This document shows positions 1 to 64,000 of a stretch of 64,000 nt of DNA, piece after piece. A model generated the notes under the pieces. It had not been told where the DNA came from and did not search any database. It saw nothing but the letters and a program-made list of their open reading frames with translations. Origin of the DNA: an uncultured Verrucomicrobiae bacterium (GTDB lineage: Bacteria > Verrucomicrobiota > Verrucomicrobiia > Chthoniobacterales > JAFAMB01); NCBI GenBank assembly GCA_963813025.1, contig CAWEXO010000011.1, positions 928,001-992,000 on the forward strand. The letters run 5' to 3'. The first letter of the stretch is position 1, and each line of letters starts with the position of its first letter. A program made the translations under genes and the position numbers.

Positions 1-903
1 TTCGCGGCGCAAATTGAATTCTTCACGCATATCGGCGAGCGGTTGCTGATCTCCCTTCAACGCAGCCAAAGCGCCCTTTTGCGCGAAAGAACACGGATTG
101 GAGGTGACATGGCTCTGAATGGAGTCGATCGCCTTTGCGACAAGATCCGGCGCTCCCAAGTATCCCAAGCGCCATCCGGTCATCGCGTACGATTTGCTAA
201 ATCCGTTTACCGTCATCGTGAGCTGGTAGAAATCCGGGTTGAGCGACGCGATGCTGACATGCTCCACCCCTTCATAGACCAGCTTTTCGTAGATCTCGTC
301 CGACAGGATAAGGATTTCCTCTTCGGCGGCGACCGCGCCAATGCCTTCCAGCTCTTCCCGGGTGTAAACCGCTCCGGTTGGGTTGTTCGGCGAGTTTAGA
401 ATGATCATTTTTGTCCGAGGCGTCATCGCGTTCTCAAACTCGTCCGGAGTAATTTTCCAGCCGTTCTCCTCTTTGGTTTGCACGAAGATCGGCTCTGCGC
501 CGGCCAAACGCACCATCTCGGGATAACTGAGCCAGTACGGTGCGGGAATGATGATTTCGTCCCCCGGCTGACAGGTCGCGAGGATCGCATTGTAGCAGGA
601 GTGCTTCGCGCCGCAGCTTACGATGATCTGCGAGGGCTTATACTCTAACCCATTGTCCTGAAGGAATTTATCAGCAATCGCCTGGCGTAGCTCGGGTATG
701 CCGGAACTCGGTGTGTACTTGGTAAAGCCTGCTTCCAGGGACGCCATTGCCGCAGCTTTAATATGATCGGGTGTGTCAAAATCAGGTTCACCTGCGCCGA
801 AGCTGCAAACATCAATCCCTTCCGATTTCATCGCCTTGGCCTTGCTGTCGACCGAGAGGGAAAGGGAGGGAGTTAGGCTATTGGCTCGTGAGGAAAGTTG
901 CAT
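1..903 (-). CDS. aspC: PLP-dependent aminotransferase class I/II (aspartate aminotransferase), 3' end runs off the window
   Basis: Manual translation from ATG at 903: MQLSSRANSLTPSLSLSVDSKAKAMKSEGIDVCSFGAGEPDFDTP...YWLSYPEM...NSPNNPTGA...DEIYE. Not in the ORF track because it is open-ended. Confidence 0.9.
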   Translation of the reverse strand, partial: MQLSSRANSLTPSLSLSVDSKAKAMKSEGIDVCSFGAGEPDFDTPDHIKAAAMASLEAGFTKYTPSSGIPELRQAIADKFLQDNGLEYKPSQIIVSCGAKHSCYNAILATCQPGDEIIIPAPYWLSYPEMVRLAGAEPIFVQTKEENGWKITPDEFENAMTPRTKMIILNSPNNPTGAVYTREELEGIGAVAAEEEILILSDEIYEKLVYEGVEHVSIASLNPDFYQLTMTVNGFSKSYAMTGWRLGYLGAPDLVAKAIDSIQSHVTSNPCSFAQKGALAALKGDQQPLADMREEFNLRRE

Positions 904-987
904 AAAAACCTCTCACTATATGTGAGCAAACCTGTTTTCAACCAAGGAATGTGAAGCGACTAGAATGCCAATCTGTTCAGAGTTCTT

Positions 988-1073
988 CAGCTGCCCACTT
1001 ACATTCCGCCGCTGAAGCCGCTCCCGCCGCTTCCTCCGCTCGATTGACTCGTACCTGATCAGCCGCTGAGCTG
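988..1073 (-). repeat. Intergenic repeat family A, copy 1 (core GAGCGGAGGAAGCGGCGGGAGCGGSTTCAGCGG)
   Basis: Reverse complement matches the + strand copies at 1995, 7888 and 17207; same orientation as the copy at 2134. Confidence 0.85.
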
Positions 1074-1121
1074 TGACGATCGATGAACCGATGAGCCGGC
1101 GAGTCGGTCTAACGCAAAACT

Positions 1122-1156
1122 GTGAAACGCGAAACGCGAAACGTGAAACGCGAAAC
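1122..1156 (+). repeat. Heptamer tandem repeat (GAAACGC/GAAACGT)n
   Basis: gtgaaacgcgaaacgcgaaacgtgaaacgcgaaac directly upstream of the prmA ATG; same unit near 41060 and 41700. Confidence 0.85.
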
Positions 1157-1159
1157 CCT

Positions 1160-2005
1160 ATGCTGGTCTGGCGAAAAATAACGACCACGAAATGGGTTGA
1201 CGCCTGGGAAGAGCGGCTTTCGTTTCTTGGGCCGGAGAGACTTGTGATAACGCGTTTTTCCGGGTCGAAGCGCGCTCGCCTCGAAATGTTTGATCTCACC
1301 CCGAAGGAAAGCGAGATCCTGCTTCACTGTTTCGCTGGGCAGACCAGGAATCTGTCCAGGTCCAGCGCCGATTGGGTGAAAAGCGTGATCCGCAAAGTGC
1401 CGATCTCGATCAGAGGCCGGCTCCAGATTATCACCGACGGCAGTAAGTCCGACCGCCAAACGGGCTTGGCGGAAATTCACATTCCCGCCGGTTTGGCCTT
1501 CGGTACCGGGGAACATGCGACGACGGCTACTTGTCTGCGGATGCTTTGCGACCTGGCGCCATCTGGTGGTTCGTGGGATTTTCTGGACGTCGGCACTGGC
1601 ACGGGAATTCTGGCAATCGCCGCCGCCAAGCTCGGTGCCCGGCGGGTTATCGGGATCGATCTTGACTCGACCGCTGTGTCCGTCGCGAAACAGAACGCCA
1701 AAGCAAACGCGGTCGATCAAATACGTTTCCGCCGGATCGCCATCCAGAGCTGGTCCGAGCCGCAACGCTTCGAAATAGTGTGTGCAAACTTATATGGCGA
1801 CACCCTGGTTAGCGCGATGTCTCCGATCTGGAGCACGGTTGCCGAAGGCGGAAATCTCATCGCATCCGGGATTCTTCGTGATCAGACAGAGGCGGTCAGG
1901 CAAAGCATCGGACGCCAGCAGGGGGAGATCAGGCGAGAGGTGGTCCGGGGTAAATGGGTCACCATGCTGGTCAGAAAACCAGTAGGGGAAGTAGCAGTCA
2001 ATTGA
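1160..2005 (+). CDS. prmA: 50S ribosomal protein L11 methyltransferase
   Basis: GLAFGTGEHATT, LDVGTGTGILAI, ANL and ASGIL motifs; start moved to ATG 1160 because the upstream extension is translated repeat DNA. Confidence 0.92.
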   Translation: MLVWRKITTTKWVDAWEERLSFLGPERLVITRFSGSKRARLEMFDLTPKESEILLHCFAGQTRNLSRSSADWVKSVIRKVPISIRGRLQIITDGSKSDRQTGLAEIHIPAGLAFGTGEHATTATCLRMLCDLAPSGGSWDFLDVGTGTGILAIAAAKLGARRVIGIDLDSTAVSVAKQNAKANAVDQIRFRRIAIQSWSEPQRFEIVCANLYGDTLVSAMSPIWSTVAEGGNLIASGILRDQTEAVRQSIGRQQGEIRREVVRGKWVTMLVRKPVGEVAVN

Positions 2006-2211
2006 GCGGGGGGAGCGGCGGGAGCGGGTTCAGCGGGAGGAGGTAGTGCCAGAGGTGGAGAGTTGAGCAGTGACATCCGCCCGCCACACGCAAACCGTTT
2101 TTGTCGATGTAACCATCGAACTTGAGCACTAAGCAGCTAGCTTCCTCCGCTGAACCCGCTCCCGCCGCTCCCTCGGCTCGGTTGACTGATACCTGGCCAG
2201 TTGGTCAGCTG
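1995..2211. repeat. Inverted pair of repeat family A (copies 2 and 3), REPIN/MITE-like doublet
   Basis: 1995-2046 (+) cagtcaattgagcgg...gagcgggttcagcgggaggaggtag and 2134-2211 (-) reverse-complement copy, about 90 bp apart. Confidence 0.85.
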
Positions 2212-2272
2212 TATTAGCTTGCGTCGATGACGCGGACTTATCTAGAAGAGGACGCTCCATCGTTCCGCGTGT

Positions 2273-2593
2273 ATGATTCATCGTATTGTTCTCTATAAAC
2301 TCAGACCAGCAGTCACCCCGGAAGGCCTGGAGGAGATTATGATGCAAACGCGCATGCAGCTCCTGAAAATTGGAGTCGCGATGAACGTGCGCTGCGGACG
2401 GCGAATCGACGAAAATAATGTCTGGCCCTTTTTCCTGGCAGTCGAGTTCGACTCCAAAGAGCGTCTGGCGATCTTCCAGGACGATCCGATCTATATCAAG
2501 TTTCTCGAAGAGACAATCAAGCCGAATACCTCCGAGTCGCTCGTGCTCGATTACGAAACGGATCCCAAACGCAAGCACCCTTCGAACCACTGA
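2273..2593 (+). CDS. Dabb family (stress-responsive A/B barrel) protein
   Basis: MIHRIVLYKL...VEFDSKERLAIFQDDPIY...LVLDY pattern, 106 aa. Confidence 0.8.
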   Translation: MIHRIVLYKLRPAVTPEGLEEIMMQTRMQLLKIGVAMNVRCGRRIDENNVWPFFLAVEFDSKERLAIFQDDPIYIKFLEETIKPNTSESLVLDYETDPKRKHPSNH

Positions 2594-3930
2594 CAGACAA
2601 AGTCGATTTCGGCGGGTTCGATGCAGAACGGCGGGGTGAAGGAGAGCACATTTCCTCCAGGACCGCTCCTCAACAAGAGCAGCCCGTCCGATAGCCCCTG
2701 GTCCACGACAGCAGAGGCCAGAGCAGAAGCAGGGCCGCCGTTTTCGTCCACTAATTCGACCCCAACGAACAGTCCAAGCCCGCGCACATCGCCGATGGCG
2801 GAAGAGCGGATACCGCGCAGCCCATTTACGAAGCGTTTGCCCAGTGATCGAACTCCGGCGGCCAGAGCCGCATCCGAATGAAGCTCAATCGAGGCAAGCG
2901 CCATTGCGCAGCCAATCGGGTTGCCGAGGAAAGTGGATGTATGTAAAGCTTCTCCGGCTGACTCCGGCCACGCGTCCATGATCTCCCCACGCCCAACGCA
3001 AGCGGACAACGGAAAACCGTTAGTGAGACCCTTTCCGAGACAGAGTAAATCCGGATAGGTACCGAACAGATCCGCAGCGAAAAGCGCACCGGTGCGATTG
3101 AAGCCGGTGTAGATTTCGTCGAAAATCAGGACGATTTTATAGATGTCGCTGATCTGCCGGAGCAGTCGCAGAAAATCGAGCGGCGGAACGATTTCTCCAC
3201 CACGGCCGAGGCATGGTTCGACCAGAATGCAGCCGACCGGCCGTTGCCGAATGGTTGCCACGATCTGTTCCTCGATACGCTCGAGGCAAGACGTGGCGCA
3301 ATTTGGGAATCTAGCGCCTTCGAGCCGGTGACCTTCTTTTCGGCCGAAAGGACAACGGTAACAATAGGGAAAAGGAATCCAGGTCGTCAGGTCGCGCAGT
3401 TGTGCGCGGAAGGGGTCTCGAAACCAAGGAATACCGATGACGTTCAGTGCGCCGTATCCCAGGCCGTGATAGCTGCCGGCAAAAGCGACAATGCCGGCTT
3501 TTCCGGTGTGGAGCAGCGATGTCTTGATCGCCACTTCCACCGCTTCGAAACCGGAATTGCCCAAGGTGACTTTGCCTGGCCCAAGCTGCCATCGTTCGAA
3601 GGTGATCTCACTCAGGCGCCGGCACAGCGCACCTTTGTTGGCGGCCGGATGGACGTCGCCGAGAGCATGAAAGAGCTTCCCGGATTGCTCGATCGCGGCG
3701 TCTCGGATAACCGGGTGGGAATGGCCAAGAGAAGCCACCGCAAAACCCGCCGTCAGGTCCAGAAATCGATTTTGATCAACGTCCCAGACGTTTGCTCCGA
3801 CCGCTCTCTCCCAGAACACCGGAAAACCTTTACCGGTATAAGTGACGTTGCGATTCTCGTAGCGACGCAACTCGCTGGCCAGCAGGCTCGAGCGGGGGCC
3901 CGGAAGCGGAGGTCGGACGTCAGGCAACAT
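2551..3930 (-). CDS. Class III PLP aminotransferase (4-aminobutyrate/acetylornithine aminotransferase family)
   Basis: WDVDQNRFLDL, GFEAVEVAIK, FAGSYHG, IFDEIYTGFNRTG, GKGLTNG, HTSTFLGNP, VRGLGL motifs. Confidence 0.9.
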   Translation of the reverse strand: MLPDVRPPLPGPRSSLLASELRRYENRNVTYTGKGFPVFWERAVGANVWDVDQNRFLDLTAGFAVASLGHSHPVIRDAAIEQSGKLFHALGDVHPAANKGALCRRLSEITFERWQLGPGKVTLGNSGFEAVEVAIKTSLLHTGKAGIVAFAGSYHGLGYGALNVIGIPWFRDPFRAQLRDLTTWIPFPYCYRCPFGRKEGHRLEGARFPNCATSCLERIEEQIVATIRQRPVGCILVEPCLGRGGEIVPPLDFLRLLRQISDIYKIVLIFDEIYTGFNRTGALFAADLFGTYPDLLCLGKGLTNGFPLSACVGRGEIMDAWPESAGEALHTSTFLGNPIGCAMALASIELHSDAALAAGVRSLGKRFVNGLRGIRSSAIGDVRGLGLFVGVELVDENGGPASALASAVVDQGLSDGLLLLRSGPGGNVLSFTPPFCIEPAEIDFVCQWFEGCLRLGSVS

Positions 3931-3989
3931 GTTTATTTCCCCAGTTCCGTGCGGTAAGAACGGACGCTCGAAGGATCGACCGGTTCTTT

Positions 3990-5429
3990 TCAGGCGGGCT
4001 GGCGGTGCCGTAGAAGATTGGAATAGAGTCGGACGTACGATTTGGCGGACTCAGTCCAGGAGAAATCAACGGCGCGCGCCCGCTCGATAAGAGCGTTCCA
4101 CTGCTCGCGGCGCCGGTGCGTCTCTTGTGCCCGGCGGACGGCGTCGCGGAGCGCACTGGGCGAGGGACGGTAATAGACGAAGGCAAAGCCTCCGTTCGTC
4201 GACGGGTCAAAGTCTTGTACCAACTGGGACAGACCTCTGCGAAAACTGGTGATCGGGATGGTGCCATAGCGCAGCGCGGTGACCAGATCGAGGTACTCCC
4301 GCTCAGTCAGCTGCGGTACAAGCAGCACGTCGGCACCGGCCAGAACAAGATGGCGCGCTTTGCGATCGTCACCGGCGATACGCGCCAGCCGTCCGGGATA
4401 CTTGCGTTCGGCAACTAACACGTCAGGCAAAAACTCCGCCGGTATGTCCCCAGCGATAAGCAGTCTCTGGTCACTGGAAAGAACGAGATCGAGAAGAGAG
4501 GAAATCTCACCGAGAGCGACCCGTGAATCGCTTCGGGCCGAATAGGCAAGGACCAGACCCTCGGTCGGGCTGAGGCCGAATTGTTTGAGAGCGGCATCTC
4601 GCACCGCCACCTTGCCGGTGTTATTGCCGTTGCGCGGACGCTTGGTTAACAGCTTCTCGGGAGGCAGATTCGTAGCGGTATAGTCGACTCCGGGCAAAAT
4701 GCCGAACGTTCGGGAGACATTCTCCTGCAGAACGAGCTGCAAACCGTAACCGCCTTCCGCGCTTAATGCCGAATCCACGCCTAGCTCGCCCGGGAGCACG
4801 ATCGCGTCGCCGTGGAGAATACCGGCTTTAAGAAAGTTTAAACGACCATAGAATTCCACGCCGCGCGGGCCGAAATAACTGCCGGGCAGGTTCGTTAAGG
4901 CGAAATCGAAGCTCCAGAACGAGCCTTGATATTCCAGGCTATAAATACTAAGCACCGAGAGGAATGGCAGCTGCCGCTCTTTGATAAACACCGGGATCAA
5001 AGCGGTCGGCCACTCGTGGCTATGCAGGATGTCGGGAGTCGGGCTGAGATGTCGGGAGAGCTCAAGCGCCGCTTTTGCGAAAAAGATGAATCGCTCCGCA
5101 TTGTCTTCGTAAGCACGGCCCTCGCTCCCATAAATCCCGCTGCGATCGAAATATTCGTCACGCCGGACAAGAAAAATCTGGATCTCGTCGGGGCCGGCGG
5201 TCTCGAGAATTTCCGCGGTAGCTTTTTTCCCCCCCAGGTTGACCTGGAAATCGATACCGGTCGATCGGATCGTTTGTTTGCTCTCTCGAGCGGCTCGATA
5301 GCAGGGCAAGGCGACGCTGACGTCGTGGCCCAAATTTTTCAACTCCGCTGCCAATGTCTTGACCTGGATCCCCAGTCCGCCGGCATTTGTCAGCGGCGCA
5401 AATTCGCTCGTTGCCATTAAAATCTTCAT
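3990..5429 (-). CDS. glgA: Glycogen synthase-like GT5 protein with degenerate catalytic motifs
   Basis: Full-length GlgA architecture (YEDNAERFIFF, YQG, NFLKAGI, RYGTIP, DFSW..SA..Y..LY), but KTGGL, DW, HN, R/K and EPCGL motifs are altered. Confidence 0.8.
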   Translation of the reverse strand: MKILMATSEFAPLTNAGGLGIQVKTLAAELKNLGHDVSVALPCYRAARESKQTIRSTGIDFQVNLGGKKATAEILETAGPDEIQIFLVRRDEYFDRSGIYGSEGRAYEDNAERFIFFAKAALELSRHLSPTPDILHSHEWPTALIPVFIKERQLPFLSVLSIYSLEYQGSFWSFDFALTNLPGSYFGPRGVEFYGRLNFLKAGILHGDAIVLPGELGVDSALSAEGGYGLQLVLQENVSRTFGILPGVDYTATNLPPEKLLTKRPRNGNNTGKVAVRDAALKQFGLSPTEGLVLAYSARSDSRVALGEISSLLDLVLSSDQRLLIAGDIPAEFLPDVLVAERKYPGRLARIAGDDRKARHLVLAGADVLLVPQLTEREYLDLVTALRYGTIPITSFRRGLSQLVQDFDPSTNGGFAFVYYRPSPSALRDAVRRAQETHRRREQWNALIERARAVDFSWTESAKSYVRLYSNLLRHRQPA

Positions 5430-5611
5430 GCAATAGGTTCCTCGTGATTTCCGTGCTCCATTCAGGTGTTTATAAATATTGCCAGTAATTCAACAACCCC
5501 GGTTTTCAAAACGTATTCCCCCTGGCAGCAGTGCTGATCCAAGCTTTGCGGTGAATGGTCCTTGTCAAAGAGGTGGGTCTTGATAAGGTGCGGAATTTCC
5601 GTTCGTGAGCT

Positions 5612-6088
5612 ATGACTTTGGGCTCTCTGCTATCCGTCAATCAGATCATTCCAGAAATGAAGGCCTCCGAGCGGTGGGCCGCAATTGTCGAATTGATCGA
5701 TTTGCTGGTCGATAAGGGGCGGGTCAAGGTGGCTGACCGTGAATCTATCCTGAGCGCTCTGCGGCAGCGGGAGGAGACGATGAGCACCGGTATTGGCTTT
5801 GGCATTGCGATTCCGCACGCGTCCTCGAGCTGTGTTTCCGAGGTTATTGCCGCCTTTGGCCGGTCGACCACGGGAATAGAGTTCGATTCGCTCGATAATT
5901 CGTTAGTCAAATTCATCGTGCTGTTTGTCGTGCCAAAGGACCAGTTCCAGGTGCATCTACGGACTTTGGCGGCGATCGCAAAGTTCCTGAACGACAAAAA
6001 TGTTCGGGAGCAGCTGGGGAAAGCCGACAATGCCGATGAAATTCTCGCTATCTTCGACAATAAAGCGTCCCGTCCGCAGACGCCTTGA
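5612..6088 (+). CDS. PTS EIIA domain protein (fructose/mannitol/Ntr-type)
   Basis: REETMSTGIGFGIAIPHA phospho-His motif, GIEFDSLD, HLRTLAAIA. Confidence 0.9.
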   Translation: MTLGSLLSVNQIIPEMKASERWAAIVELIDLLVDKGRVKVADRESILSALRQREETMSTGIGFGIAIPHASSSCVSEVIAAFGRSTTGIEFDSLDNSLVKFIVLFVVPKDQFQVHLRTLAAIAKFLNDKNVREQLGKADNADEILAIFDNKASRPQTP

Positions 6089-6186
6089 AAGCTTGCGTCT
6101 TGAAGCCTCGCTCCGCGCGGTCATAAAGCGCTGCAGGAGAGGCGCAACTCCAAGGCGCCCTTCGCTACCGGCGGCCGTTTTCTTAA

Positions 6187-7887
6187 ATGACAACGTTGGC
6201 TCAAAATCTGGAAGCTCGTTTGCGCGCTGCATTGCGCGCGGCTGATCTGCCCGACGAACCGATCGAGGTGGCGCCCACGGCGGACCCTCGGCACGGAGAT
6301 TATCAAACCAATCTCGCGCTGATTTTGGGCAAGTCCCAGCGAACGAATCCGCGAGCGCTGGCCAACCGAATCGTCGAGCACCTCGTGGTAGGCGACCTGG
6401 GTGCTCCCGCGGAAGTCGCTGGTCCCGGTTTCATCAATTTTCGTTTCGGGGCCGAGTTTCTGAACGGGGAACTCGCGAAAATGGCGCGCGACCCGCGTTT
6501 GGGTGCCGCGGAGAGCACCCATCCGAAAACCATCGTCATTGATTTCAGTTCGCCCAACATCGCCAAACCAATGCACGTTGGACATATTCGTTCGACCGTA
6601 CTGGGGGACGCGCTCGCGCGGATCAGCCGATTTTTGGGGCACCGGGTGATCAGCGACAATCACCTCGGCGACTGGGGTACCCAGTTCGGAAAACTGATCT
6701 ATGGATGGCAACACTTTCTTGAGCGGTCGGCGCTGGCTCCCGATCCGATGGCGGAACTTGTCCGCGTGTATCGCGAGGTCGAAGTCCTCTCGAAAAAGGA
6801 TCCGGCAATTCTCGAACTCTGTCGCCAGAACCTGGTCAGACTCCAGCAAGGAGATCCCGAGATGGTCGCTATCTGGCGGGAGTGCGTTGAACATTCAAAA
6901 CGGGAGTTTACCCAAGTCTACCAACGTCTGGACGTCCATTTTGACGAGCAGCTTGGCGAAAGTTTTTATCATTTCTTGCTCCCCGGAATCGTCGACGAGT
7001 TGCTGAAACGCGGATTGGCCGAAGAAAGCCAAGGCGCAGTTGTGTACTGGGATCGCTCACTCTCCGCGGACCCGTTTATAATTCGGAAGTCCGACGGCGG
7101 GTTTGGCTATGCAGCGACCGATTTGGCCACGCTGAAGTACCGGGTGGACCGCTGGCAGCCTGGAAGTATCTGGTATGTCGTGGGCGTTCCGCAACGCCTT
7201 CATTTTCAACTGCTCTTCGGTCTTGCTCGCCAGATCGGTTACACCATCGATCTGGCGCATATTGATTTCGGAAATATCCTCGGTGCCGATCGCAAGTTGA
7301 TGCGGACCCGCTCTGGCGATCCGGTGCCTCTGAAAGATTTGCTGGACGAGGCGATCGATCGGGCGAGGACCTTGGTGCGAGAGAAAAACCCGCAACTCTC
7401 TGCAGAGGAGCGCGAAGCGGTCGCCAAGACGGTAGGAATCGGCGCCCTGAAATACGCCGAATTGTCACAACATCGGATGACAGACTACGTCTTTTCGTGG
7501 GACAAGCTCCTGGCTTTGCAGGGCAACACTGCTCCCTATCTCCAGAATGCGTTTGTCCGCAGCAGATCGATCTTTCGCCGGCTGAGCAAACCATTCGTTT
7601 GGGCGGGCACGATTGCGTTGCGCGAACCAGCGGAACTGGCGTTGGCGAAAAAGCTCCTCATTTTTCCGGAGACGGTTCCGGTGGTTTTGGACGGTTTTAA
7701 GCCGAACGTGCTGGCCAATTATTTATACGAGCTGGCCTCGGAGTACCACGGGTTTTACGAGCGTTGTCCGGTGTTGACGGCCGCCGAGCCGTCGCGTTCC
7801 ACCCGCTTATTGCTCTGCGACATTTTCGCGCGGGTGCTGGAGCTTGGGCTCAGTCTTTTGGGGATCGGGGTACCCGAGAAAATGTAG
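6187..7887 (+). CDS. argS: Arginine--tRNA ligase
   Basis: DFSSPNIAKPMHVGHIRS (HIGH), NHLGDWGTQFG, GNTAPYLQ, C-terminal PEKM. Confidence 0.97.
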   Translation: MTTLAQNLEARLRAALRAADLPDEPIEVAPTADPRHGDYQTNLALILGKSQRTNPRALANRIVEHLVVGDLGAPAEVAGPGFINFRFGAEFLNGELAKMARDPRLGAAESTHPKTIVIDFSSPNIAKPMHVGHIRSTVLGDALARISRFLGHRVISDNHLGDWGTQFGKLIYGWQHFLERSALAPDPMAELVRVYREVEVLSKKDPAILELCRQNLVRLQQGDPEMVAIWRECVEHSKREFTQVYQRLDVHFDEQLGESFYHFLLPGIVDELLKRGLAEESQGAVVYWDRSLSADPFIIRKSDGGFGYAATDLATLKYRVDRWQPGSIWYVVGVPQRLHFQLLFGLARQIGYTIDLAHIDFGNILGADRKLMRTRSGDPVPLKDLLDEAIDRARTLVREKNPQLSAEEREAVAKTVGIGALKYAELSQHRMTDYVFSWDKLLALQGNTAPYLQNAFVRSRSIFRRLSKPFVWAGTIALREPAELALAKKLLIFPETVPVVLDGFKPNVLANYLYELASEYHGFYERCPVLTAAEPSRSTRLLLCDIFARVLELGLSLLGIGVPEKM

Positions 7888-7966
7888 GCAGCTGATCAAC
7901 TGGACAGGTAACAGTCATTTGAGCGGAGGGAGCGGCAGGAGCGGGTTCAGCGGAGGGAGGTAGCTG
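7888..7966 (+). repeat. Intergenic repeat family A, copy 4
   Basis: gcagctgatcaactggacaggtaacagtcatttgagcggagggagcggcaggagcgggttcagcggagggaggtagct. Confidence 0.85.
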
Positions 7967-7983
7967 ACAACTGGAAAGCAACC

Positions 7984-8055
7984 AACTCCTTGAACTCCTT
8001 GAATTCCTTGAACTCCTTGAACTCCTTGAACTCCTTGAACTCCTTGAACTCCTTG
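7984..8055 (+). repeat. 9-bp tandem repeat (AACTCCTTG)x8
   Basis: Eight units, one AATTCCTTG variant, upstream of phoU. Confidence 0.95.
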
Positions 8056-8116
8056 GATGCTTTACCCCTGAACTTCATTGTCAACACCCGGTTCATCATC
8101 TTAATTGCCCCCATCT

Positions 8117-8809
8117 ATGGCGGAACATGGCAAGCATATCTACAGCGGATTTGATGCTGCGCTGAACTCTCTGAAGAACGACGTTCTGATGATGTCCAGT
8201 CTGACCGAGCGACTTCTGGAGAACGCCATTCAAGGAGTGCTGCAGCGGGACAACGGATTGTGCAATCTGGCGATCGCGGATGATCAGGAGGTCGACGTGT
8301 TGGAAAAGCAAGTCGATCAAAACGGTGTCGATCTTCTCTTGCGTTATCAGCCTGTCTCGGTAGATATGCGCGAGGTCATCTCCGCCATGAAGGTAGGTGC
8401 AAACCTCGAGCGGATCGCGGACCAGGGAGTGACCATCGGTCGTCGAGGCAAGAAGCTGAATCAGGAGGCGTTGGTCCCCGAGATTTCGTTAATCGAACCT
8501 CTCTATCGAGAGGCGATCAGCATTTTCCGCGATAGCATGCGGGCTTACACGGACGGCAATCCCGACCTGGCCTTGCAACTAAAGCCGCGCGATCGCCAAC
8601 TTGATCTGTTGAACGCGGATGTCAACGAGACCTTGATTACGCGGATGGCCGCCCAGCCAGACCGAATTAGGACTTTCATGAACCTCATCTTCGTCGCGCG
8701 TTCTCTCGAGCGAATTGGTGATCACGCCACGAATATCGCGGAGGACGCTTTCTGGGTCGAGCAAGCGGAGGATATCCGGCACACCTACGGCGCGAAGCAG
8801 GAAGACTGA
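8117..8809 (+). CDS. phoU: Phosphate signalling complex protein PhoU
   Basis: Two PhoU repeats: LERIADQ and LERIGDHATNIAE; YQPVSVDMR. Confidence 0.93.
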   Translation: MAEHGKHIYSGFDAALNSLKNDVLMMSSLTERLLENAIQGVLQRDNGLCNLAIADDQEVDVLEKQVDQNGVDLLLRYQPVSVDMREVISAMKVGANLERIADQGVTIGRRGKKLNQEALVPEISLIEPLYREAISIFRDSMRAYTDGNPDLALQLKPRDRQLDLLNADVNETLITRMAAQPDRIRTFMNLIFVARSLERIGDHATNIAEDAFWVEQAEDIRHTYGAKQED

Positions 8810-8876
8810 GGAGGTTGCGAGACAATTTCCTCGACAAGCCCGGGAGGTACTTTAGTTGTGACGGAGTCGTATTAAC

Positions 8877-9836
8877 ATGTCCCAGTCAGACTCATTCAAA
8901 AAGACGGCAGTTGTCACCGGTGGCGTAGGGTTCTTGGGCTCTCATCTCTGCGATCGTCTCCTCGCCGAAGGATTCCGGGTGATCGCGATCGACAACTTCA
9001 TTACCGGCTCGCCCGATAATATCAGCCACCTGGCGGCGAACCAGCATTTCCATTTTTTTCGCCAGAACGTCTCGGACTACATATTTATTCCGGGACCGGT
9101 CGATTATGTTTTTCATTTTGCTTCGCCGGCCAGTCCGATTGACTACTTGGAACATCCGATACCGACATTGAAAGTCGGTGCGCTGGGTACCCATAACTCT
9201 CTCGGACTAGCGAAAGACAAAGGAGCGACTTTTTTGTTGGCCTCAACCTCGGAATCGTACGGCGATCCGCTGGTTCATCCCCAAAACGAAGACTACTGGG
9301 GGAACGTGAATCCGATTGGTCCAAGAGGGGTGTACGATGAGGCAAAACGATTTGCCGAAGCGATGACAATGGCCTACCACCGCTATCATCGGATGGACAC
9401 CAAGATCGTCCGGATTTTCAATACTTATGGGCCCCGGATGAGGCTGCGCGATGGCCGGGTCGTCCCCGCTTTTATCAGTCAAGCGCTCAATTGCGAACCA
9501 TTGACCGTTTTTGGGGACGGAAACCAGACCCGCAGCTTTTGTTACGTTTCCGATCTCATCGACGGGATTTTTCGCCTGGCTTTGAGCGATTATCACGGCC
9601 CGGTGAATCTCGGGAATCCGCAGGAAATGACGATCAGGCAATTTGCCGAGCGGATCCGGGAAATTGTGGGCGTTAATGTCGAGATTGTTTACCGGCCGCT
9701 CCCCGAGGACGATCCCAAGGTCCGGCAGCCGGACATCACCCGCGCCCGCCAACTGCTCGGATGGGAACCAAAAGTGAGCTTCGTGGATGGTATCCGGGAG
9801 ACAATCCAGTATTTCAAAGAAAAATTAAAAGCCTAG
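8877..9836 (+). CDS. UDP-glucuronate decarboxylase family SDR
   Basis: [61 protein letters not shown]. Confidence 0.93.
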
Positions 9837-9922
9837 CGAGAGGCGCGCCTCGGACCAACGAGATTTAGTGGAAAAAGGCGGCGCGGTGATGCTGAAAGTC
9901 ATTTCAGCTTTTTCCAGCTTCC

Positions 9923-10525
9923 ATGCCTGCAATCGGAATAACCGGCGGCGTGGCAACGGGTAAATCGTCGGTCGCCCAAGAGCTCGCCGCGAATCTGGCT
10001 CCCCGAATCCCCGTTCTCATGTTTAGCGCAGATTTTGAGGCTCGGAGATTGACGGATTCAGATTTCGCGGTACAAGAGGAAATTAGGTCGGCATTCGGAG
10101 GTCAGGTTTTCCATCCGGATGGTGCTCTTGCCCGGGATCGGCTGCGAGAGTTGGTATTCCAGGACGCCTCAGCGCGAAAGCGACTGGAAGAAATCCTGCA
10201 CCCACGGATTCGACAGGCTTGGATCGCGCATTTGCGAGAAGAGCGGTTGCTCCTAGCGGAGATCCCGCTGTTGTATGAAACAGCCGCTGACCAAAATTTT
10301 GATTTAATAATCGTTACTGCTTGTAGTTTGAACTCCCAAAAGTATCGCCTCGTGACTGGACGAGGGCTGCCAATGACGCTGGCCGAACAGGTGATTGGCT
10401 CGCAACTCTCCCTGGACGACAAGATCCGCAGAGCCGATCGCCTTGTTTGGACTGACTGCCCAACGCACATAACGAAACTGCAGCTGAATTATCTGGCTCA
10501 AGAACTCATCGACCGTTATGGATGA
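9923..10525 (+). CDS. coaE: Dephospho-CoA kinase
   Basis: IGITGGVATGKS P-loop, LEEILHPRI, EIPLLYE. Confidence 0.93.
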   Translation: MPAIGITGGVATGKSSVAQELAANLAPRIPVLMFSADFEARRLTDSDFAVQEEIRSAFGGQVFHPDGALARDRLRELVFQDASARKRLEEILHPRIRQAWIAHLREERLLLAEIPLLYETAADQNFDLIIVTACSLNSQKYRLVTGRGLPMTLAEQVIGSQLSLDDKIRRADRLVWTDCPTHITKLQLNYLAQELIDRYG

Positions 10526-11831
10526 CCGAACGCCGGGAGCTGTTCCCGGCTCAATGTATTTAACCGAGGGGGGCGCCACGCTGGAGTTAGGGACCCTTCA
10601 CGAGCTTAGCCATCCGACGCTGCTCGAGCTGGCCGCCGAGTTCCCTCTCCGGACTTCGCACGAACGCACGCGTCACCAGATTATTTTTGACCTCCTCAAA
10701 GCTTACGCCGGCCGTGAGATTGCCGTGGTGGCCGAAGGCATGCTGGAAGTTACCAACGAGAGTTACGGGTTTCTTCGTTGGGAAAAATACAACTTTACCC
10801 CTTGCCCCGAGGACGTCTATGTACCCGCCGTATTTCTCAAAAAATACGGTTTACGGGCGGGGCACAAGGTGAAGGGGGTGATCCGCCCGCCGCGGGACAA
10901 GGAGAAGTTCATGGCCTTGGAGCAGGTCATCTCGATCGAGCGCATCCCCCTCGAGAACTGGGAGGAACCGAAGCACTTCGATCAGCTCACCGCCCTCTTC
11001 CCCGATCGTCGAATTCTTCTGGAAAATCTCCGGACAAAGAGCGTCAGCGCCCGAGCAGTCGATTTGATTGCCCCGCTCGGCCGCGGCCAGCGTGGCTTGA
11101 TTGTCGCGGCGCCACGCACCGGAAAGACCATTCTCCTGAAGGAGATCGCGCTCGCTATTCGGGCAAATTGTCCCGATGTGCATTTGATCCTGCTGCTCGT
11201 AAACGAACGACCGGAGGAAGTCACGGACCTCAAGAGCGTGCTCGACTGCGAGATTTTCAGCTCCACTTTCGACGAATCGCCCGCCCGGCACGTGCAGGTG
11301 GCGGAGTTGGTCAGCGAGCGGGCCAAACGGCTGGTTGAACTGCGCAAAGATGTCGTAATTCTCCTGGATAGCATTACCCGGCTGGCCCGCGGTTACAATG
11401 CCCTGCAACCGGGCAAGGGGCGGATTATGTCCGGCGGAGTCGAAGCCAAAGCTCTCCTGAAGCCGAAGAAATTCTTCGGAGCAGCCCGCAATGTGGAGGA
11501 AGGTGGCAGCCTGACCATTTTGGCGACTGCCTTGATCGATACCGAAAGCCGGATGGACGAAGTGATCTTTGAGGAATTCAAGGGAACCGGTAACATGGAG
11601 CTGCACCTCGATCGCACGCTCGTCGAAAAAAGAATCTACCCAGCAATCCATATCCTGAAATCCGCGACGCGGCGGGACGATCTCCTCTATCATCCGGAAG
11701 AGTTTGAGCGGGTGACGCTTCTTCGGAAGAAGCTCGCTCAGCTGCCGGCCATTGAAGCGATGGAAGTGCTGCTCCAGACCCTGAAGGCGACTAAGAGCAA
11801 TGCCGAGCTGTTGCTCACCGCCTTGCGTTAG
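10518..11831 (+). CDS. rho: Transcription termination factor Rho
   Basis: [53 protein letters not shown]. Confidence 0.97.
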
Positions 11832-11833
11832 TT

Positions 11834-12904
11834 ATGATTGAGGAAGCGAAGCTCATTGACTCAAGCAACGCACTCGTGGACTGGTGCGCCGCCATCGCCC
11901 GAGCGAATGTGATCGCCCTCGATACGGAGGGTGACAGTCTCCATTGCTATTTTGAAAAGCTCTGTCTGATCCAGATCGGCTTGCCTGACCGGAACATCCT
12001 CGTAGACCCCCTCGCGGCAATCGATCTTTCTCCGCTTAACGCCACATTGGAGGGAAAGCCGCTGGTCTTCCACGGCTGCGATTATGATCTTCGGATGCTT
12101 CGGCGAGGAATTGGGTTTTCTCCGAACAACGTCTTTGATACTTACCACGCCGCACGGCTCGCCGGAATCAAAGAAGTAGGGTACGCGTCGCTCGTGAAAT
12201 TTTTCTTTGGAATTGATCTCCCGAAATCCTCGCAAAAAGCCAATTGGGCCAGGCGCCCGCTCACTCTTCCCATGATGAAATATGCGCTCAATGACACCCG
12301 TTATCTCCTGGACTTGAGCGATCGCTTGGCCGCTTTGCTCCAGGCTAAGCAGCGCTGGTCGTGGTTGGAGGAAACATGCGGCCGGGCGGTCGCAGCGGCA
12401 GCCACGGATCGAGATCGTGATCTGGACAAGGTCTGGAAAGTCGCCGGAAGCGCTGCTCTGCGGGGTCAAGCCTCCGCGGTGCTGCGCGAGCTCTGGTTTT
12501 GGCGGGACGCCGAAGCGCGCGAAGTCGACCGGCCCGCTTTTCAGATCCTGCGCAACGAGGATCTGATCGCCATCGCGCGGCGGGCAGCAGAAACTGATTT
12601 TGTGGAACTGCCGGGGCATTTACCTTCCGGCCGGCGGAGAAGATTGCGGGAATCGATCGAGAGAGCGCTGCGTCTTCCCGAATCGGCTTGGCCCCAGGCG
12701 CAATCAGCTCCACGAGTGCGTTCCACCGCTGAACAGGATCAGCTTTTTGAAGTTCTAAAGAGCAAGCGCGATAAAGTAGCCGCCGAGCTGGAGCTGGATC
12801 CGGGCGTCGTCGCGCCGCGACAAGCGTTGGAACGTGTCGCGCGAGAGCCGGAATCCAGTTCGGAGGTTTTGATGGCTTGGCAATGCGAGTTGCTTGGGTT
12901 GTAG
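11834..12904 (+). CDS. rnd: Ribonuclease D (3'-5' exonuclease + HRDC)
   Basis: ALDTEGDSLHCY...LCLIQI, NWARRPL...YALND, C-terminal HRDC (WRDAEAREVDRPAF). Confidence 0.92.
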   Translation: MIEEAKLIDSSNALVDWCAAIARANVIALDTEGDSLHCYFEKLCLIQIGLPDRNILVDPLAAIDLSPLNATLEGKPLVFHGCDYDLRMLRRGIGFSPNNVFDTYHAARLAGIKEVGYASLVKFFFGIDLPKSSQKANWARRPLTLPMMKYALNDTRYLLDLSDRLAALLQAKQRWSWLEETCGRAVAAAATDRDRDLDKVWKVAGSAALRGQASAVLRELWFWRDAEAREVDRPAFQILRNEDLIAIARRAAETDFVELPGHLPSGRRRRLRESIERALRLPESAWPQAQSAPRVRSTAEQDQLFEVLKSKRDKVAAELELDPGVVAPRQALERVAREPESSSEVLMAWQCELLGL

Positions 12905-12910
12905 GGGAAA

Positions 12911-13170
12911 GGGAGTTCAAGGAAGTTCAAGGAAGTTCAGGGAAGTACCCTTCGGACTCTACTCAGATTCACTGTGTGTCCTCGAAAGCGGGCGACCCAC
13001 CTTCGCCTTCGCTGCGCTCACCCACGGCGCGGCAGGCCTTGTCGCCGCTTTGAGACTGCGGGTCTACCCGCCGTCGGCGAGTCCGCGGGAATGAAGGAGG
13101 GAGCGCGACCCCAACCAAGCGGGTCTTTTTCGCCAGGCAACTTGGCCTGAATTTCCCTGAACTTCCCCTC
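12911..13170. repeat. Composite intergenic element: inverted (GAACTTCC) decamer arms enclosing a REP-like unit
   Basis: gggagttcaaggaagttcaaggaagttcaggga (12911) versus aatttccctgaacttcccc (13150); inner 13000-13051 is a reverse-complement homologue of 24545-24597. Confidence 0.7.
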
Positions 13171-13188
13171 CGCCCGCCAACTTTCCCG

Positions 13189-13218
13189 TTGGCAAGAAGA
13201 ACCAGGTGAGCTAAGAAT
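13189..13218 (+). promoter_or_regulatory. Putative sigma70 promoter for the leader peptide/DAHP synthase transcript
   Basis: TTGGCA-N17-TAAGAAT just upstream of the leader ATG at 13231. Confidence 0.45.
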
Positions 13219-13230
13219 CTTTCAACAATC

Positions 13231-13317
13231 ATGAAACCGAACCGGATTTCGCTGACCAGCTATGCTGTCAAAAGCGAGTTCTTCGGCTACCGGTTTTTCT
13301 TTTGGCGCGTTATCTAG
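13231..13317 (+). CDS. Putative aromatic-amino-acid attenuator leader peptide [28 protein letters not shown]
   Basis: 28 codons with 5 Phe, 2 Tyr, 1 Trp; 7 of 9 consecutive codons are aromatic (FFGYRFFFW); ends 173 nt upstream of DAHP synthase. Confidence 0.8.
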
Positions 13318-13490
13318 GCGCCGACCTCTCGCTCCCGTCCCCTGCGAGTGTTCTTCAGTCGACGCTTGTTCTAATCATGCAGACGCTTACCCCTCCATCT
13401 CCTGTCTCGAGTTCGAGGAAATTGTCATCGAAACAGCCGGATATTAATAAAAGTTGCGATAGATCAACCCTCACCCCGAACTTCCTTGCC

Positions 13491-14504
13491 ATGATCATCA
13501 TTACTCGTCCTGATGCGACTGAGGAGCAGATCGAACACGTCGTGTCCCGAATCCGTGCCTGGGGCCTGAAAGCCGAGGTCAGCCGCGGCAAGATGCGCGT
13601 CGTGATCGGCGTGATCGGGCCCGAAGATAAAATCCGCGAAAAGCCGCTCGGCGCTTTCCCCGGAGTCGAATCAGTGACGCCGGTTCTGAAGCCGTACAAA
13701 CTGGTCGCGTACGAATTTCGCGGGACGCCCTCAGTAATCCGCGTCGGGCAAGTGCCGATCGGGACAAAGCAGATCGTCGTGATGGCCGGACCTTGCTCGG
13801 TCGAGAGCGAGGAACAGATCACCGAGATTGCCCACAGCGTTAAGGCGTCCGGGGCAAAGATTCTCCGCGGCGGCGCCTTCAAACCGCGCACTTCGCCGTA
13901 CAGTTTTCAAGGATTGGGGAAGGTCGGTCTGCAACTCCTGGCCGAAGCACGCAAACAAACCGGGATGCCGATCATTACCGAGGTCATGGATACCAAAGAT
14001 CTCGATCTCGTCGTCGAGTATGCTGATTGCCTCCAAATCGGCGCGCGTAACATGCAGAATTTTTCTCTGTTGCGCGAAGTTGGCCGAACCCGATTGCCGG
14101 TGATGTTAAAACGCGGCATGTCCGCCACGATCAAGGACCTGCTTATGAGTGCGGAATACATTTTGAGCGAAGGCAACTTCAATGTACTCCTTTGCGAGCG
14201 GGGCATTCGGACATTTGAGACAATGACGCGAAACACACTCGATCTGAACGCGGTTCCAGTACTGAAGTCGGAAACCCATTTGCCCGTGGTGGTCGATCCA
14301 ACACACGGGGTGGGCGTCCGCGATTACATACCCGCCATGGCTTTAGCGGCGGTTGCCGCGGGCGCCGATTCGATTATGCTGGAGGTCCATAACGCTCCCG
14401 AACAGGCGAAAAGCGACGGAGAACAATCCCTTTTACCGGAATCCTTCAGCCGATTGGTTGAACGGATCCGGGACGTCGCTTTGGCGGTTGGGCGCAGCCT
14501 TTGA
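13491..14504 (+). CDS. aroF: 3-deoxy-7-phosphoheptulonate (DAHP) synthase, type I-beta with N-terminal regulatory domain
   Basis: [58 protein letters not shown]; start at ATG 13491 (MIIITRPDA). Confidence 0.95.
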
Positions 14505-14729
14505 AATGATGTTTGCCGATCGATCGTCAAGATCTCGCCCGGAGCGCACTGCGTGCCGAAGTCGTAACTACTCTTCCGCCTTTTCGCTGGCTTTGACGCA
14601 GCCCTTTGGCGGGTGCCAGGATCCGCGTACCGGCACCGCATGAGTCCAAGCGAACAATTCGGTCTGCTTGCCTTCGAAGATCGAGGAAGAGGACGAGCAC
14701 GAGGAGGAATATCCTCGAGGCATAATGGC

Positions 14730-15401
14730 ATGTTCAGAGCGATTCTAGCCGCGCTGGCGTTTGGATGTTTGATGGTGCAATCCGTGCTGGGAGCCGAATC
14801 GAAAGCGCTGAATTCCACGCTTGAGCGAGCAAGCGACGCTTTGTCGCGCGGCAAGCTGGCCGAAGCCGAGAAGCTGGTGGACAGCGCTAACCGAATTGCT
14901 CCGGACAAACCGGACGTTGCCAACCTGCGAGGAGCGCTTTTTTCCAGGCAAGGCAAGTACCAGGAAGCAGCTCAGCAATTCAATAGAGCTCTCCAACTCG
15001 ACCCAAACTTTCAATTGGCGAAATTCAACCTCGCCGAATTGGCTCTTCTCCAAGGCAACTTTGACGAAGCCCGCAACCGTTTTACCCAACTGCAAAAACT
15101 CGATCCCGACTCCGAGCTGCTTCAATTCAAGCTCGTGTTGTGCGACGTCTTGCAAAATCGCGAAGCGGACGCGATCAGCGGCACCGAGCAGATCAACTTT
15201 CCCGGTCATACTCCGGCTTACTACTTCGCGCGGGCCGCGATCCTTTTTCGAAAGAACCAGACTGGGGAGGCGAATCAATATCTGGTAAACGCACGAAAGT
15301 ATTACACGCAGGCGCAATGTGCCTACTTTGAGCAGGCGCTGCGCGAACTAAAACTGATCCCGCCGTCCGGCACCGGCACTGCGGCAAAAGAAAAGCAATG
15401 A
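14730..15401 (+). CDS. Secreted tetratricopeptide repeat protein
   Basis: Signal peptide MFRAILAALAFGCLMVQSVLGA, TPR motifs (NLRGALFSRQGKYQEAAQQFNRALQLDP). Confidence 0.85.
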   Translation: MFRAILAALAFGCLMVQSVLGAESKALNSTLERASDALSRGKLAEAEKLVDSANRIAPDKPDVANLRGALFSRQGKYQEAAQQFNRALQLDPNFQLAKFNLAELALLQGNFDEARNRFTQLQKLDPDSELLQFKLVLCDVLQNREADAISGTEQINFPGHTPAYYFARAAILFRKNQTGEANQYLVNARKYYTQAQCAYFEQALRELKLIPPSGTGTAAKEKQ

Positions 15402-16075
15402 TCGTAGGTCCAGCCAAACAGAGGATAGGAGCAATTATCGAAAGGCTGCAGGCCACTTATCCCCACGCTCATTGTGCGCTGCAATTTAGCAACCCGTTCG
15501 AACTGCTGGTCGCCACGATTCTTTCCGCCCAGACGACCGATGCCCGCGTCAACCTGGTGACTCGCCAGCTTTTTTCGAAGTATCCGCACCCGATCAACCT
15601 CGCCGAGGCTGATCCGGCTGAGCTGGAGGAGGATATCAAGAGCACTGGATTTTTTCGCAACAAAGCAAAGAGCTTGCGTCTGATGGCGAGGGACTTGGTT
15701 GACAAGTTCGGTGGCGAAGTTCCCCGGACTATCAAGGACCTGACCAGTTTAGCCGGGGTGGGCCGCAAGACGGCCAATGTCGTTTTAGGGAATGCCTTTC
15801 AAATCGAGGAAGGCGTGGTCGTCGACACGCATGTTGCCCGGCTCTCGCAGCGCCTGAAGCTCAGCCGGCAGATCGCTCCGGAGAAAATTGAAGCTGACCT
15901 GATGCGTCTGGTGCCGCGGCGCCATTGGACCAACTTCAGCCACTGGCTGATTTGGCATGGAAGACGACGGTGTTTCGCGCGCAAACCGGACTGTCCGCGC
16001 TGCGAACTGGCCGATCTTTGTCCGAGCTGCGGCCGCTTCGAAAAGAAAAAGTCGGCCGCCAAGCCTGCTCGGTAG
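15398..16075 (+). CDS. nth: Endonuclease III
   Basis: LSAQTTD, HhH LAGVGRKTANVVL, VDTHV, 4Fe-4S C-x6-C-x2-C-x5-C. Confidence 0.96.
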   Translation: MIVGPAKQRIGAIIERLQATYPHAHCALQFSNPFELLVATILSAQTTDARVNLVTRQLFSKYPHPINLAEADPAELEEDIKSTGFFRNKAKSLRLMARDLVDKFGGEVPRTIKDLTSLAGVGRKTANVVLGNAFQIEEGVVVDTHVARLSQRLKLSRQIAPEKIEADLMRLVPRRHWTNFSHWLIWHGRRRCFARKPDCPRCELADLCPSCGRFEKKKSAAKPAR

Positions 16076-16120
16076 GAGGTAGCGTTGGCCCGGTGCGGCC
16101 AGTTCGGCCCGGCGTATTGC

Positions 16121-16277
16121 GGAGCGCGCGACTTGTCGCCACTTGCTGACCCGAGCGGAGCGAGGCTGCCGATAAGGCAGGTCTTTTCGCCATGGAATTC
16201 TGCACTTCATGGTTCGGCAGTGGGCCGGGGCCGCGCTCCACGCGGATCCTAAAGCGGCGACAAGTCGCACGCACTCC
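16121..16277. repeat. Inverted pair of REP-like units GGAGYGCGYGNCTTGTCGCCRCTT
   Basis: ggagcgcgcgacttgtcgccactt (16121-16144) and aaagcggcgacaagtcgcacgcactcc (16251-16277); third copy at 28457-28482. Confidence 0.8.
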
Positions 16278-16428
16278 AAGACGCGCCGCGAATAGGCAGC
16301 GCTTCCGAGCAGATCCGGATGTTGAATGATGGCGCTAGACAAGCTCAAAAACCTTCCCCTCTCGCTCGGAATATTTCGCTTTGCGCCTAGCGTTTTTCGC
16401 ACTACCTGCTGAGAACTCACTTATCGCA

Positions 16429-17205
16429 ATGATCGCTCAAGTTCTTTCTGGCAAAATCGGAGTCGTTTTTGGTGTCGCCAACAAGCGCAGCATCGCGTGG
16501 GCGATCGCGCAAGCCTGGGCCGCGGCCGGCGCCAAGCTCATTTTCAACTATCAGGGAGAACGCTTGAAGGAAAACGTGGAAGAATTGGCCGGGACTTTCG
16601 GCTCTGCGGTCCCGATTTACCCCTGCGACGTCTCTCGAGAAAGCGATATCGCTGAATTTTTCCGGAATGTTCGGAATCATACCGACCGGGTGGATTGTCT
16701 GCTACACGCCGTCGCTTTTGCTCCGAGAGAAGCCTTGGAAGGCGAATTTATCAATACATCGCGATCAGCCTTTCTGACCGCGCATGAAATAAGCGCTTAT
16801 TCGCTGGTAGCGCTTACCAGAGAGGCGGTACCGCTGATGGCCAACGGCGGCAGTGTAGTGGCAATGACCTACTATGGTTCCCAAAAAGTCGTGCCGCATT
16901 ACAACGTGATGGGTGTAGCCAAAGCCAGTTTGGAAGCCAGCTGCCGCTATCTCGCTTACGATCTGGGACCCAAAAAAATTCGGATCAACTGTATCAGCGC
17001 CGGACCGGTGCAAACGCTGGCTGCGCGCGGTATCAGCGGCTTTACGACGATGTTGAAACAGTACCAGGAAAAGGCGCCATTGCGTCGGAGCTGTGATCCG
17101 GCGGAGCTCGGGCAGACTGGTGTTTTTCTGGCCAGCGACGGCGCAGCGGCAATCACCGGACAAGTGATCTACGTCGATGGCGGCTACGAGATCATGGGAA
17201 TGTGA
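16429..17205 (+). CDS. fabI: Enoyl-ACP reductase
   Basis: GVANKRSIAWAIA, HAVAFAP, YNVMGVAKASLE, ISAGPVQTLAA, ITGQVIYVDGG. Confidence 0.96.
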   Translation: MIAQVLSGKIGVVFGVANKRSIAWAIAQAWAAAGAKLIFNYQGERLKENVEELAGTFGSAVPIYPCDVSRESDIAEFFRNVRNHTDRVDCLLHAVAFAPREALEGEFINTSRSAFLTAHEISAYSLVALTREAVPLMANGGSVVAMTYYGSQKVVPHYNVMGVAKASLEASCRYLAYDLGPKKIRINCISAGPVQTLAARGISGFTTMLKQYQEKAPLRRSCDPAELGQTGVFLASDGAAAITGQVIYVDGGYEIMGM

Positions 17206-17206
17206 A

Positions 17207-17343
17207 GCAGCTGATCAGGCTGGCATGTGGCAGTTATTTGAGCGGAGGAAGCGGCGGGAGCGGGTTCAGCGGCGGGAAGTAGCGGAACAGCTGAAGCAGT
17301 TCCCCGAACTTCCCCCGAACTTCCCCGAACTTCCCCAAACTTC
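17207..17343 (+). repeat. Repeat family A copy 5 followed by (TTCCCCGAAC)x4
   Basis: Same layout as 7888-8055: family A unit followed by a short GAAC-containing tandem repeat. Confidence 0.85.
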
Positions 17344-17346
17344 CTC

Positions 17347-18720
17347 TTGAACCCTATCGACCTCCAGAAACTGATTGACCTTCTCGGGCCGGATATTGTG
17401 TCGGTCGATCCACAGGTCCTGGAGAGCAACAGCGGAGATAAGTGGTTCGCCCGGCACCGCCCGGACGTTGTGGTCAATCCAAGCTCCACTGCTCAGGTCG
17501 CTCGGCTCTTGGAGTTTGCCAGCAAACATCAGGTACCGATCACGGCGCGAGGTTCCGGCTACGGTTACGTGGGCGGGTGTGTGCCTGAGCGAGGCGGGAT
17601 CGTGCTTTCCCTGGCGCGGATGACCCGCATCAAGGAGATCTCTGTGCCGGACGGGGTTGCCGTGGTGGAGCCCGGTGTGATTACCGGGGATTTGCAAAAG
17701 GTCGCGCGTCAACAGGGTTTGTTTTACCCGCCCGATCCGGCCAGCCTTAAGAACAGTTCAATCGGCGGAAACATCGCCACGAATGCCGGCGGACCCCGGT
17801 GCTTGAAATATGGCGTAACGCGAAACTATGTGCTCGGTGTCGAGGTGGTATTGATCGGCGGCTCGGTCGTGCGTCTCGGGGCGCGAACTTTGAAGAACAA
17901 AACCGGATTTGATCTGGTTGGCTTGTTTGTCGGCTCTGAGGGCATGCTCGGCGTGGTGACAGAAGCAACCCTGCGGCTCCTGCCTTTGCCTCCCGCCCGA
18001 GGATCTCTGTCGGCCAGCTTTGGCACGATCGAGGTGGCGGCCGCTGCCGTGCAGTTAATTCTCGCCGAGGGATTTCTGCCGTCTGCCTTGGAGATTGCAG
18101 ACCGGTTCACCCTGGAAGCGGCCCGGGAACATCTGTCCCAGCAGATTGTACCGGCAGGAGCGGCTCACTTGCTCGTCGACCTGGACGGACAGATCGAATC
18201 GGTAAAGTTGGAATTGGCCGCCCTTGCGACTCTGATCCAATCGGCGGGCGCTCTGAGCCTTGAATCGGCTTTTGGCGAAGCCGCCTGTGAGCGATTGTGG
18301 GACTTGCGCCGCGGCTTTTCGGAGTCCCTCAAGGCGACCGGATTGATTAAGCTTAACGAAGACGTGACGGTGCCGCGCGGTCGATTGGTGGATCTCGTCG
18401 AGTTTGCCTCTGAGCTACAGAAAAAATACCGGTTTCCGGTTGCGTGCTTCGGCCACGCCGGAGACGGAAACATCCATGTGAATATCATGGTTGCTGACCC
18501 CAACAGTCCGGGCGTCGCCGAAAAAATGGAACAGGCGCTCGACGCCCTCTTTGCCCAGGTCCTTGCTTGGGGTGGAGCGATTACCGGTGAACACGGTATC
18601 GGATTAGCCAAAAAAAGGTGGTGGCCGGACGCTGTATCGGCGGAGAACCAGGCATTGCATCGGAAGATTAAAGACGTGCTTGACCCGGAAAATCTGCTCA
18701 ACCCTGGAAAATTCCTCTAA
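17347..18720 (+). CDS. FAD-linked oxidase, glycolate oxidase GlcD / D-lactate dehydrogenase family
   Basis: YPPDPAS, GGNIATNAGG, LKYGVT, GSEGMLGVVT, GHAGDGNIH, GEHGIG, LNPGK. Confidence 0.92.
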   Translation: MNPIDLQKLIDLLGPDIVSVDPQVLESNSGDKWFARHRPDVVVNPSSTAQVARLLEFASKHQVPITARGSGYGYVGGCVPERGGIVLSLARMTRIKEISVPDGVAVVEPGVITGDLQKVARQQGLFYPPDPASLKNSSIGGNIATNAGGPRCLKYGVTRNYVLGVEVVLIGGSVVRLGARTLKNKTGFDLVGLFVGSEGMLGVVTEATLRLLPLPPARGSLSASFGTIEVAAAAVQLILAEGFLPSALEIADRFTLEAAREHLSQQIVPAGAAHLLVDLDGQIESVKLELAALATLIQSAGALSLESAFGEAACERLWDLRRGFSESLKATGLIKLNEDVTVPRGRLVDLVEFASELQKKYRFPVACFGHAGDGNIHVNIMVADPNSPGVAEKMEQALDALFAQVLAWGGAITGEHGIGLAKKRWWPDAVSAENQALHRKIKDVLDPENLLNPGKFL

Positions 18721-18800
18721 CCTGCATCGCTCACAAATCTCGAAGGATTTGTGGACGATGCAGGCTAATTTATTGATCTTCACCCCCAACTCTCTTCCTC

Positions 18801-19649
18801 ATGCCAAAATACGGAATACATGCTTTTACCTTGAACGGCTTCTGGGACAACCAGATTGCCTCTAAAGTCATTGCCGAAGCTGCTGAGCTTGGGCTCGATC
18901 TCATTGAGATTCCCGTCCTCAAGCCGGACGAGTTCGATTCGACGGTGGTCAGCAAAGCTTTGGAGCAGAATAAGATCGAAGCGACTGGTTCACTCTGTCT
19001 GCCGCGGGAGGCCCATTTACCCTTCAATCCACCGGGTGCGCTTGAGTTCCTGAAAAATGCGGTGGATCGGGTGGCGGACTTCGGTGGAAAACAGCTCCTC
19101 GGCTGTCTTTATTGCAATCTCGGTACGCTCACTAAACAACCGCCCACCGATGACGAACTCCGAAAATGCGCCGATGTGCTGGGCCAGCTTCGGGAATATG
19201 CCGGACCGAGAGGAGTGACGCTGGGCCTGGAACCCGTCAATCGTTACGAAACCTACCTGCTCAATGCCGGAAGCCAGGTAGCGGATCTCATCCGCAAGAT
19301 TGGGGCCCATGATATGGTGATCCACTTCGATACCTATCACATGAACATCGAAGAAGAGAGTTTCAGCACGGCATTGAAAGAGGCAGGCAAACTGGCCGGC
19401 TATATTCACATGTCCGAGAGTCACCGGGGAGCGCCGGGCGAGGGGACGGTGGAGTGGGACGACGTTTTTACCGGATTGAAGGCGATTAACTACGCCGGTC
19501 CGCTTGTCCTGGAAGCGTTTGCCGCCATTAATCCTGACCTGATCGGCGCGACCTGCCTCTGGCGAAAGAGCAAGTACGCTCCGCGCGATCTGGCGACGAA
19601 GGGACTCGAGTTTTTAAAGCGCAAAGCCGCAGAACATCAATTGGCCTGA
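18801..19649 (+). CDS. Sugar phosphate isomerase/epimerase (ketose 3-epimerase, D-tagatose/L-ribulose 3-epimerase family)
   Basis: LEPVNRYET, DTYHMNIEE, HMSESHRG, PGEGTVEW, LEAF. Confidence 0.88.
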   Translation: MPKYGIHAFTLNGFWDNQIASKVIAEAAELGLDLIEIPVLKPDEFDSTVVSKALEQNKIEATGSLCLPREAHLPFNPPGALEFLKNAVDRVADFGGKQLLGCLYCNLGTLTKQPPTDDELRKCADVLGQLREYAGPRGVTLGLEPVNRYETYLLNAGSQVADLIRKIGAHDMVIHFDTYHMNIEEESFSTALKEAGKLAGYIHMSESHRGAPGEGTVEWDDVFTGLKAINYAGPLVLEAFAAINPDLIGATCLWRKSKYAPRDLATKGLEFLKRKAAEHQLA

Positions 19650-19761
19650 AAACCCTAGGCCCTTGAGGGCGCCGAAAAGCCGGCGTTTCTGGATTTTATT
19701 ATTTACACAGTAGGCGGGGTCCGTTGTACCCTGAAAGACTCAAAAAAACCGTCTCGCTGTC

Positions 19762-21738
19762 ATGCGCTTTTTTCGCCTCTTGCCCAGGCTCAGTTTGTTC
19801 GCTCTGACCGCCTTCGGAGGGATTACATCCGGTCGCAGCGCTGACTCGCTCTTCGCGTTTGGCGACAGCCTGGTCGATAACGGGAATACCCCTCGAATCC
19901 TCGGGATACCCTATCCGCCATCCCCGCTCTATGTCGGCTTCCGCTATAGTAACGGTCCGACCTTCGCGGAATACTTGCCCGGTTTGCTCGGGTTGAATAG
20001 TAGTGTTGGTACTACGTACGGCACCGGTACGAACTTTGGCGTCGGTGGCGCTCTATCAGGCAGCGGAAATATTACCGTTATACCCGGAATAGGACCTGTG
20101 CCCTTGCCCGGACTAGCCGACCAGATCACCTTATTCCAGGATAAGGGGCTGCGTTTTCGGAGCCGGGATCTCGTCGCGGTATGGGCTGGAGGCAACGATT
20201 ATTTACAGCTTTTGGCGAGCCCGCTCGGTTCCATTACCCCTGAGCTAGCCACCGCCACGGTTGTTCAGGACACCTCAAATCTGGAATCGGCTGCGCGGCG
20301 TTTGATCAATCTCGGGGCCAGACGCCTGCTTTTTGTCAATCTACCGGATCTCGGCAAGCTGCCGCTGGTAAACAGCATTGCCAATCCAGTTCAGCGGGAG
20401 CTCTTCTCGGCGGCGGCCACCCAGCTTTCCGAAAGCCACGACCAGATCCTTGCTCTGAATCTGGCCCGGGTGCATGCCGGTACTGGCGCCAACATTTTTC
20501 TCTTTCCGGCCGACCTCGCTTTCCGCCAGATTCTGGCGAATCCGAGCCGGTACGGATTGACGAATGTGACCGATGCGGCGAACGCGAACCCTGCACTGTT
20601 ATTCGCGCCGACATCCGTGCAGAACGAGTACCTTTTCTGGGACAGCGTTCATCCCACGACAGCCGGTCATTTCCTCCTGGCTCGCTATATGGCCAACATG
20701 GTTGGGGCGCCGGCCACCCTGGCCAGCCAAACCCAGCTGATGACCTATGGAGTCCGGGGATTTGGCGATCTGCTTTACAATCAGCTTGGACCATCGCCCT
20801 TGCCGCCGGCGCCGCCGCCCGCATCCGTGCCGGTAAGCGAAGGAAAAGGCGCTCTATCGAGCGGAAAAGAACCGGTTGCTCCTCCGTCCGTTATTTCGGC
20901 TGGACCGGAAAAGCGTTGGTCAATCTTTGTATTGGGCGATTATCGGCAAGGCTCGCGTGAAGACCGTTTTAATTCGACGGGCTTTGATTACTCCTTGGGC
21001 AACGTCGCCCTTGGGGCAAGCTATACGTTCAACCCCCTCATCAGTGGGGGACTCCTTTTTGGCTACGGCTATAATTGGGCCGATCTGAACGACGGCCAGG
21101 GGCGTGTCCGGGTCGACGCTTACCAGGTCGGCGGCTTTGTCGATTTTCATGGGCCTCACTGGTTTGCCGGCGGAATAGCGTCCTATGGTTACGATGAGTT
21201 TGACCAGAGACGTCCGGGAATTCTCGGCGACACAATCACGGGCCAGCCAAATGGCCATACGGTGCTGGTTGGTGCGCAGGGCGCCTATTTCTGGAATTTA
21301 GGTGATTTCTCGGTGGGGCCGATCGGCAGTCTCACTTTCACCACCGTCAACGTGAACAGCTACTCAGAGTCGGGCGATCCGGTCCTTACCCAGGAAGTCA
21401 GGAGCAGGGAGGTCAACGATTTTTTTGGGACGATCGGGCTGCGAGCAAACTACGATTTTCATCTGGGGAGCACGTTAGTGCAACCCTACATCAAAGCGGA
21501 GTACGAGCATGAATTCCTGGGCGATGGCACGACCATTAAGTCGCGATTCACCGCTGAGCCGGCTCTGGAGTTGGACACCGCAGTAGAAGATAGCTCGCAG
21601 GATTACGGCCGCCTCGGGTTCGGGCTGCGCATTCGATTCACGGAACGATTTTGCGGCCAGCTCGGATTTGACGCTCTCGTCGGACGTTCGGACGGTGAGG
21701 AGTATACCGGTAACGCCGGTTTTTCGATCTCTTTTTAG
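19762..21738 (+). CDS. EstA-like autotransporter: GDSL/SGNH esterase passenger + beta-barrel
   Basis: Signal peptide, FGDSLVD, RYSNGP, WAGGND, FWDSVHPT; C-terminal beta-barrel ending in F. Confidence 0.92.
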   Translation: MRFFRLLPRLSLFALTAFGGITSGRSADSLFAFGDSLVDNGNTPRILGIPYPPSPLYVGFRYSNGPTFAEYLPGLLGLNSSVGTTYGTGTNFGVGGALSGSGNITVIPGIGPVPLPGLADQITLFQDKGLRFRSRDLVAVWAGGNDYLQLLASPLGSITPELATATVVQDTSNLESAARRLINLGARRLLFVNLPDLGKLPLVNSIANPVQRELFSAAATQLSESHDQILALNLARVHAGTGANIFLFPADLAFRQILANPSRYGLTNVTDAANANPALLFAPTSVQNEYLFWDSVHPTTAGHFLLARYMANMVGAPATLASQTQLMTYGVRGFGDLLYNQLGPSPLPPAPPPASVPVSEGKGALSSGKEPVAPPSVISAGPEKRWSIFVLGDYRQGSREDRFNSTGFDYSLGNVALGASYTFNPLISGGLLFGYGYNWADLNDGQGRVRVDAYQVGGFVDFHGPHWFAGGIASYGYDEFDQRRPGILGDTITGQPNGHTVLVGAQGAYFWNLGDFSVGPIGSLTFTTVNVNSYSESGDPVLTQEVRSREVNDFFGTIGLRANYDFHLGSTLVQPYIKAEYEHEFLGDGTTIKSRFTAEPALELDTAVEDSSQDYGRLGFGLRIRFTERFCGQLGFDALVGRSDGEEYTGNAGFSISF

Positions 21739-21759
21739 TAGCCTGATGCCGGGCAAAAA

Positions 21760-22347
21760 ATGTGGATCCCCTTGGTGATCGCCGGGATTGGGTTGCTTGT
21801 CCTGATCATCGGCTTCGGCACTCAGCGGCTCTATCTGTGCCGCGTAAGTTTCCTCGCGCTCGCTCTTCTTTTATTCTTTCCTTTCTTCGCTCGATCTGCT
21901 ACCGGCAGCCGGCTTTTGCTCGGCGCGTTCGATCTTGCCGGTTTTTGGGAAGCGGCCGCGATCGGCTTTCTGCTTTTTCTGGCCCTCTGGGCGATTCGCC
22001 TGACTTCCGACTCGGTTCTGAGCCTAGGCGCTGTGCGGATTGGCCACGCCCTGCCTGGTCGCTCCGCGATTGGCGAGATCGTTAGGGATATTGTTAGCGC
22101 CCTGATCGTCGTCGCTCACTTGGTTTGCCTGATCTTGGTGAGTGGGACGCCTTGGCTCAAGACTGCTGGCGGATTCTTCGTGGCGGTAAGCTTTCCCCAA
22201 ATGCCGGCCGGCTATCAAGCGCCGCTGTCCTGGCATCTGCGGGAGTCCGATTAAAAGGAAATCAAGGCTGCCTGGGAAGATCTCGTGCGAAATGACGGGT
22301 TCGCTGAGATCAGGAAATTCTTCATGCGCAATGCCGTAAAGCCGTGA
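21760..22347 (+). pseudogene. Probable remnant of a larger membrane protein (internal deletion plus in-frame stop)
   Basis: Five hydrophobic segments, then an abrupt polar tail APLSWHLRESD*KEIKAAWEDL...VKP* continuing in frame through TAA 22252-22254. Confidence 0.45.
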
Positions 22348-22368
22348 TTTGAAATTGGACTTTTTTCT

Positions 22369-23616
22369 ATGCTGATGCTCGTCCTCAACATCGGGAGTGG
22401 GAGCCAGAAACTCACGCTCTTCGAGTTTGCGGCAAGCGACTCGGCGGAAAAGCCGACTCCGCCGATCTGGCAAGCTAAGCTTGATTCGACCGCACCCGAT
22501 CAGCCACCTGACGAGCTCCTCATCAAGATCAAGAGCCGCGGCCGGGTTTTCGAGCGCAGCATCTCGAGAACCACGCCGATTCGCGAAAAGCTAGCCCGGT
22601 TAATGGAATTGATCTGGACCGGCGAAACGCGAGCTGTCGAGCGACCGAAACAAATCGGAGGAATCGCGCATCGGGTTGTCCATGGTGGACCCGATATCCG
22701 GCGAGCGACCCGGCTCGAGCCATCCGTGATCGAGGTGATCGAGCGTTACGGTGAGTTTTCGCCCTTGCACAACCCGGTTCAGCTTGAAGGGATCAAAGTC
22801 GCGAAAGAGGTTTTTGGGGAGAACAAGGCGCAATTTGCGGTTTTTGATACGGCTTTCCATCGTGACATTCCGAAAGCCGCGGCTACCTATGCTGGCCCCT
22901 ATGATTGGGTCGAGCAGGGGATTGTTCGGTATGGCTTCCATGGTTCGAGCTTTCGTTATGCCAGTCGGAAGGCAGCGGAGATCGTGGGCAGATTGGACGA
23001 TCCAGAGTTTAAAGTAGTCGTCTGCCACCTTGGAGGAGGCTGTTCTCTGGCCGCCGTGCAAGGCGGGCGCTGCGTCGACACTACCATGGGATTTACGCCG
23101 CTCGACGGTGTGGCGATGTGCACTCGATCCGGTTCGGTCGATCCCGGCATTCTGATTTATCTCTTAAAAGGAGGGGCCTCTCCGGAGCAGCTCGAAAGAG
23201 TTTTGAATAAGGAATCCGGTCTTGCCGGGTTGTCTGGTCTGCCGGGTGATACCCGGGTGATTCTTCCAGAGTCAAAGAAAGGAAACGACCGGGCCGCGCT
23301 AGCCATCGACGTGTTCGTCCATCGTCTCCAGTCGGGAATCGGTGCCATGATCGCCAGTCTGGCCGGCCTGCACGCAATTGTGTTCACTGATGTCATTGGG
23401 GAATCAGAACCGGAGATTCGAGCGCGTGCCTGCGAACCCTTCGCCTTTTTTGGGATGAAGCTCCAGTCCCAGCTAAACAAGAGCGGCGCCCGCGATATCG
23501 ATATCGCCGAAGCCGATTCCAAGGTCCGAGTGATGGTTGTCCAATCTCAGGAGGATTGGCAGGTTGCCGCTGAGAGTTACTCGTGTTGGCGCGCGACCGC
23601 AGGTAAAACACCTTGA
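22369..23616 (+). CDS. ackA: Acetate/propionate kinase
   Basis: LVLNIGSGSQK, HRVVHGG, PLHNP, VFDTAFH, RYGFHG, CHLGGGCS, TTMGFTPLDG, TRSGSVDPG. Confidence 0.93.
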   Translation: MLMLVLNIGSGSQKLTLFEFAASDSAEKPTPPIWQAKLDSTAPDQPPDELLIKIKSRGRVFERSISRTTPIREKLARLMELIWTGETRAVERPKQIGGIAHRVVHGGPDIRRATRLEPSVIEVIERYGEFSPLHNPVQLEGIKVAKEVFGENKAQFAVFDTAFHRDIPKAAATYAGPYDWVEQGIVRYGFHGSSFRYASRKAAEIVGRLDDPEFKVVVCHLGGGCSLAAVQGGRCVDTTMGFTPLDGVAMCTRSGSVDPGILIYLLKGGASPEQLERVLNKESGLAGLSGLPGDTRVILPESKKGNDRAALAIDVFVHRLQSGIGAMIASLAGLHAIVFTDVIGESEPEIRARACEPFAFFGMKLQSQLNKSGARDIDIAEADSKVRVMVVQSQEDWQVAAESYSCWRATAGKTP

Positions 23617-24335
23617 GGGATCTCAGTCTGATCTTCTGCCGCTCGCTCCATCTGGCCTCCGCGTTGGAGCCACCGCGCCGTTTGGGTGCAAACGGTGGAC
23701 CAGAGCGAACCCGCCGCCCATCCCGCAAGCACATCGCTGGGGTAGTGGACTCCCAGATAGATGCGGCTGAGACCAACCAGCAAGCTCACCAGGACCGCGC
23801 TGGCCAGAAAGTAAGCCTTTGCGATGGGTCCACGGGTTTGGCGTGACACAATTCCACCCAGAGTCAGATAGACCAATGCGGAAAGCATGGAATGACCGCT
23901 CGGGAAGCTTCCTGGATCGAAATGGGTGAGTTTTGGAACAATCGTCGGTCGTTCACGAACGAAAAAATCTTTCAAGAAACGACTCAAAGCGGTTCCGCTA
24001 CCCAAAGAAAAGAGGAGAAAAGCCGCGGCTCGAAACCGACGCGCCAAGCTGAGCGCCCCGACCACGAGGAAGGTTACCAAGGTGAGCGTGCTTCCACTAC
24101 CCAGAGAGGTCAGGTCTTGTGCCACCTCGGAGAGCCAGTGCGGTCCTCTAGGAACCGCTGGATTTTCGGGCCGACGCAATGCCTTCAGAACCCGTTGATC
24201 GATTTCGTCCGTTCGGCCCCGCTGGATCTTGCCAGCCAATCGGAAGAACGTGAATGCGCTGACCGCCAGAATAAAAAAATTCAAGAACGTCGCTGTCTCG
24301 GTTGTCAGAGCTCGCCGCGGATGAGTGGTTTGCAC
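23577..24335 (-). CDS. PAP2 family membrane phosphatase
   Basis: K...RERP, SFPSGH, SRIYLGVHYPSDVLAG. Confidence 0.92.
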   Translation of the reverse strand: MQTTHPRRALTTETATFLNFFILAVSAFTFFRLAGKIQRGRTDEIDQRVLKALRRPENPAVPRGPHWLSEVAQDLTSLGSGSTLTLVTFLVVGALSLARRFRAAAFLLFSLGSGTALSRFLKDFFVRERPTIVPKLTHFDPGSFPSGHSMLSALVYLTLGGIVSRQTRGPIAKAYFLASAVLVSLLVGLSRIYLGVHYPSDVLAGWAAGSLWSTVCTQTARWLQRGGQMERAAEDQTEIPQGVLPAVARQHE

Positions 24336-24428
24336 ATTTCTGGTCGCGTCTGGTCAAGCAAAAGGACGGTTCATTGGGTTTTCGGACGGCGCGGGGCGCG
24401 ATCCTGGACCGGCAGGAGCCGATCCAGA

Positions 24429-24600
24429 GCCGATCACTACCGGTCCATCGCGATCAGAGTGGGGTAGCCGATCCTTACCGGTCCATCGCGATCAGAGGGG
24501 GTACGGACGAGCTCCGCTTGTCCGTCTGCTGCCCTCCGTATCCGAAAGCGGCGGACAAGACCTGCCGCGTCGTAGCCGAGCGCAGCGAAGGCGAAGGAGG
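24429..24600. repeat. Composite intergenic repeats: 37-38 bp direct duplication plus REP-like hairpins
   Basis: gccgatc..taccggtccatcgcgatcagag.ggggta x2 (24429-24503), gtacggacgagctccgcttgtccg, and aaagcggcggacaagacctgccgcg...gcgaagg. Confidence 0.8.
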
Positions 24601-24620
24601 GTCACACGCACTCCTCTGGC

Positions 24621-25103
24621 CTATTGGAGAGGGCTGCCGCTTACCGTTTCGGCCAATCGAGTGAGAAAAGGGCGTTCTGCCGCGAGGATTTTCTGTTTAG
24701 CTCTGTCCAAACCGAAAAACTGGGCGCGATCGATCTCGGGAAAAAACTGATATTTGCCCGAGCACGGCGGCCATTCTAGCTCGAAGGTGTTGCTTCGTAT
24801 TCTCCCCGGGTCGCACGATCCCGCAAATGCCCACGCGTAGACCAGCTTCCCGGATTTCTGACGAACGCAACCGAGCTCACAGTAGGGTCCTTCTGGAACA
24901 AGGCCGGTTTCCTCGAAAAATTCCCGAACGGCAGCCTGAAAGAGCTCTTCCCCTTCTGCTACTTCCCCGCGAGGAAACGTCCAGGCACCCTCATCCTTCT
25001 TTTTCCAGAAGGGTCCGCCGAGATGCACCAGCAACACCTCGAGCTGTCCATCAGTGACCCGGTACATCAGGAGACCAGCGCTGGAGGCCTTCGGCATAAG
25101 CAT
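24621..25103 (-). CDS. NUDIX hydrolase
   Basis: HLGGPFWKKKDEGAW, GEVAEGEELFQAAVREFFEETG Nudix box, FPEIDRAQFF. Confidence 0.9.
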   Translation of the reverse strand: MLMPKASSAGLLMYRVTDGQLEVLLVHLGGPFWKKKDEGAWTFPRGEVAEGEELFQAAVREFFEETGLVPEGPYCELGCVRQKSGKLVYAWAFAGSCDPGRIRSNTFELEWPPCSGKYQFFPEIDRAQFFGLDRAKQKILAAERPFLTRLAETVSGSPLQ

Positions 25104-25174
25104 AGCCTATTTATTTACTGCTCAGTGCCTACCGATACTCTCTTCCGTTACCACCCCGAAGGCACGAGGACGTT

Positions 25175-26485
25175 ATGCGCCCCCTGCATAGGCCCGTCCG
25201 AACCAGCGACCCTCAATTGACTGTTCCCTCTTCCCCTGCTCAGCTGCCTGCAGTGAATCTCTGGCGGGATCCCAAAGCGCGCCTCGTGTTGCTGGCGAAT
25301 TTTTTTCTGGTGGTCGGGGCGGGAATCACATTCATGGCGATTCCCTGGCTGCTGATTCAAAGACCAAACGGAGCGTCGCTTTTCGGTTATTCGAATGTCG
25401 TTGTCACCCTTTTCATTTTTGTATTGTTGCCGTACTTGGGCAAGCTGGTCGATCGCTCGTCGCGAAAAGCGATCATGCTCGTCTTCTTTCTCTTTAATGT
25501 CGTGATGAATGTGCTGGTCGTCACGAGTTTGTTGATCCAACGACAGGTCGAGCTCTGGCATTTGCTGACCGTCTACACGCTCGGATCCCTCGGCCACAGT
25601 CTGTACTATCCGGCTCAATTTGCTTTTAACCAGGAGGTCCTTTCGCCAAGCCAATACTCCGCGCTCAGCGGCGCGATCGAAGTCCAGTGGCAGGCCGGAG
25701 CGATGATCGCGGGAGCATTGGGTGCCGTGCTCATCAACCGGGTGCCACTCTGGGGTATCCTGGTGATCGACAGCCTCGCCTATCTGAGCGGTTTTGTGTT
25801 GATCAGAATGATTCCTTACCAGCGGCGATTACCGTCCTCCACCGTTCGCGGCTCTGCCTGGAAAATGATGGTGGACGGAATCGATTATCTTCGGCTGCGG
25901 CCGCGTCTGGCGGTTATTATCTTTGCGAGTTTCCTTCCTTTCCTTGGTCTGATGATTTCAAACTATCTGGCCCCGATCTTTGTCCAGCAGACCCTTTGGC
26001 GCGGACCCGAGATCTATGGGGCTGGCGAAGCCTGTTACGCTGCCGGTGCAATTTCGGCGGGTCTCACTGTGCCCGCCATCAACGCGCGACTAGGTCTGGT
26101 GATGACGCTCCTTCTGACAGTCGGTATCTTTGCGGGAGCGAGTGCAATAACGCCTTCCTTTCCCGTCGTCCCGGTTTTTCTATTGGCCTACTTGTGGCAG
26201 GGATGGGGAAACGCTGGTTCTCGCGTCGTTCGCAGTATCCTCATTCTGGAGACGGTGCCAAACAGTCTGGTGGGGCGTTTAGGCCTTTCCTACAGTGCGC
26301 TTGAACGGCTGCTTCGGGCGGGCTTTCTGGCGTTGGCCACTCGGCAAGTGGCCGAACAGGGCCCACGTTCGGCTTATTGGATGATCGTGGCGATCGCTGT
26401 GGCCGGTTGGATTGCGATCCTCGCTTGCCGCCACGTCCGCACATGTCCAGTACCAGCCCAAACCCGTTCCGGCGAAGCATTGTGA
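25175..26485 (+). CDS. MFS transporter (start may be somewhat downstream)
   Basis: About 12 hydrophobic segments, GKLVDRSSRK motif A. Confidence 0.85.
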   Translation: MRPLHRPVRTSDPQLTVPSSPAQLPAVNLWRDPKARLVLLANFFLVVGAGITFMAIPWLLIQRPNGASLFGYSNVVVTLFIFVLLPYLGKLVDRSSRKAIMLVFFLFNVVMNVLVVTSLLIQRQVELWHLLTVYTLGSLGHSLYYPAQFAFNQEVLSPSQYSALSGAIEVQWQAGAMIAGALGAVLINRVPLWGILVIDSLAYLSGFVLIRMIPYQRRLPSSTVRGSAWKMMVDGIDYLRLRPRLAVIIFASFLPFLGLMISNYLAPIFVQQTLWRGPEIYGAGEACYAAGAISAGLTVPAINARLGLVMTLLLTVGIFAGASAITPSFPVVPVFLLAYLWQGWGNAGSRVVRSILILETVPNSLVGRLGLSYSALERLLRAGFLALATRQVAEQGPRSAYWMIVAIAVAGWIAILACRHVRTCPVPAQTRSGEAL

Positions 26486-27153
26486 AGCGAATCTCGCTTT
26501 TTCCCGACTTCGCATTTCGCGATGGACCGATGAACATGGCCCTCGACGAAGCAATAGTCCATTCGGTCAAACGAACCGGAGCGGTCCTTCGACTGTATCG
26601 CTGGGCCGAGCCCTGGACGACCTACGGTTACTTTGTACACTGGAAAAAAGTTGCTGAACTGCATCCTCAAACAAGCGCTGTCCGGCGATGGACGGGCGGC
26701 GGCGTCGTCGAGCATGGGAAAGACCTGACTTACTCCTTGATCTTACCCCCGAGCGAGCCACTTCTACCGAGCACAATGCTCTATGAACAGGTTCATCAAG
26801 CCCTGGCCTTAGCTCTGCAGAGCGTCCATGGCTCGATTGCACTGGCTGACGGCAGAACGCCGGCACGCCGACAGACCCTTTTTACCGACGCCTGTTTTGC
26901 GAACCCAGTCCGGTCCGATCTGCTGATTGCCGGGAAAAAGGTCGCGGGTGCGGCGCTGCGCAGGCATCGTTCTGGAGTACTGTTGCAGGGGTCAATCCAA
27001 GGCCTCGCCGTCCCGCCGCAAATCGGAGCTGGTTTTGCGGGCGGTTTGGCGGATCAAGTCAATTCATTCGATCTTTTGCCGGAAACGTTGGCGCTCGCGG
27101 AGCGGCTAGCGATCGAAAAATACGGTTCGCTGGACTGGAACCGAAAGTTCTGA
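26482..27153 (+). CDS. Lipoate-protein ligase A / octanoyltransferase family protein
   Basis: NMALDEA, LRLYRW, VRRWTGGGVVEH, DLTYS, KKVAGAA, LQGSI; GTGA overlap with the MFS stop. Confidence 0.85.
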   Translation: MKRISLFPDFAFRDGPMNMALDEAIVHSVKRTGAVLRLYRWAEPWTTYGYFVHWKKVAELHPQTSAVRRWTGGGVVEHGKDLTYSLILPPSEPLLPSTMLYEQVHQALALALQSVHGSIALADGRTPARRQTLFTDACFANPVRSDLLIAGKKVAGAALRRHRSGVLLQGSIQGLAVPPQIGAGFAGGLADQVNSFDLLPETLALAERLAIEKYGSLDWNRKF

Positions 27154-27248
27154 CACTCTAGCGAAGCCGTGCTTCGGACCGGCGCGTTTTTACCGGGAAA
27201 AGGCGGCGTGAAGATGTGCCCTTGTTGGGCGGCCTCGCTGGTGAGTCA

Positions 27249-28340
27249 ATGAACCCCGTCTTCTTTTCGAACCGTCTTTTCGCTGGCCTCTCACCTGAGG
27301 TCCTGAGTTCGGTCCCGATCCGGGAGGTCGAGTACCCGGCCGGCACCGAGATTTTTCAGGAAGGTTCAGCCGGTTCCACCGTTCTGTTGGTCGGGAGAGG
27401 CAGAGTGCAAATTTCCAAGATTGGCCGAAAAGGGCAGCCAGAAATTCTGACGATTCTCGAATCGAATGATTTTTTTGGCGAACTGGCGGTCCTCGACTTT
27501 GGTCCTCGGTCGGCAACGGCGACGGCCGTGGAAAAAACCTTTCTGGGTGAACTCGATCGAACAACGCTCGACGAGCTCATGGAAAGGGCGCCCCGGGTTC
27601 TGCCGCTCAACTTTACGAAAGTTGTCATGGAACGATTGCGGTACACGAACGCCCGTTTTGTGGAGGAACTGCTGCAGGCCGAACGCTTGACCTTTTTGGG
27701 CACGATGGTGAGTTCGATTGTCCATGACCTAAAGAACCCGATGGCCGCGATCCTGTCCTCGGTCGATTACCTCGAGCGGCGAACAACCGATGATTTTACT
27801 CGGACACTCTCGGGTATTATCCGTTCAGCCGCTGATCGCATGATGCTTCTGACCGAAGAGTTGCTCGATTTTGCGCGGGGCACCGCACATCTGAAAAAAC
27901 GCGCGACCAACGCGGATAGCCTTCTCAAATCTTTAGAAGCGGAAATCCTTCGTTCGGTGCGCAGCACGCCGATTCAGGTTGTCGTCGAACAAACTTCGGG
28001 CAGTGAACTGTGGATCGACGAAGGTCGCATGACTAGATGTCTGGCCAACCTCGTCAAGAATTCAGTCGACGCTCTCAAAGACCGCGGCCGGATCGCGCTG
28101 TCGTTTGCTGAGCATGGAGAGCAGTTATTGATCTCGGTCGCGGACAACGGTCCTGGAATTCCCGAAGAAATCCGGCCCCGTATTTTCGAACCGTTCGTCA
28201 CGTTCGATAAAAAGGGAGGCACCGGTCTTGGCCTTTCGATTGCCCGCTCCTGCGTAGAGGCACATCGCGGAAAGATTTGGCTGGGGAGTGAGTTGGGGAA
28301 AGGGACCACCTTTTACGTGCTGATACCGCAGCGGGCGTGA
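27249..28340 (+). CDS. Cytoplasmic histidine kinase with N-terminal cNMP-binding domain
   Basis: FFGELAVLDFGPRSATA (cNMP), HDLKNP (H box), NLVKNS, DNGPGI, FEPF, GTGLGL. Confidence 0.92.
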   Translation: MNPVFFSNRLFAGLSPEVLSSVPIREVEYPAGTEIFQEGSAGSTVLLVGRGRVQISKIGRKGQPEILTILESNDFFGELAVLDFGPRSATATAVEKTFLGELDRTTLDELMERAPRVLPLNFTKVVMERLRYTNARFVEELLQAERLTFLGTMVSSIVHDLKNPMAAILSSVDYLERRTTDDFTRTLSGIIRSAADRMMLLTEELLDFARGTAHLKKRATNADSLLKSLEAEILRSVRSTPIQVVVEQTSGSELWIDEGRMTRCLANLVKNSVDALKDRGRIALSFAEHGEQLLISVADNGPGIPEEIRPRIFEPFVTFDKKGGTGLGLSIARSCVEAHRGKIWLGSELGKGTTFYVLIPQRA

Positions 28341-28517
28341 AGCGGATCGGCGTACTGCGTGTCGGCGTACTGCGTAGCGCGGACGGCGTCGTCCGTATCC
28401 GGGAGGTGGGGCGCGCGCCTCACCCGAAGGCGGAATAACACTCCGCGCGGATCCTTAAGCGGCGACAAGTCGCGCGAACTCCGCGAAAAGCGGTAAGCCG
28501 ACACTCCACGACTCACC

Positions 28518-28535
28518 TTGTGAAATATTTCACAA
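28518..28535. promoter_or_regulatory. Rex operator (ROP) upstream of nuoD
   Basis: Perfect 18-bp palindrome TTGTGAAATATTTCACAA matching the Rex consensus TTGTGAA-N4-TTCACAA, ending about 60 bp before the nuoD ATG. Confidence 0.85.
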
Positions 28536-28596
28536 TATTACCTTGCGAGCGGAATTGAGAGGAACCTATCTTGCCAAGGACTCTCTGCTTTCTGCC

Positions 28597-29850
28597 ATGC
28601 CTACCTCTACGCACGAGATCGAGACGCCCGACACGCTTGGACAAACGGCGAAGTCGCTCGAAGCGATCGAGGACGCGGAGTTTCTTGGCGAAAAGCTCAC
28701 AATCAACATGGGTCCGTCCCATCCTGCGACCCACGGCGTATTGCGCATAGTGCTTGAGCTCGACGGTGAAATCATTACCAAGGCGACGCCGGATGTGGGC
28801 TATCTCCATCGAGGCGATGAAAAGATCGCGGAAAACATGCAGTACAACCAATTCGTGCCCTATACCGATCGGCTCGATTATCTTGCGCCGCTGGCAAATA
28901 ACGTGGCCTACACTCTGGCCGTCGAGAAGTTGATGGGTTGGGAGCTGCCGCCACGAGGCAAAGCGATCCGGGTGATTTGTTGCGAGATCGCGCGCATCTC
29001 CGCGCATCTGCTTGGTTTGGGCGCCTTTGCGATGGACGTAGGCGCCACGACAGTCTTCCTTTATACCTTTACCGAGCGCGAAAAGCTCTACAATCTCATC
29101 GAGTTGCTCACCGGAGCACGGTTCACGACATCCTATACGCGAGTAGGCGGTCAAATCAGGGACCTGCCGGAAACTTTCGTCCCCAGCCTGACCAAGTTTT
29201 TAAACGACTTTATCCCGCAACTCGATGAGATTGACCGGCTTTTGACGCGGAATCGGATCTGGGTCGACCGGACGCGGAATCTCGGCATTATCTCCAAGGA
29301 GGACGCCATCGCCTACGGCTTAACCGGTCCCAATCTGCGGGCCAGCGGCGTCGATTACGATGTGCGAAAAGCTCATCCTTACCTCGATTACCAGAACTAT
29401 GACTTCGATCTGCCGGTGGGAACGGTGGGCGACGCCTATGATCGTTATCTGGTCCGAATCGAAGAGATGCGCCAAAGCGTAAAGATTCTCCGGCAGGTGG
29501 TCGAAAAGTTACCGAGCGGCCCAATAGCGGTGGCGGATCCCAAGAATCTGCCTCCGCGCAAGCCTGACGTGTTAATGAAAATGGAGGAGTTGATCCATCA
29601 TTTCATTATCCACACCGAAGGTGTGGACGCTCCGCCGGGCGAAATCTATTTCGGTGCGGAAAACCCAAAAGGTGAGCTGGGATTTTATATCAATAGCAAA
29701 GGGGGCGGGGTGCCTCACCGGCTGAAGATTCGTGGCCCGTCCTTTGTGAATTTGAGTATCCTGCCGAAAATCCTGCCGGGTCATATGATGAGTGACGTGG
29801 TTGCTATCCTGGGAAGCTTGGATTTTGTGATGGGCGAGTCGGACCGTTAG
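28597..29850 (+). CDS. nuoD: NADH-quinone oxidoreductase subunit D
   Basis: NMGPSHPATHGVLR, GYLHRG, DRLDY, ENPKGELG, DFVMGESDR. Confidence 0.96.
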   Translation: MPTSTHEIETPDTLGQTAKSLEAIEDAEFLGEKLTINMGPSHPATHGVLRIVLELDGEIITKATPDVGYLHRGDEKIAENMQYNQFVPYTDRLDYLAPLANNVAYTLAVEKLMGWELPPRGKAIRVICCEIARISAHLLGLGAFAMDVGATTVFLYTFTEREKLYNLIELLTGARFTTSYTRVGGQIRDLPETFVPSLTKFLNDFIPQLDEIDRLLTRNRIWVDRTRNLGIISKEDAIAYGLTGPNLRASGVDYDVRKAHPYLDYQNYDFDLPVGTVGDAYDRYLVRIEEMRQSVKILRQVVEKLPSGPIAVADPKNLPPRKPDVLMKMEELIHHFIIHTEGVDAPPGEIYFGAENPKGELGFYINSKGGGVPHRLKIRGPSFVNLSILPKILPGHMMSDVVAILGSLDFVMGESDR

Positions 29851-30144
29851 ATGCGCCTTCATCTGTTGATGACGGGATTTTGCGTTTGCCTGGCCGTGGC
29901 CGGGTGCCAGAGGGAGATCGCAAACCGAAATCTTAAGCAGGTGCGGTTAAACATGTCACCAAAGGAAGTGGAATCCATTCTGGGACAGCCCAATCGAACC
30001 GACAAAATTGAGCTGGATCTCGAGACGGAAAAGAAAAACATCACCATCACCCGTTACTATTATGAGCAGGATGGGCAGCAAATCGTTCTGCACTTCCAAG
30101 CTGGAAAGCTCCTGAACACGCCGGATCCACTGCATCGCAACTGA
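29851..30144 (+). CDS. Small lipoprotein, SmpA/OmlA (BamE)-like motif
   Basis: Lipobox LAVAGC; QVRLNMSPKEVESILGQP; starts immediately after the nuoD stop. Confidence 0.75.
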   Translation: MRLHLLMTGFCVCLAVAGCQREIANRNLKQVRLNMSPKEVESILGQPNRTDKIELDLETEKKNITITRYYYEQDGQQIVLHFQAGKLLNTPDPLHRN

Positions 30145-30147
30145 ACC

Positions 30148-30642
30148 ATGGAAATTCCCGCCGAGCTTACCGCGAAAATTGATGAGGCCATCAGCCATTA
30201 TCCGGTTTCCAAACGCAGCGCCACGTTGCCCTTGCTGCATTTGCTTCAGGAGCATTTCGGATTTCTCAGCCATGAAGCGATAAATTGGGTCGCCGCCAAG
30301 CTGGAGATCGAGCCGATAAACGTGCTCGAGCTGGTCACCTTTTACCCCATGTTTCGGCAGGAGATGCCGGGGAAGCACCATATCCGCGTCTGCCGAACGC
30401 TATCTTGCGCGATGGCCGGCAGCTACGATTTAATGGGCGCTTTCTGCCGGCACGCCCAGATCAAACCGGCCGGCTCGAATCATGGTTCGCAGTTGCAGAA
30501 GAGTGAGGACGGACGGTACAGCATTGAGTTTGTCGAATGTCTCGCCAGTTGCGGATTCGGCCCGGTCTGCATGATCAATGACGATTTTTACGAGGCCGTC
30601 GCGAACGAACAGGTGCCTGAACTTCTCCAGAAATATCAGTAG
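30148..30642 (+). CDS. nuoE: NADH-quinone oxidoreductase subunit E
   Basis: TFYPMF, CRTLSC, ECLASCGFGP (2Fe-2S N1a). Confidence 0.95.
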   Translation: MEIPAELTAKIDEAISHYPVSKRSATLPLLHLLQEHFGFLSHEAINWVAAKLEIEPINVLELVTFYPMFRQEMPGKHHIRVCRTLSCAMAGSYDLMGAFCRHAQIKPAGSNHGSQLQKSEDGRYSIEFVECLASCGFGPVCMINDDFYEAVANEQVPELLQKYQ

Positions 30643-30644
30643 CC

Positions 30645-32013
30645 ATGGCCCCAGTATTGCGCACACCGCATCCCCGGGAACACCGGATTATTTTCAAGAA
30701 CATCGATCGGCCCGGATGGATCACCGATATCGAATGCTATCTCAAGGAGGGCGGTTACGAAGATCTCAAAAAAGCCCTCGGGATGGCTCCAGCGCAAATC
30801 GTTGCCGAAGTAAAAGCTTCCGGCTTGCGCGGACGAGGCGGCGCCGGTTTTCCCTGCGGCGTGAAATGGGGATTCATTCGTCCGGGCGAGACCAAGCCGG
30901 TCTATCTGATTTGCAATGCGGACGAGTCCGAGCCAGGCACGTTCAAGGACCGCTACATCATTCACCAGGATCCGCACCAGCTCCTCGAGGGGATGATCAT
31001 CTCCTGTTACGCGGTCAACGCGAAACTGGCCTACATCTATATCCGCGGCGAGTTCCCGGAGGGCGCGAAGATCCTGGAGCGAGCCATTCAGGAGGCACGT
31101 GCGCACGGCTTTATCGGCCGAAGATCCTCGGCTCCGGATTCGATCTGGAGATTTACGTGCACCGCGGCGCGGGCGCTTACATTTGCGGGGAAGAGACCGG
31201 GCTGATCGAATCGCTGGAAGGCAAGCGTGCTTATCCGCGGATCAAGCCGCCCTATTTTCCGGCCGTGCTCGGCCTCTACATGTCGCCCACGATCGTCAAC
31301 AACGTGGAGACGCTCTGCCACGTGAAGCACATCGTCCGGATGGGCGGTGCCGAATACGCGAAGATCGGGCGCCCGAACAACACCGGCACCCGCATATTGT
31401 GCGTGAGCGGCGATGTCCAACGCCAGGCTATTACGAGGTGGACATCGGGGGCGTGACCATGGGCGAGCTGATCTACGATATCTGCGGCGGTCTGCGTCCC
31501 GGGCGCAAGCTAAAAGCGGTGATTCCCGGCGGCAGTTCGGCCAAAGTTCTGCGAGCGGACGAACGTTTCAAACTGAAGTCCAAAGGGCCGGATGGCGCGG
31601 TCATCGAGCGCGAGATTGGCCTTGAGGATATCCCGATGGATTTCGATTCGCTGGCCGCGGCCGGTTCAATGGCCGGCTCAGGCGGCGTCATCGTGATGGA
31701 TGATTCGCGCGACATGGTCTGGGTCTTGAACAACATCAACGAATTCTACGCGCACGAGAGTTGCGGCCAATGCACGCCTTGCCGCGAGGGCTCGCTCTGG
31801 ATGAAGAAAATCACCGATCGAATGCGCGATCGCAAGGGGGTAACGCAAGATCCCGCGGTACTGAAAAGCGTCGCTGACAACATTGCGGGCCGCACCATTT
31901 GCGCTTTCGGCGAGGCTTGCGCGTGGCCGACGCAAAGTTTCGTCGAGAAGTTTCAGGAGGAGTTTGCCGAACATACGATTCCGCAGGGGAATGGAAAGGA
32001 GTTGGTACCATGA
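30645..32013 (+). CDS. nuoF: NADH-quinone oxidoreductase subunit F (frameshifts near 31120 and 31422 in this sequence)
   Basis: SGLRGRGGAGF, NADESEPGTFKD / GAGAYICGEET / HESCGQCTPCREG, spread over three ORF-track fragments. Confidence 0.92.
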
Positions 32014-33678
32014 GCGAAGCACCGCCTCTTTTGAATGTCCAGATTGACGGCGTCTGGCACCAATTCCCGAAGGGCACCCGAGTGATCGAAGCCTGCGCTC
32101 AGGCCGGCAAATTTGTTCCGCGCTACTGTTACCATCCGAAGCTGAGTTCTCCGGGCAATTGCCGGATGTGCCTGATCGAAATGGGCATGCCAAAGATGGG
32201 GCCGGAGCGCAAGCCGGAGCTCGGCCCGGACGGCAAGCCGGTCATCAACTGGATCCCGCGGCCCCAGATATCCTGCGCGCAGGATGTCGCGGAAGGCATG
32301 GGCGTTCGCACCGATTCGCCGATGGTCCGGGAGTGCCGGAAGGGCGTGATGGAGTTTCTTCTAATCAATCACCCGCTCGATTGCCCGATCTGCGATCAGG
32401 CCGGCGAATGCCGACTCCAGGAGTTCAGCGTCCAGTATGGGACGGGCGGCTCGCGGTTCCTCGAAGAAAAAGTCAAAAAACCGAAACGGGTCGAGCTCGG
32501 GCCGCGCGTCACTCTGGACGACGAGCGCTGCATCCTTTGCTCCCGCTGCATCCGTTTCATGAAGGAGATCGCCAGGACGACGTGCTCGGGTTTGCCAGCG
32601 CGGCAGCTACACCTACCTGACTGCTCATCCTGGGAAGCGGCTCGACAGCAATTACTCTCTGAATACGGTCGATATCTGTCCGGTCGGCGCGCTCACCAGC
32701 ACCGATTTCCGCTTCAAGATGCGCGTCTGGTTTCTGAAGGAGACCAAGAGCATCTGCACCAGCTGCGCCACCGGCTGCAACACGATCATCGGCAGCCGCG
32801 AAGACGTCATCTACCGGCAAACGCCGCGCGAGAACGACAAGGTGAACTCCTGCTGGATGTGCGACTACGGGCGTTTGAATTTTCATTACGTCAACTCGAA
32901 AAATCGATTGACCGAACCGCAGGTTCGTTCGGCGGATGGGCTGGGTCGAGCCAGCTGGGTATCCGCTCTGGCCCGCGTGGTTAATGAACTGAAGCGTTTT
33001 CCAGATTCGGAAATCGCCGTGATCGCTTCCGCCCGGATGACTAACGAGGAACTCTGGTTGGCCAAGCGCCTGGCCGAGGCGCTCAAGACCGGGTTGATCG
33101 ATATCGTGCCCCGAACCGGCGCAGCGGACGATCTTCTGCTAAACGCCGATCGCAACCCGAACACAGCCGGCGCGAAACTGTTGGGCGTTACGACGGAGCC
33201 TGGGGCGAGGCTTGGAACAATCCTGGAGCGCGTCCGCGCGGGTCAGATCAAGGCCGTGCTGGCTCTTGGAGAGGATCTTACCGACTGCGGGTTTTCTCCG
33301 GAGGACATGGCTCGATTGCCTGTCCTTATCGCGATGAATTCCTTGTCGAGTATGACCACGACGCATGCTGCGGTGGTTCTGCCGAGCGCTACTTTTGCCG
33401 AGAAGCGCGGCACGATGATCAACGCGACCGGACGGTTACAGCGGCTGAATCGCGCAATCCGTTCGCCTGGGGAGGCGAGAGATGACTGGGAAATCCTCCG
33501 CGATCTGATTCAACAATTGACCGGTTCGAACGGGATCTATCTGATAGAGGATGTGTTCAAACAAATGGCGGAATCCATCCCGCAATTGCATGGCCTCACC
33601 TTGAGCAGAGTGGGCGATCTGGGTTGCGAGATCCTGAAGCCGAGCACCGCCGAACAACCTGAGGCGGCGCCCGTATGA
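32010..33678 (+). CDS. nuoG: NADH-quinone oxidoreductase subunit G (frameshifted at about 32570-32600)
   Basis: CYHPKLS..GNCRMC, NHPLDCPICDQAGEC, CILCSRCIRF, CTSCATGC; two frames. Confidence 0.92.
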
Positions 33679-34875
33679 ACGACCTCTTTTGGCTCATTGT
33701 GCTTTCCCTGATAAAGACCTTGGGCCTGCTGTTCCTGGTCATTCTTCCCATGGTCTCCTACACCGTTTATGCCGAACGAAGAGTGAGCGCTTTCATTCAG
33801 GATCGGGTCGGTCCAAACAGGGTAGGCATTCCGCTCACTCTGTTCGGTTTCCGCCGCGACATACCATTTTTTGGATTGGTTCAACCAATCGCCGATGCCA
33901 TGAAACTTCTCCTGAAAGAGGATTTCACGCCGGCGCACGTCAATCGCTTTTACTATTGGCTTGCGCCGGCCTGCGCCATGGCGCCGGCGATCATGGCATT
34001 GGCCGTGATTCCTTTCGGCAGCAGCCTGGCCGGGCAACCGATGGTTGTCGCCAACGTAAATATCGGTGTTCTCTGGGTGTTCGCGGTTTCCTCTTTAGGA
34101 GTTTACGGCATCGTGCTCGCCGGTTGGTCGTCCAATTCGAAGTACTCGTTTCTGGGAGGAATCCGTTCCAGCTCGCAGATGATCTCCTATGAGTTGGCTC
34201 TGGGCCTGTCGGTAATACCCATTTTCCTGATCTGCGGCACTCTTAACCTCCGGACATCGTTCAGTTCCAGATCCAGCATGGCTGGCTGATCTCACCGATC
34301 TGGATCAAGGGCATAAGTCTGTCTCATCCGGATTTCCCGGCGATCTGGCCTCGGTTTTCTCGTGGCAAGCGCTCTGGCGAGTGCTTTTCTGGATTCCGCT
34401 TTTCGTCTGTTTCGTAGTCTTCACGGTGTCTATGTTTGCTGAAACAAACCGGCTTCCCTTTGATTTGCCGGAATCAGAGACCGAATTGGTAGCCGGATAT
34501 CACACCGAATATTCGTCCATGAAGTTTGCGCTCTTCTTCCTGGGAGAATATGCCGCGATGATCACGGGATCAGCTGTGATCGTCACGCTCTTTTTCGGTG
34601 GCTGGCATGTGCCTTTTTTACCAGCCGATCCAAATACCTTGCCTTTTTGGGGCGGCATCCTGCTCGGGTTGATTCATATTGCCGCGTTCTTCATCAAGGT
34701 AGCGCTGTTGCTTTTCTTCTTTATCTGGGTCCGGTGGACCCTTCCCCGATTTCGCTACGATCAACTCATGCACCTCGGGTGGTATTTTTTCTTTGAGATA
34801 GCGCTGGTCGCGAGCCTGATCGTAGCGATTCTTCTGGCCCTCAACCCGAGCGCTTTTTCTTTGCCGGCTCACTGA
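33675..34875 (+). CDS. nuoH: NADH-quinone oxidoreductase subunit H (frameshifted at about 34250-34360)
   Basis: [56 protein letters not shown]. Confidence 0.92.
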
Positions 34876-34885
34876 AAACGCTACC

Positions 34886-35415
34886 ATGTCCTACAAAGTT
34901 CCAAGAAAAGAATTGAGCCCGGCCGAGAAGACCTATCTGCCGGCGGTTTTCACAGGCTTGGGAATTACTATCCGGCACCTGCTGGCAATCGTGACTGGTA
35001 AGAAAAAGGTGACAATGCAGTATCCCGAAGAGAAATGGGATATGTCGCTACCTGCCCATTACCGGGGAGCGCCAACCTGGTGGCCGACGAATACGGACGG
35101 GAACGTTGCGTGGCTTGCCAGCTTTGCGAATTTATCTGTCCGCCTCGCGCAATTACTATCAAGCCCGGAGAGATCCCCAAAGCCGATCGCTGGCGCAAGG
35201 TAGAGAAATATCCGGAAGAGTTCGAGATCGACATGATCCGCTGCATTTACTGCGGCCTTTGCGAGGAAGTCTGCCCGGAACAGGCGATTTTCCTCCGGAA
35301 GGATTACGCCATCACTGGTCTGACCCGGGCGGAGATGGTGCACGACAAAGCAAAGTTGTATGAACTGGGCGGCGTTATGACCGGGTTAGTGAACAAGTGG
35401 AACGAGAAAAAATAA
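34886..35415 (+). CDS. nuoI: NADH-quinone oxidoreductase subunit I (frameshift near 35072)
   Basis: TMQYPEE...YRG / RCVACQLCEFICP, RCIYCGLCEEVCP. Confidence 0.92.
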
Positions 35416-35419
35416 CCTA

Positions 35420-35923
35420 ATGTCTCCTGTTCTCTTTTGGACCTTTGCCGCGATCATGCTGGGATTCGCGCTGATGGTCGTAATTCATCGCAACCCGGTG
35501 GCCAGCGCACTCAGTCTCGTGGTTAGTTTTCTCGGTCTGGCGGTGATGTTCGTTTCGCTGGATGCCTATTTTATCGGCGTCATCCAGATCCTGGTTTATG
35601 CCGGGGCGGTCATGGTGCTTTTTCTTTTTATTATCATGCTGCTCGATCTCAAGGCGGAGAACCGGCGGCAACTCAACCTCCCAGCGCTCTTCGGCGGAGT
35701 GATCGTGATCGCGCTTTTCGTAAAAATCCTTTTCGACGTGGCCTATAAATTTCAATCGGGCCGGGCCGTCTTTCCGCCAATCGATGTTTCCCGGCATCCA
35801 GACGTCTGGAGCATCGGAATGACCTTATTCCAGGAATACAACATTCCTTTCCAGGTAGTGGGTGCCCTGGTCATGGTGGCATCGATCGGGGTCGTCTTGC
35901 TGAGCAAACGTGAACTGCGCTAA
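35420..35923 (+). CDS. nuoJ: NADH-quinone oxidoreductase subunit J
   Basis: NPVASAL, QILVYAGAVMVLFLFIIMLL. Confidence 0.95.
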   Translation: MSPVLFWTFAAIMLGFALMVVIHRNPVASALSLVVSFLGLAVMFVSLDAYFIGVIQILVYAGAVMVLFLFIIMLLDLKAENRRQLNLPALFGGVIVIALFVKILFDVAYKFQSGRAVFPPIDVSRHPDVWSIGMTLFQEYNIPFQVVGALVMVASIGVVLLSKRELR

Positions 35924-35926
35924 GAA

Positions 35927-36244
35927 ATGGTTACTCTGAACGACTACCTGCTGGTGAGTGGACTGCTGTTCGCCATCGGGTTTGGCGGCGTTCTTTTGCG
36001 GCGCAATATCATCATCATTTTTATGGCACTGGAGCTGATGCTCAATGCCGCGAACCTGTCGTTGGTTGGCTTTTCGCGATTCGACGTCCGGAACGGTTTG
36101 CCGCATTACGGCGCGCAGGTTCTGGTATTCTTTATCATTACCGTGGCGGCCGCTGAAGTAGCGGTGGGGCTGGCGATTATCGTGGCCCTTTATCGAGCCA
36201 AGCAAACAACCCACGTCGAGGATATCACGAGTTTGAAATTCTGA
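35927..36244 (+). CDS. nuoK: NADH-quinone oxidoreductase subunit K
   Basis: [20 protein letters not shown]. Confidence 0.95.
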
Positions 36245-38037
36245 TGAATTCCGCACCCTGGATCGTTCTTTTCCCGCCGCTGGTTGCCGCGACCCTGATT
36301 GTCCTGTTCACCCAGCGCTCCAAAGCAGTCAGCTCTTTCCTTTCCGTCGCGGCGGTTGCCGTATCGTTTCTCGCGGCAGTCGTCGTTTTTCGCCAACCAG
36401 ACGGCGTGGCCAGTATCGATTGGATCAATCTCGGAGCCTTTCAGGTCAGAATGGGTTATAAAATCGACGAGATCAGCCGAATGATGCTGCTGGTTGTGAC
36501 CGGCGTCGGTCTGCTTATCCATATCTACTCCCTGGGGTACATGCGGGACGATAGCGGCCGATCCCGTTACTTCGCTGGATTGTCGCTCTTCATGTTCTCC
36601 ATGTTAGGAATCGTGCTCGCGAACAATTTTATCATGATGTTCATCTTCTGGGAGCTGGTCGGCGTTAGTTCCTATATCTTGATTGGGCATTGGTTCGAAC
36701 GGAACTCCGCGGCCGATGCGGCAAACAAAGCGTTCCTGGTTAACCGGATCGGCGACTTTGGGTTCATGCTCGGAATCCTGATGGCCTGGTTGCCCACAGG
36801 CACCGTGATGTTCGATGAACTGGGCGCCAAATGGGCCAATATCGGACTACACCCCGCTTACCTGACGGTCACCGCGCTGCTCATTTTTTGCGGAGCCGTC
36901 GGGAAATCGGCGCAATTCCCGCTCCATGTGTGGTTGCCGGACGCAATGGAAGGTCCTACTCCAGTCTCTGCTTTAATCCACGCGGCAACCATGGTTGCCG
37001 CGGGCGTTTACATGCTCGCCCGAGTCTTTTTTATCTTCGCGCCGGCGCCACCCGCGCTTGCGGTGGTCCTCTGGATCGGCTTGTTCACCTCGCTGCTGGC
37101 GGCCCTGATGGCAACGCAGCAGGACGACATCAAGCGGGTGCTCGCCTACTCCACACTTTCTCAGTTGGGTTTGATGATCGCCGCGATCGGGCTTTCGGTG
37201 CCCGCTGCCGGCTTATTCCATCTCTTCACGCACGCCGCTTTCAAAGCGCTCCTCTTCCTTGGCGCCGGCTCAGTCATTCATTGTTTACACCACGAACAAG
37301 ATATTTGGCATATGGGCGGCTTACAAAAGAAAATGCCCGTCACGTTCTGGACTTTTCTGGTCGGCACCTTGGCGCTCTGCGGATGCCCGCCTTTTGCCGG
37401 ATTTTTCAGCAAGGACGGTATCGTCGCGGCGGGTTTTCAGCATAATCCCGCAGCGGCGATCATGGTGGCGATCATTTCGTTCTTCACCGCTTTTTATATG
37501 TTCCGCCTGTTCATGGTCGCTTTCCTCGGATCGCAGCGTTCTCCAGCGGCCGAGCATGCTCATGAGTCGCCGCTGGTGATGACAATTCCTTTGCTCATCT
37601 TGGCGATACCGAGTGTCATTGCCGGTTTTCCGGCCATCGCGAACCGGTTTATTCACGTACCGGAGCACGAGGGAAGTTCGGCGATCACTGCCATTACGCT
37701 TTCGTTGTCTGTTTTCGTGCTTGGCACCCTGGCCGCGGTGGTTCTTTACCGGAACAAGGCCAAAGACCCGATTGAAATCCCGCTCTTTGCGAACCGGTTT
37801 TACATCGACCAGTTTTATCAATCCCTGGTCAAGTGGACCCAGGATCTTTTGGCCGGCGTCGCTGCTTTCATCGACCGCTGGATCATTGATGGAGGAATTG
37901 TCCGTGGGTTAGGCGGTGCTACCTGGGGGACTGGGTTTGCCCTCCGATTTTTGCAGGTGGGAAATCTGCAGGCCTACGTGTTTTTGTTCGGGTTCGGAGT
38001 CGTGATTCTTCTTTACTGGATTCTTTTCACCCCATGA
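36244..38037 (+). CDS. nuoL: NADH-quinone oxidoreductase subunit L
   Basis: WELVG, NRIGDFG, GKSAQFPLHVWLPDAMEGPTPVSALIHAATMV, HAAFKALLFL. Confidence 0.96.
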   Translation: MNSAPWIVLFPPLVAATLIVLFTQRSKAVSSFLSVAAVAVSFLAAVVVFRQPDGVASIDWINLGAFQVRMGYKIDEISRMMLLVVTGVGLLIHIYSLGYMRDDSGRSRYFAGLSLFMFSMLGIVLANNFIMMFIFWELVGVSSYILIGHWFERNSAADAANKAFLVNRIGDFGFMLGILMAWLPTGTVMFDELGAKWANIGLHPAYLTVTALLIFCGAVGKSAQFPLHVWLPDAMEGPTPVSALIHAATMVAAGVYMLARVFFIFAPAPPALAVVLWIGLFTSLLAALMATQQDDIKRVLAYSTLSQLGLMIAAIGLSVPAAGLFHLFTHAAFKALLFLGAGSVIHCLHHEQDIWHMGGLQKKMPVTFWTFLVGTLALCGCPPFAGFFSKDGIVAAGFQHNPAAAIMVAIISFFTAFYMFRLFMVAFLGSQRSPAAEHAHESPLVMTIPLLILAIPSVIAGFPAIANRFIHVPEHEGSSAITAITLSLSVFVLGTLAAVVLYRNKAKDPIEIPLFANRFYIDQFYQSLVKWTQDLLAGVAAFIDRWIIDGGIVRGLGGATWGTGFALRFLQVGNLQAYVFLFGFGVVILLYWILFTP

Positions 38038-39512
38038 GCTTTCTCGTTCACCTCGCTTATCTGGCGCCGCTCGTGGCTGGGCTCCTAATCCTCGTGGGTT
38101 CGCCGGTGCAGAAGACGGCGATTGTTGCAGCCATCGCGCAATCGGTGGCTGCGCTGCTCGTTTTTTTAGGCTACGACCGGTCAGTCGCCGGATACCAGTT
38201 TGTCTCCGCACTGCATCTTGTGCCTGTCTGGGATCTGAAATTTATGGTGGGCGTAGACGGTCTCAACGCGACCATGCTCCTGCTGACCGCGCTCGTCACG
38301 CTTGCCGCGGTCAGTGTCTCGCCTCGCCTGGCAGACAGCGGCGATCGATTCATGGCGTGTCTGCTGTTCATCTCAGCCGGCGCGGCCGGAGCTTTCGCCT
38401 CATTGGATCTCTTCTTTTTCTACGCATTCCACGAACTCGCGCTGATTCCGACGTTTTTGATGATCGGAATCTGGGGAACAGGGAATCGGCAGGCCGCTGC
38501 TTGGAAGATCACGATTTATCTCTCCATCGGCAGCATCATCCTTTTGATCGGAATTATCGGACTCTATTTCCTGCCCGACCCGGCGCAGCGGACCTTTGAC
38601 ATCCCGAAGCTTCAGCAAATGGCCGCTGCCGGAGTTTTTACCGGCGCCGGTGCTAAAATAATTTACCTGCTTCTGCTGATCGGCTTTGGCACGCTGATAT
38701 CGCTGTTTCCTTTTCATTCCTGGGCGCCTACCGCTTATGCGTCTGCTCCTGTCCCTGTGGCGATGCTGCATGCTGGCGTGTTGAAAAAATTCGGCTTGTA
38801 CGGCTTGCTGCGGATCGCGCTACCGTTGATGCCGCAGGCTGCCCAGGCATGGACCTGGCTGCTCTTGACCCTGATTATCGGGAATATTTTGTTCGTAGGT
38901 CTCGCGACGATCGCGCAGAAGCAGCTCGATCTCACTCTGGGTTACTCCAGCGTCATGCACATGGGATACATCTTCCTGGGCTTGGCGGCGTACAATGTGA
39001 TTGGGTTGAACGGTGCGGCTCTGCTGATGCTCGCCCATGGGCTTTCGATTGCTGCGCTGTTTGCTATCAGTGGGGAGATCAGGAAACAGACTGGCACCCT
39101 GGATTACCGGGATCTGGGCGGTTTGGCCCAGAGTATGCCGGCGCTCGGATTTATGTTTGGGCTGGCGACCTTTGCCTCGATCGGATTGCCGGGCTTTGCA
39201 AACTTCGCTTCAGAATTGCTCGTCTTTTTCGGCGCTTTCCGGAACGGAATACCTGGGGGAGCACTCGGCCCGATGCAGTGGGCGACAGTCATCGCCCTCT
39301 GGGGTGTGGTGATCTCGGCGGTTTATATGCTGCGGGCCTACCGAGCCATTTTCTTTGGCGATCGCCCCGCTCGCTGGGCTGGAACAAAGGACGTCCCGTT
39401 CAGTCTGGGTTGGCCGATTGGAATCCTGCTCGCCGCCCTCTTGGTGGTCGGAATGTTTCCGCAGACCATCTTGCAGGCAATTGAGCCTACGATCCGATTC
39501 TTTGCGAGGTAA
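38034..39512 (+). CDS. nuoM: NADH-quinone oxidoreductase subunit M
   Basis: GVDGL, FHELALIP, FPFHSWAP, YSSVMHMG, GLPGFANF. Confidence 0.95.
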   Translation: MSFLVHLAYLAPLVAGLLILVGSPVQKTAIVAAIAQSVAALLVFLGYDRSVAGYQFVSALHLVPVWDLKFMVGVDGLNATMLLLTALVTLAAVSVSPRLADSGDRFMACLLFISAGAAGAFASLDLFFFYAFHELALIPTFLMIGIWGTGNRQAAAWKITIYLSIGSIILLIGIIGLYFLPDPAQRTFDIPKLQQMAAAGVFTGAGAKIIYLLLLIGFGTLISLFPFHSWAPTAYASAPVPVAMLHAGVLKKFGLYGLLRIALPLMPQAAQAWTWLLLTLIIGNILFVGLATIAQKQLDLTLGYSSVMHMGYIFLGLAAYNVIGLNGAALLMLAHGLSIAALFAISGEIRKQTGTLDYRDLGGLAQSMPALGFMFGLATFASIGLPGFANFASELLVFFGAFRNGIPGGALGPMQWATVIALWGVVISAVYMLRAYRAIFFGDRPARWAGTKDVPFSLGWPIGILLAALLVVGMFPQTILQAIEPTIRFFAR

Positions 39513-39518
39513 GCTTCT

Positions 39519-40952
39519 ATGCCCCCACTTTTGATCGAACTGCTGGTCCTTGTCCTCGGTTTGAGTCTTTTTCTTTGGGAATCATTCGCCGGCGAACAAA
39601 GCCGCCGAACGATTGGCTTAGCCGCGATTATCGGGTTGGCGGTAATCTTTCTTCTCGTCCAATTCGTGCCCATGTCAGCAAGCCCGCTGGCGGCCTATGT
39701 GATTGATGCGCCTGCGCTGTTTTTCAAAAAATTCGTCTTACTGACGACCATTGTTGTCGTGATCATGTCGGTGGACTACGCCGGTACGATCCGGCGTTTT
39801 GTGCATGGAACGACACCAGAGGCCGGAGTTGGCGAGTTCTTCTCTCTACCGGTCCTGACCTGCGCCGGGATGATGTGGATGTCGTCGGCGGTTGATTTCA
39901 TTCTGATTTTCGTTTCGCTCGAGCTGGTCACGATTTCCTTCTACGTCCTCGTTTCTTATATGCGTCGCAACGCAGCCTCACTGGAGGCAGGGGTGAAGTA
40001 CTTGATTCTTTCGGGGCTCTCGACCGCTTTTTTCGTATACGGTATTACCTGGATCTACGGGACGACGCATGAGACAAACCTGTTCGAGATCCAGAAAGTG
40101 CTTCCTGCGGTACCGGTGAGTAATCAATCCGGACTGCTCTTTGGCGCGCTGCTGGTCCTGGTCGGGCTCGGCTTCAAGATCGCTGCGGCACCGTTTCAGT
40201 TCTGGGTACCGGACGTCTATCAAGGTGCTCCGACTCCGACGACGGCCTTTCTTTCAGTAGGCTCGAAAGCCGTTGGCTTTATCGTTTTATTGCGCGTTGT
40301 GCAAGCGCTCCAGACTTTGCCCGCCGTTGGAGGGAAGGTCATCTTTGCTCTCGTCCTTTTGGCAGCCGCAACCCTGATCTATGGGAACATGGCGGCGCTC
40401 CCTCAAACTAACTTTAAGCGCTTGCTTGCTTACTCGAGCATCGGTCATGCCGGCTATCTGCTAATGGCGGTAGCGAGCCTCGGGGCGCCCTATGCCGGCC
40501 GAGCCGTTATCGTTTACCTGGCCGCCTATCTCTTGATGACGCTGCTTTCCTTCATCATTCTGATTATTGTGGCCCAACACTCTGAGGGCGACGATATTGC
40601 CCATTTCAACGGGCTCGGTAAACGGTCTCCGTTTCTCGCCTTCAGCCTTCTCGTTGCCATGATGTCGTTAGCCGGGGTGCCGTTAACCGCCGGATTTTTC
40701 GGTAAATTTCTCGTTTTCGAAGTGGCTTACGAGACTCGGCAATTCCTTCTTTTGACTCTGGGAGTCATTACTGTCGGATGCGGGTTCTATTTCTATTTGA
40801 AAGTTGTCCGCGCGATGTACTGGCAGCCGGTGTCCGGCTCAGCAGCGCCGATCCCGGTAAGCCGCTTGTCACTGATCACCATCGGGGCGCTCGTGCTGCT
40901 CATCTTTGTTTTTGGCATCTTTCCTGAGTTCCCCTTGGCCTTAGGGGGGTAG
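39519..40952 (+). CDS. nuoN: NADH-quinone oxidoreductase subunit N
   Basis: EAGVKY, FKIAAAPFQFWVPDVYQGAPTP, KRLLAYSSIGHAGY. Confidence 0.95.
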   Translation: MPPLLIELLVLVLGLSLFLWESFAGEQSRRTIGLAAIIGLAVIFLLVQFVPMSASPLAAYVIDAPALFFKKFVLLTTIVVVIMSVDYAGTIRRFVHGTTPEAGVGEFFSLPVLTCAGMMWMSSAVDFILIFVSLELVTISFYVLVSYMRRNAASLEAGVKYLILSGLSTAFFVYGITWIYGTTHETNLFEIQKVLPAVPVSNQSGLLFGALLVLVGLGFKIAAAPFQFWVPDVYQGAPTPTTAFLSVGSKAVGFIVLLRVVQALQTLPAVGGKVIFALVLLAAATLIYGNMAALPQTNFKRLLAYSSIGHAGYLLMAVASLGAPYAGRAVIVYLAAYLLMTLLSFIILIIVAQHSEGDDIAHFNGLGKRSPFLAFSLLVAMMSLAGVPLTAGFFGKFLVFEVAYETRQFLLLTLGVITVGCGFYFYLKVVRAMYWQPVSGSAAPIPVSRLSLITIGALVLLIFVFGIFPEFPLALGG

Positions 40953-40956
40953 GTAC

Positions 40957-41085
40957 TTTTCGCGTTTCGCGTAGCGCGTCGCTCATCAGCTCATTCACTC
41001 GAGAAAGCGCGGCCCGCAACGCTCCCGGATGTACGGACGAGGCCCTCCGCGGTACTCGGAACGCGAAACGTGAAACGCGAAACGT
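40957..41085. repeat. Composite element with inverted (GAAACGC) heptamer arms and a TACGGACGAGGCC core
   Basis: tttcgcgtttcgcg...tacggacgaggcc...gaacgcgaaacgtgaaacgcgaaacg; inverted homologue at 41621-41714. Confidence 0.75.
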
Positions 41086-41118
41086 CCACGACCGGCTTGG
41101 CTGACGATTCTATCCTGT

Positions 41119-41613
41119 ATGGAACTCGAAACTCTCCAGGACCTCTATTATCACGAACTAAAAGATCTCTATAGTGCGGAGAAACAGATCATCAAAGCGT
41201 TGCCGAAAATGGTGAAAGCGGCTCATCACCAAAAGCTGGCCGACGGGTTCAAGGAACACCTTGAGCAAACGAAAGAGCATGCCGCTCGTCTTGAGACGCT
41301 TCTTGCGAAACACCAGCAATCCACGCGTGGTCCGAAGTGCAAAGGCATGGAGGGCGTTCTCGCTGAAGGGGCGGAGATGATTGGGGAAAAAGGCGATCCG
41401 GAGGTGAAGGATGCTGGCCTCATTTCGGCCGGACAACGCGTCGAGCACTATGAAATGGCAGGCTACGGCAGTGCGCGTACCTACGCCGAGCTGCTCGGAG
41501 ACAAGGAAGGCGTGCAATTGCTGCAGGAAACGTTAAGCGAAGAGCAAGCAACCGATAAGAAGCTGACGCAACTTGCCAAGTCGGTCATTAATGTAGAAGC
41601 CGCAAAATCGTAG
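41119..41613 (+). CDS. Ferritin-like DUF892 (YciF/YciE family) protein
   Basis: ELKDLYSAEKQ, CKGMEG, QRVEHYEMAGYG, EEQATD. Confidence 0.92.
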   Translation: MELETLQDLYYHELKDLYSAEKQIIKALPKMVKAAHHQKLADGFKEHLEQTKEHAARLETLLAKHQQSTRGPKCKGMEGVLAEGAEMIGEKGDPEVKDAGLISAGQRVEHYEMAGYGSARTYAELLGDKEGVQLLQETLSEEQATDKKLTQLAKSVINVEAAKS

Positions 41614-41620
41614 CAAGACG

Positions 41621-41714
41621 ATTTCGCGTTTCACCTGTCACGTAGCGCTCCCGGCCTCGTCCGTAACTCTGGGCGTGCGCGCACACGATCCGCACAGCGC
41701 GAAACGGGAAACGC
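41621..41714. repeat. Inverted copy of the composite heptamer element
   Basis: atttcgcgtttcacc...ggcctcgtccgta...gcgcgaaacgggaaacgc. Confidence 0.7.
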
Positions 41715-41766
41715 CCCCGATTTCCGTTTGCAAATTGGGTGGACGCGGGCACGTTAAGCGTCCTCT

Positions 41767-43251
41767 ATGCTGGATACCATGCGCAAGCGGCAGCGTTCGC
41801 TGCTGATCCTGATAACGGGCATCACCATCGTGGCCTTCGCCTGGTGGTACAACCCTGGACACGCCGGCCGCGGTGGGGTTGGGCAACTTGGCAAGGTCGA
41901 CGGACGCCCGGTGACCGTGGAGGACGTCCAAAAGCTCGAGCGGAATCTTCAGCTGGCCGGCGGCATCGGGCTGCGTGAACTTCCGGAATTGCTTGCCTCT
42001 GGGCGTACGCGCGAAGAGGGGGCTATCTCGTTTGCCTGGAACACTTTTATCCTCCGCGACGAAGCCGATCGCCTGCAAATCCACCCTTCTGCCGAACAGA
42101 TCACCGATGCCGAAAAACGGTTGCCCGAGTTCCAGCAGGACGGGCAGTTCGACCCCTCCAAGTACCAGGCGTTTGTCGACAAAACGCTCAAACCGAACGG
42201 GCTGACTGCGGCTGACCTCGACGAGGTCGTGGCCGATGACCTGCGGCTCCGGGGAATTCTTGACCTCATTAAGGGCGGAGCTCAGGTGCCCGAGGCGATG
42301 TTGCGGGAGAACTACGAAAAAGCGCACGCCAAAATGCACCTTGCCGTCGTGCGTTTGCCGCGAGCCGACTTCGAGAAAGCCATCCAAGTCTCCGATCAGG
42401 ACATAAAAAAGTATTACGACGAACACCGAGATCAGCTGAAGTCTCCAGAACAGCGCCGGGTTGAAATGGCGGCATTCACTTTGAATTCGGATCAGAAGAA
42501 GCTTGATGAGAGCAAGAAAAACGAGGTGTTGAAAGCTCTCGCGAAGCAGGCCGAAACATTCGTACAGCCGGTGCTTGATCATCCCGGTCAATTCGAGCAA
42601 ATCGCCAAGGATCAGAACGTCAAGATTCAGGAGACTGGGCTTTACAACGCGACCAATCCCGATCCGTTGCTCAAGACAGATCCAACCTTATCCCGTCAGG
42701 CGGATGCTCTCTCCAGCGAGAGCCCGGTGAGCGACGTCGTGCAAACCGCTGATGGATTTTATGTCCTCAAATTGAAAGATGTCGTGCCGAGTAAACCGCT
42801 TACTTTGGACCAGGCGAAAGGCCAGATTGCGTCCATCCTGAAAAATCAGCGCATCCAGACGGCCATGGAGACAAAGGCCAAAGAACTGCGAGCAAAGATC
42901 CTGGCCGATCTCAAAACCGGAAAAACTTTTGCTGACGCGGTTGCGGCCAGTGGCCATAAGGCGGAAGAACCTCCTCCATTCTCCTTTCAGGACGCCGGAC
43001 AAATTAATCAACTCCTTTTGACCCTCTATTATAATCAGGTTGATCTGGAGCCTGGACAGGTCTCCAAGCTGCTGACGGAGAATGGCGATGGGCTGCTGGT
43101 CTATCTTGAGAAGCGCGATCCGATCGACCAGAATGCCTACCAGGCCGACGAAAAAAAGATGCTTCCGGAAGCCAATAATCAATTTGCCGACATGCTGTTC
43201 GCGGAATGGCTGAAGGTTCAACAACAGCGGGTAGGCCGGCCGCCGGTGTGA
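41767..43251 (+). CDS. Membrane-anchored periplasmic chaperone, SurA N-terminal/PpiD-like
   Basis: MLDTMRK + TM anchor, GKVDGRPVT, FQQDGQFDPSKY, YYDEH...PEQRRV, VSDVVQTADGFYVLK. Confidence 0.85.
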   Translation: MLDTMRKRQRSLLILITGITIVAFAWWYNPGHAGRGGVGQLGKVDGRPVTVEDVQKLERNLQLAGGIGLRELPELLASGRTREEGAISFAWNTFILRDEADRLQIHPSAEQITDAEKRLPEFQQDGQFDPSKYQAFVDKTLKPNGLTAADLDEVVADDLRLRGILDLIKGGAQVPEAMLRENYEKAHAKMHLAVVRLPRADFEKAIQVSDQDIKKYYDEHRDQLKSPEQRRVEMAAFTLNSDQKKLDESKKNEVLKALAKQAETFVQPVLDHPGQFEQIAKDQNVKIQETGLYNATNPDPLLKTDPTLSRQADALSSESPVSDVVQTADGFYVLKLKDVVPSKPLTLDQAKGQIASILKNQRIQTAMETKAKELRAKILADLKTGKTFADAVAASGHKAEEPPPFSFQDAGQINQLLLTLYYNQVDLEPGQVSKLLTENGDGLLVYLEKRDPIDQNAYQADEKKMLPEANNQFADMLFAEWLKVQQQRVGRPPV

Positions 43252-43254
43252 CAA

Positions 43255-43350
43255 ATGGCCGATGACCGATGACCAATTGTTAAATGCGCAGCGCTATTCA
43301 TTGGTCTTCTGCCAGTGCAATTGGTCATCGGTAATCGCCTTCGGTCATTG
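43255..43350. repeat. Inverted (ATGACCG) heptamer repeats
   Basis: atggccgatgaccgatgaccaattg ... caattggtcatcggtaatcg...cggtcattg. Confidence 0.65.
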
Positions 43351-43388
43351 TTTATTGCACCGACGGTGCCATCAAGCCAAGTTGGTCG

Positions 43389-43733
43389 ATGGACGAAATT
43401 CCTGCCGAGGTGGAACAACTCTTCGATGATGCCAACGGCGATCTGGCCGTGGGCGATCTTCCATCAGCAATCGCCAAATACCGGCAGTGCGTTGACTTGT
43501 CGCCTGAGTTTTTTGATGGCTGGCACGCCTTGGGCATGGCTTTGATGAAGAACGGGGATTTTCCGGCCGCGATTGAAGCCGGGAAGCGATCAGTCCAGCT
43601 GAAGCCAAATGACCAGTTGGCTTGGTCCAGTCTTTCGCTGTTTTATGTGCGCAATAACCAGATAAAAGATGCCGAAGCGGCCGGCGGAAAGGCACGCATT
43701 TTATCCTGGGGCGGAAAGGTGGCGCCTGAATGA
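43389..43733 (+). CDS. Small TPR protein
   Basis: TPR motifs (GWHALGMALMKNGDFPAAIEAG); ATGA overlap with metG. Confidence 0.85.
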   Translation: MDEIPAEVEQLFDDANGDLAVGDLPSAIAKYRQCVDLSPEFFDGWHALGMALMKNGDFPAAIEAGKRSVQLKPNDQLAWSSLSLFYVRNNQIKDAEAAGGKARILSWGGKVAPE

Positions 43734-45289
43734 AATATTTCATCACGACCGCGATCGACTACACAAACGCGCCGCCGCATATCGGTCATGCCTATGAAAA
43801 GATCCTGGCGGACGCGGTGGCGCGTTACCATCGCCTTTTTGGCGAACCGGTTTTCCTGTTGAGTGGTGTTGATCAGCACGGACAGAAGGTGCAGCAAGCC
43901 GCCGCGAAGGAAGGGATATCGCCGAAAGAGTTTGCTGAGCGAATCACTAACCAGTTCCTCCAGTTGTGGCAGGCGCTGAATATCCGGACGGACGGATGGG
44001 CCACTACGACCGATCCGCGACACAAACTCGCCGTTCAGAAGGTCCTTCAGGATTTGTGCAACAAGGATGAGCTCTACAAGGCGAAGTACGCTGGCTATTA
44101 CAGTGTTCGCCAGGAGCAATTCTTAACCGATAAGGAACGCGACGAGCACGGAGAGTTCGGCCCAGAGTGGGGCGAGGTGATTTTTCTTGAAGAAGAAAAC
44201 TGGTATTTTCGGTTGGCCAGGCACAAAGAATGGCTGAAGACTTTTGTCGCGACTCGTTCGGACTTCGTTGTGCCGGCCTTTCGTCAAGGGGAGCTGCTCA
44301 ACGCGATTGACCGGTTAAGCGGCGATCTCTGCGTCTCCCGGCCGAAAGAACGGCTCTCCTGGGGTATTCCTTTCCCGTTTGATCCAGAGTATGTCACCTA
44401 CGTCTGGTTCGATGCGCTTTTAAACTATGTGACGTTTGCTGGCTACAACGCAGAGCCTGGTTCCGGGCTTCCGCTCTTCGAAGAATTGTGGCCCTGCCAG
44501 GCGCACGTCATTGGCAAGGATATTTTAGTTCCGCCGCACGGGATCTATTGGCCGATCATGCTGCACGCGATGGGATTTAGCGATCAGCAAATGCCTCGTT
44601 TGGTGGTTCACGGCTGGTGGAACTTCGGCGGAGCGAAGATGAGCAAAAGCCTGGGCAACGTGATCGATCCGCATCAGCTCATCCAGCAGTTCGGGCCCGA
44701 CGCTATTCGCTACTATCTGCTTCGTGATGTGGTGATGGGGCAGGACGCCGACTTCAGTATTGAACGGCTGATCGAACGCTACAATTCGGAGCTGGCCAAT
44801 GAGTTCGGCAACTTGCTGAATCGAACGCTGAGCATGGCTTTGCGCTACCGGAACGGAGAGTTGCGGAAGAAGGCTTACTCTGACGTCGAGATTGCCGAAT
44901 TTGCCGCGACAGCGACCGCGGCGATCGCGCGATACAAAGCAGCGTTTGACGGGTTTCAGGTTCACCAAGCGCTGGAGATTGTCCGCGAATTGGCCACCCG
45001 TGCGAACTCACTGGTTGAGCTGAAAGCGCCCTGGAAGCTGGCCAAAGATTCTGCCTCCCGCGAGTTGTTGGACACGGTCTTGTACACTCTCGCTGAGGCG
45101 ACCCGTTTGTGTGCGCTTCTGCTCAGCCCGATAGTGCCGAACGCCAGCGCGAAAATGCTGGCTCAGCTGCGGGCCGATTCAGAGCGGAAAGTCGTTTGGG
45201 GAGAACTCGCCGACAGGCATCGGGTGGACAAGCCTTCACCGGTGTTTCGAAAAATCGAGCTGCCAGAAAAAACCGCGATCACGGAGTAG
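43730..45289 (+). CDS. metG: Methionine--tRNA ligase (short form)
   Basis: TTAIDYTNAPPHIGHAY, DQHGQK, YVWFDAL, IGKDI, KMSKSLGN. Confidence 0.96.
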   Translation: MKYFITTAIDYTNAPPHIGHAYEKILADAVARYHRLFGEPVFLLSGVDQHGQKVQQAAAKEGISPKEFAERITNQFLQLWQALNIRTDGWATTTDPRHKLAVQKVLQDLCNKDELYKAKYAGYYSVRQEQFLTDKERDEHGEFGPEWGEVIFLEEENWYFRLARHKEWLKTFVATRSDFVVPAFRQGELLNAIDRLSGDLCVSRPKERLSWGIPFPFDPEYVTYVWFDALLNYVTFAGYNAEPGSGLPLFEELWPCQAHVIGKDILVPPHGIYWPIMLHAMGFSDQQMPRLVVHGWWNFGGAKMSKSLGNVIDPHQLIQQFGPDAIRYYLLRDVVMGQDADFSIERLIERYNSELANEFGNLLNRTLSMALRYRNGELRKKAYSDVEIAEFAATATAAIARYKAAFDGFQVHQALEIVRELATRANSLVELKAPWKLAKDSASRELLDTVLYTLAEATRLCALLLSPIVPNASAKMLAQLRADSERKVVWGELADRHRVDKPSPVFRKIELPEKTAITE

Positions 45290-45318
45290 GATGAACTTCC
45301 ACCTTGTCCCGGTTTGAG

Positions 45319-45370
45319 GCGGCCAGGATGCCGGTGTCACGAAGGAAGAGTGGTGCAGGGTTCCAGCCTG
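45319..45370. repeat. REP-like palindromes, including a degenerate copy of the RAYT-flanking REP
   Basis: Reverse complement of 45319-45340 is gtgacaccggcatcctggccgc; also gtggtgcagggttccagcctg at 45350-45370. Confidence 0.65.
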
Positions 45371-45491
45371 ATTAAAAGGTTTTTTTCACAGAAGATCGCG
45401 AATAACAGAAACCAAGATTGGCCCAAGTGGGAGCGGATCTTTGCACTGCTTTGTGGCCATCCACGATAAGTCCTTTCAGCGTGTTACCCAT

Positions 45492-46805
45492 ATGCCTGAG
45501 ACTGTTTCTTCAACCACAAGAACTGTGCCGAAGGTTCTCATAATCGGAGGTGGCTTCGGTGGATTGCAAGCCGCGCAAACTCTGGCGAACCGGCGGGTCG
45601 CCGTCACCCTGATCGATCGAACCAATCACCACCTCTTTCAGCCTCTGCTTTACCAGGTCGCCACCGCTGGGCTGAATCCGTCGGATATCGCGCAACCGAT
45701 CCGCCACATTTTGCGGGACGCGCACAATATTGAAGTTGTCCTGGGTGAGGTAAAGGAAATCGATCCTACCGCCCGGACCGTGAAACTCGAGAGCGGCCGC
45801 GGCTTTACCTTCGATTTTTTGATCGTGGCGACCGGCGCCCGGCACGCCTATTTTGGCCACGATGAGTGGGAGGCCCACGCTCCCGGACTGAAAAGCTTGG
45901 GCGACGCCCTTGAGCTGCGCAACCGCATCTTGAAATCGTTTGAAACCGCCGAAATGGCCGAGAACGAGGCGGACCGAAACGCGGCGCTGACCTTTGTTGT
46001 GATCGGAGCCGGTCCGACCGGTGTTGAGATGGCTGGCGCCATCGCCGAGCTCGCCACTCATACTTTGGCCGATGATTTTCATAAGATTGATCCGGCCAAA
46101 TCCAAGGTCGTTCTGCTGGATGCCGCGCCAAGAGTCCTGCCAGCCTTTGCTGAGGCCAATTCGCGGTCGGCGCTGGAACAGCTCAAAAGAATGGGTGTCG
46201 AAGTTCGAACTGGCCTCGCCGTGAAGGAAGTCGAACCGGCCGGCGTCCGCCTCGAAAACGAGTTCATCCCGACACATACGATCATCTGGGCGGCAGGAAA
46301 TGCGGTGTCGCCTCTGGCGAAACAGCTGGGGGCCAAGGTTGATCGCGCCGGCCGAGTCGAGGTCAACGAGGATCTATCGATTCCTGGGCATCCGGAGATA
46401 TTCGCGATCGGCGACATGGTCCTTTTCACCTACCAGACCGGCAAGCCCCTGCCGGGTGTCTCTCCGGTCGCCATGCAAATGGGACGCCGCGCGGCTTTCA
46501 ATATTCTCGACACGTTGGACGGCCGGCCAACCCGCCGTTTCCGCTATTTTGATAAGGGGAGTATGGCGACCATCGGCCGGAACAAAGCGGTCGCCGATAT
46601 CTGGGGTATCCGTTTCGGGGGATTTCTCGCGTGGCTGGCCTGGCTCTTCGTCCATTTGATCTTTCTCGTCGGATTCCGGAACCGGATCTCGGTTTTTGGA
46701 CAATGGATCTGGTCCTACTTCACGTATGGACGGAGTGCCCGGTTGATTTACGGCATATTCAAACCGCGTGTTGTGCCTCCGGATGGAAAGCAAGCTGAGG
46801 TCTAA
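45492..46805 (+). CDS. ndh: Type II NADH dehydrogenase (NDH-2)
   Basis: IIGGGFGG, FQPLLYQVATAG, VIGAGPTGVEMAG, AIGD, YFDKGSMATIGR, WLFVHL. Confidence 0.93.
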   Translation: MPETVSSTTRTVPKVLIIGGGFGGLQAAQTLANRRVAVTLIDRTNHHLFQPLLYQVATAGLNPSDIAQPIRHILRDAHNIEVVLGEVKEIDPTARTVKLESGRGFTFDFLIVATGARHAYFGHDEWEAHAPGLKSLGDALELRNRILKSFETAEMAENEADRNAALTFVVIGAGPTGVEMAGAIAELATHTLADDFHKIDPAKSKVVLLDAAPRVLPAFAEANSRSALEQLKRMGVEVRTGLAVKEVEPAGVRLENEFIPTHTIIWAAGNAVSPLAKQLGAKVDRAGRVEVNEDLSIPGHPEIFAIGDMVLFTYQTGKPLPGVSPVAMQMGRRAAFNILDTLDGRPTRRFRYFDKGSMATIGRNKAVADIWGIRFGGFLAWLAWLFVHLIFLVGFRNRISVFGQWIWSYFTYGRSARLIYGIFKPRVVPPDGKQAEV

Positions 46806-46851
46806 ATCTCCGGCGACCAAAAAGGCTTTGACGCTGAACCAACCGGAGGGA

Positions 46852-46970
46852 GGACCGACAGGAGCCGGTCCCTACCGTTTCGGGGCGATCGACGTGGGGC
46901 AGGGAAGGACCGACAGGACTCGCCACTCGGGACTCGGGCCCGCCACCCGGGGCTGCCACTCGGGACTGCC
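46852..46970. repeat. GTAG-type REP plus short direct repeats
   Basis: Reverse complement of 46852-46876 is GGTAGGGACCGGCTCCTGTCGGTCC; partial copy at 46907; gccactcgggact repeats. Confidence 0.65.
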
Positions 46971-47012
46971 CCCCGTCGCGTGCTCACTCATGCTCGACAA
47001 TCTCCCAGATCA

Positions 47013-47490
47013 CTACGCTTCGCTGATCGACTCCTTGAACGCATCTATCTCGGAAGAAAGCATTTTGTCCCCATCTGAAAACGAAGCGTCCTTCGAGTCT
47101 TTTCCCCTCGAGTACATCGTTTAGCCACAGGCGGTCGTCTTCCCACATCTCCTGAAACGGTATTTTATCCCGCTCACACCAGAAGGGCTTGGCCTCCTGG
47201 GTCTCGGTCGGTGTCCCGGTGAATTGGGTCGCTACAAAGACCGTGCATGACAAGCTGTATCCGTTGGTGAACCGAAAATGAAGGACTGCTCTCGGCTCCG
47301 GATCAAGAATGTCGAGGTGCAACTCTTCTCGCGCTTCCCGTCGCACGCACGATGCCGCGGGTTCGTTGAGTTCACATTTTCCGCCAACCCCATTAACTTT
47401 GCCAGCGCCGAGTCCGCGTTTTTTGTGAATCAGCAGGACGCAGCCAGCTCTTATCACGAAGCAAAGAGTAGCACGATCAGCCACGGTCAC
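47013..47490 (-). CDS. 8-oxo-dGTP diphosphatase-like NUDIX hydrolase (1-nt insertion near 47076)
   Basis: KKRGLGAGKVNGVGGK, REAREE, IPFQEMWEDD; removing one base restores FDGDKMLSSEIDAFKESISEA*. Confidence 0.85.
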
Positions 47491-48338
47491 CGTTGAACCA
47501 GGACATCCAAGCTAACCGCGACCACAAAGACCACGCTGACAAAGGCATTGCTCTGAAAAAAAGCGCGGTTGATCCCGGCAAGGTCCAACGCCGCTGCAGC
47601 CCGATGCTCGTAGATCAGGGCGGCCAACACGAGAAGCATGGCGGTGTAATAGATTGGCCCTAATCCGGCAATAACCCCAAAAATCAGAAGAGATCCGGAA
47701 AAAAGCGCGGCGTGCAGTATCTGAGCCAGCTTCAAACTGGTCGGGATCCCGTACTTGACTACTAATGAACCGAGGCGCCGCCGCCGGTCAAAATCGTAAT
47801 CCTGAATGGCGTAAATCAGATCAAAACCCGCGACCCAGAAAACGACGCCCGCCGCGAGCACCAAAGGCGCCAGCCCGAACCGTCCGCGGACGGCGAGCCA
47901 GGCACCTACCGGCGAAACTGCCAAGGCAAGACCGATAAAGAATTGGGTGAAAGAGGTGAACCGTTTGCTCAGTGAGTAGAAAAAAACGATCCCAAGAGCA
48001 ACCGGGGAAAGGAGGAAGCAAAGAAAATTGATGAAAGCGCAGGCCAGGACAAAAACAACCGAGGAGCCGATCACCAGCCAAATGGCCACCTTTTTTGGAA
48101 CCAGCCGATGACGGCTGGCGGTGCGCGGATTGTCTTTATCGATTTCCCAGTCCACCACCCGGTTAAAAGCCATGGCGGCGGTTCGCGCGGAGATCATGGC
48201 CAGCAGGATGAGTAGGATGGTCCGCCCATCCGGCAACCCATGCGCTGCGACGATCATCGATCCTAGGGCGAAGGGCAGCGCGAAGACTGTATGCGAAAAT
48301 CGGACAAATTTCAGCAGTCTTTGCAGGAGATCGAGCAT
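47487..48338 (-). CDS. UbiA-family prenyltransferase (MqnP-like)
   Basis: HTVFALPFA, ARTAAMAFNRVVDWEIDKDNPRTASR, YSLSKRF, GFDLIYAIQDYDFD. Confidence 0.9.
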   Translation of the reverse strand: MLDLLQRLLKFVRFSHTVFALPFALGSMIVAAHGLPDGRTILLILLAMISARTAAMAFNRVVDWEIDKDNPRTASRHRLVPKKVAIWLVIGSSVVFVLACAFINFLCFLLSPVALGIVFFYSLSKRFTSFTQFFIGLALAVSPVGAWLAVRGRFGLAPLVLAAGVVFWVAGFDLIYAIQDYDFDRRRRLGSLVVKYGIPTSLKLAQILHAALFSGSLLIFGVIAGLGPIYYTAMLLVLAALIYEHRAAAALDLAGINRAFFQSNAFVSVVFVVAVSLDVLVQR

Positions 48339-48486
48339 GGCGACGGTAGACTAGGGGCGGTATCAGTGTCGGTGCGAGTGCCAGTTCAGGCAAGATCGGG
48401 ACTGCACGCATCTGACTTATCATGATGTTCTTATGTATCCGTTGCGCGCCCTACGCTCTCATGGTAGCCTCTCTCCCAGCTCGTCT

Positions 48487-51400
48487 ATGCCTCCGCTAAC
48501 CCACATTCACTGGCCTATCCTCGACGACCTTGCCCAGCGCATCCTCATCCTCGATGGAGCCATGGGAACCATGATCCAGCAAAGTCAAACTTCGCGAGGA
48601 AGACTATCGGGGGACCGTTTCGTTGATCATCCCCGGCCCCTCAAAAATAATAACGATATTCTCTGCCTCACCCGGCCGGAGATTGATCTTGGGATTCACC
48701 GAGCCATATCTCGCGGCCGGAGCCGATATCATCGAGACCAACACCTTTAACGCGACGATCATCTCGCAGCAGGATTTCGGTCTCGAGGAATATGTTCCGG
48801 AGATCAATCTGGCCGCAGCCAGACTGGCCAGCCAGGGCGGCGGACTGACAAAGAGTGACCCGTCGCACCGACGTTATGTCGCGGGATCCATCGGTCCGTT
48901 GAACCGAACCCTGTCGATCTCGCGGGATGTGAATGATCCCGGGTAAACGCGAGGTAACGTGGGCTGCAGGTCAAAAACGCTTATAAGGAACAGGCGGCGA
49001 ACTGGTTGCGGGTGGAGTCGATCTGCTGCTCGTTGAAACGACGTTCGATACCCTCAATCTGAAGGCCGCCTTATTTGCCATCGAGGAGTTTTTTGAGGAA
49101 TCGGGACAACGCGTGCCGGTGATGGCATCCGGCACGATCACGGATGCCAGCGGACGGACTTTGACCGGGCAAACCACCGAGGCTTTCTGGATCTCGATTT
49201 CGCATGCCCCTTTGCTCAGTGTCGGGCTGAATTGCGCTCTCGGTCCAAAAGAGTTGCGGCCGTACATCGAGGAACTTGCGCGGATCGCGCCCATCTACGT
49301 TTCCTGCTATCCAAACGCCGGATTTCCCGATCCTCTTTCGCCGACCGGATTTCCCGGAAACGCCGGAATCGCTGGCTCCTCAACTTCAGGAATGGGCGGA
49401 ACTTGGCTGGCTCAACATCGTCGGCGGTTGCTGCGGCACAACACCCGCCCACATCGCTGCTCTCGCAGAGGCGATTGGCGGGCTTCCGCCCCGCAAGATA
49501 CCTGCATCAAAATCGCACGACGCAGTTGAGCGGCCTGGAACCGTACACCATTGGCGAAAGTTTCTCGCGTCATCGGGGAACGGACCAACATCACCGGTTC
49601 GCCGCGGTTCTCGAAATTGATTCTGGCCGGAGACTACGACGTGGCGCTGGCTGTAGCGCGCCAACAGGTCGAGGGCGGCGCAAACATCATCGACATCAAC
49701 ATGGACGAGGGAATGATCGATTCGCGTTGCGGCGATGACCAAGTTCCTGAACCTGATTGCCGCTGAACCGGACATCGCTCGGGTGCCCGATGATGGTGGA
49801 TAGCTCGCGCTGGACGGTTCTGGAAGCGGGCCTGCAGTGTCTTCAGGGAAAAGGAATTGTGAACTCGATCAGCCTGAAAGAAGGCGAAGCAAGTTTAACG
49901 ATCAAGCGCGCCTGGTCCGGCGTTACGGAGCCGCGGTTGTTGTGATGGCCTTCGACGAGAAAGGTCAGGCGGACACTTTCGAACGCAAAATCGAGATCTG
50001 TTCCCGGGCTTATCGGATTTTGACCGAAGAGGTGGGCTTTCCTCGCGCAGGACATCATTTTTGATCCAAACATTCTCACGGTCGCGACCGGGATGGAGGA
50101 GCACAATAACTACGCGGTCGACTTTCATCGAAGCGACGCGCTGGATCAAAGAGAATCTGCCGGGCGCCCTGCGTTAGCGGCGGGGTAAGCAACATTTCGT
50201 TTTCTTTTCGCGGCAACAACACGGTGCGGGAAGCGATGCATGCTGCCTTTCTGTATCATGCGATCAAAGCCGGCCTGAATATGGGGATTGTCAACGCCGG
50301 CCAATTGGCAGTCTATGAGGAAATCCCGCCGGATCTGTCGAATGTTGGTCGAAGATGTTCTGCTGAACCGCCGGCCGGATGCGACAGAGCGCCTGGTGGA
50401 GTTTGCCGAGCAGGTCAAGACCTCGACGAAAACCCAAGTCAAAGATGAAGCATGGCGGGCCGGCTCCGTGGAGGAGCGGCTTTCCCACGCCCTGATCAAA
50501 GGGATCATCGATTATCATAGAAGAGGATACGGAGGAAGCGCGGCAAAATACGAACGTCCGCTGGCTGTCATTGAGGGGCCTCTTAATGGCGGGGATGAGC
50601 ATCGTTGGAGATCTCTTTGGGGCGGGCAAGATGTTTTTGCCGCAAGTGGTGAAGAGCGCCCGGGTGATGAAGAGATCCGTCGCCTACCTGACTCCGTTCA
50701 TGGAAAAAGAACGCCAGGAGAATCCCGACAACGCGGGCGGCCGGCAGGGTGGTCATTGCCACGGTTAAAGGCGATGTCCACGACATCGGCAAGAACATCG
50801 TTTCCGTCGTTCTGGCCTGTAACAATTTTAAAGTGATCGATCTGGGCGTGATGGTGCCTGCCGAAAAGATCCTGGAGAAAGCCGCCGAAGAAGGTGCGGA
50901 TGTCGTGGGCCTCAGCGGCCTGATCACCCCATCACTCGATGAGATGGCCCATGTTGCTCAGGAAATGAAGCGCCTCGGTTTTGCCGTGCCGCTGTTGATC
51001 GGGGGCGCGACAACCAGCAGAGCGCACACGGCGGTGAAGATTGCCCCGCATTACAGACGGGCCGACGGTCCACGTGCTCGACGCTTCGCGCGCGGTCGGC
51101 GTTGTCGGATCGCTTCATCAGCACAGACCTGCGCAGTGGGTTTGTGCAGACCAATGCAGCTGATCAAGAGCGTCTCCGGGAAGAGTTCGATCAACGCCGT
51201 TCGCAGAAAAGCTTGATTTCGCTGGCAGAAGCCCGTGCCCGGCGGACGCCAATTGATTGGACGCAAGCAGATTGCGGTGCCGTATTTTACCGGGATCCGA
51301 GTGATCGGTTACCAACCGCTCGAAGAACTGCTGCCTTATATTGACTGGTCACCTTTCTTTCATACCTGGGAGATTCGTGGGCGGTTCCCAAAGATTTTCG

Positions 51401-52218
51401 ATGATCCGGCGGTCGGTGAACAGGCGAGACAGCTTTTCGAGGACGCCCAGAAACTGTTGCAGGACATCGTTCATGGGAGGTTGTTCACTGCCAAGGCGGT
51501 GTACGGATTCTGGCCGGCTAACAGCGTCGGCGACGACATTGAAGTTATACCGCGACGCGAGAGGCACGGCCTGCTCGCCACATTCCATATGCTCCGGCAG
51601 CAGATGGCCAAACCGGCAGCCCAGGCTAACCATTCCTTGCCGACTACATCGCGCCGCGGGAGTTCCGGCCGGTTGGATTATCTCGGTGCTTTCGCGGTAA
51701 CCGCCGGCCATGGCGCCGACGAATTGGCCCGACAATTTGAGTCCGATCACGATGATTATAACGCGATCATGGTCAAAGCGTTGGCGGACCGTCTTGCGGA
51801 AGCGTTTGCGGAGATACTTGCATGAGCGAGTGCGTCGCGAATGGGGTTATGGCGAGACAGGAGAATCTGACAAGGAAGATTTGCTCCGGGAAGTTTATCG
51901 CGGCATCCGACCGGCCGCCGGGTATCCCAGCCTGTCCGGACCACACAGAAAAACGGATTCTTGTTTGATCTGCTTGAGGCGGAAAAGAATACGGGCATCC
52001 GTCTGACCGAGAGCTTTGCGATGTGGCCGGGGGCATCGGTCAGCGGGCTTTATTTTGCTCATCCGGACGCCAAATATTTCGGAGTTGGCAAAGATCGGAG
52101 CGGGACCAGGTGCTGGATTATCAGCGGCGTAAAGGGATGCCCCTTGGAGGAGGTCGAGCGCTGGCTGGGTCCCTATCTGAACTACGTTCCTGAGACGTTG
52201 GCCAAAACGGCCAAATAA
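48487..52218 (+). CDS. metH: B12-dependent methionine synthase, broken by many single-base indels
   Basis: [93 protein letters not shown] in order across shifting frames. Confidence 0.92.
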
Positions 52219-52255
52219 AAGCGTTCGCGTTGGAGACGAGACAGAGAATTTCTAT

Positions 52256-53224
52256 CTATTGCCCCTCGTCCTTGTAAAATCTCCCGGCGTCCTGCGTATT
52301 GTCCTTGGTAATTAGCTTGATCGGCGCATCCAGCTTACTCGGTGCATCCTGACCGTTCAGCTTCTTCACCATCGTCTCGACCGCCAGGTAGGCCATCGCA
52401 TCCGGGTACTGCGCGACCGTGGAAGTAAGCAAACCGTTCTTGATGGCCTGAACAGCCTCGGGTGTGCCGTCAACGCTCATGATCAGCACCTGGCCGCGGA
52501 GACCGGCTGCCTGCACCGCCCGGACCGCTCCGAGACCCATGTCGTCATTTGCCGCAAAAATTGCCTTCAGACCCGGATTACTCTGGAGGACGTTAGTCGC
52601 CACATCATAGGCTTTCCCGCGATCCCAGTTTGCCGGCTGGCTGGCCACGACTTTGAATCCGGCGCTCTTTGCCGTGTCCGTGAATCCCTTGACTCGGTCG
52701 ATACTGCTGGTGGTTCCAGGCGCCCCTTCGATCACGGCAACATCCGCGCTTTTAGCAATCAACTTGGCCAGAAGCTGCCCCTGCAAAGTTCCCGCCTCGA
52801 CATTATTCGAAGCAATTTGTGTCACGAGCGTAATGTGATCCTTCGCCGCGGCATCCGGAGGGATTAACTCATCAATGTTAATGATCGGAAGGTTTTTCGC
52901 GCTTGCTTGACGCAAAGCGCTGTTCAGGCTTGTCGCCCGGAAGGGTGTAACGATGAGCCCATCAAAACCGCCCTGGTTCAGCCAGCCCTCCAGGATGCTT
53001 AATTGCTGGTCTTCGGCGTTCTCGGTTGGCGTGCTGCCAAACGCAATGTCCACATTTAACTTCTTTGCCGCATAATCGTAACCCTCCTTCATTTGGAGAA
53101 AGTAGGGATTGGAAAGATTCTTCGTCAGCGCGCCGAGGTGATACTTTTTGGTCGATTGGGCTTCCAGATTGTTGACCAGGAGCAAGGCGGCGGCGAGACC
53201 GAAGAAGAGACGTGGGGTGATCAT
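52256..53224 (-). CDS. Sugar ABC transporter substrate-binding protein (RbsB/AlsB-like)
   Basis: Signal peptide, LSNPYF, ANWDR, FAANDDMGLGA, VDGTPEA, TVAQ. Confidence 0.92.
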   Translation of the reverse strand: MITPRLFFGLAAALLLVNNLEAQSTKKYHLGALTKNLSNPYFLQMKEGYDYAAKKLNVDIAFGSTPTENAEDQQLSILEGWLNQGGFDGLIVTPFRATSLNSALRQASAKNLPIINIDELIPPDAAAKDHITLVTQIASNNVEAGTLQGQLLAKLIAKSADVAVIEGAPGTTSSIDRVKGFTDTAKSAGFKVVASQPANWDRGKAYDVATNVLQSNPGLKAIFAANDDMGLGAVRAVQAAGLRGQVLIMSVDGTPEAVQAIKNGLLTSTVAQYPDAMAYLAVETMVKKLNGQDAPSKLDAPIKLITKDNTQDAGRFYKDEGQ

Positions 53225-53281
53225 AGTATTCGAAGGAGGACTAGGATAATACGTTACAACCGGCGGAGTTGCTGCAACAGA

Positions 53282-54268
53282 CTAATTGGACGGCTGCCGT
53301 CGCCAGCGGTCCAGCATTACCGCCAGAATAATCACCCAACCAATCACGAATTGCTGCCAAAAAGTTGGCACATTCAGAATGTTCATCCCGTTGCGAACCA
53401 GGCTTATGATGAGAGCGCCTACCAACGTGCCGGCCATTGAACCGGAACCGCCGGTCAGACTGGTTCCACCCATGATCGTTGCCGCAATCGCGTCCAGTTC
53501 GAACCCGATCCCTGCCGTCGGATCGGCCGAACTCAGCCGGGCAGTTAACAACGCGGCGGCCAAGCCGGTCAGCAAGCCGGCCAAAACATAGATTTTCATC
53601 AAGTGCCCCTTCACATTGATCCCAGCCAGCCGCGAGGCTTCTTCGTTGCCGCCGATGGCAAAGGTGTATTTCCCGAACCGGGTTGTTACCAATAGCCACC
53701 ACGCCAAGCCGAGCACGGCTAAAGCGATTACTACCTGCACGGGAATGGGTCCGATGAATCCGGCAAACATCAGCAGGAAATTTGGCGTAAAATCATAGAC
53801 CGGCCGGCCGTCGCTCAGCACCAAGGCGAGACCGCGGAAGACACCCATCGTCCCGAGAGTGACAATAAAGGGCTGGAGCTTTATCCGGGTGATCAGCAGC
53901 CCGTTGAGAGCGCCGCAAAATCCGCCGGCCACAATAGCAACGGCCAAGCCGCTCCAGCCGGATGCCCCGGCATGCATAGCTAAAGCAGCGCACAATCCGG
54001 CGAATCCAACGATGGAGCCCACCGAGAGATCGATCCCGCCGCTGATGATGACGAAGGTCATGCCGATCGCGATCACCAGGTTTACCGCGGCCTGCAACAC
54101 TACCTGCAGCAGGTTGCGCGGCGTCAGGAAATATTGCTGGCCACGGATGAGTGGTGTCGCCACCGCGAGGACTACCACCAGGCAAAGCAAGACTACGAAA
54201 ATGCCGTATTCAGCGAGCCACATGCGGCGCGCGCTTTCGTTTCGCGGAAAAGATACGCCGAGATGCAT
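53282..54268 (-). CDS. Sugar ABC transporter permease (RbsC-like)
   Basis: GGIDLSVGS, FIVTLG, AIGGNEEASRLAGI, ELDAIAATIMGGTS. Confidence 0.93.
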   Translation of the reverse strand: MHLGVSFPRNESARRMWLAEYGIFVVLLCLVVVLAVATPLIRGQQYFLTPRNLLQVVLQAAVNLVIAIGMTFVIISGGIDLSVGSIVGFAGLCAALAMHAGASGWSGLAVAIVAGGFCGALNGLLITRIKLQPFIVTLGTMGVFRGLALVLSDGRPVYDFTPNFLLMFAGFIGPIPVQVVIALAVLGLAWWLLVTTRFGKYTFAIGGNEEASRLAGINVKGHLMKIYVLAGLLTGLAAALLTARLSSADPTAGIGFELDAIAATIMGGTSLTGGSGSMAGTLVGALIISLVRNGMNILNVPTFWQQFVIGWVIILAVMLDRWRRQPSN

Positions 54269-54271
54269 TGG

Positions 54272-55045
54272 TTACTTTCCTGGCGCCGGATCGTTCGGAC
54301 GCCGCGCCCCGGTGATGTAACCAACGATTTCTTCCAGGCTCGTCTCCGTTTTGCGCAGATCAGCCACCAGCTTGCCGTGCCGCAACACGAGAATGCGATC
54401 GGCGATCCGATAAACATCTTGCATGTTGTGGCTCACCACCAGTGACGTGAGATGATCGACGTTCCGCAACTTCTCCAATAAGAGCAGCACTTGCTCAGTT
54501 TCTCTCACACCCAAGGCCGCGGTCGGTTCATCCAGTACGAGCAACGCGCGACTCCACATGACGGCGCGCCCGATCGCCACCGCCTGCCGTTGCCCTCCGC
54601 TCAGTGATCGCACAGGGACACGGGGCGGGGGAACCTTGATTTGGAGTCGTTGCAGCACGTCGACGGTTTGCCTCCGCATCTCGCGTTTGTTCAGCATACC
54701 GAGCCGGCCCGAGAGTCCGCGACCCAGGATCTCGCGGCCAAGGAAGACATTTTCGCTGACATCAAGCTGTTCAACCAGCGCTAAGTGCTGGAACACAGTT
54801 TCGATGCCCGCCGTTCGCGCCTCTGCCGTTGTGCTGAAATGAACCGGTACGCCTGCAAGCAGAATCTTCCCCGCACTGGGAGCGAGCGCGCCTGACAGAA
54901 TCTTGATGAGAGTGGATTTTCCGGCGCCGTTGTCCCCGACCAAGGCACTCACTTCGCCGGCTCGCAAGCTGAAAGTCACGCCGCAGAGTGCTTCAATCGC
55001 GCCGTAAGCCTTGCGTAAATCTTCGACTTCGAGCAACCACGCCAT
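54272..55045 (-). CDS. Sugar ABC transporter ATP-binding protein (single NBD)
   Basis: GDNGAGKST, LSGGQRQ, LDEPTAALG, SHN. Confidence 0.93.
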   Translation of the reverse strand: MAWLLEVEDLRKAYGAIEALCGVTFSLRAGEVSALVGDNGAGKSTLIKILSGALAPSAGKILLAGVPVHFSTTAEARTAGIETVFQHLALVEQLDVSENVFLGREILGRGLSGRLGMLNKREMRRQTVDVLQRLQIKVPPPRVPVRSLSGGQRQAVAIGRAVMWSRALLVLDEPTAALGVRETEQVLLLLEKLRNVDHLTSLVVSHNMQDVYRIADRILVLRHGKLVADLRKTETSLEEIVGYITGARRPNDPAPGK

Positions 55046-55266
55046 CGTTAAGGACTCTAGCAGGCTCGACGAGTTCCGCGATCGCCTTGCGCAGACGGCT
55101 GATGCGCAGTTGTCTTTCGCTCCGGGCGCCGTGGAGAATAAAAAACCCGCTTTTCGTCTTGAAAAGAACGGCCGGCCTCCTTGGTAGCGCGGACCGCCTG
55201 GTCCGTATCTCCGGGTTTTGGGTTGCTTTTGTCCCGAACTGGAAATCAGGACTCAGCCTGCGCTCA

Positions 55267-56031
55267 TTAGTCTTGGGCGTGCTTCGCTGCCTGTTCAATC
55301 AGGGCAGCAACCTCTTTGGGATGGGATTCGTACACCGAATGGCTCGCCCCCTCGATTTCCATCGTATGGCTTCGGGCGCGGGCGGCGTACATCCGCTCAA
55401 GGTCAGGATTGATAATCCTGTCCGCCTTGGCGACCATGTACCAGCTCGGCTTCACCTTCCACGCCGGATCGGCAATCTCGCTCGTGAATACCTGGGCCGA
55501 CGTCGGCATCTGCGCATGGGCTTCGAATTCCGCTTGCTTTAGCGGCAGATCGGCCGCGAAGTCGGCTGGTAATCTGAAGGATTGAGTAGTAGGAAACCGT
55601 CCGGAGTCTTCACGACGGCCCTGGTTAGGTTCGGAAATTTCTTACCGTTCCCAACCTCGGTTTCGCCGGTGTCCAGCGCGTGGGCCGCAATGTAGACGAG
55701 GCCAGCGACATGGGGATCGTTTCCGGCCTCGGTGATAATGGCCCCGCCGTAGCTATTGGCCCACGAGGATGGTCGGACCGTCCTGGCGATCGAGGATGCG
55801 CTTGGTCGCGGCCACGTCTTCGGCAAACGATGTCAACGGCTCTTGGACCAGGGTGACGTCGTAGCCATCCTCGACCAGAATATCATAGACCGGCCGCCAG
55901 CCGCCACCATCGACGAAGGCGCCATGCACTAGAACGATGTTTTTGATCGGCACGGCCACCGCCGGGGCGACAGCTCCGATTAAGAGAACGGCGCTGGCTG
56001 CCGAGACAAGACGAAGGATGTTTAAAGTCAT
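55267..56031 (-). CDS. Secreted alpha/beta hydrolase (frameshifts near 55757 and 55570)
   Basis: Signal peptide, NIVLVHGAFVDG, GH(S)YGG after frame correction, DRIINP, SHSVYESHP. Confidence 0.85.
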
Positions 56032-56108
56032 GATGGGTTGCTTAGAGCGTTAGGGATGAATATTTTGTCCTCCAAAGGTATCACCGTCGCTGGCAGTCAA
56101 AGATCCGT

Positions 56109-57629
56109 TTACATCGTCGCGCCGATAACCCACGGCACAAACTCGTTTTCCCCGTAGCCGAGCTCTTCGCTCTTTGTCTTTTCTCCGGAGGCAACCGCCA
56201 GGATTTTCTGAAAAATGCGCTCACCCATTTCTTCGAGTGAGGCAGTGCCATCGAGGATCTCTCCGCAATTGATATCCATGTCCTCCATCTGCCGCAGGTA
56301 GGTGGCGGAGTTGGTGGAGAGCTTGATCGAGGGAGCCGGTTTGCCGCCAAAGGCCGAGCCTCGGCCGGTCGTAAAACAGATGAGGTTTGCGCCACCCGCC
56401 ACCTGGCCGGTCGCCGACACCGGGTCGTACCCGGGCGTATCCATGAAGACCAGACCCGGACCTGTCGCTTGTTCGGCGTACTCATAGACAGCCATCAGCC
56501 CGGTTGATCCGCCTTTGGCCACAGCCCCCAAGGATTTTTCCAGGATGGTTGTGAGTCCGCCCGCTTTGTTTCCGGGCGAGGGATTGTTGTCCATCGTGGC
56601 GTCATGTCGCGCAGTGTATTCCTCCCACCAACGGATTCGCGCCACCAGCCGATCAGCGATTGCCGGGCTGGCGGCGCGGCGGATCAAAAGATGTTCGGCG
56701 CCGTAAATCTCAGGGGTTTCCGAGAGGATGGCGGTGCCGCCCGCTCGGACCAGGTGATCGACGGCGACGCCTAATGCGGGATTGGCGGTCACGCCGGAGT
56801 AGCCGTCAGATCCACCGCACTGCAACGCCAACACCAAGTGCCGAGTAGAGACTGGCTCACGCGTGATCTTGTTCGCCGCAGGCAGCATCTCCTTGAGAAG
56901 ATCGATGCCGCGCTTGATCGTCTTCGTTGTTCCGCCGCTTTCCTGGATGGTGAAGGTGCGCAGCCGTTCCGATTCTGTAAGCTGTTCTTCTTCCAGCAGT
57001 GAACGGATTTGGTTGGATTCGCAGCCGAGCCCGATCAACAAAACGCCGGCAAAGTTTACCTGCCTGGCGTACCCACCGATGGTACGCTGCAGCGTGCGGA
57101 GGCCGAGCCCTTCCGCGGCCATAGCGCATCCGGTGCCATGAGTCAGGCCGACTACTCCGTCGATGCTGGGAAAGTCTTCCAGGAGTTCCGGACGATAGGC
57201 GAAGGTATCGGCAATCGCCCGGACTACGGTAGCTGAGCAGTTTACTGAACTGAGGACACCGAGGTAATTGCGCGTGCCCATCCGACCGTCGGGCCGAACG
57301 ATGCCCAGAAAGCTTTGCTCGCGCGTTTGCGTAGGATGGTAATCAGTCCCGGGCCGGTAATTTCGTTCGTGTTCCGACATCGCCAGATTATGCACATGGA
57401 CGTGTTGACCTGCTACAATCGGTTGGCTGGCAACTCCGATGGTTTGTCCGTAGCGGAACACTGGTTCGTCAGGCTTGATCGTTGAAGCGGCAACTTTGTG
57501 TCCGGCCGGGATGGGTTGGATGCAGCGGACGCCTTTTTCAGCAGCCAAAATGGTTCCCGGCGCCAGATCACAGCAAGCGATGACGATGTTATCGGTTTGG
57601 TGCAGGCGGATGGTTTGGGGCGGAGTCAC
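56109..57629 (-). CDS. Altronate/galactarate dehydratase family (UxaA/GarD, SAF + C-terminal domain)
   Basis: IPAGHKVA, HVHN, GTRNY, GLGCE, LQCGGSDGYSG, SETPEIYGAE, GNKAGGLTTILEKSLG, FTTGRGS. Confidence 0.92.
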   Translation of the reverse strand: MTPPQTIRLHQTDNIVIACCDLAPGTILAAEKGVRCIQPIPAGHKVAASTIKPDEPVFRYGQTIGVASQPIVAGQHVHVHNLAMSEHERNYRPGTDYHPTQTREQSFLGIVRPDGRMGTRNYLGVLSSVNCSATVVRAIADTFAYRPELLEDFPSIDGVVGLTHGTGCAMAAEGLGLRTLQRTIGGYARQVNFAGVLLIGLGCESNQIRSLLEEEQLTESERLRTFTIQESGGTTKTIKRGIDLLKEMLPAANKITREPVSTRHLVLALQCGGSDGYSGVTANPALGVAVDHLVRAGGTAILSETPEIYGAEHLLIRRAASPAIADRLVARIRWWEEYTARHDATMDNNPSPGNKAGGLTTILEKSLGAVAKGGSTGLMAVYEYAEQATGPGLVFMDTPGYDPVSATGQVAGGANLICFTTGRGSAFGGKPAPSIKLSTNSATYLRQMEDMDINCGEILDGTASLEEMGERIFQKILAVASGEKTKSEELGYGENEFVPWVIGATM

Positions 57630-57659
57630 GGGGTGATAAAGAGTCGAGCGTGTGTTTTA

Positions 57660-57681
57660 GTCACACCGGCATCCTGCCGGT
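57660..57681 (+). repeat. REP palindrome flanking RAYT (left)
   Basis: GTCACACCGGCATCCTGCCGGT, hairpin ACCGGCA-TCC-TGCCGGT. Confidence 0.85.
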
Positions 57682-57711
57682 AATTTATTTTGCACCGCAG
57701 ACTGACCGGCG

Positions 57712-58335
57712 TCACATCAAGTTGCCGTAATAGGTATATTCGTCGGGTTTCAATTTCGCTTTTTTGGGGTTATTCGCAATGTACAAGCAGAGTGCATCCA
57801 ACTGACCTTCAGAGCGGACGATCCGATCAAAATATTCATCCATCCAAAAAGACCCTGCGTGTTTTAGAAGGCGATTGATCTGGAGCGCCGAAAACGATTT
57901 CCAGGAATGTAGGATTTGGCTCAACGATTTGTTCAGGGGCCGGACAATGATATGCACGTGGTTGGGCATCAGAATGAAGCTCTCAAGCTGATAGGGGTCA
58001 TGATCGAACCTGAATAGAGTCGTCTGCACGAGGGACCGCACAGCAGGAACTCTCAAAGCGCACGAGCCATACCCTTGATCTAGCCACGACTCAAGTTTTG
58101 TGTGGAACCGGCGATGATATTCCTCTTCGGTAGCTGAGTCCCAAGGTCGGGGGTGCAAAGCGAGCCAGGCAGCTTTCTCCGATCGGAACGAGTCAAGCAG
58201 CGCTTTGGGCAGAGAATCGGCCAAGCGAAATGTGACAAAATAAGTAGAACCCGATTGTCGCCAAGGGGGCAGGTTACGACGGGTGCTTTTAACCAAGGCG
58301 TAGGGATCAAAAGTTTGGAACAGAGTTTGGCGCAT
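57712..58335 (-). mobile_element. REP-associated tyrosine transposase (RAYT, Y1/HUH family)
   Basis: LPPW...TYFVTFRLADSLP, MPNHVH (HUH), SWKSFSA, FWMDEYFDRIVR, YIANNP; flanked by inverted REPs; start ATG 58335. Confidence 0.92.
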
Positions 58336-58342
58336 ATAAATA

Positions 58343-58371
58343 ACAATAAATAAAGTCGGTATTAATTGCAA
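58343..58371 (-). promoter_or_regulatory. Putative sigma70 promoter of RAYT (leaderless)
   Basis: TTGCAA-N17-TATTGT with the ATG 7 nt after the -10 box, in an AT-rich patch. Confidence 0.5.
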
Positions 58372-58416
58372 GAAGCCTTTGTCACGGAGAAGCCCCCAGC
58401 TTGTCAAAGTTTCAGG

Positions 58417-58438
58417 ACCGGCAGGATGCCGGTATCAC
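58417..58438 (-). repeat. REP palindrome flanking RAYT (right, inverted)
   Basis: Reverse complement is GTGATACCGGCATCCTGCCGGT. Confidence 0.85.
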
Positions 58439-58448
58439 TTTGAAAGCC

Positions 58449-59372
58449 CTATGGCCTTTGGGCGCCCACTGCTCCCACGTAGATCGCATAAAGCGATCTG
58501 GTCGCAGTGATGAACAAGCGGTTCCGTTTCGGACCGCCAAAGGCGAGATTCGAAACGGGCTCCGGGATTTTGATTTTGCCGAGCAGCGTGCCATCAGGCG
58601 CGAAACAGTGCACACCATCGCCGGCGCTGGTCCACACATTGCCCTCGGTATCAACTCGCAGACCGTCCGGAAGACCAGGCGAAACCTCGGCAAAAACTTC
58701 GCCGCCTTCGAGCTTGCTTCCATCCCTGACCGAGAAAACGCGAATATGATGTGGCCCGTTCTCCGTGTGAGTTTGACCGGTATCCACGACATAAAGCTTG
58801 GATTCGTCGGGAGAAAAAGCCAGGCCGTTCGGCTTGACGAAATCCTTTACCACGACCTGCAAATTACCCGTGCCGGGCTCCAGCCGGAATACATAACAAC
58901 CGCCGTACTCGGGTTCGGCCCGATGCCCTTCATAGTCGCTGAGAATCCCGTAGGAGGGATCGGTGAACCAAATACTGTCATCGGATTTAACGACAACATC
59001 GTTGGGCGAGTTCAGGCGGTGACCCGCAAAATGATCAACTAACACGGTGATGGAGCCGTCCGGTTCTGTTCGAGTGACGCGCCGGGAGCCGTGCTCACAA
59101 GTGACCTGCCGGCCTTGGCGGTCGCGCGTGTTCCCGTTGCTGTTATTTGACCGGTCGCGAAATACGCTTATCTGCCCAGCCACCCAGCGGAGCATCCGAT
59201 TATTGGGAATATCGCTCCAGACCAGGCAATCATGCTCCGCGAAATACACGGGACCCTCCGCCCAGAGACATTCTGAGCACAGTCTTTCGACCCAGGCGTT
59301 TCCCAAAGTAAGGAAAAGAAAACGACGGTCGTAGATCTCGATTTCGGATCGGATTCCGGATGTCTGATGCAT
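58449..59372 (-). CDS. SMP-30/gluconolactonase family protein
   Basis: WAEGPVY, SDIPNNR, SNGN, LNSPND, FTDPSYG, PNGLAFSPDE, PDGLRVD. Confidence 0.93.
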   Translation of the reverse strand: MHQTSGIRSEIEIYDRRFLFLTLGNAWVERLCSECLWAEGPVYFAEHDCLVWSDIPNNRMLRWVAGQISVFRDRSNNSNGNTRDRQGRQVTCEHGSRRVTRTEPDGSITVLVDHFAGHRLNSPNDVVVKSDDSIWFTDPSYGILSDYEGHRAEPEYGGCYVFRLEPGTGNLQVVVKDFVKPNGLAFSPDESKLYVVDTGQTHTENGPHHIRVFSVRDGSKLEGGEVFAEVSPGLPDGLRVDTEGNVWTSAGDGVHCFAPDGTLLGKIKIPEPVSNLAFGGPKRNRLFITATRSLYAIYVGAVGAQRP

Positions 59373-59377
59373 AAAAA

Positions 59378-60328
59378 CTATTCACGAAGACGCGCGCCCC
59401 GCCCGTAGATCAGAAGCATTACCAGCAAGACGCCGCCATAGATGATCTGACGACCCGCTTCCGGCATTTGCAAGACCGAGAGCATGCTCTGCAGCAGCAC
59501 AATCAGCAGGACGCCGATAACTGTACCGGCATAGCGGCCGCTGCCGCCCAGGACATTGGTACCCCCGAGCACAATGGCGGCGATGGAAGGCAGAAGATAC
59601 GCGTCGCCCATACCCTGGTACGCCTTGGTGGAGTAGCCGGTCAGCATGATCCCGCCAAGCGCCGCGGCGATCCCGCTGACCACAAAGGCGCCGATAATCA
59701 CCAGACGAGTCGGTACACCGGAAAGGTAGGCGGCGCGTTCCCGGTTACCAACCGCGTAGATGTAGCGACCGAACTGCGTTGCCCGCAAAAGGAAGACCAG
59801 GACGACAGACACCGCGATCCAGACGAACAGCGCGTTCGGGATGCCGAAGGTCCGCTCCACGGCCAGGATTGTCATCAATCGAGTCGCATGACTGGCGGGC
59901 GCCGCACCACCGGTGTAGAGGACGACTAAGCCTTGCAAGACCGCGTTCATGCCCAAGGTGAAGATCATCGACGGCACGCGCAACCAAGCCACCCCCAGTC
60001 CATTCACCAGACCAACTAACAAACCGCAGCCGAGCCCAACCGGAAAGGTCAGCAGCCCTGCAGTCGCCTGGAGATGGGCTACGGCCGTGCCCATCATTGC
60101 ACCCATCGTAATTGTCCATGGGATGGAAAGATCGATGTGACCGAGCAAAATCACGAGCATCGATCCGCCGGCGATGATGCCAAGGAACGACGCCACCTGC
60201 AGTTGCTCTAACAGGTAATTTGGGGATACGAAATTGCGGTTAATCGTCGCGCCAATCGCGAGAATGACCAGGATGCACCCGCCTGCCGCGATAATCGGTT
60301 GGTTGGCTTTTGTAAGAATCCGGCTCAC
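59378..60328 (-). CDS. Sugar ABC transporter permease
   Basis: HIDLSI, IFTLG, YAVGNRERAAYLSGV, SIAAIVLGGT; GTG start overlapping the upstream stop. Confidence 0.9.
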   Translation of the reverse strand: MSRILTKANQPIIAAGGCILVILAIGATINRNFVSPNYLLEQLQVASFLGIIAGGSMLVILLGHIDLSIPWTITMGAMMGTAVAHLQATAGLLTFPVGLGCGLLVGLVNGLGVAWLRVPSMIFTLGMNAVLQGLVVLYTGGAAPASHATRLMTILAVERTFGIPNALFVWIAVSVVLVFLLRATQFGRYIYAVGNRERAAYLSGVPTRLVIIGAFVVSGIAAALGGIMLTGYSTKAYQGMGDAYLLPSIAAIVLGGTNVLGGSGRYAGTVIGVLLIVLLQSMLSVLQMPEAGRQIIYGGVLLVMLLIYGRGARLRE

Positions 60329-62925
60329 TGGAACACGTCCATCTGGTTCTTTCGGCGAAGCACGCGGAGCGCGCCGAGACAGACCGCACCCAGCAGAATG
60401 AAGCCTTGAAAAAGCGGTTGCCAAAGCGCTGGAGCGTTGAACACAAAAAGCAGGTCGCTGATCGTTCGCAGAATCAAGGCACCAAAAATCGATCCGATCA
60501 TCCCGCCCGAACCTCCGAATAACGAGGTGCCGCCGATGGCGACGGCGGCGATCGAGTTAAGCGTATAGAAGCCGCCCTGGCTCGAACTAGCTTCACCGGA
60601 TAACGAGATCAGCGACAGGAGGAGGCCACCGGTTGCAGCGAACAAACCGGCCAACGAATAGGCGGCAAATCGCGCTCGGCCGATCGCGAGACCTGACATA
60701 TAGGCCGCGCCTTCAGCCGAACCGACCGCGTAGCAATTGCGGCCGGTGACGGAGTTGCGAAAGGGCAGCCAAACCAGCCCAATGACCGCGACCAGCAAAA
60801 GGAACGTGGTGGGCACGCCGCCCAAGTCGTACGTGAGGGCATTGCTGAAGTCCTCGTTTACCGAGCCCCCGGGGCTCGGCCGCAGCAAGAGAGCCAGACC
60901 AAAGTAAATCGCTCCGGTGGCCAGAGTAGCAATGATCGGCTGGATGCGCCCGAGAACGACAATCGCGGCATTAACCATTCCGGCTGCTAGACCGCTGGCG
61001 AGCACCGCGATCGTGCCCAGAGCGACCTGACCGGCCGAACCGTTGACCACCACCGAGGCCAGACAAGATGACATTGTGAGAATCATTCCGGCAGATAAAT
61101 CGAATCCGCCGGTCAGGATGACCAGCGTTTGCGCCATCGCGACAAACGAGAGAACTGCTCCCTTATTCGACAAGGAAGTCAGGACATTCGTGGAAAGTCC
61201 ATTTGGTTGTTGCGAGGCAAAAAGGCCAAACATGAGCGCGAAAACCAGAATGCTGAACACAGTGCCCGCGTTCCGTTTCCAAAATCTGCGCAGGATTGAC
61301 AGTGTTGCGGCGGCGGTCGGTCTGCCGGGCTCAGCCGGTTTGACCCCGGAGTCTGTTGCCAACGATTTCTCGCTCAGGTTGAGCGCGGCGGTGATCAAGT
61401 TGTGTTCATTCAGGTCCCGGCCCCCGAGCTCTTGGATCAATTTTCCGTCGTAGCAGACGGCGACCCGATCACACATCCCGATGAGCTCTTCGTAGTCGGT
61501 CGAATAGAACAGGAGAGCGATCCCGGTTTGCGCCAGCCCGCGCATCAACCGATACAGCTCCTGCTTTGTGCCGACATCGATGCCCCGGGTTGGATCGTTC
61601 AAAAGCAAGATGCGCGGGTCTTTCATCAGCCATTTGCCGATAACCACCTTTTGCTGATTGCCCCCGGACAAGGTTCGTACGGGCGCGGCCAGGTCATTGA
61701 CCCGGATTTGGAGCTTGGCGACCGCCTCGTTCGTCGCAACGCGCTCCCGGTTTCTGTCGATCACTCCATGGCTGCTTAAATCCGGAGCCGCGGCCAGCAC
61801 CAAGTTGTCTCGAATCGACATTGGCGGAAGCAGTCCTTGGGTTTGTCGATCCTGGGGGATCAAAGCCAACGCGAATTGGGGTGCTTTTGCTTTTCTTGGA
61901 TGTTCGATGCGCGTTCGGCGCCCATTAATCAGCACTTCGCCCGAGACACCGCGGAGCACTCCGAACAAGGCGAGCAAAAGCTCGTTTTGTCCCTGCCCAT
62001 CCAATCCGCCCAGCCCGATAATCTCGCCGGGTCGTACCTGGAGGGAAATGCTCTTGAGAACGTTTCCCCAACTCAGGTTCTTCACCTCCAATCCCGCGCT
62101 CGACGTCGATCGGCAGCGCTGGTTAGGGATTGCATCCTCGCCCGCCGACGCGCCGTCCCTACTGCTCTTTGGCGGGTAAGCTCGTGACATCTCCCGCCCA
62201 ATCATCAACGGCACGATCTCGGCCGTGGTCTTGCTTCCCATCGGAAATGTTTCGATGTGCTTGCCATTGCGGAAAACGGAGCAGACATCGGCCAAAGCGG
62301 AGATCTCCGGCATGCGGTGCGAGATGTAGAGCACGGCTAAACCTTTGTCGCGCAGTCCGCGAATCACCCGGTACAGCTGTTCGACGTCTCTGGCAGTGAG
62401 GGCCGAAGTGGCCTCGTCCATGATAATGAGACGCGGTTGACGGACAAGCGCCTTGCCGATCTCCACCATCTGCTGGCGCGAAAGCGGCAGATCTTTGACC
62501 CGTTCATCCGGATGAATGTCCGGACAACCGATTTCCTGCAGGACCTGTTCCGCGCGCTCTCGTTGCCGGCGTCGATCGATTAAGCCAAGGAGCTTGGGCG
62601 GATCGGCAATTGAGATGTTGTCCGAGACCGAGAGATCGGGTAAGAGCGAGAGTTCCTGAAAGATACAGGCGATGCCTTGGCGAGAGGCCTCCGCGGGCGA
62701 GCCGAATTGGACGGCGCGGTTTTCCAGAATGATCCGGCCTTCATCAGGCCGGACTACGCCCGCGATGATCTTCATCAGCGAGCTTTTACCCGCCCCGTTT
62801 TCGCCGATCACGGCGTGGATCGTGCCAAGCGAACAGGAAAAATCAACGTTCGATAGAGCGGTTACGCCGCCGTAGCGCTTTGTGATCCCTTCCAAACGCA
62901 GGAAGGGGTGCCGCATCCCGGTCAT
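60325..62925 (-). CDS. Fused sugar ABC transporter: tandem-NBD ATPase + permease
   Basis: GENGAGKSS, MDEATSAL, LSGGNQQK, LNDPTRGIDVG, then GGFDLSAG...NSIAAVAIGGTS in one 866-aa frame. Confidence 0.88.
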   Translation of the reverse strand: MTGMRHPFLRLEGITKRYGGVTALSNVDFSCSLGTIHAVIGENGAGKSSLMKIIAGVVRPDEGRIILENRAVQFGSPAEASRQGIACIFQELSLLPDLSVSDNISIADPPKLLGLIDRRRQRERAEQVLQEIGCPDIHPDERVKDLPLSRQQMVEIGKALVRQPRLIIMDEATSALTARDVEQLYRVIRGLRDKGLAVLYISHRMPEISALADVCSVFRNGKHIETFPMGSKTTAEIVPLMIGREMSRAYPPKSSRDGASAGEDAIPNQRCRSTSSAGLEVKNLSWGNVLKSISLQVRPGEIIGLGGLDGQGQNELLLALFGVLRGVSGEVLINGRRTRIEHPRKAKAPQFALALIPQDRQTQGLLPPMSIRDNLVLAAAPDLSSHGVIDRNRERVATNEAVAKLQIRVNDLAAPVRTLSGGNQQKVVIGKWLMKDPRILLLNDPTRGIDVGTKQELYRLMRGLAQTGIALLFYSTDYEELIGMCDRVAVCYDGKLIQELGGRDLNEHNLITAALNLSEKSLATDSGVKPAEPGRPTAAATLSILRRFWKRNAGTVFSILVFALMFGLFASQQPNGLSTNVLTSLSNKGAVLSFVAMAQTLVILTGGFDLSAGMILTMSSCLASVVVNGSAGQVALGTIAVLASGLAAGMVNAAIVVLGRIQPIIATLATGAIYFGLALLLRPSPGGSVNEDFSNALTYDLGGVPTTFLLLVAVIGLVWLPFRNSVTGRNCYAVGSAEGAAYMSGLAIGRARFAAYSLAGLFAATGGLLLSLISLSGEASSSQGGFYTLNSIAAVAIGGTSLFGGSGGMIGSIFGALILRTISDLLFVFNAPALWQPLFQGFILLGAVCLGALRVLRRKNQMDVFQ

Positions 62926-62937
62926 GGTTGAGAAAAG

Positions 62938-63110
62938 AAAACCACAGATTTCACCTGCAGAGACGAGGATGCGAACCGGAGAGAAAAACCACGGATTTCA
63001 CAGATTTCACAGATTTCTTTAGGAAGAACGCAGGACGCGAACTCAGAGCAATTTAACTTAACGTCAAGATTTCGTGACTCTGAATCTGTGAAAATCTGTG
63101 GTTTCTCTCC
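62938..63110. repeat. (CACAGATTT)-type nonamer repeats forming a long imperfect inverted repeat
   Basis: ggagagaaaaaccacggatttcacagatttcacagattt (62978-63016) versus aatctgtgaaaatctgtggtttctctcc (63083-63110). Confidence 0.85.
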
Positions 63111-63123
63111 TTAATGGACGCGG

Positions 63124-64000
63124 CTAGTCGCTCGTCTTGGCAGCGTTCATCAGCTTGCCGGCATCAAGAGTGATGTTGCACTGCGGAAACCCGCTCGCGA
63201 CAAAGAAATCGTCGGACAGATTCGGGAAGTAATCGACGCCCGGTTTCATGTTGGTGTAGTCGACCGCGGGAATCGGGGCCGAGATATACTGGGGTAGGCT
63301 GTTGCCCTGCAGAGCAGCCAGAGCGGCTTTGAGCGAGAGTGCTACTAACGCCGGAGACTGGCCGTACGACCAGCCTTTCAGGCCATCCTTGGCATGCAGC
63401 GCGATTAGTTTTCGAAAACCATTTTCCGCTTCGCCGGCCACCGGAATATAAGGATTCTTGCCATCAATCAGGGCCCGAACTGCTCCGGTCGTGCCGCCCT
63501 GGCAGGTCATCCCGTCAAATTTGCCGTGCACGGCGAGGGCGTCAGCCACCGCTTTTTGGGCGGTGCCGTCATCCCAGTTCCCGACGACCTCAACCGTTTT
63601 GATGCCGGGCTCCTTGTCAAAGATCTCGCGCAGCCCTTTGTGGCGTTCGAGATCTACCGGGTTCCCAGCGACTCCGCGTACTTCGATGACATTACCTTTA
63701 TTGCCCATCTCTTTGAGGATCCAGCGACCCATTAAGCGGCCGACCTCCAATTGATCTTCATTGACGGCAACAATCTGATCGCTGTCGATGGTATTATCGT
63801 AAGAGATCAAAAGGACGCCAGCTCGTTTGGCGCGCTCGATGGACGGCTTAAAGGCCGTGGGACTGACGGCATTGATCAGGATCGCGTCATAGCCTGCATT
63901 TATAAAGTTATCAATTGCACCAATCTGGGCCGCAACGTCTGTGCCGGTGCTGACGATTTTTAATTCTTTGATCAGCGGCTTGATTTCCGGGTCCTCAGCG
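63124..64000 (-). CDS. Sugar ABC transporter substrate-binding protein, 5' end beyond the window
   Basis: Frame open to the window edge (...QIGAIDNFINAGYDAILINAVSP...ISYDN...RGVAGNPVD...GNWDDG...GEAENGF). Confidence 0.88.
   Translation of the reverse strand, partial: AEDPEIKPLIKELKIVSTGTDVAAQIGAIDNFINAGYDAILINAVSPTAFKPSIERAKRAGVLLISYDNTIDSDQIVAVNEDQLEVGRLMGRWILKEMGNKGNVIEVRGVAGNPVDLERHKGLREIFDKEPGIKTVEVVGNWDDGTAQKAVADALAVHGKFDGMTCQGGTTGAVRALIDGKNPYIPVAGEAENGFRKLIALHAKDGLKGWSYGQSPALVALSLKAALAALQGNSLPQYISAPIPAVDYTNMKPGVDYFPNLSDDFFVASGFPQCNITLDAGKLMNAAKTSD

Follow-up and report, generated by a model that had tools for sequence, protein, structure and literature searches.

Upstream of a DAHP synthase gene in this uncultured Verrucomicrobiae bacterium we found a short reading frame rich in phenylalanine, tyrosine and tryptophan codons which, judging from its sequence and conservation, very probably senses the supply of these three amino acids by ribosome stalling. 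In its features the locus resembles a leader-peptide attenuator, although it lacks the intrinsic terminator that marks the classical trpL/pheL type. Between leader and enzyme lies a second open frame, hereafter the bridge, and translation across it, rather than its product, appears to be under selection. We lean, narrowly, towards a stalling-dependent attenuation whose output is linked to Rho through the bridge, with DAHP synthase switched on by a shortage of charged Phe-, Tyr- or Trp-tRNA. Positions below refer to the window, that is, the whole stretch of 64,000 nucleotides that was analyzed. The features of the locus are as follows:

11834..12904, + strand: RNase D-like gene (rnd), the usual upstream neighbor with or without a leader (profile match below cut-off)
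13189..13218, + strand: promoter-like site P1, TTGGCA-N17-TAAGAAT (TTGGCA 13189-94; TAAGAAT 13212-18), from a promoter scan; putative function
13231..13317, + strand: leader ORF of 28 codons, without Shine-Dalgarno sequence (ORF list and family comparison)
13279..13305, + strand: aromatic codon run FFGYRFFFW, with the invariant Trp codon at 13303-13305 (family codon counts)
13302..13324, + strand: hairpin H1, Trp-Arg codons paired with bases after the stop; mutually exclusive with the base of H2 (folding)
13315..13368, + strand: hairpin H2, starting at the stop codon and ending 8 nt short of the second ATG, without U-tract (folding and covariation)
13377..13490, + strand: second ATG (ATG2) and 38-codon bridge frame, in frame with DAHP synthase (conservation in 27 leader loci)
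13380..13409, + strand: C-rich, G-poor tract directly after ATG2, candidate Rho loading site (base composition)
13454..13482, + strand: P2, candidate weak internal promoter, TTGCGA ... CGAACT (motif conservation)
13491..14504, + strand: DAHP synthase type I-beta with ferredoxin-like domain, conventional start (NF006421 above cut-off, PF18152)

The initial annotation had described the leader ORF, the promoter-like site, two short stems and a gap of 173 nt to ATG 13491, and all of these positions are unchanged on re-reading. Such a density of aromatic codons is rare: just 4 of the 56,854 short ORFs in the host genome reach at least seven F/Y/W per ten residues. A DAHP synthase ortholog was found in 40 of 43 family genomes, at 41 loci, one of which has only 63 nt of upstream sequence and is unassessable. 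A conserved F/Y/W-rich upstream frame, which the initial annotation had suggested as a check, is present at 27 of the 40 assessable loci, in seven genera; the other 13 are leaderless. These 27 loci are kin and should be counted as about seven independent lineages. Their leaders measure 26-32 aa and each contains at least four Phe, one Tyr and one Trp, with Trp 3-7 codons upstream of the stop. The last Trp codon, at codon 23-27, is TGG in all 27. At the five positions preceding it, 119 of 135 codons are aromatic, against 58.5 (maximum 71) in same-base shuffles and 48 and 34 in the other two frames. This frame-specific excess rules out a U-rich pause element acting in place of the codons. The proposal that one leader responds to all three aromatic amino acids is borne out, as far as sequences can tell, by the presence of F, Y and W in 27/27 leaders, by apparent selection at the codon level and by terminator-bearing parallels in two phyla.

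Within the family, leaders occur on either side of the deepest split of the enzyme tree and the starred branches require at least seven changes (the unassessable locus being carried as leaderless), a distribution that fits a single origin with repeated loss. Outside the family, none of 41 sampled orthologs from other families of the order has five or more aromatic residues in ten, and the 11 loci of a second paralog of DAHP synthase, with about 50% identity, are all without an aromatic leader. Named records closest to the enzyme itself, at 73-79% identity, belong to Chthoniobacteraceae, Chthoniobacter and Chthoniobacterales, which would place the host genome in Chthoniobacterales. Searches of curated families gave no match for the leader peptide in NCBIfam or Pfam, a single chance-level Rfam match in the window region (E 1.1) and no Rfam match in 12 loci. 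At one locus (L010, genome G011), unrelated sequence truncates the leader just past the Trp codon position; the hairpin region is kept and the bridge is frameshifted.

P1 is the sole site returned by a promoter scan of the upstream region (0.2 expected) and its spacing is matched in 26/27 leader loci. It would place the transcription start just 5-7 nt or so upstream of the leader ATG. We considered a sigma-54 reading of TTGGCA and dropped it: the distance to TTGC is 11 nt, whereas the two elements of sigma-54 promoters are about 5 nt apart. Shine-Dalgarno-like words precede 10% of 345 starts in the host genome, compared to 6% in the control; the 16S anti-Shine-Dalgarno sequence is intact despite this sparse use. 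Between rnd and the promoter, the window carries an insert of about 265 nt (12905-13170) absent from a same-genus genome. It is flanked by 21-nt inverted arms (12921-12941 / 13146-13166) of a GGAAGTTCA-type repeat with dozens of genome copies. We describe this insert as REP- or MITE-like.

The initial annotation saw no classic U-tract terminator after the leader, and we concur. The window scan finds none, and a strict scan finds none in the 27 family leaders versus 26 of 29 control leaders from Terriglobia and Gemmatimonadota; a looser scan yields three marginal matches in the 27. An intrinsic terminator after the leader is rejected on these counts. In the host genome at large, 3 of 330 convergent gene ends have a U-tract terminator-like site behind them, a number equal to that in shuffles. 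No C>G skew is seen at these convergent gene ends either, which lends no support to a genome-wide reliance on Rho. The nearness of rho (TIGR00767 above cut-off), located upstream of the leader, which had been offered as a hint of Rho-dependent attenuation, carries no weight, because the rnd-aroF adjacency, scored for rnd and not for rho, holds equally in leaderless genomes. A link between Rho and the output of the leader is nevertheless plausible from the sequence that follows it.

The spacer of 173 nt was correctly measured, but it is not wholly untranslated: an ATG at 13377, in frame with the enzyme, is conserved 59 nt past the leader stop. An equivalent ATG2 lies 48-71 nt downstream of the stop in 27/27 leader loci. 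In 25 of these the bridge is fused in frame to DAHP synthase, adding 38-46 poorly conserved residues; the remaining two bridges run the full way as well, one ending 2 nt before the DAHP ATG and the other overlapping it. Bridges are open in 27/27 loci, compared to 0.24 per locus in shuffled bridges before any frame requirement, and the other two frames contain stops in 23/27 and 19/27. That the frame is always open while its residues are poorly conserved suggests selection on translation across the bridge and not on the peptide added. The bridge is broken at L010, L023 and L029, three loci without a functional leader in which clear remnants of it persist. One locus speaks against our model: a divergent second DAHP synthase copy (L115, genome G024) lacks the aromatic leader and yet has a coupled bridge ORF of 44 codons, as well as a P1-like promoter. 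An ortholog from the same genus is annotated as 375 aa in the protein collection, and ATG 13491 is the only DAHP synthase start in leaderless relatives. We propose that annotation be changed accordingly, the start of DAHP synthase on the regulated transcript likely being 13377. As to ATG 13491, a P2-type TTGCG motif occurs in 18/27 leader loci and is retained in three loci that lost the leader; in several relatives its second part reads TAACAC or TAACAG. This motif suggests a basal transcript serving the conventional start.

The first 30 nt after ATG2 have a family mean of 39% C and 9% G, and in 18/27 loci this tract ranks among the upper 5% when 345 gene starts are compared. At third codon positions of the bridge, G amounts to 15%, versus 30% for the body of the gene. 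Most of the C>G tract is located downstream of the second ATG, and bridge RNA folds no better than shuffles (z +1.0). A weakly structured C>G tract 3' of the upstream ORF, as in the mgtL/corL type of regulation, is found here. G-poor 5' coding ends may instead serve initiation without a Shine-Dalgarno sequence. Given sensing by stalling, we regard a Rho-linked output as fairly probable.

The mechanism that we propose runs as follows. Under starvation, a ribosome would wait on the F/Y/W run and cover the Trp-Arg segment, letting H2 form; a ribosome would initiate at ATG 13377 and cross the C-rich bridge, Rho would be excluded and the gene expressed. Under plenty, the ribosome would arrive at the stop, open the 5' arm of H2 and depart. 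The partner of the Trp-Arg segment would now be this arm in genus g1 and part of g4, or the bases shortly upstream of ATG2 in g8 and partly in g7, and Rho would terminate transcription on the naked C-rich RNA. P2 could supply basal enzyme from ATG 13491.

How well do the RNA structures fit this scheme? Both stems of the initial annotation, GGCGC 13304-08/GCGCC 13318-22 and CTCGC 13328-32/GCGAG 13344-48 followed by TGTTCTTC, are present; the latter is not a whole stem, however, but the inner part of H2. H2 is more stable than shuffles across the family (mean z -3.2; 22 of 27 loci below -2; locus L177 at +1.6) and not strongly so in the window itself (z -1.1 to -1.9). Its core of seven pairs is paired in 83.8% of cases, compared to 18-47% for slid controls, with double changes at four of the seven pairs; seven rows in which MAFFT misplaces the 3' arms of genera g8 and g11 count as breaks in this figure, and relatedness can inflate the covariation measure. 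RNAalifold finds no consensus on the 27-row alignment, in which g8 is misaligned. For H1, 87.7% of cells are paired and covariation is weak, with one pair showing double changes; H1 dominates solely in g1 and part of g4. What the Trp-Arg segment binds in ribosome-free folds depends on the genus: in g1 and part of g4 it is the H2 5' arm, in g8 and partly in g7 the bases preceding the second ATG.

The weak point of the model is the switch itself. Folding with and without a stalled ribosome, as had been suggested for this leader, gives a divided answer: H2 is predicted to fold once a ribosome covers the Trp codon, but gating of ATG2 is null family-wide. Sequestration of ATG2 by the freed 3' arm of H2 does not differ from shuffles in the 27 family leaders (z 0.02), nor does sequestration by the Trp-Arg segment when all genera are taken together (z -0.15). 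The region of ATG2 is more open in the stalled than in the at-stop state in 21/27 leaders when positions -10..+6 are considered, and in 9/27 with positions -20..+12.

These folds bear directly on the best surviving alternative, in which attenuation is translational only: the stalled ribosome would free ATG 13377 for synthesis of an N-terminally extended enzyme, or hand ribosomes to ATG 13491, hardly altering the mRNA level. Genus g8 provides its best case. There the Trp-Trp-Gly codons pair directly with bases upstream of ATG2 in 6/6 loci, and the cost of opening ATG2 drops from 3.4 to 1.2 kcal/mol upon stalling. Moreover, the bridge is coupled to the enzyme in every leader locus, and Shine-Dalgarno use is rare, so that structure near the start should matter. 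Yet the shuffle tests are null across the family, the Trp segment of g1 pairs in H1 rather than with the start region, and the needs of initiation alone would have to account for the strong C>G bias downstream of ATG2. We consider this alternative unlikely, although it deserves to be kept in mind.

Clearly less probable is termination or pausing at a hairpin without a U-tract, of a non-canonical intrinsic kind aided by NusA/NusG. When H1 forms, the ribosome-free fold of the window contains an alternative stem (13344-13352/13361-13369) that could act in this way, and the leuA leaders of the family, judged by eye, end in a GC-rich hairpin that bears a U-tract in some other families. However, the alternative stem is rich in G-U pairs and inconsistent among relatives, and gene ends of the host genome show hardly any excess of strong hairpins (18 of 344, compared to 11 in shuffles and 8 within coding sequence).

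A role for the peptide itself, either as a small protein or through TnaC-like arrest in response to a free aromatic amino acid, or a role of the ORF in merely feeding ribosomes downstream by reinitiation, appears slightly more doubtful still. The fixed position of Trp and the narrow length range of the leaders would suit such a role; against it, the N-terminal two thirds of the leader diverge freely, F and Y interchange within the aromatic run, and a biosynthetic enzyme would not be expected to be turned ON by its product. A published proposal of reinitiation at leader genes concerns a gap of 10-14 nt in the text available from that source (PMC4833913), shorter than the 48-71 nt separating stop and ATG2 here. 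Finally, a non-regulatory reading, with the ORF a by-product of a U-rich leader and ATG 13377 simply the true gene start, could draw on the leader's absence from 13/40 family loci and from the 41 sampled orthologs of other families, but is very improbable in view of the frame-specific aromatic codons, the invariant TGG, the conserved start and promoter spacing and the parallel leaders in other phyla.

Stalling-dependent attenuation with a Rho-linked output, which we retain as the preferred reading, can be set beside other leaders of the same genome and family. By eye, no leader is seen before pheA, trpB, hisG or ilvB of the host genome, and the assembly, 80% complete, yielded no trpE. In the family, none of the 29 assessable trpE loci (of 30) has a Trp leader, trpE lying directly behind another gene; by eye and from its C-terminal motif, this gene resembles hisI. 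All 22 family loci in which leuA was matched carry a conserved Leu-rich leader upstream of it, in nearly every case without a U-tract. The host copy lies outside the window (G000:C11 at about 1001900-1001990, minus strand; L133/L144). The leuA leader has a near-invariant LLGSGAP motif, appears to be leaderless and occurs in looser versions in some other families (L145-L173); the GC hairpin that follows it carries a U-tract in some of these and mostly does not in the host family. It has no match in Rfam. The words TGGCGC ... GGTCAG, shared by the aro and leuA leaders, were dropped as evidence, as they occur 44 times in the genome at that spacing.

Aromatic upstream ORFs also occur at several of the 80 best named DAHP synthase loci, and two groups provide enough cases for comparison. 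Among Terriglobia (61 genomes around one record, 37 matched, best 30 loci analyzed), 22 of the 30 loci have at least four F/Y/W in ten residues and 20 of those 22 have a terminator. Among Gemmatimonadaceae (61 genomes around one record, 9 matched), the corresponding figures are seven of nine loci and six with a terminator. Some 25 of these 29 leaders contain F, Y and W by eye; L233 is probably a spurious one. None of the five tested matches Rfam. Classical-looking loci with a Phe/Tyr/Trp leader and a terminator comprise L216-L254 (relatives of L091 and L106) as well as L047, L062, L065, L069 and L111. In addition, a Bacillota record (L109) has a 12-codon aromatic upstream ORF at 259-220 nt from the DAHP synthase start, behind which come a hairpin and U-tract resembling a terminator. 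Textbook-like attenuators on the same enzyme in other phyla support the reading in which stalling turns the gene ON, and the leaders of Terriglobia and Gemmatimonadota show that the host family is not alone in having triple sensing at this enzyme.

If our model is correct, leader-peptide attenuation would extend to a lineage of Verrucomicrobiota for which we found no such report, and the sensing of Phe, Tyr and Trp would be joined at the pathway entry, in a family whose assessable trpE loci lack a Trp leader. More tentatively, we may hypothesize that a lineage with little Shine-Dalgarno initiation and few U-tract terminators rebuilt attenuation as a two-ORF relay. One leader would integrate three aromatic tRNAs and a second frame, fused or coupled, would have as its sole job to carry a ribosome over the Rho-loading tract, making this the terminator-less form of a widespread and apparently uncatalogued class of Phe/Tyr/Trp leaders. 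The classical versions in Terriglobia and Gemmatimonadota, together with the leuA leader of the family, provide natural controls.

Our literature search returned no report of such a leader in Verrucomicrobiota, Acidobacteriota or Gemmatimonadota; predictions may exist in subscription papers and supplements, which lay outside its coverage. Predicted aroF or aroA attenuators have been catalogued, the available text giving no aromatic leader sequence (PMC2659441, PMC1173090). The closest described system is the aroR-aroF attenuator of C. glutamicum, where a Phe-Tyr-Phe leader precedes aroF and responds to Phe but not to Tyr (PMC4046766, PMC11802643, as available in part). The likeness consists in an aromatic leader peptide before DAHP synthase and in a rise of expression upon stalling in aroR. 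Compared to aroR as described, the present leaders have a longer F/Y run with an invariant Trp, lack a U-tract terminator and are followed by a translated bridge. The Acholeplasma uORFC-13-1 motif is likewise a predicted upstream ORF before aroF encoding DAHP synthase; according to the accessible portion of its description (PMC8632094), it differs in having at least one Phe codon only, an adjacent intrinsic terminator and a host in a different phylum.

The classical leaders trpL and pheL of E. coli and ilvB1 of M. tuberculosis share with ours cognate codons near the stop; their alternative hairpins, one arm of which is covered by a ribosome at the stop, have a predicted counterpart here (PMC13236596, in its available part). 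Unlike trpL, pheL and ilvB, the family leaders have no terminator hairpin with a U-tract (0/27) and no Shine-Dalgarno sequence, and are followed by a second open frame. Amino-acid-rich leaders without intrinsic terminator are also found in the actinobacterial cys leaders and LEU element, for which Rho or translational control has been proposed; these concern other amino acids in another phylum, and no conserved bridge frame is described in the text available (PMC1262725). The same text reports that leader codon mutations had no effect in S. coelicolor ilvB (PMC1262725). The translated bridge offers a testable answer to how attenuation can operate without an intrinsic terminator or Shine-Dalgarno sequence, a question still open for the actinobacterial cys and leuA leaders.

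As for output, Rho termination gated by an upstream ORF is established for mgtA, corA and tnaC (PMC12360218, seen in part). The predicted logic of our locus is that of mgtL, corL, tnaC and the M. tuberculosis Mbox/uORF as outlined in the available text of two reports (PMC12360218, PMC12810186): full translation of the upstream ORF reshapes the RNA so that a C>G tract is exposed, which translation of the downstream frame shields. The signals differ, being Mg2+ or free Trp in those systems, and the role of Rho in ours is a predicted one. With the leaders of Terriglobia and Gemmatimonadota, those of the host family share the enzyme class and the joint presence of F, Y and W; the former often end in Y-W or Y-W-R and carry a GC hairpin with a U-tract, which the latter do not, the likeness being one of features. 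Aromatic leaders before DAHP synthase are already known from aroR and uORFC-13-1; the variant without terminator and with a bridge appears to be new.
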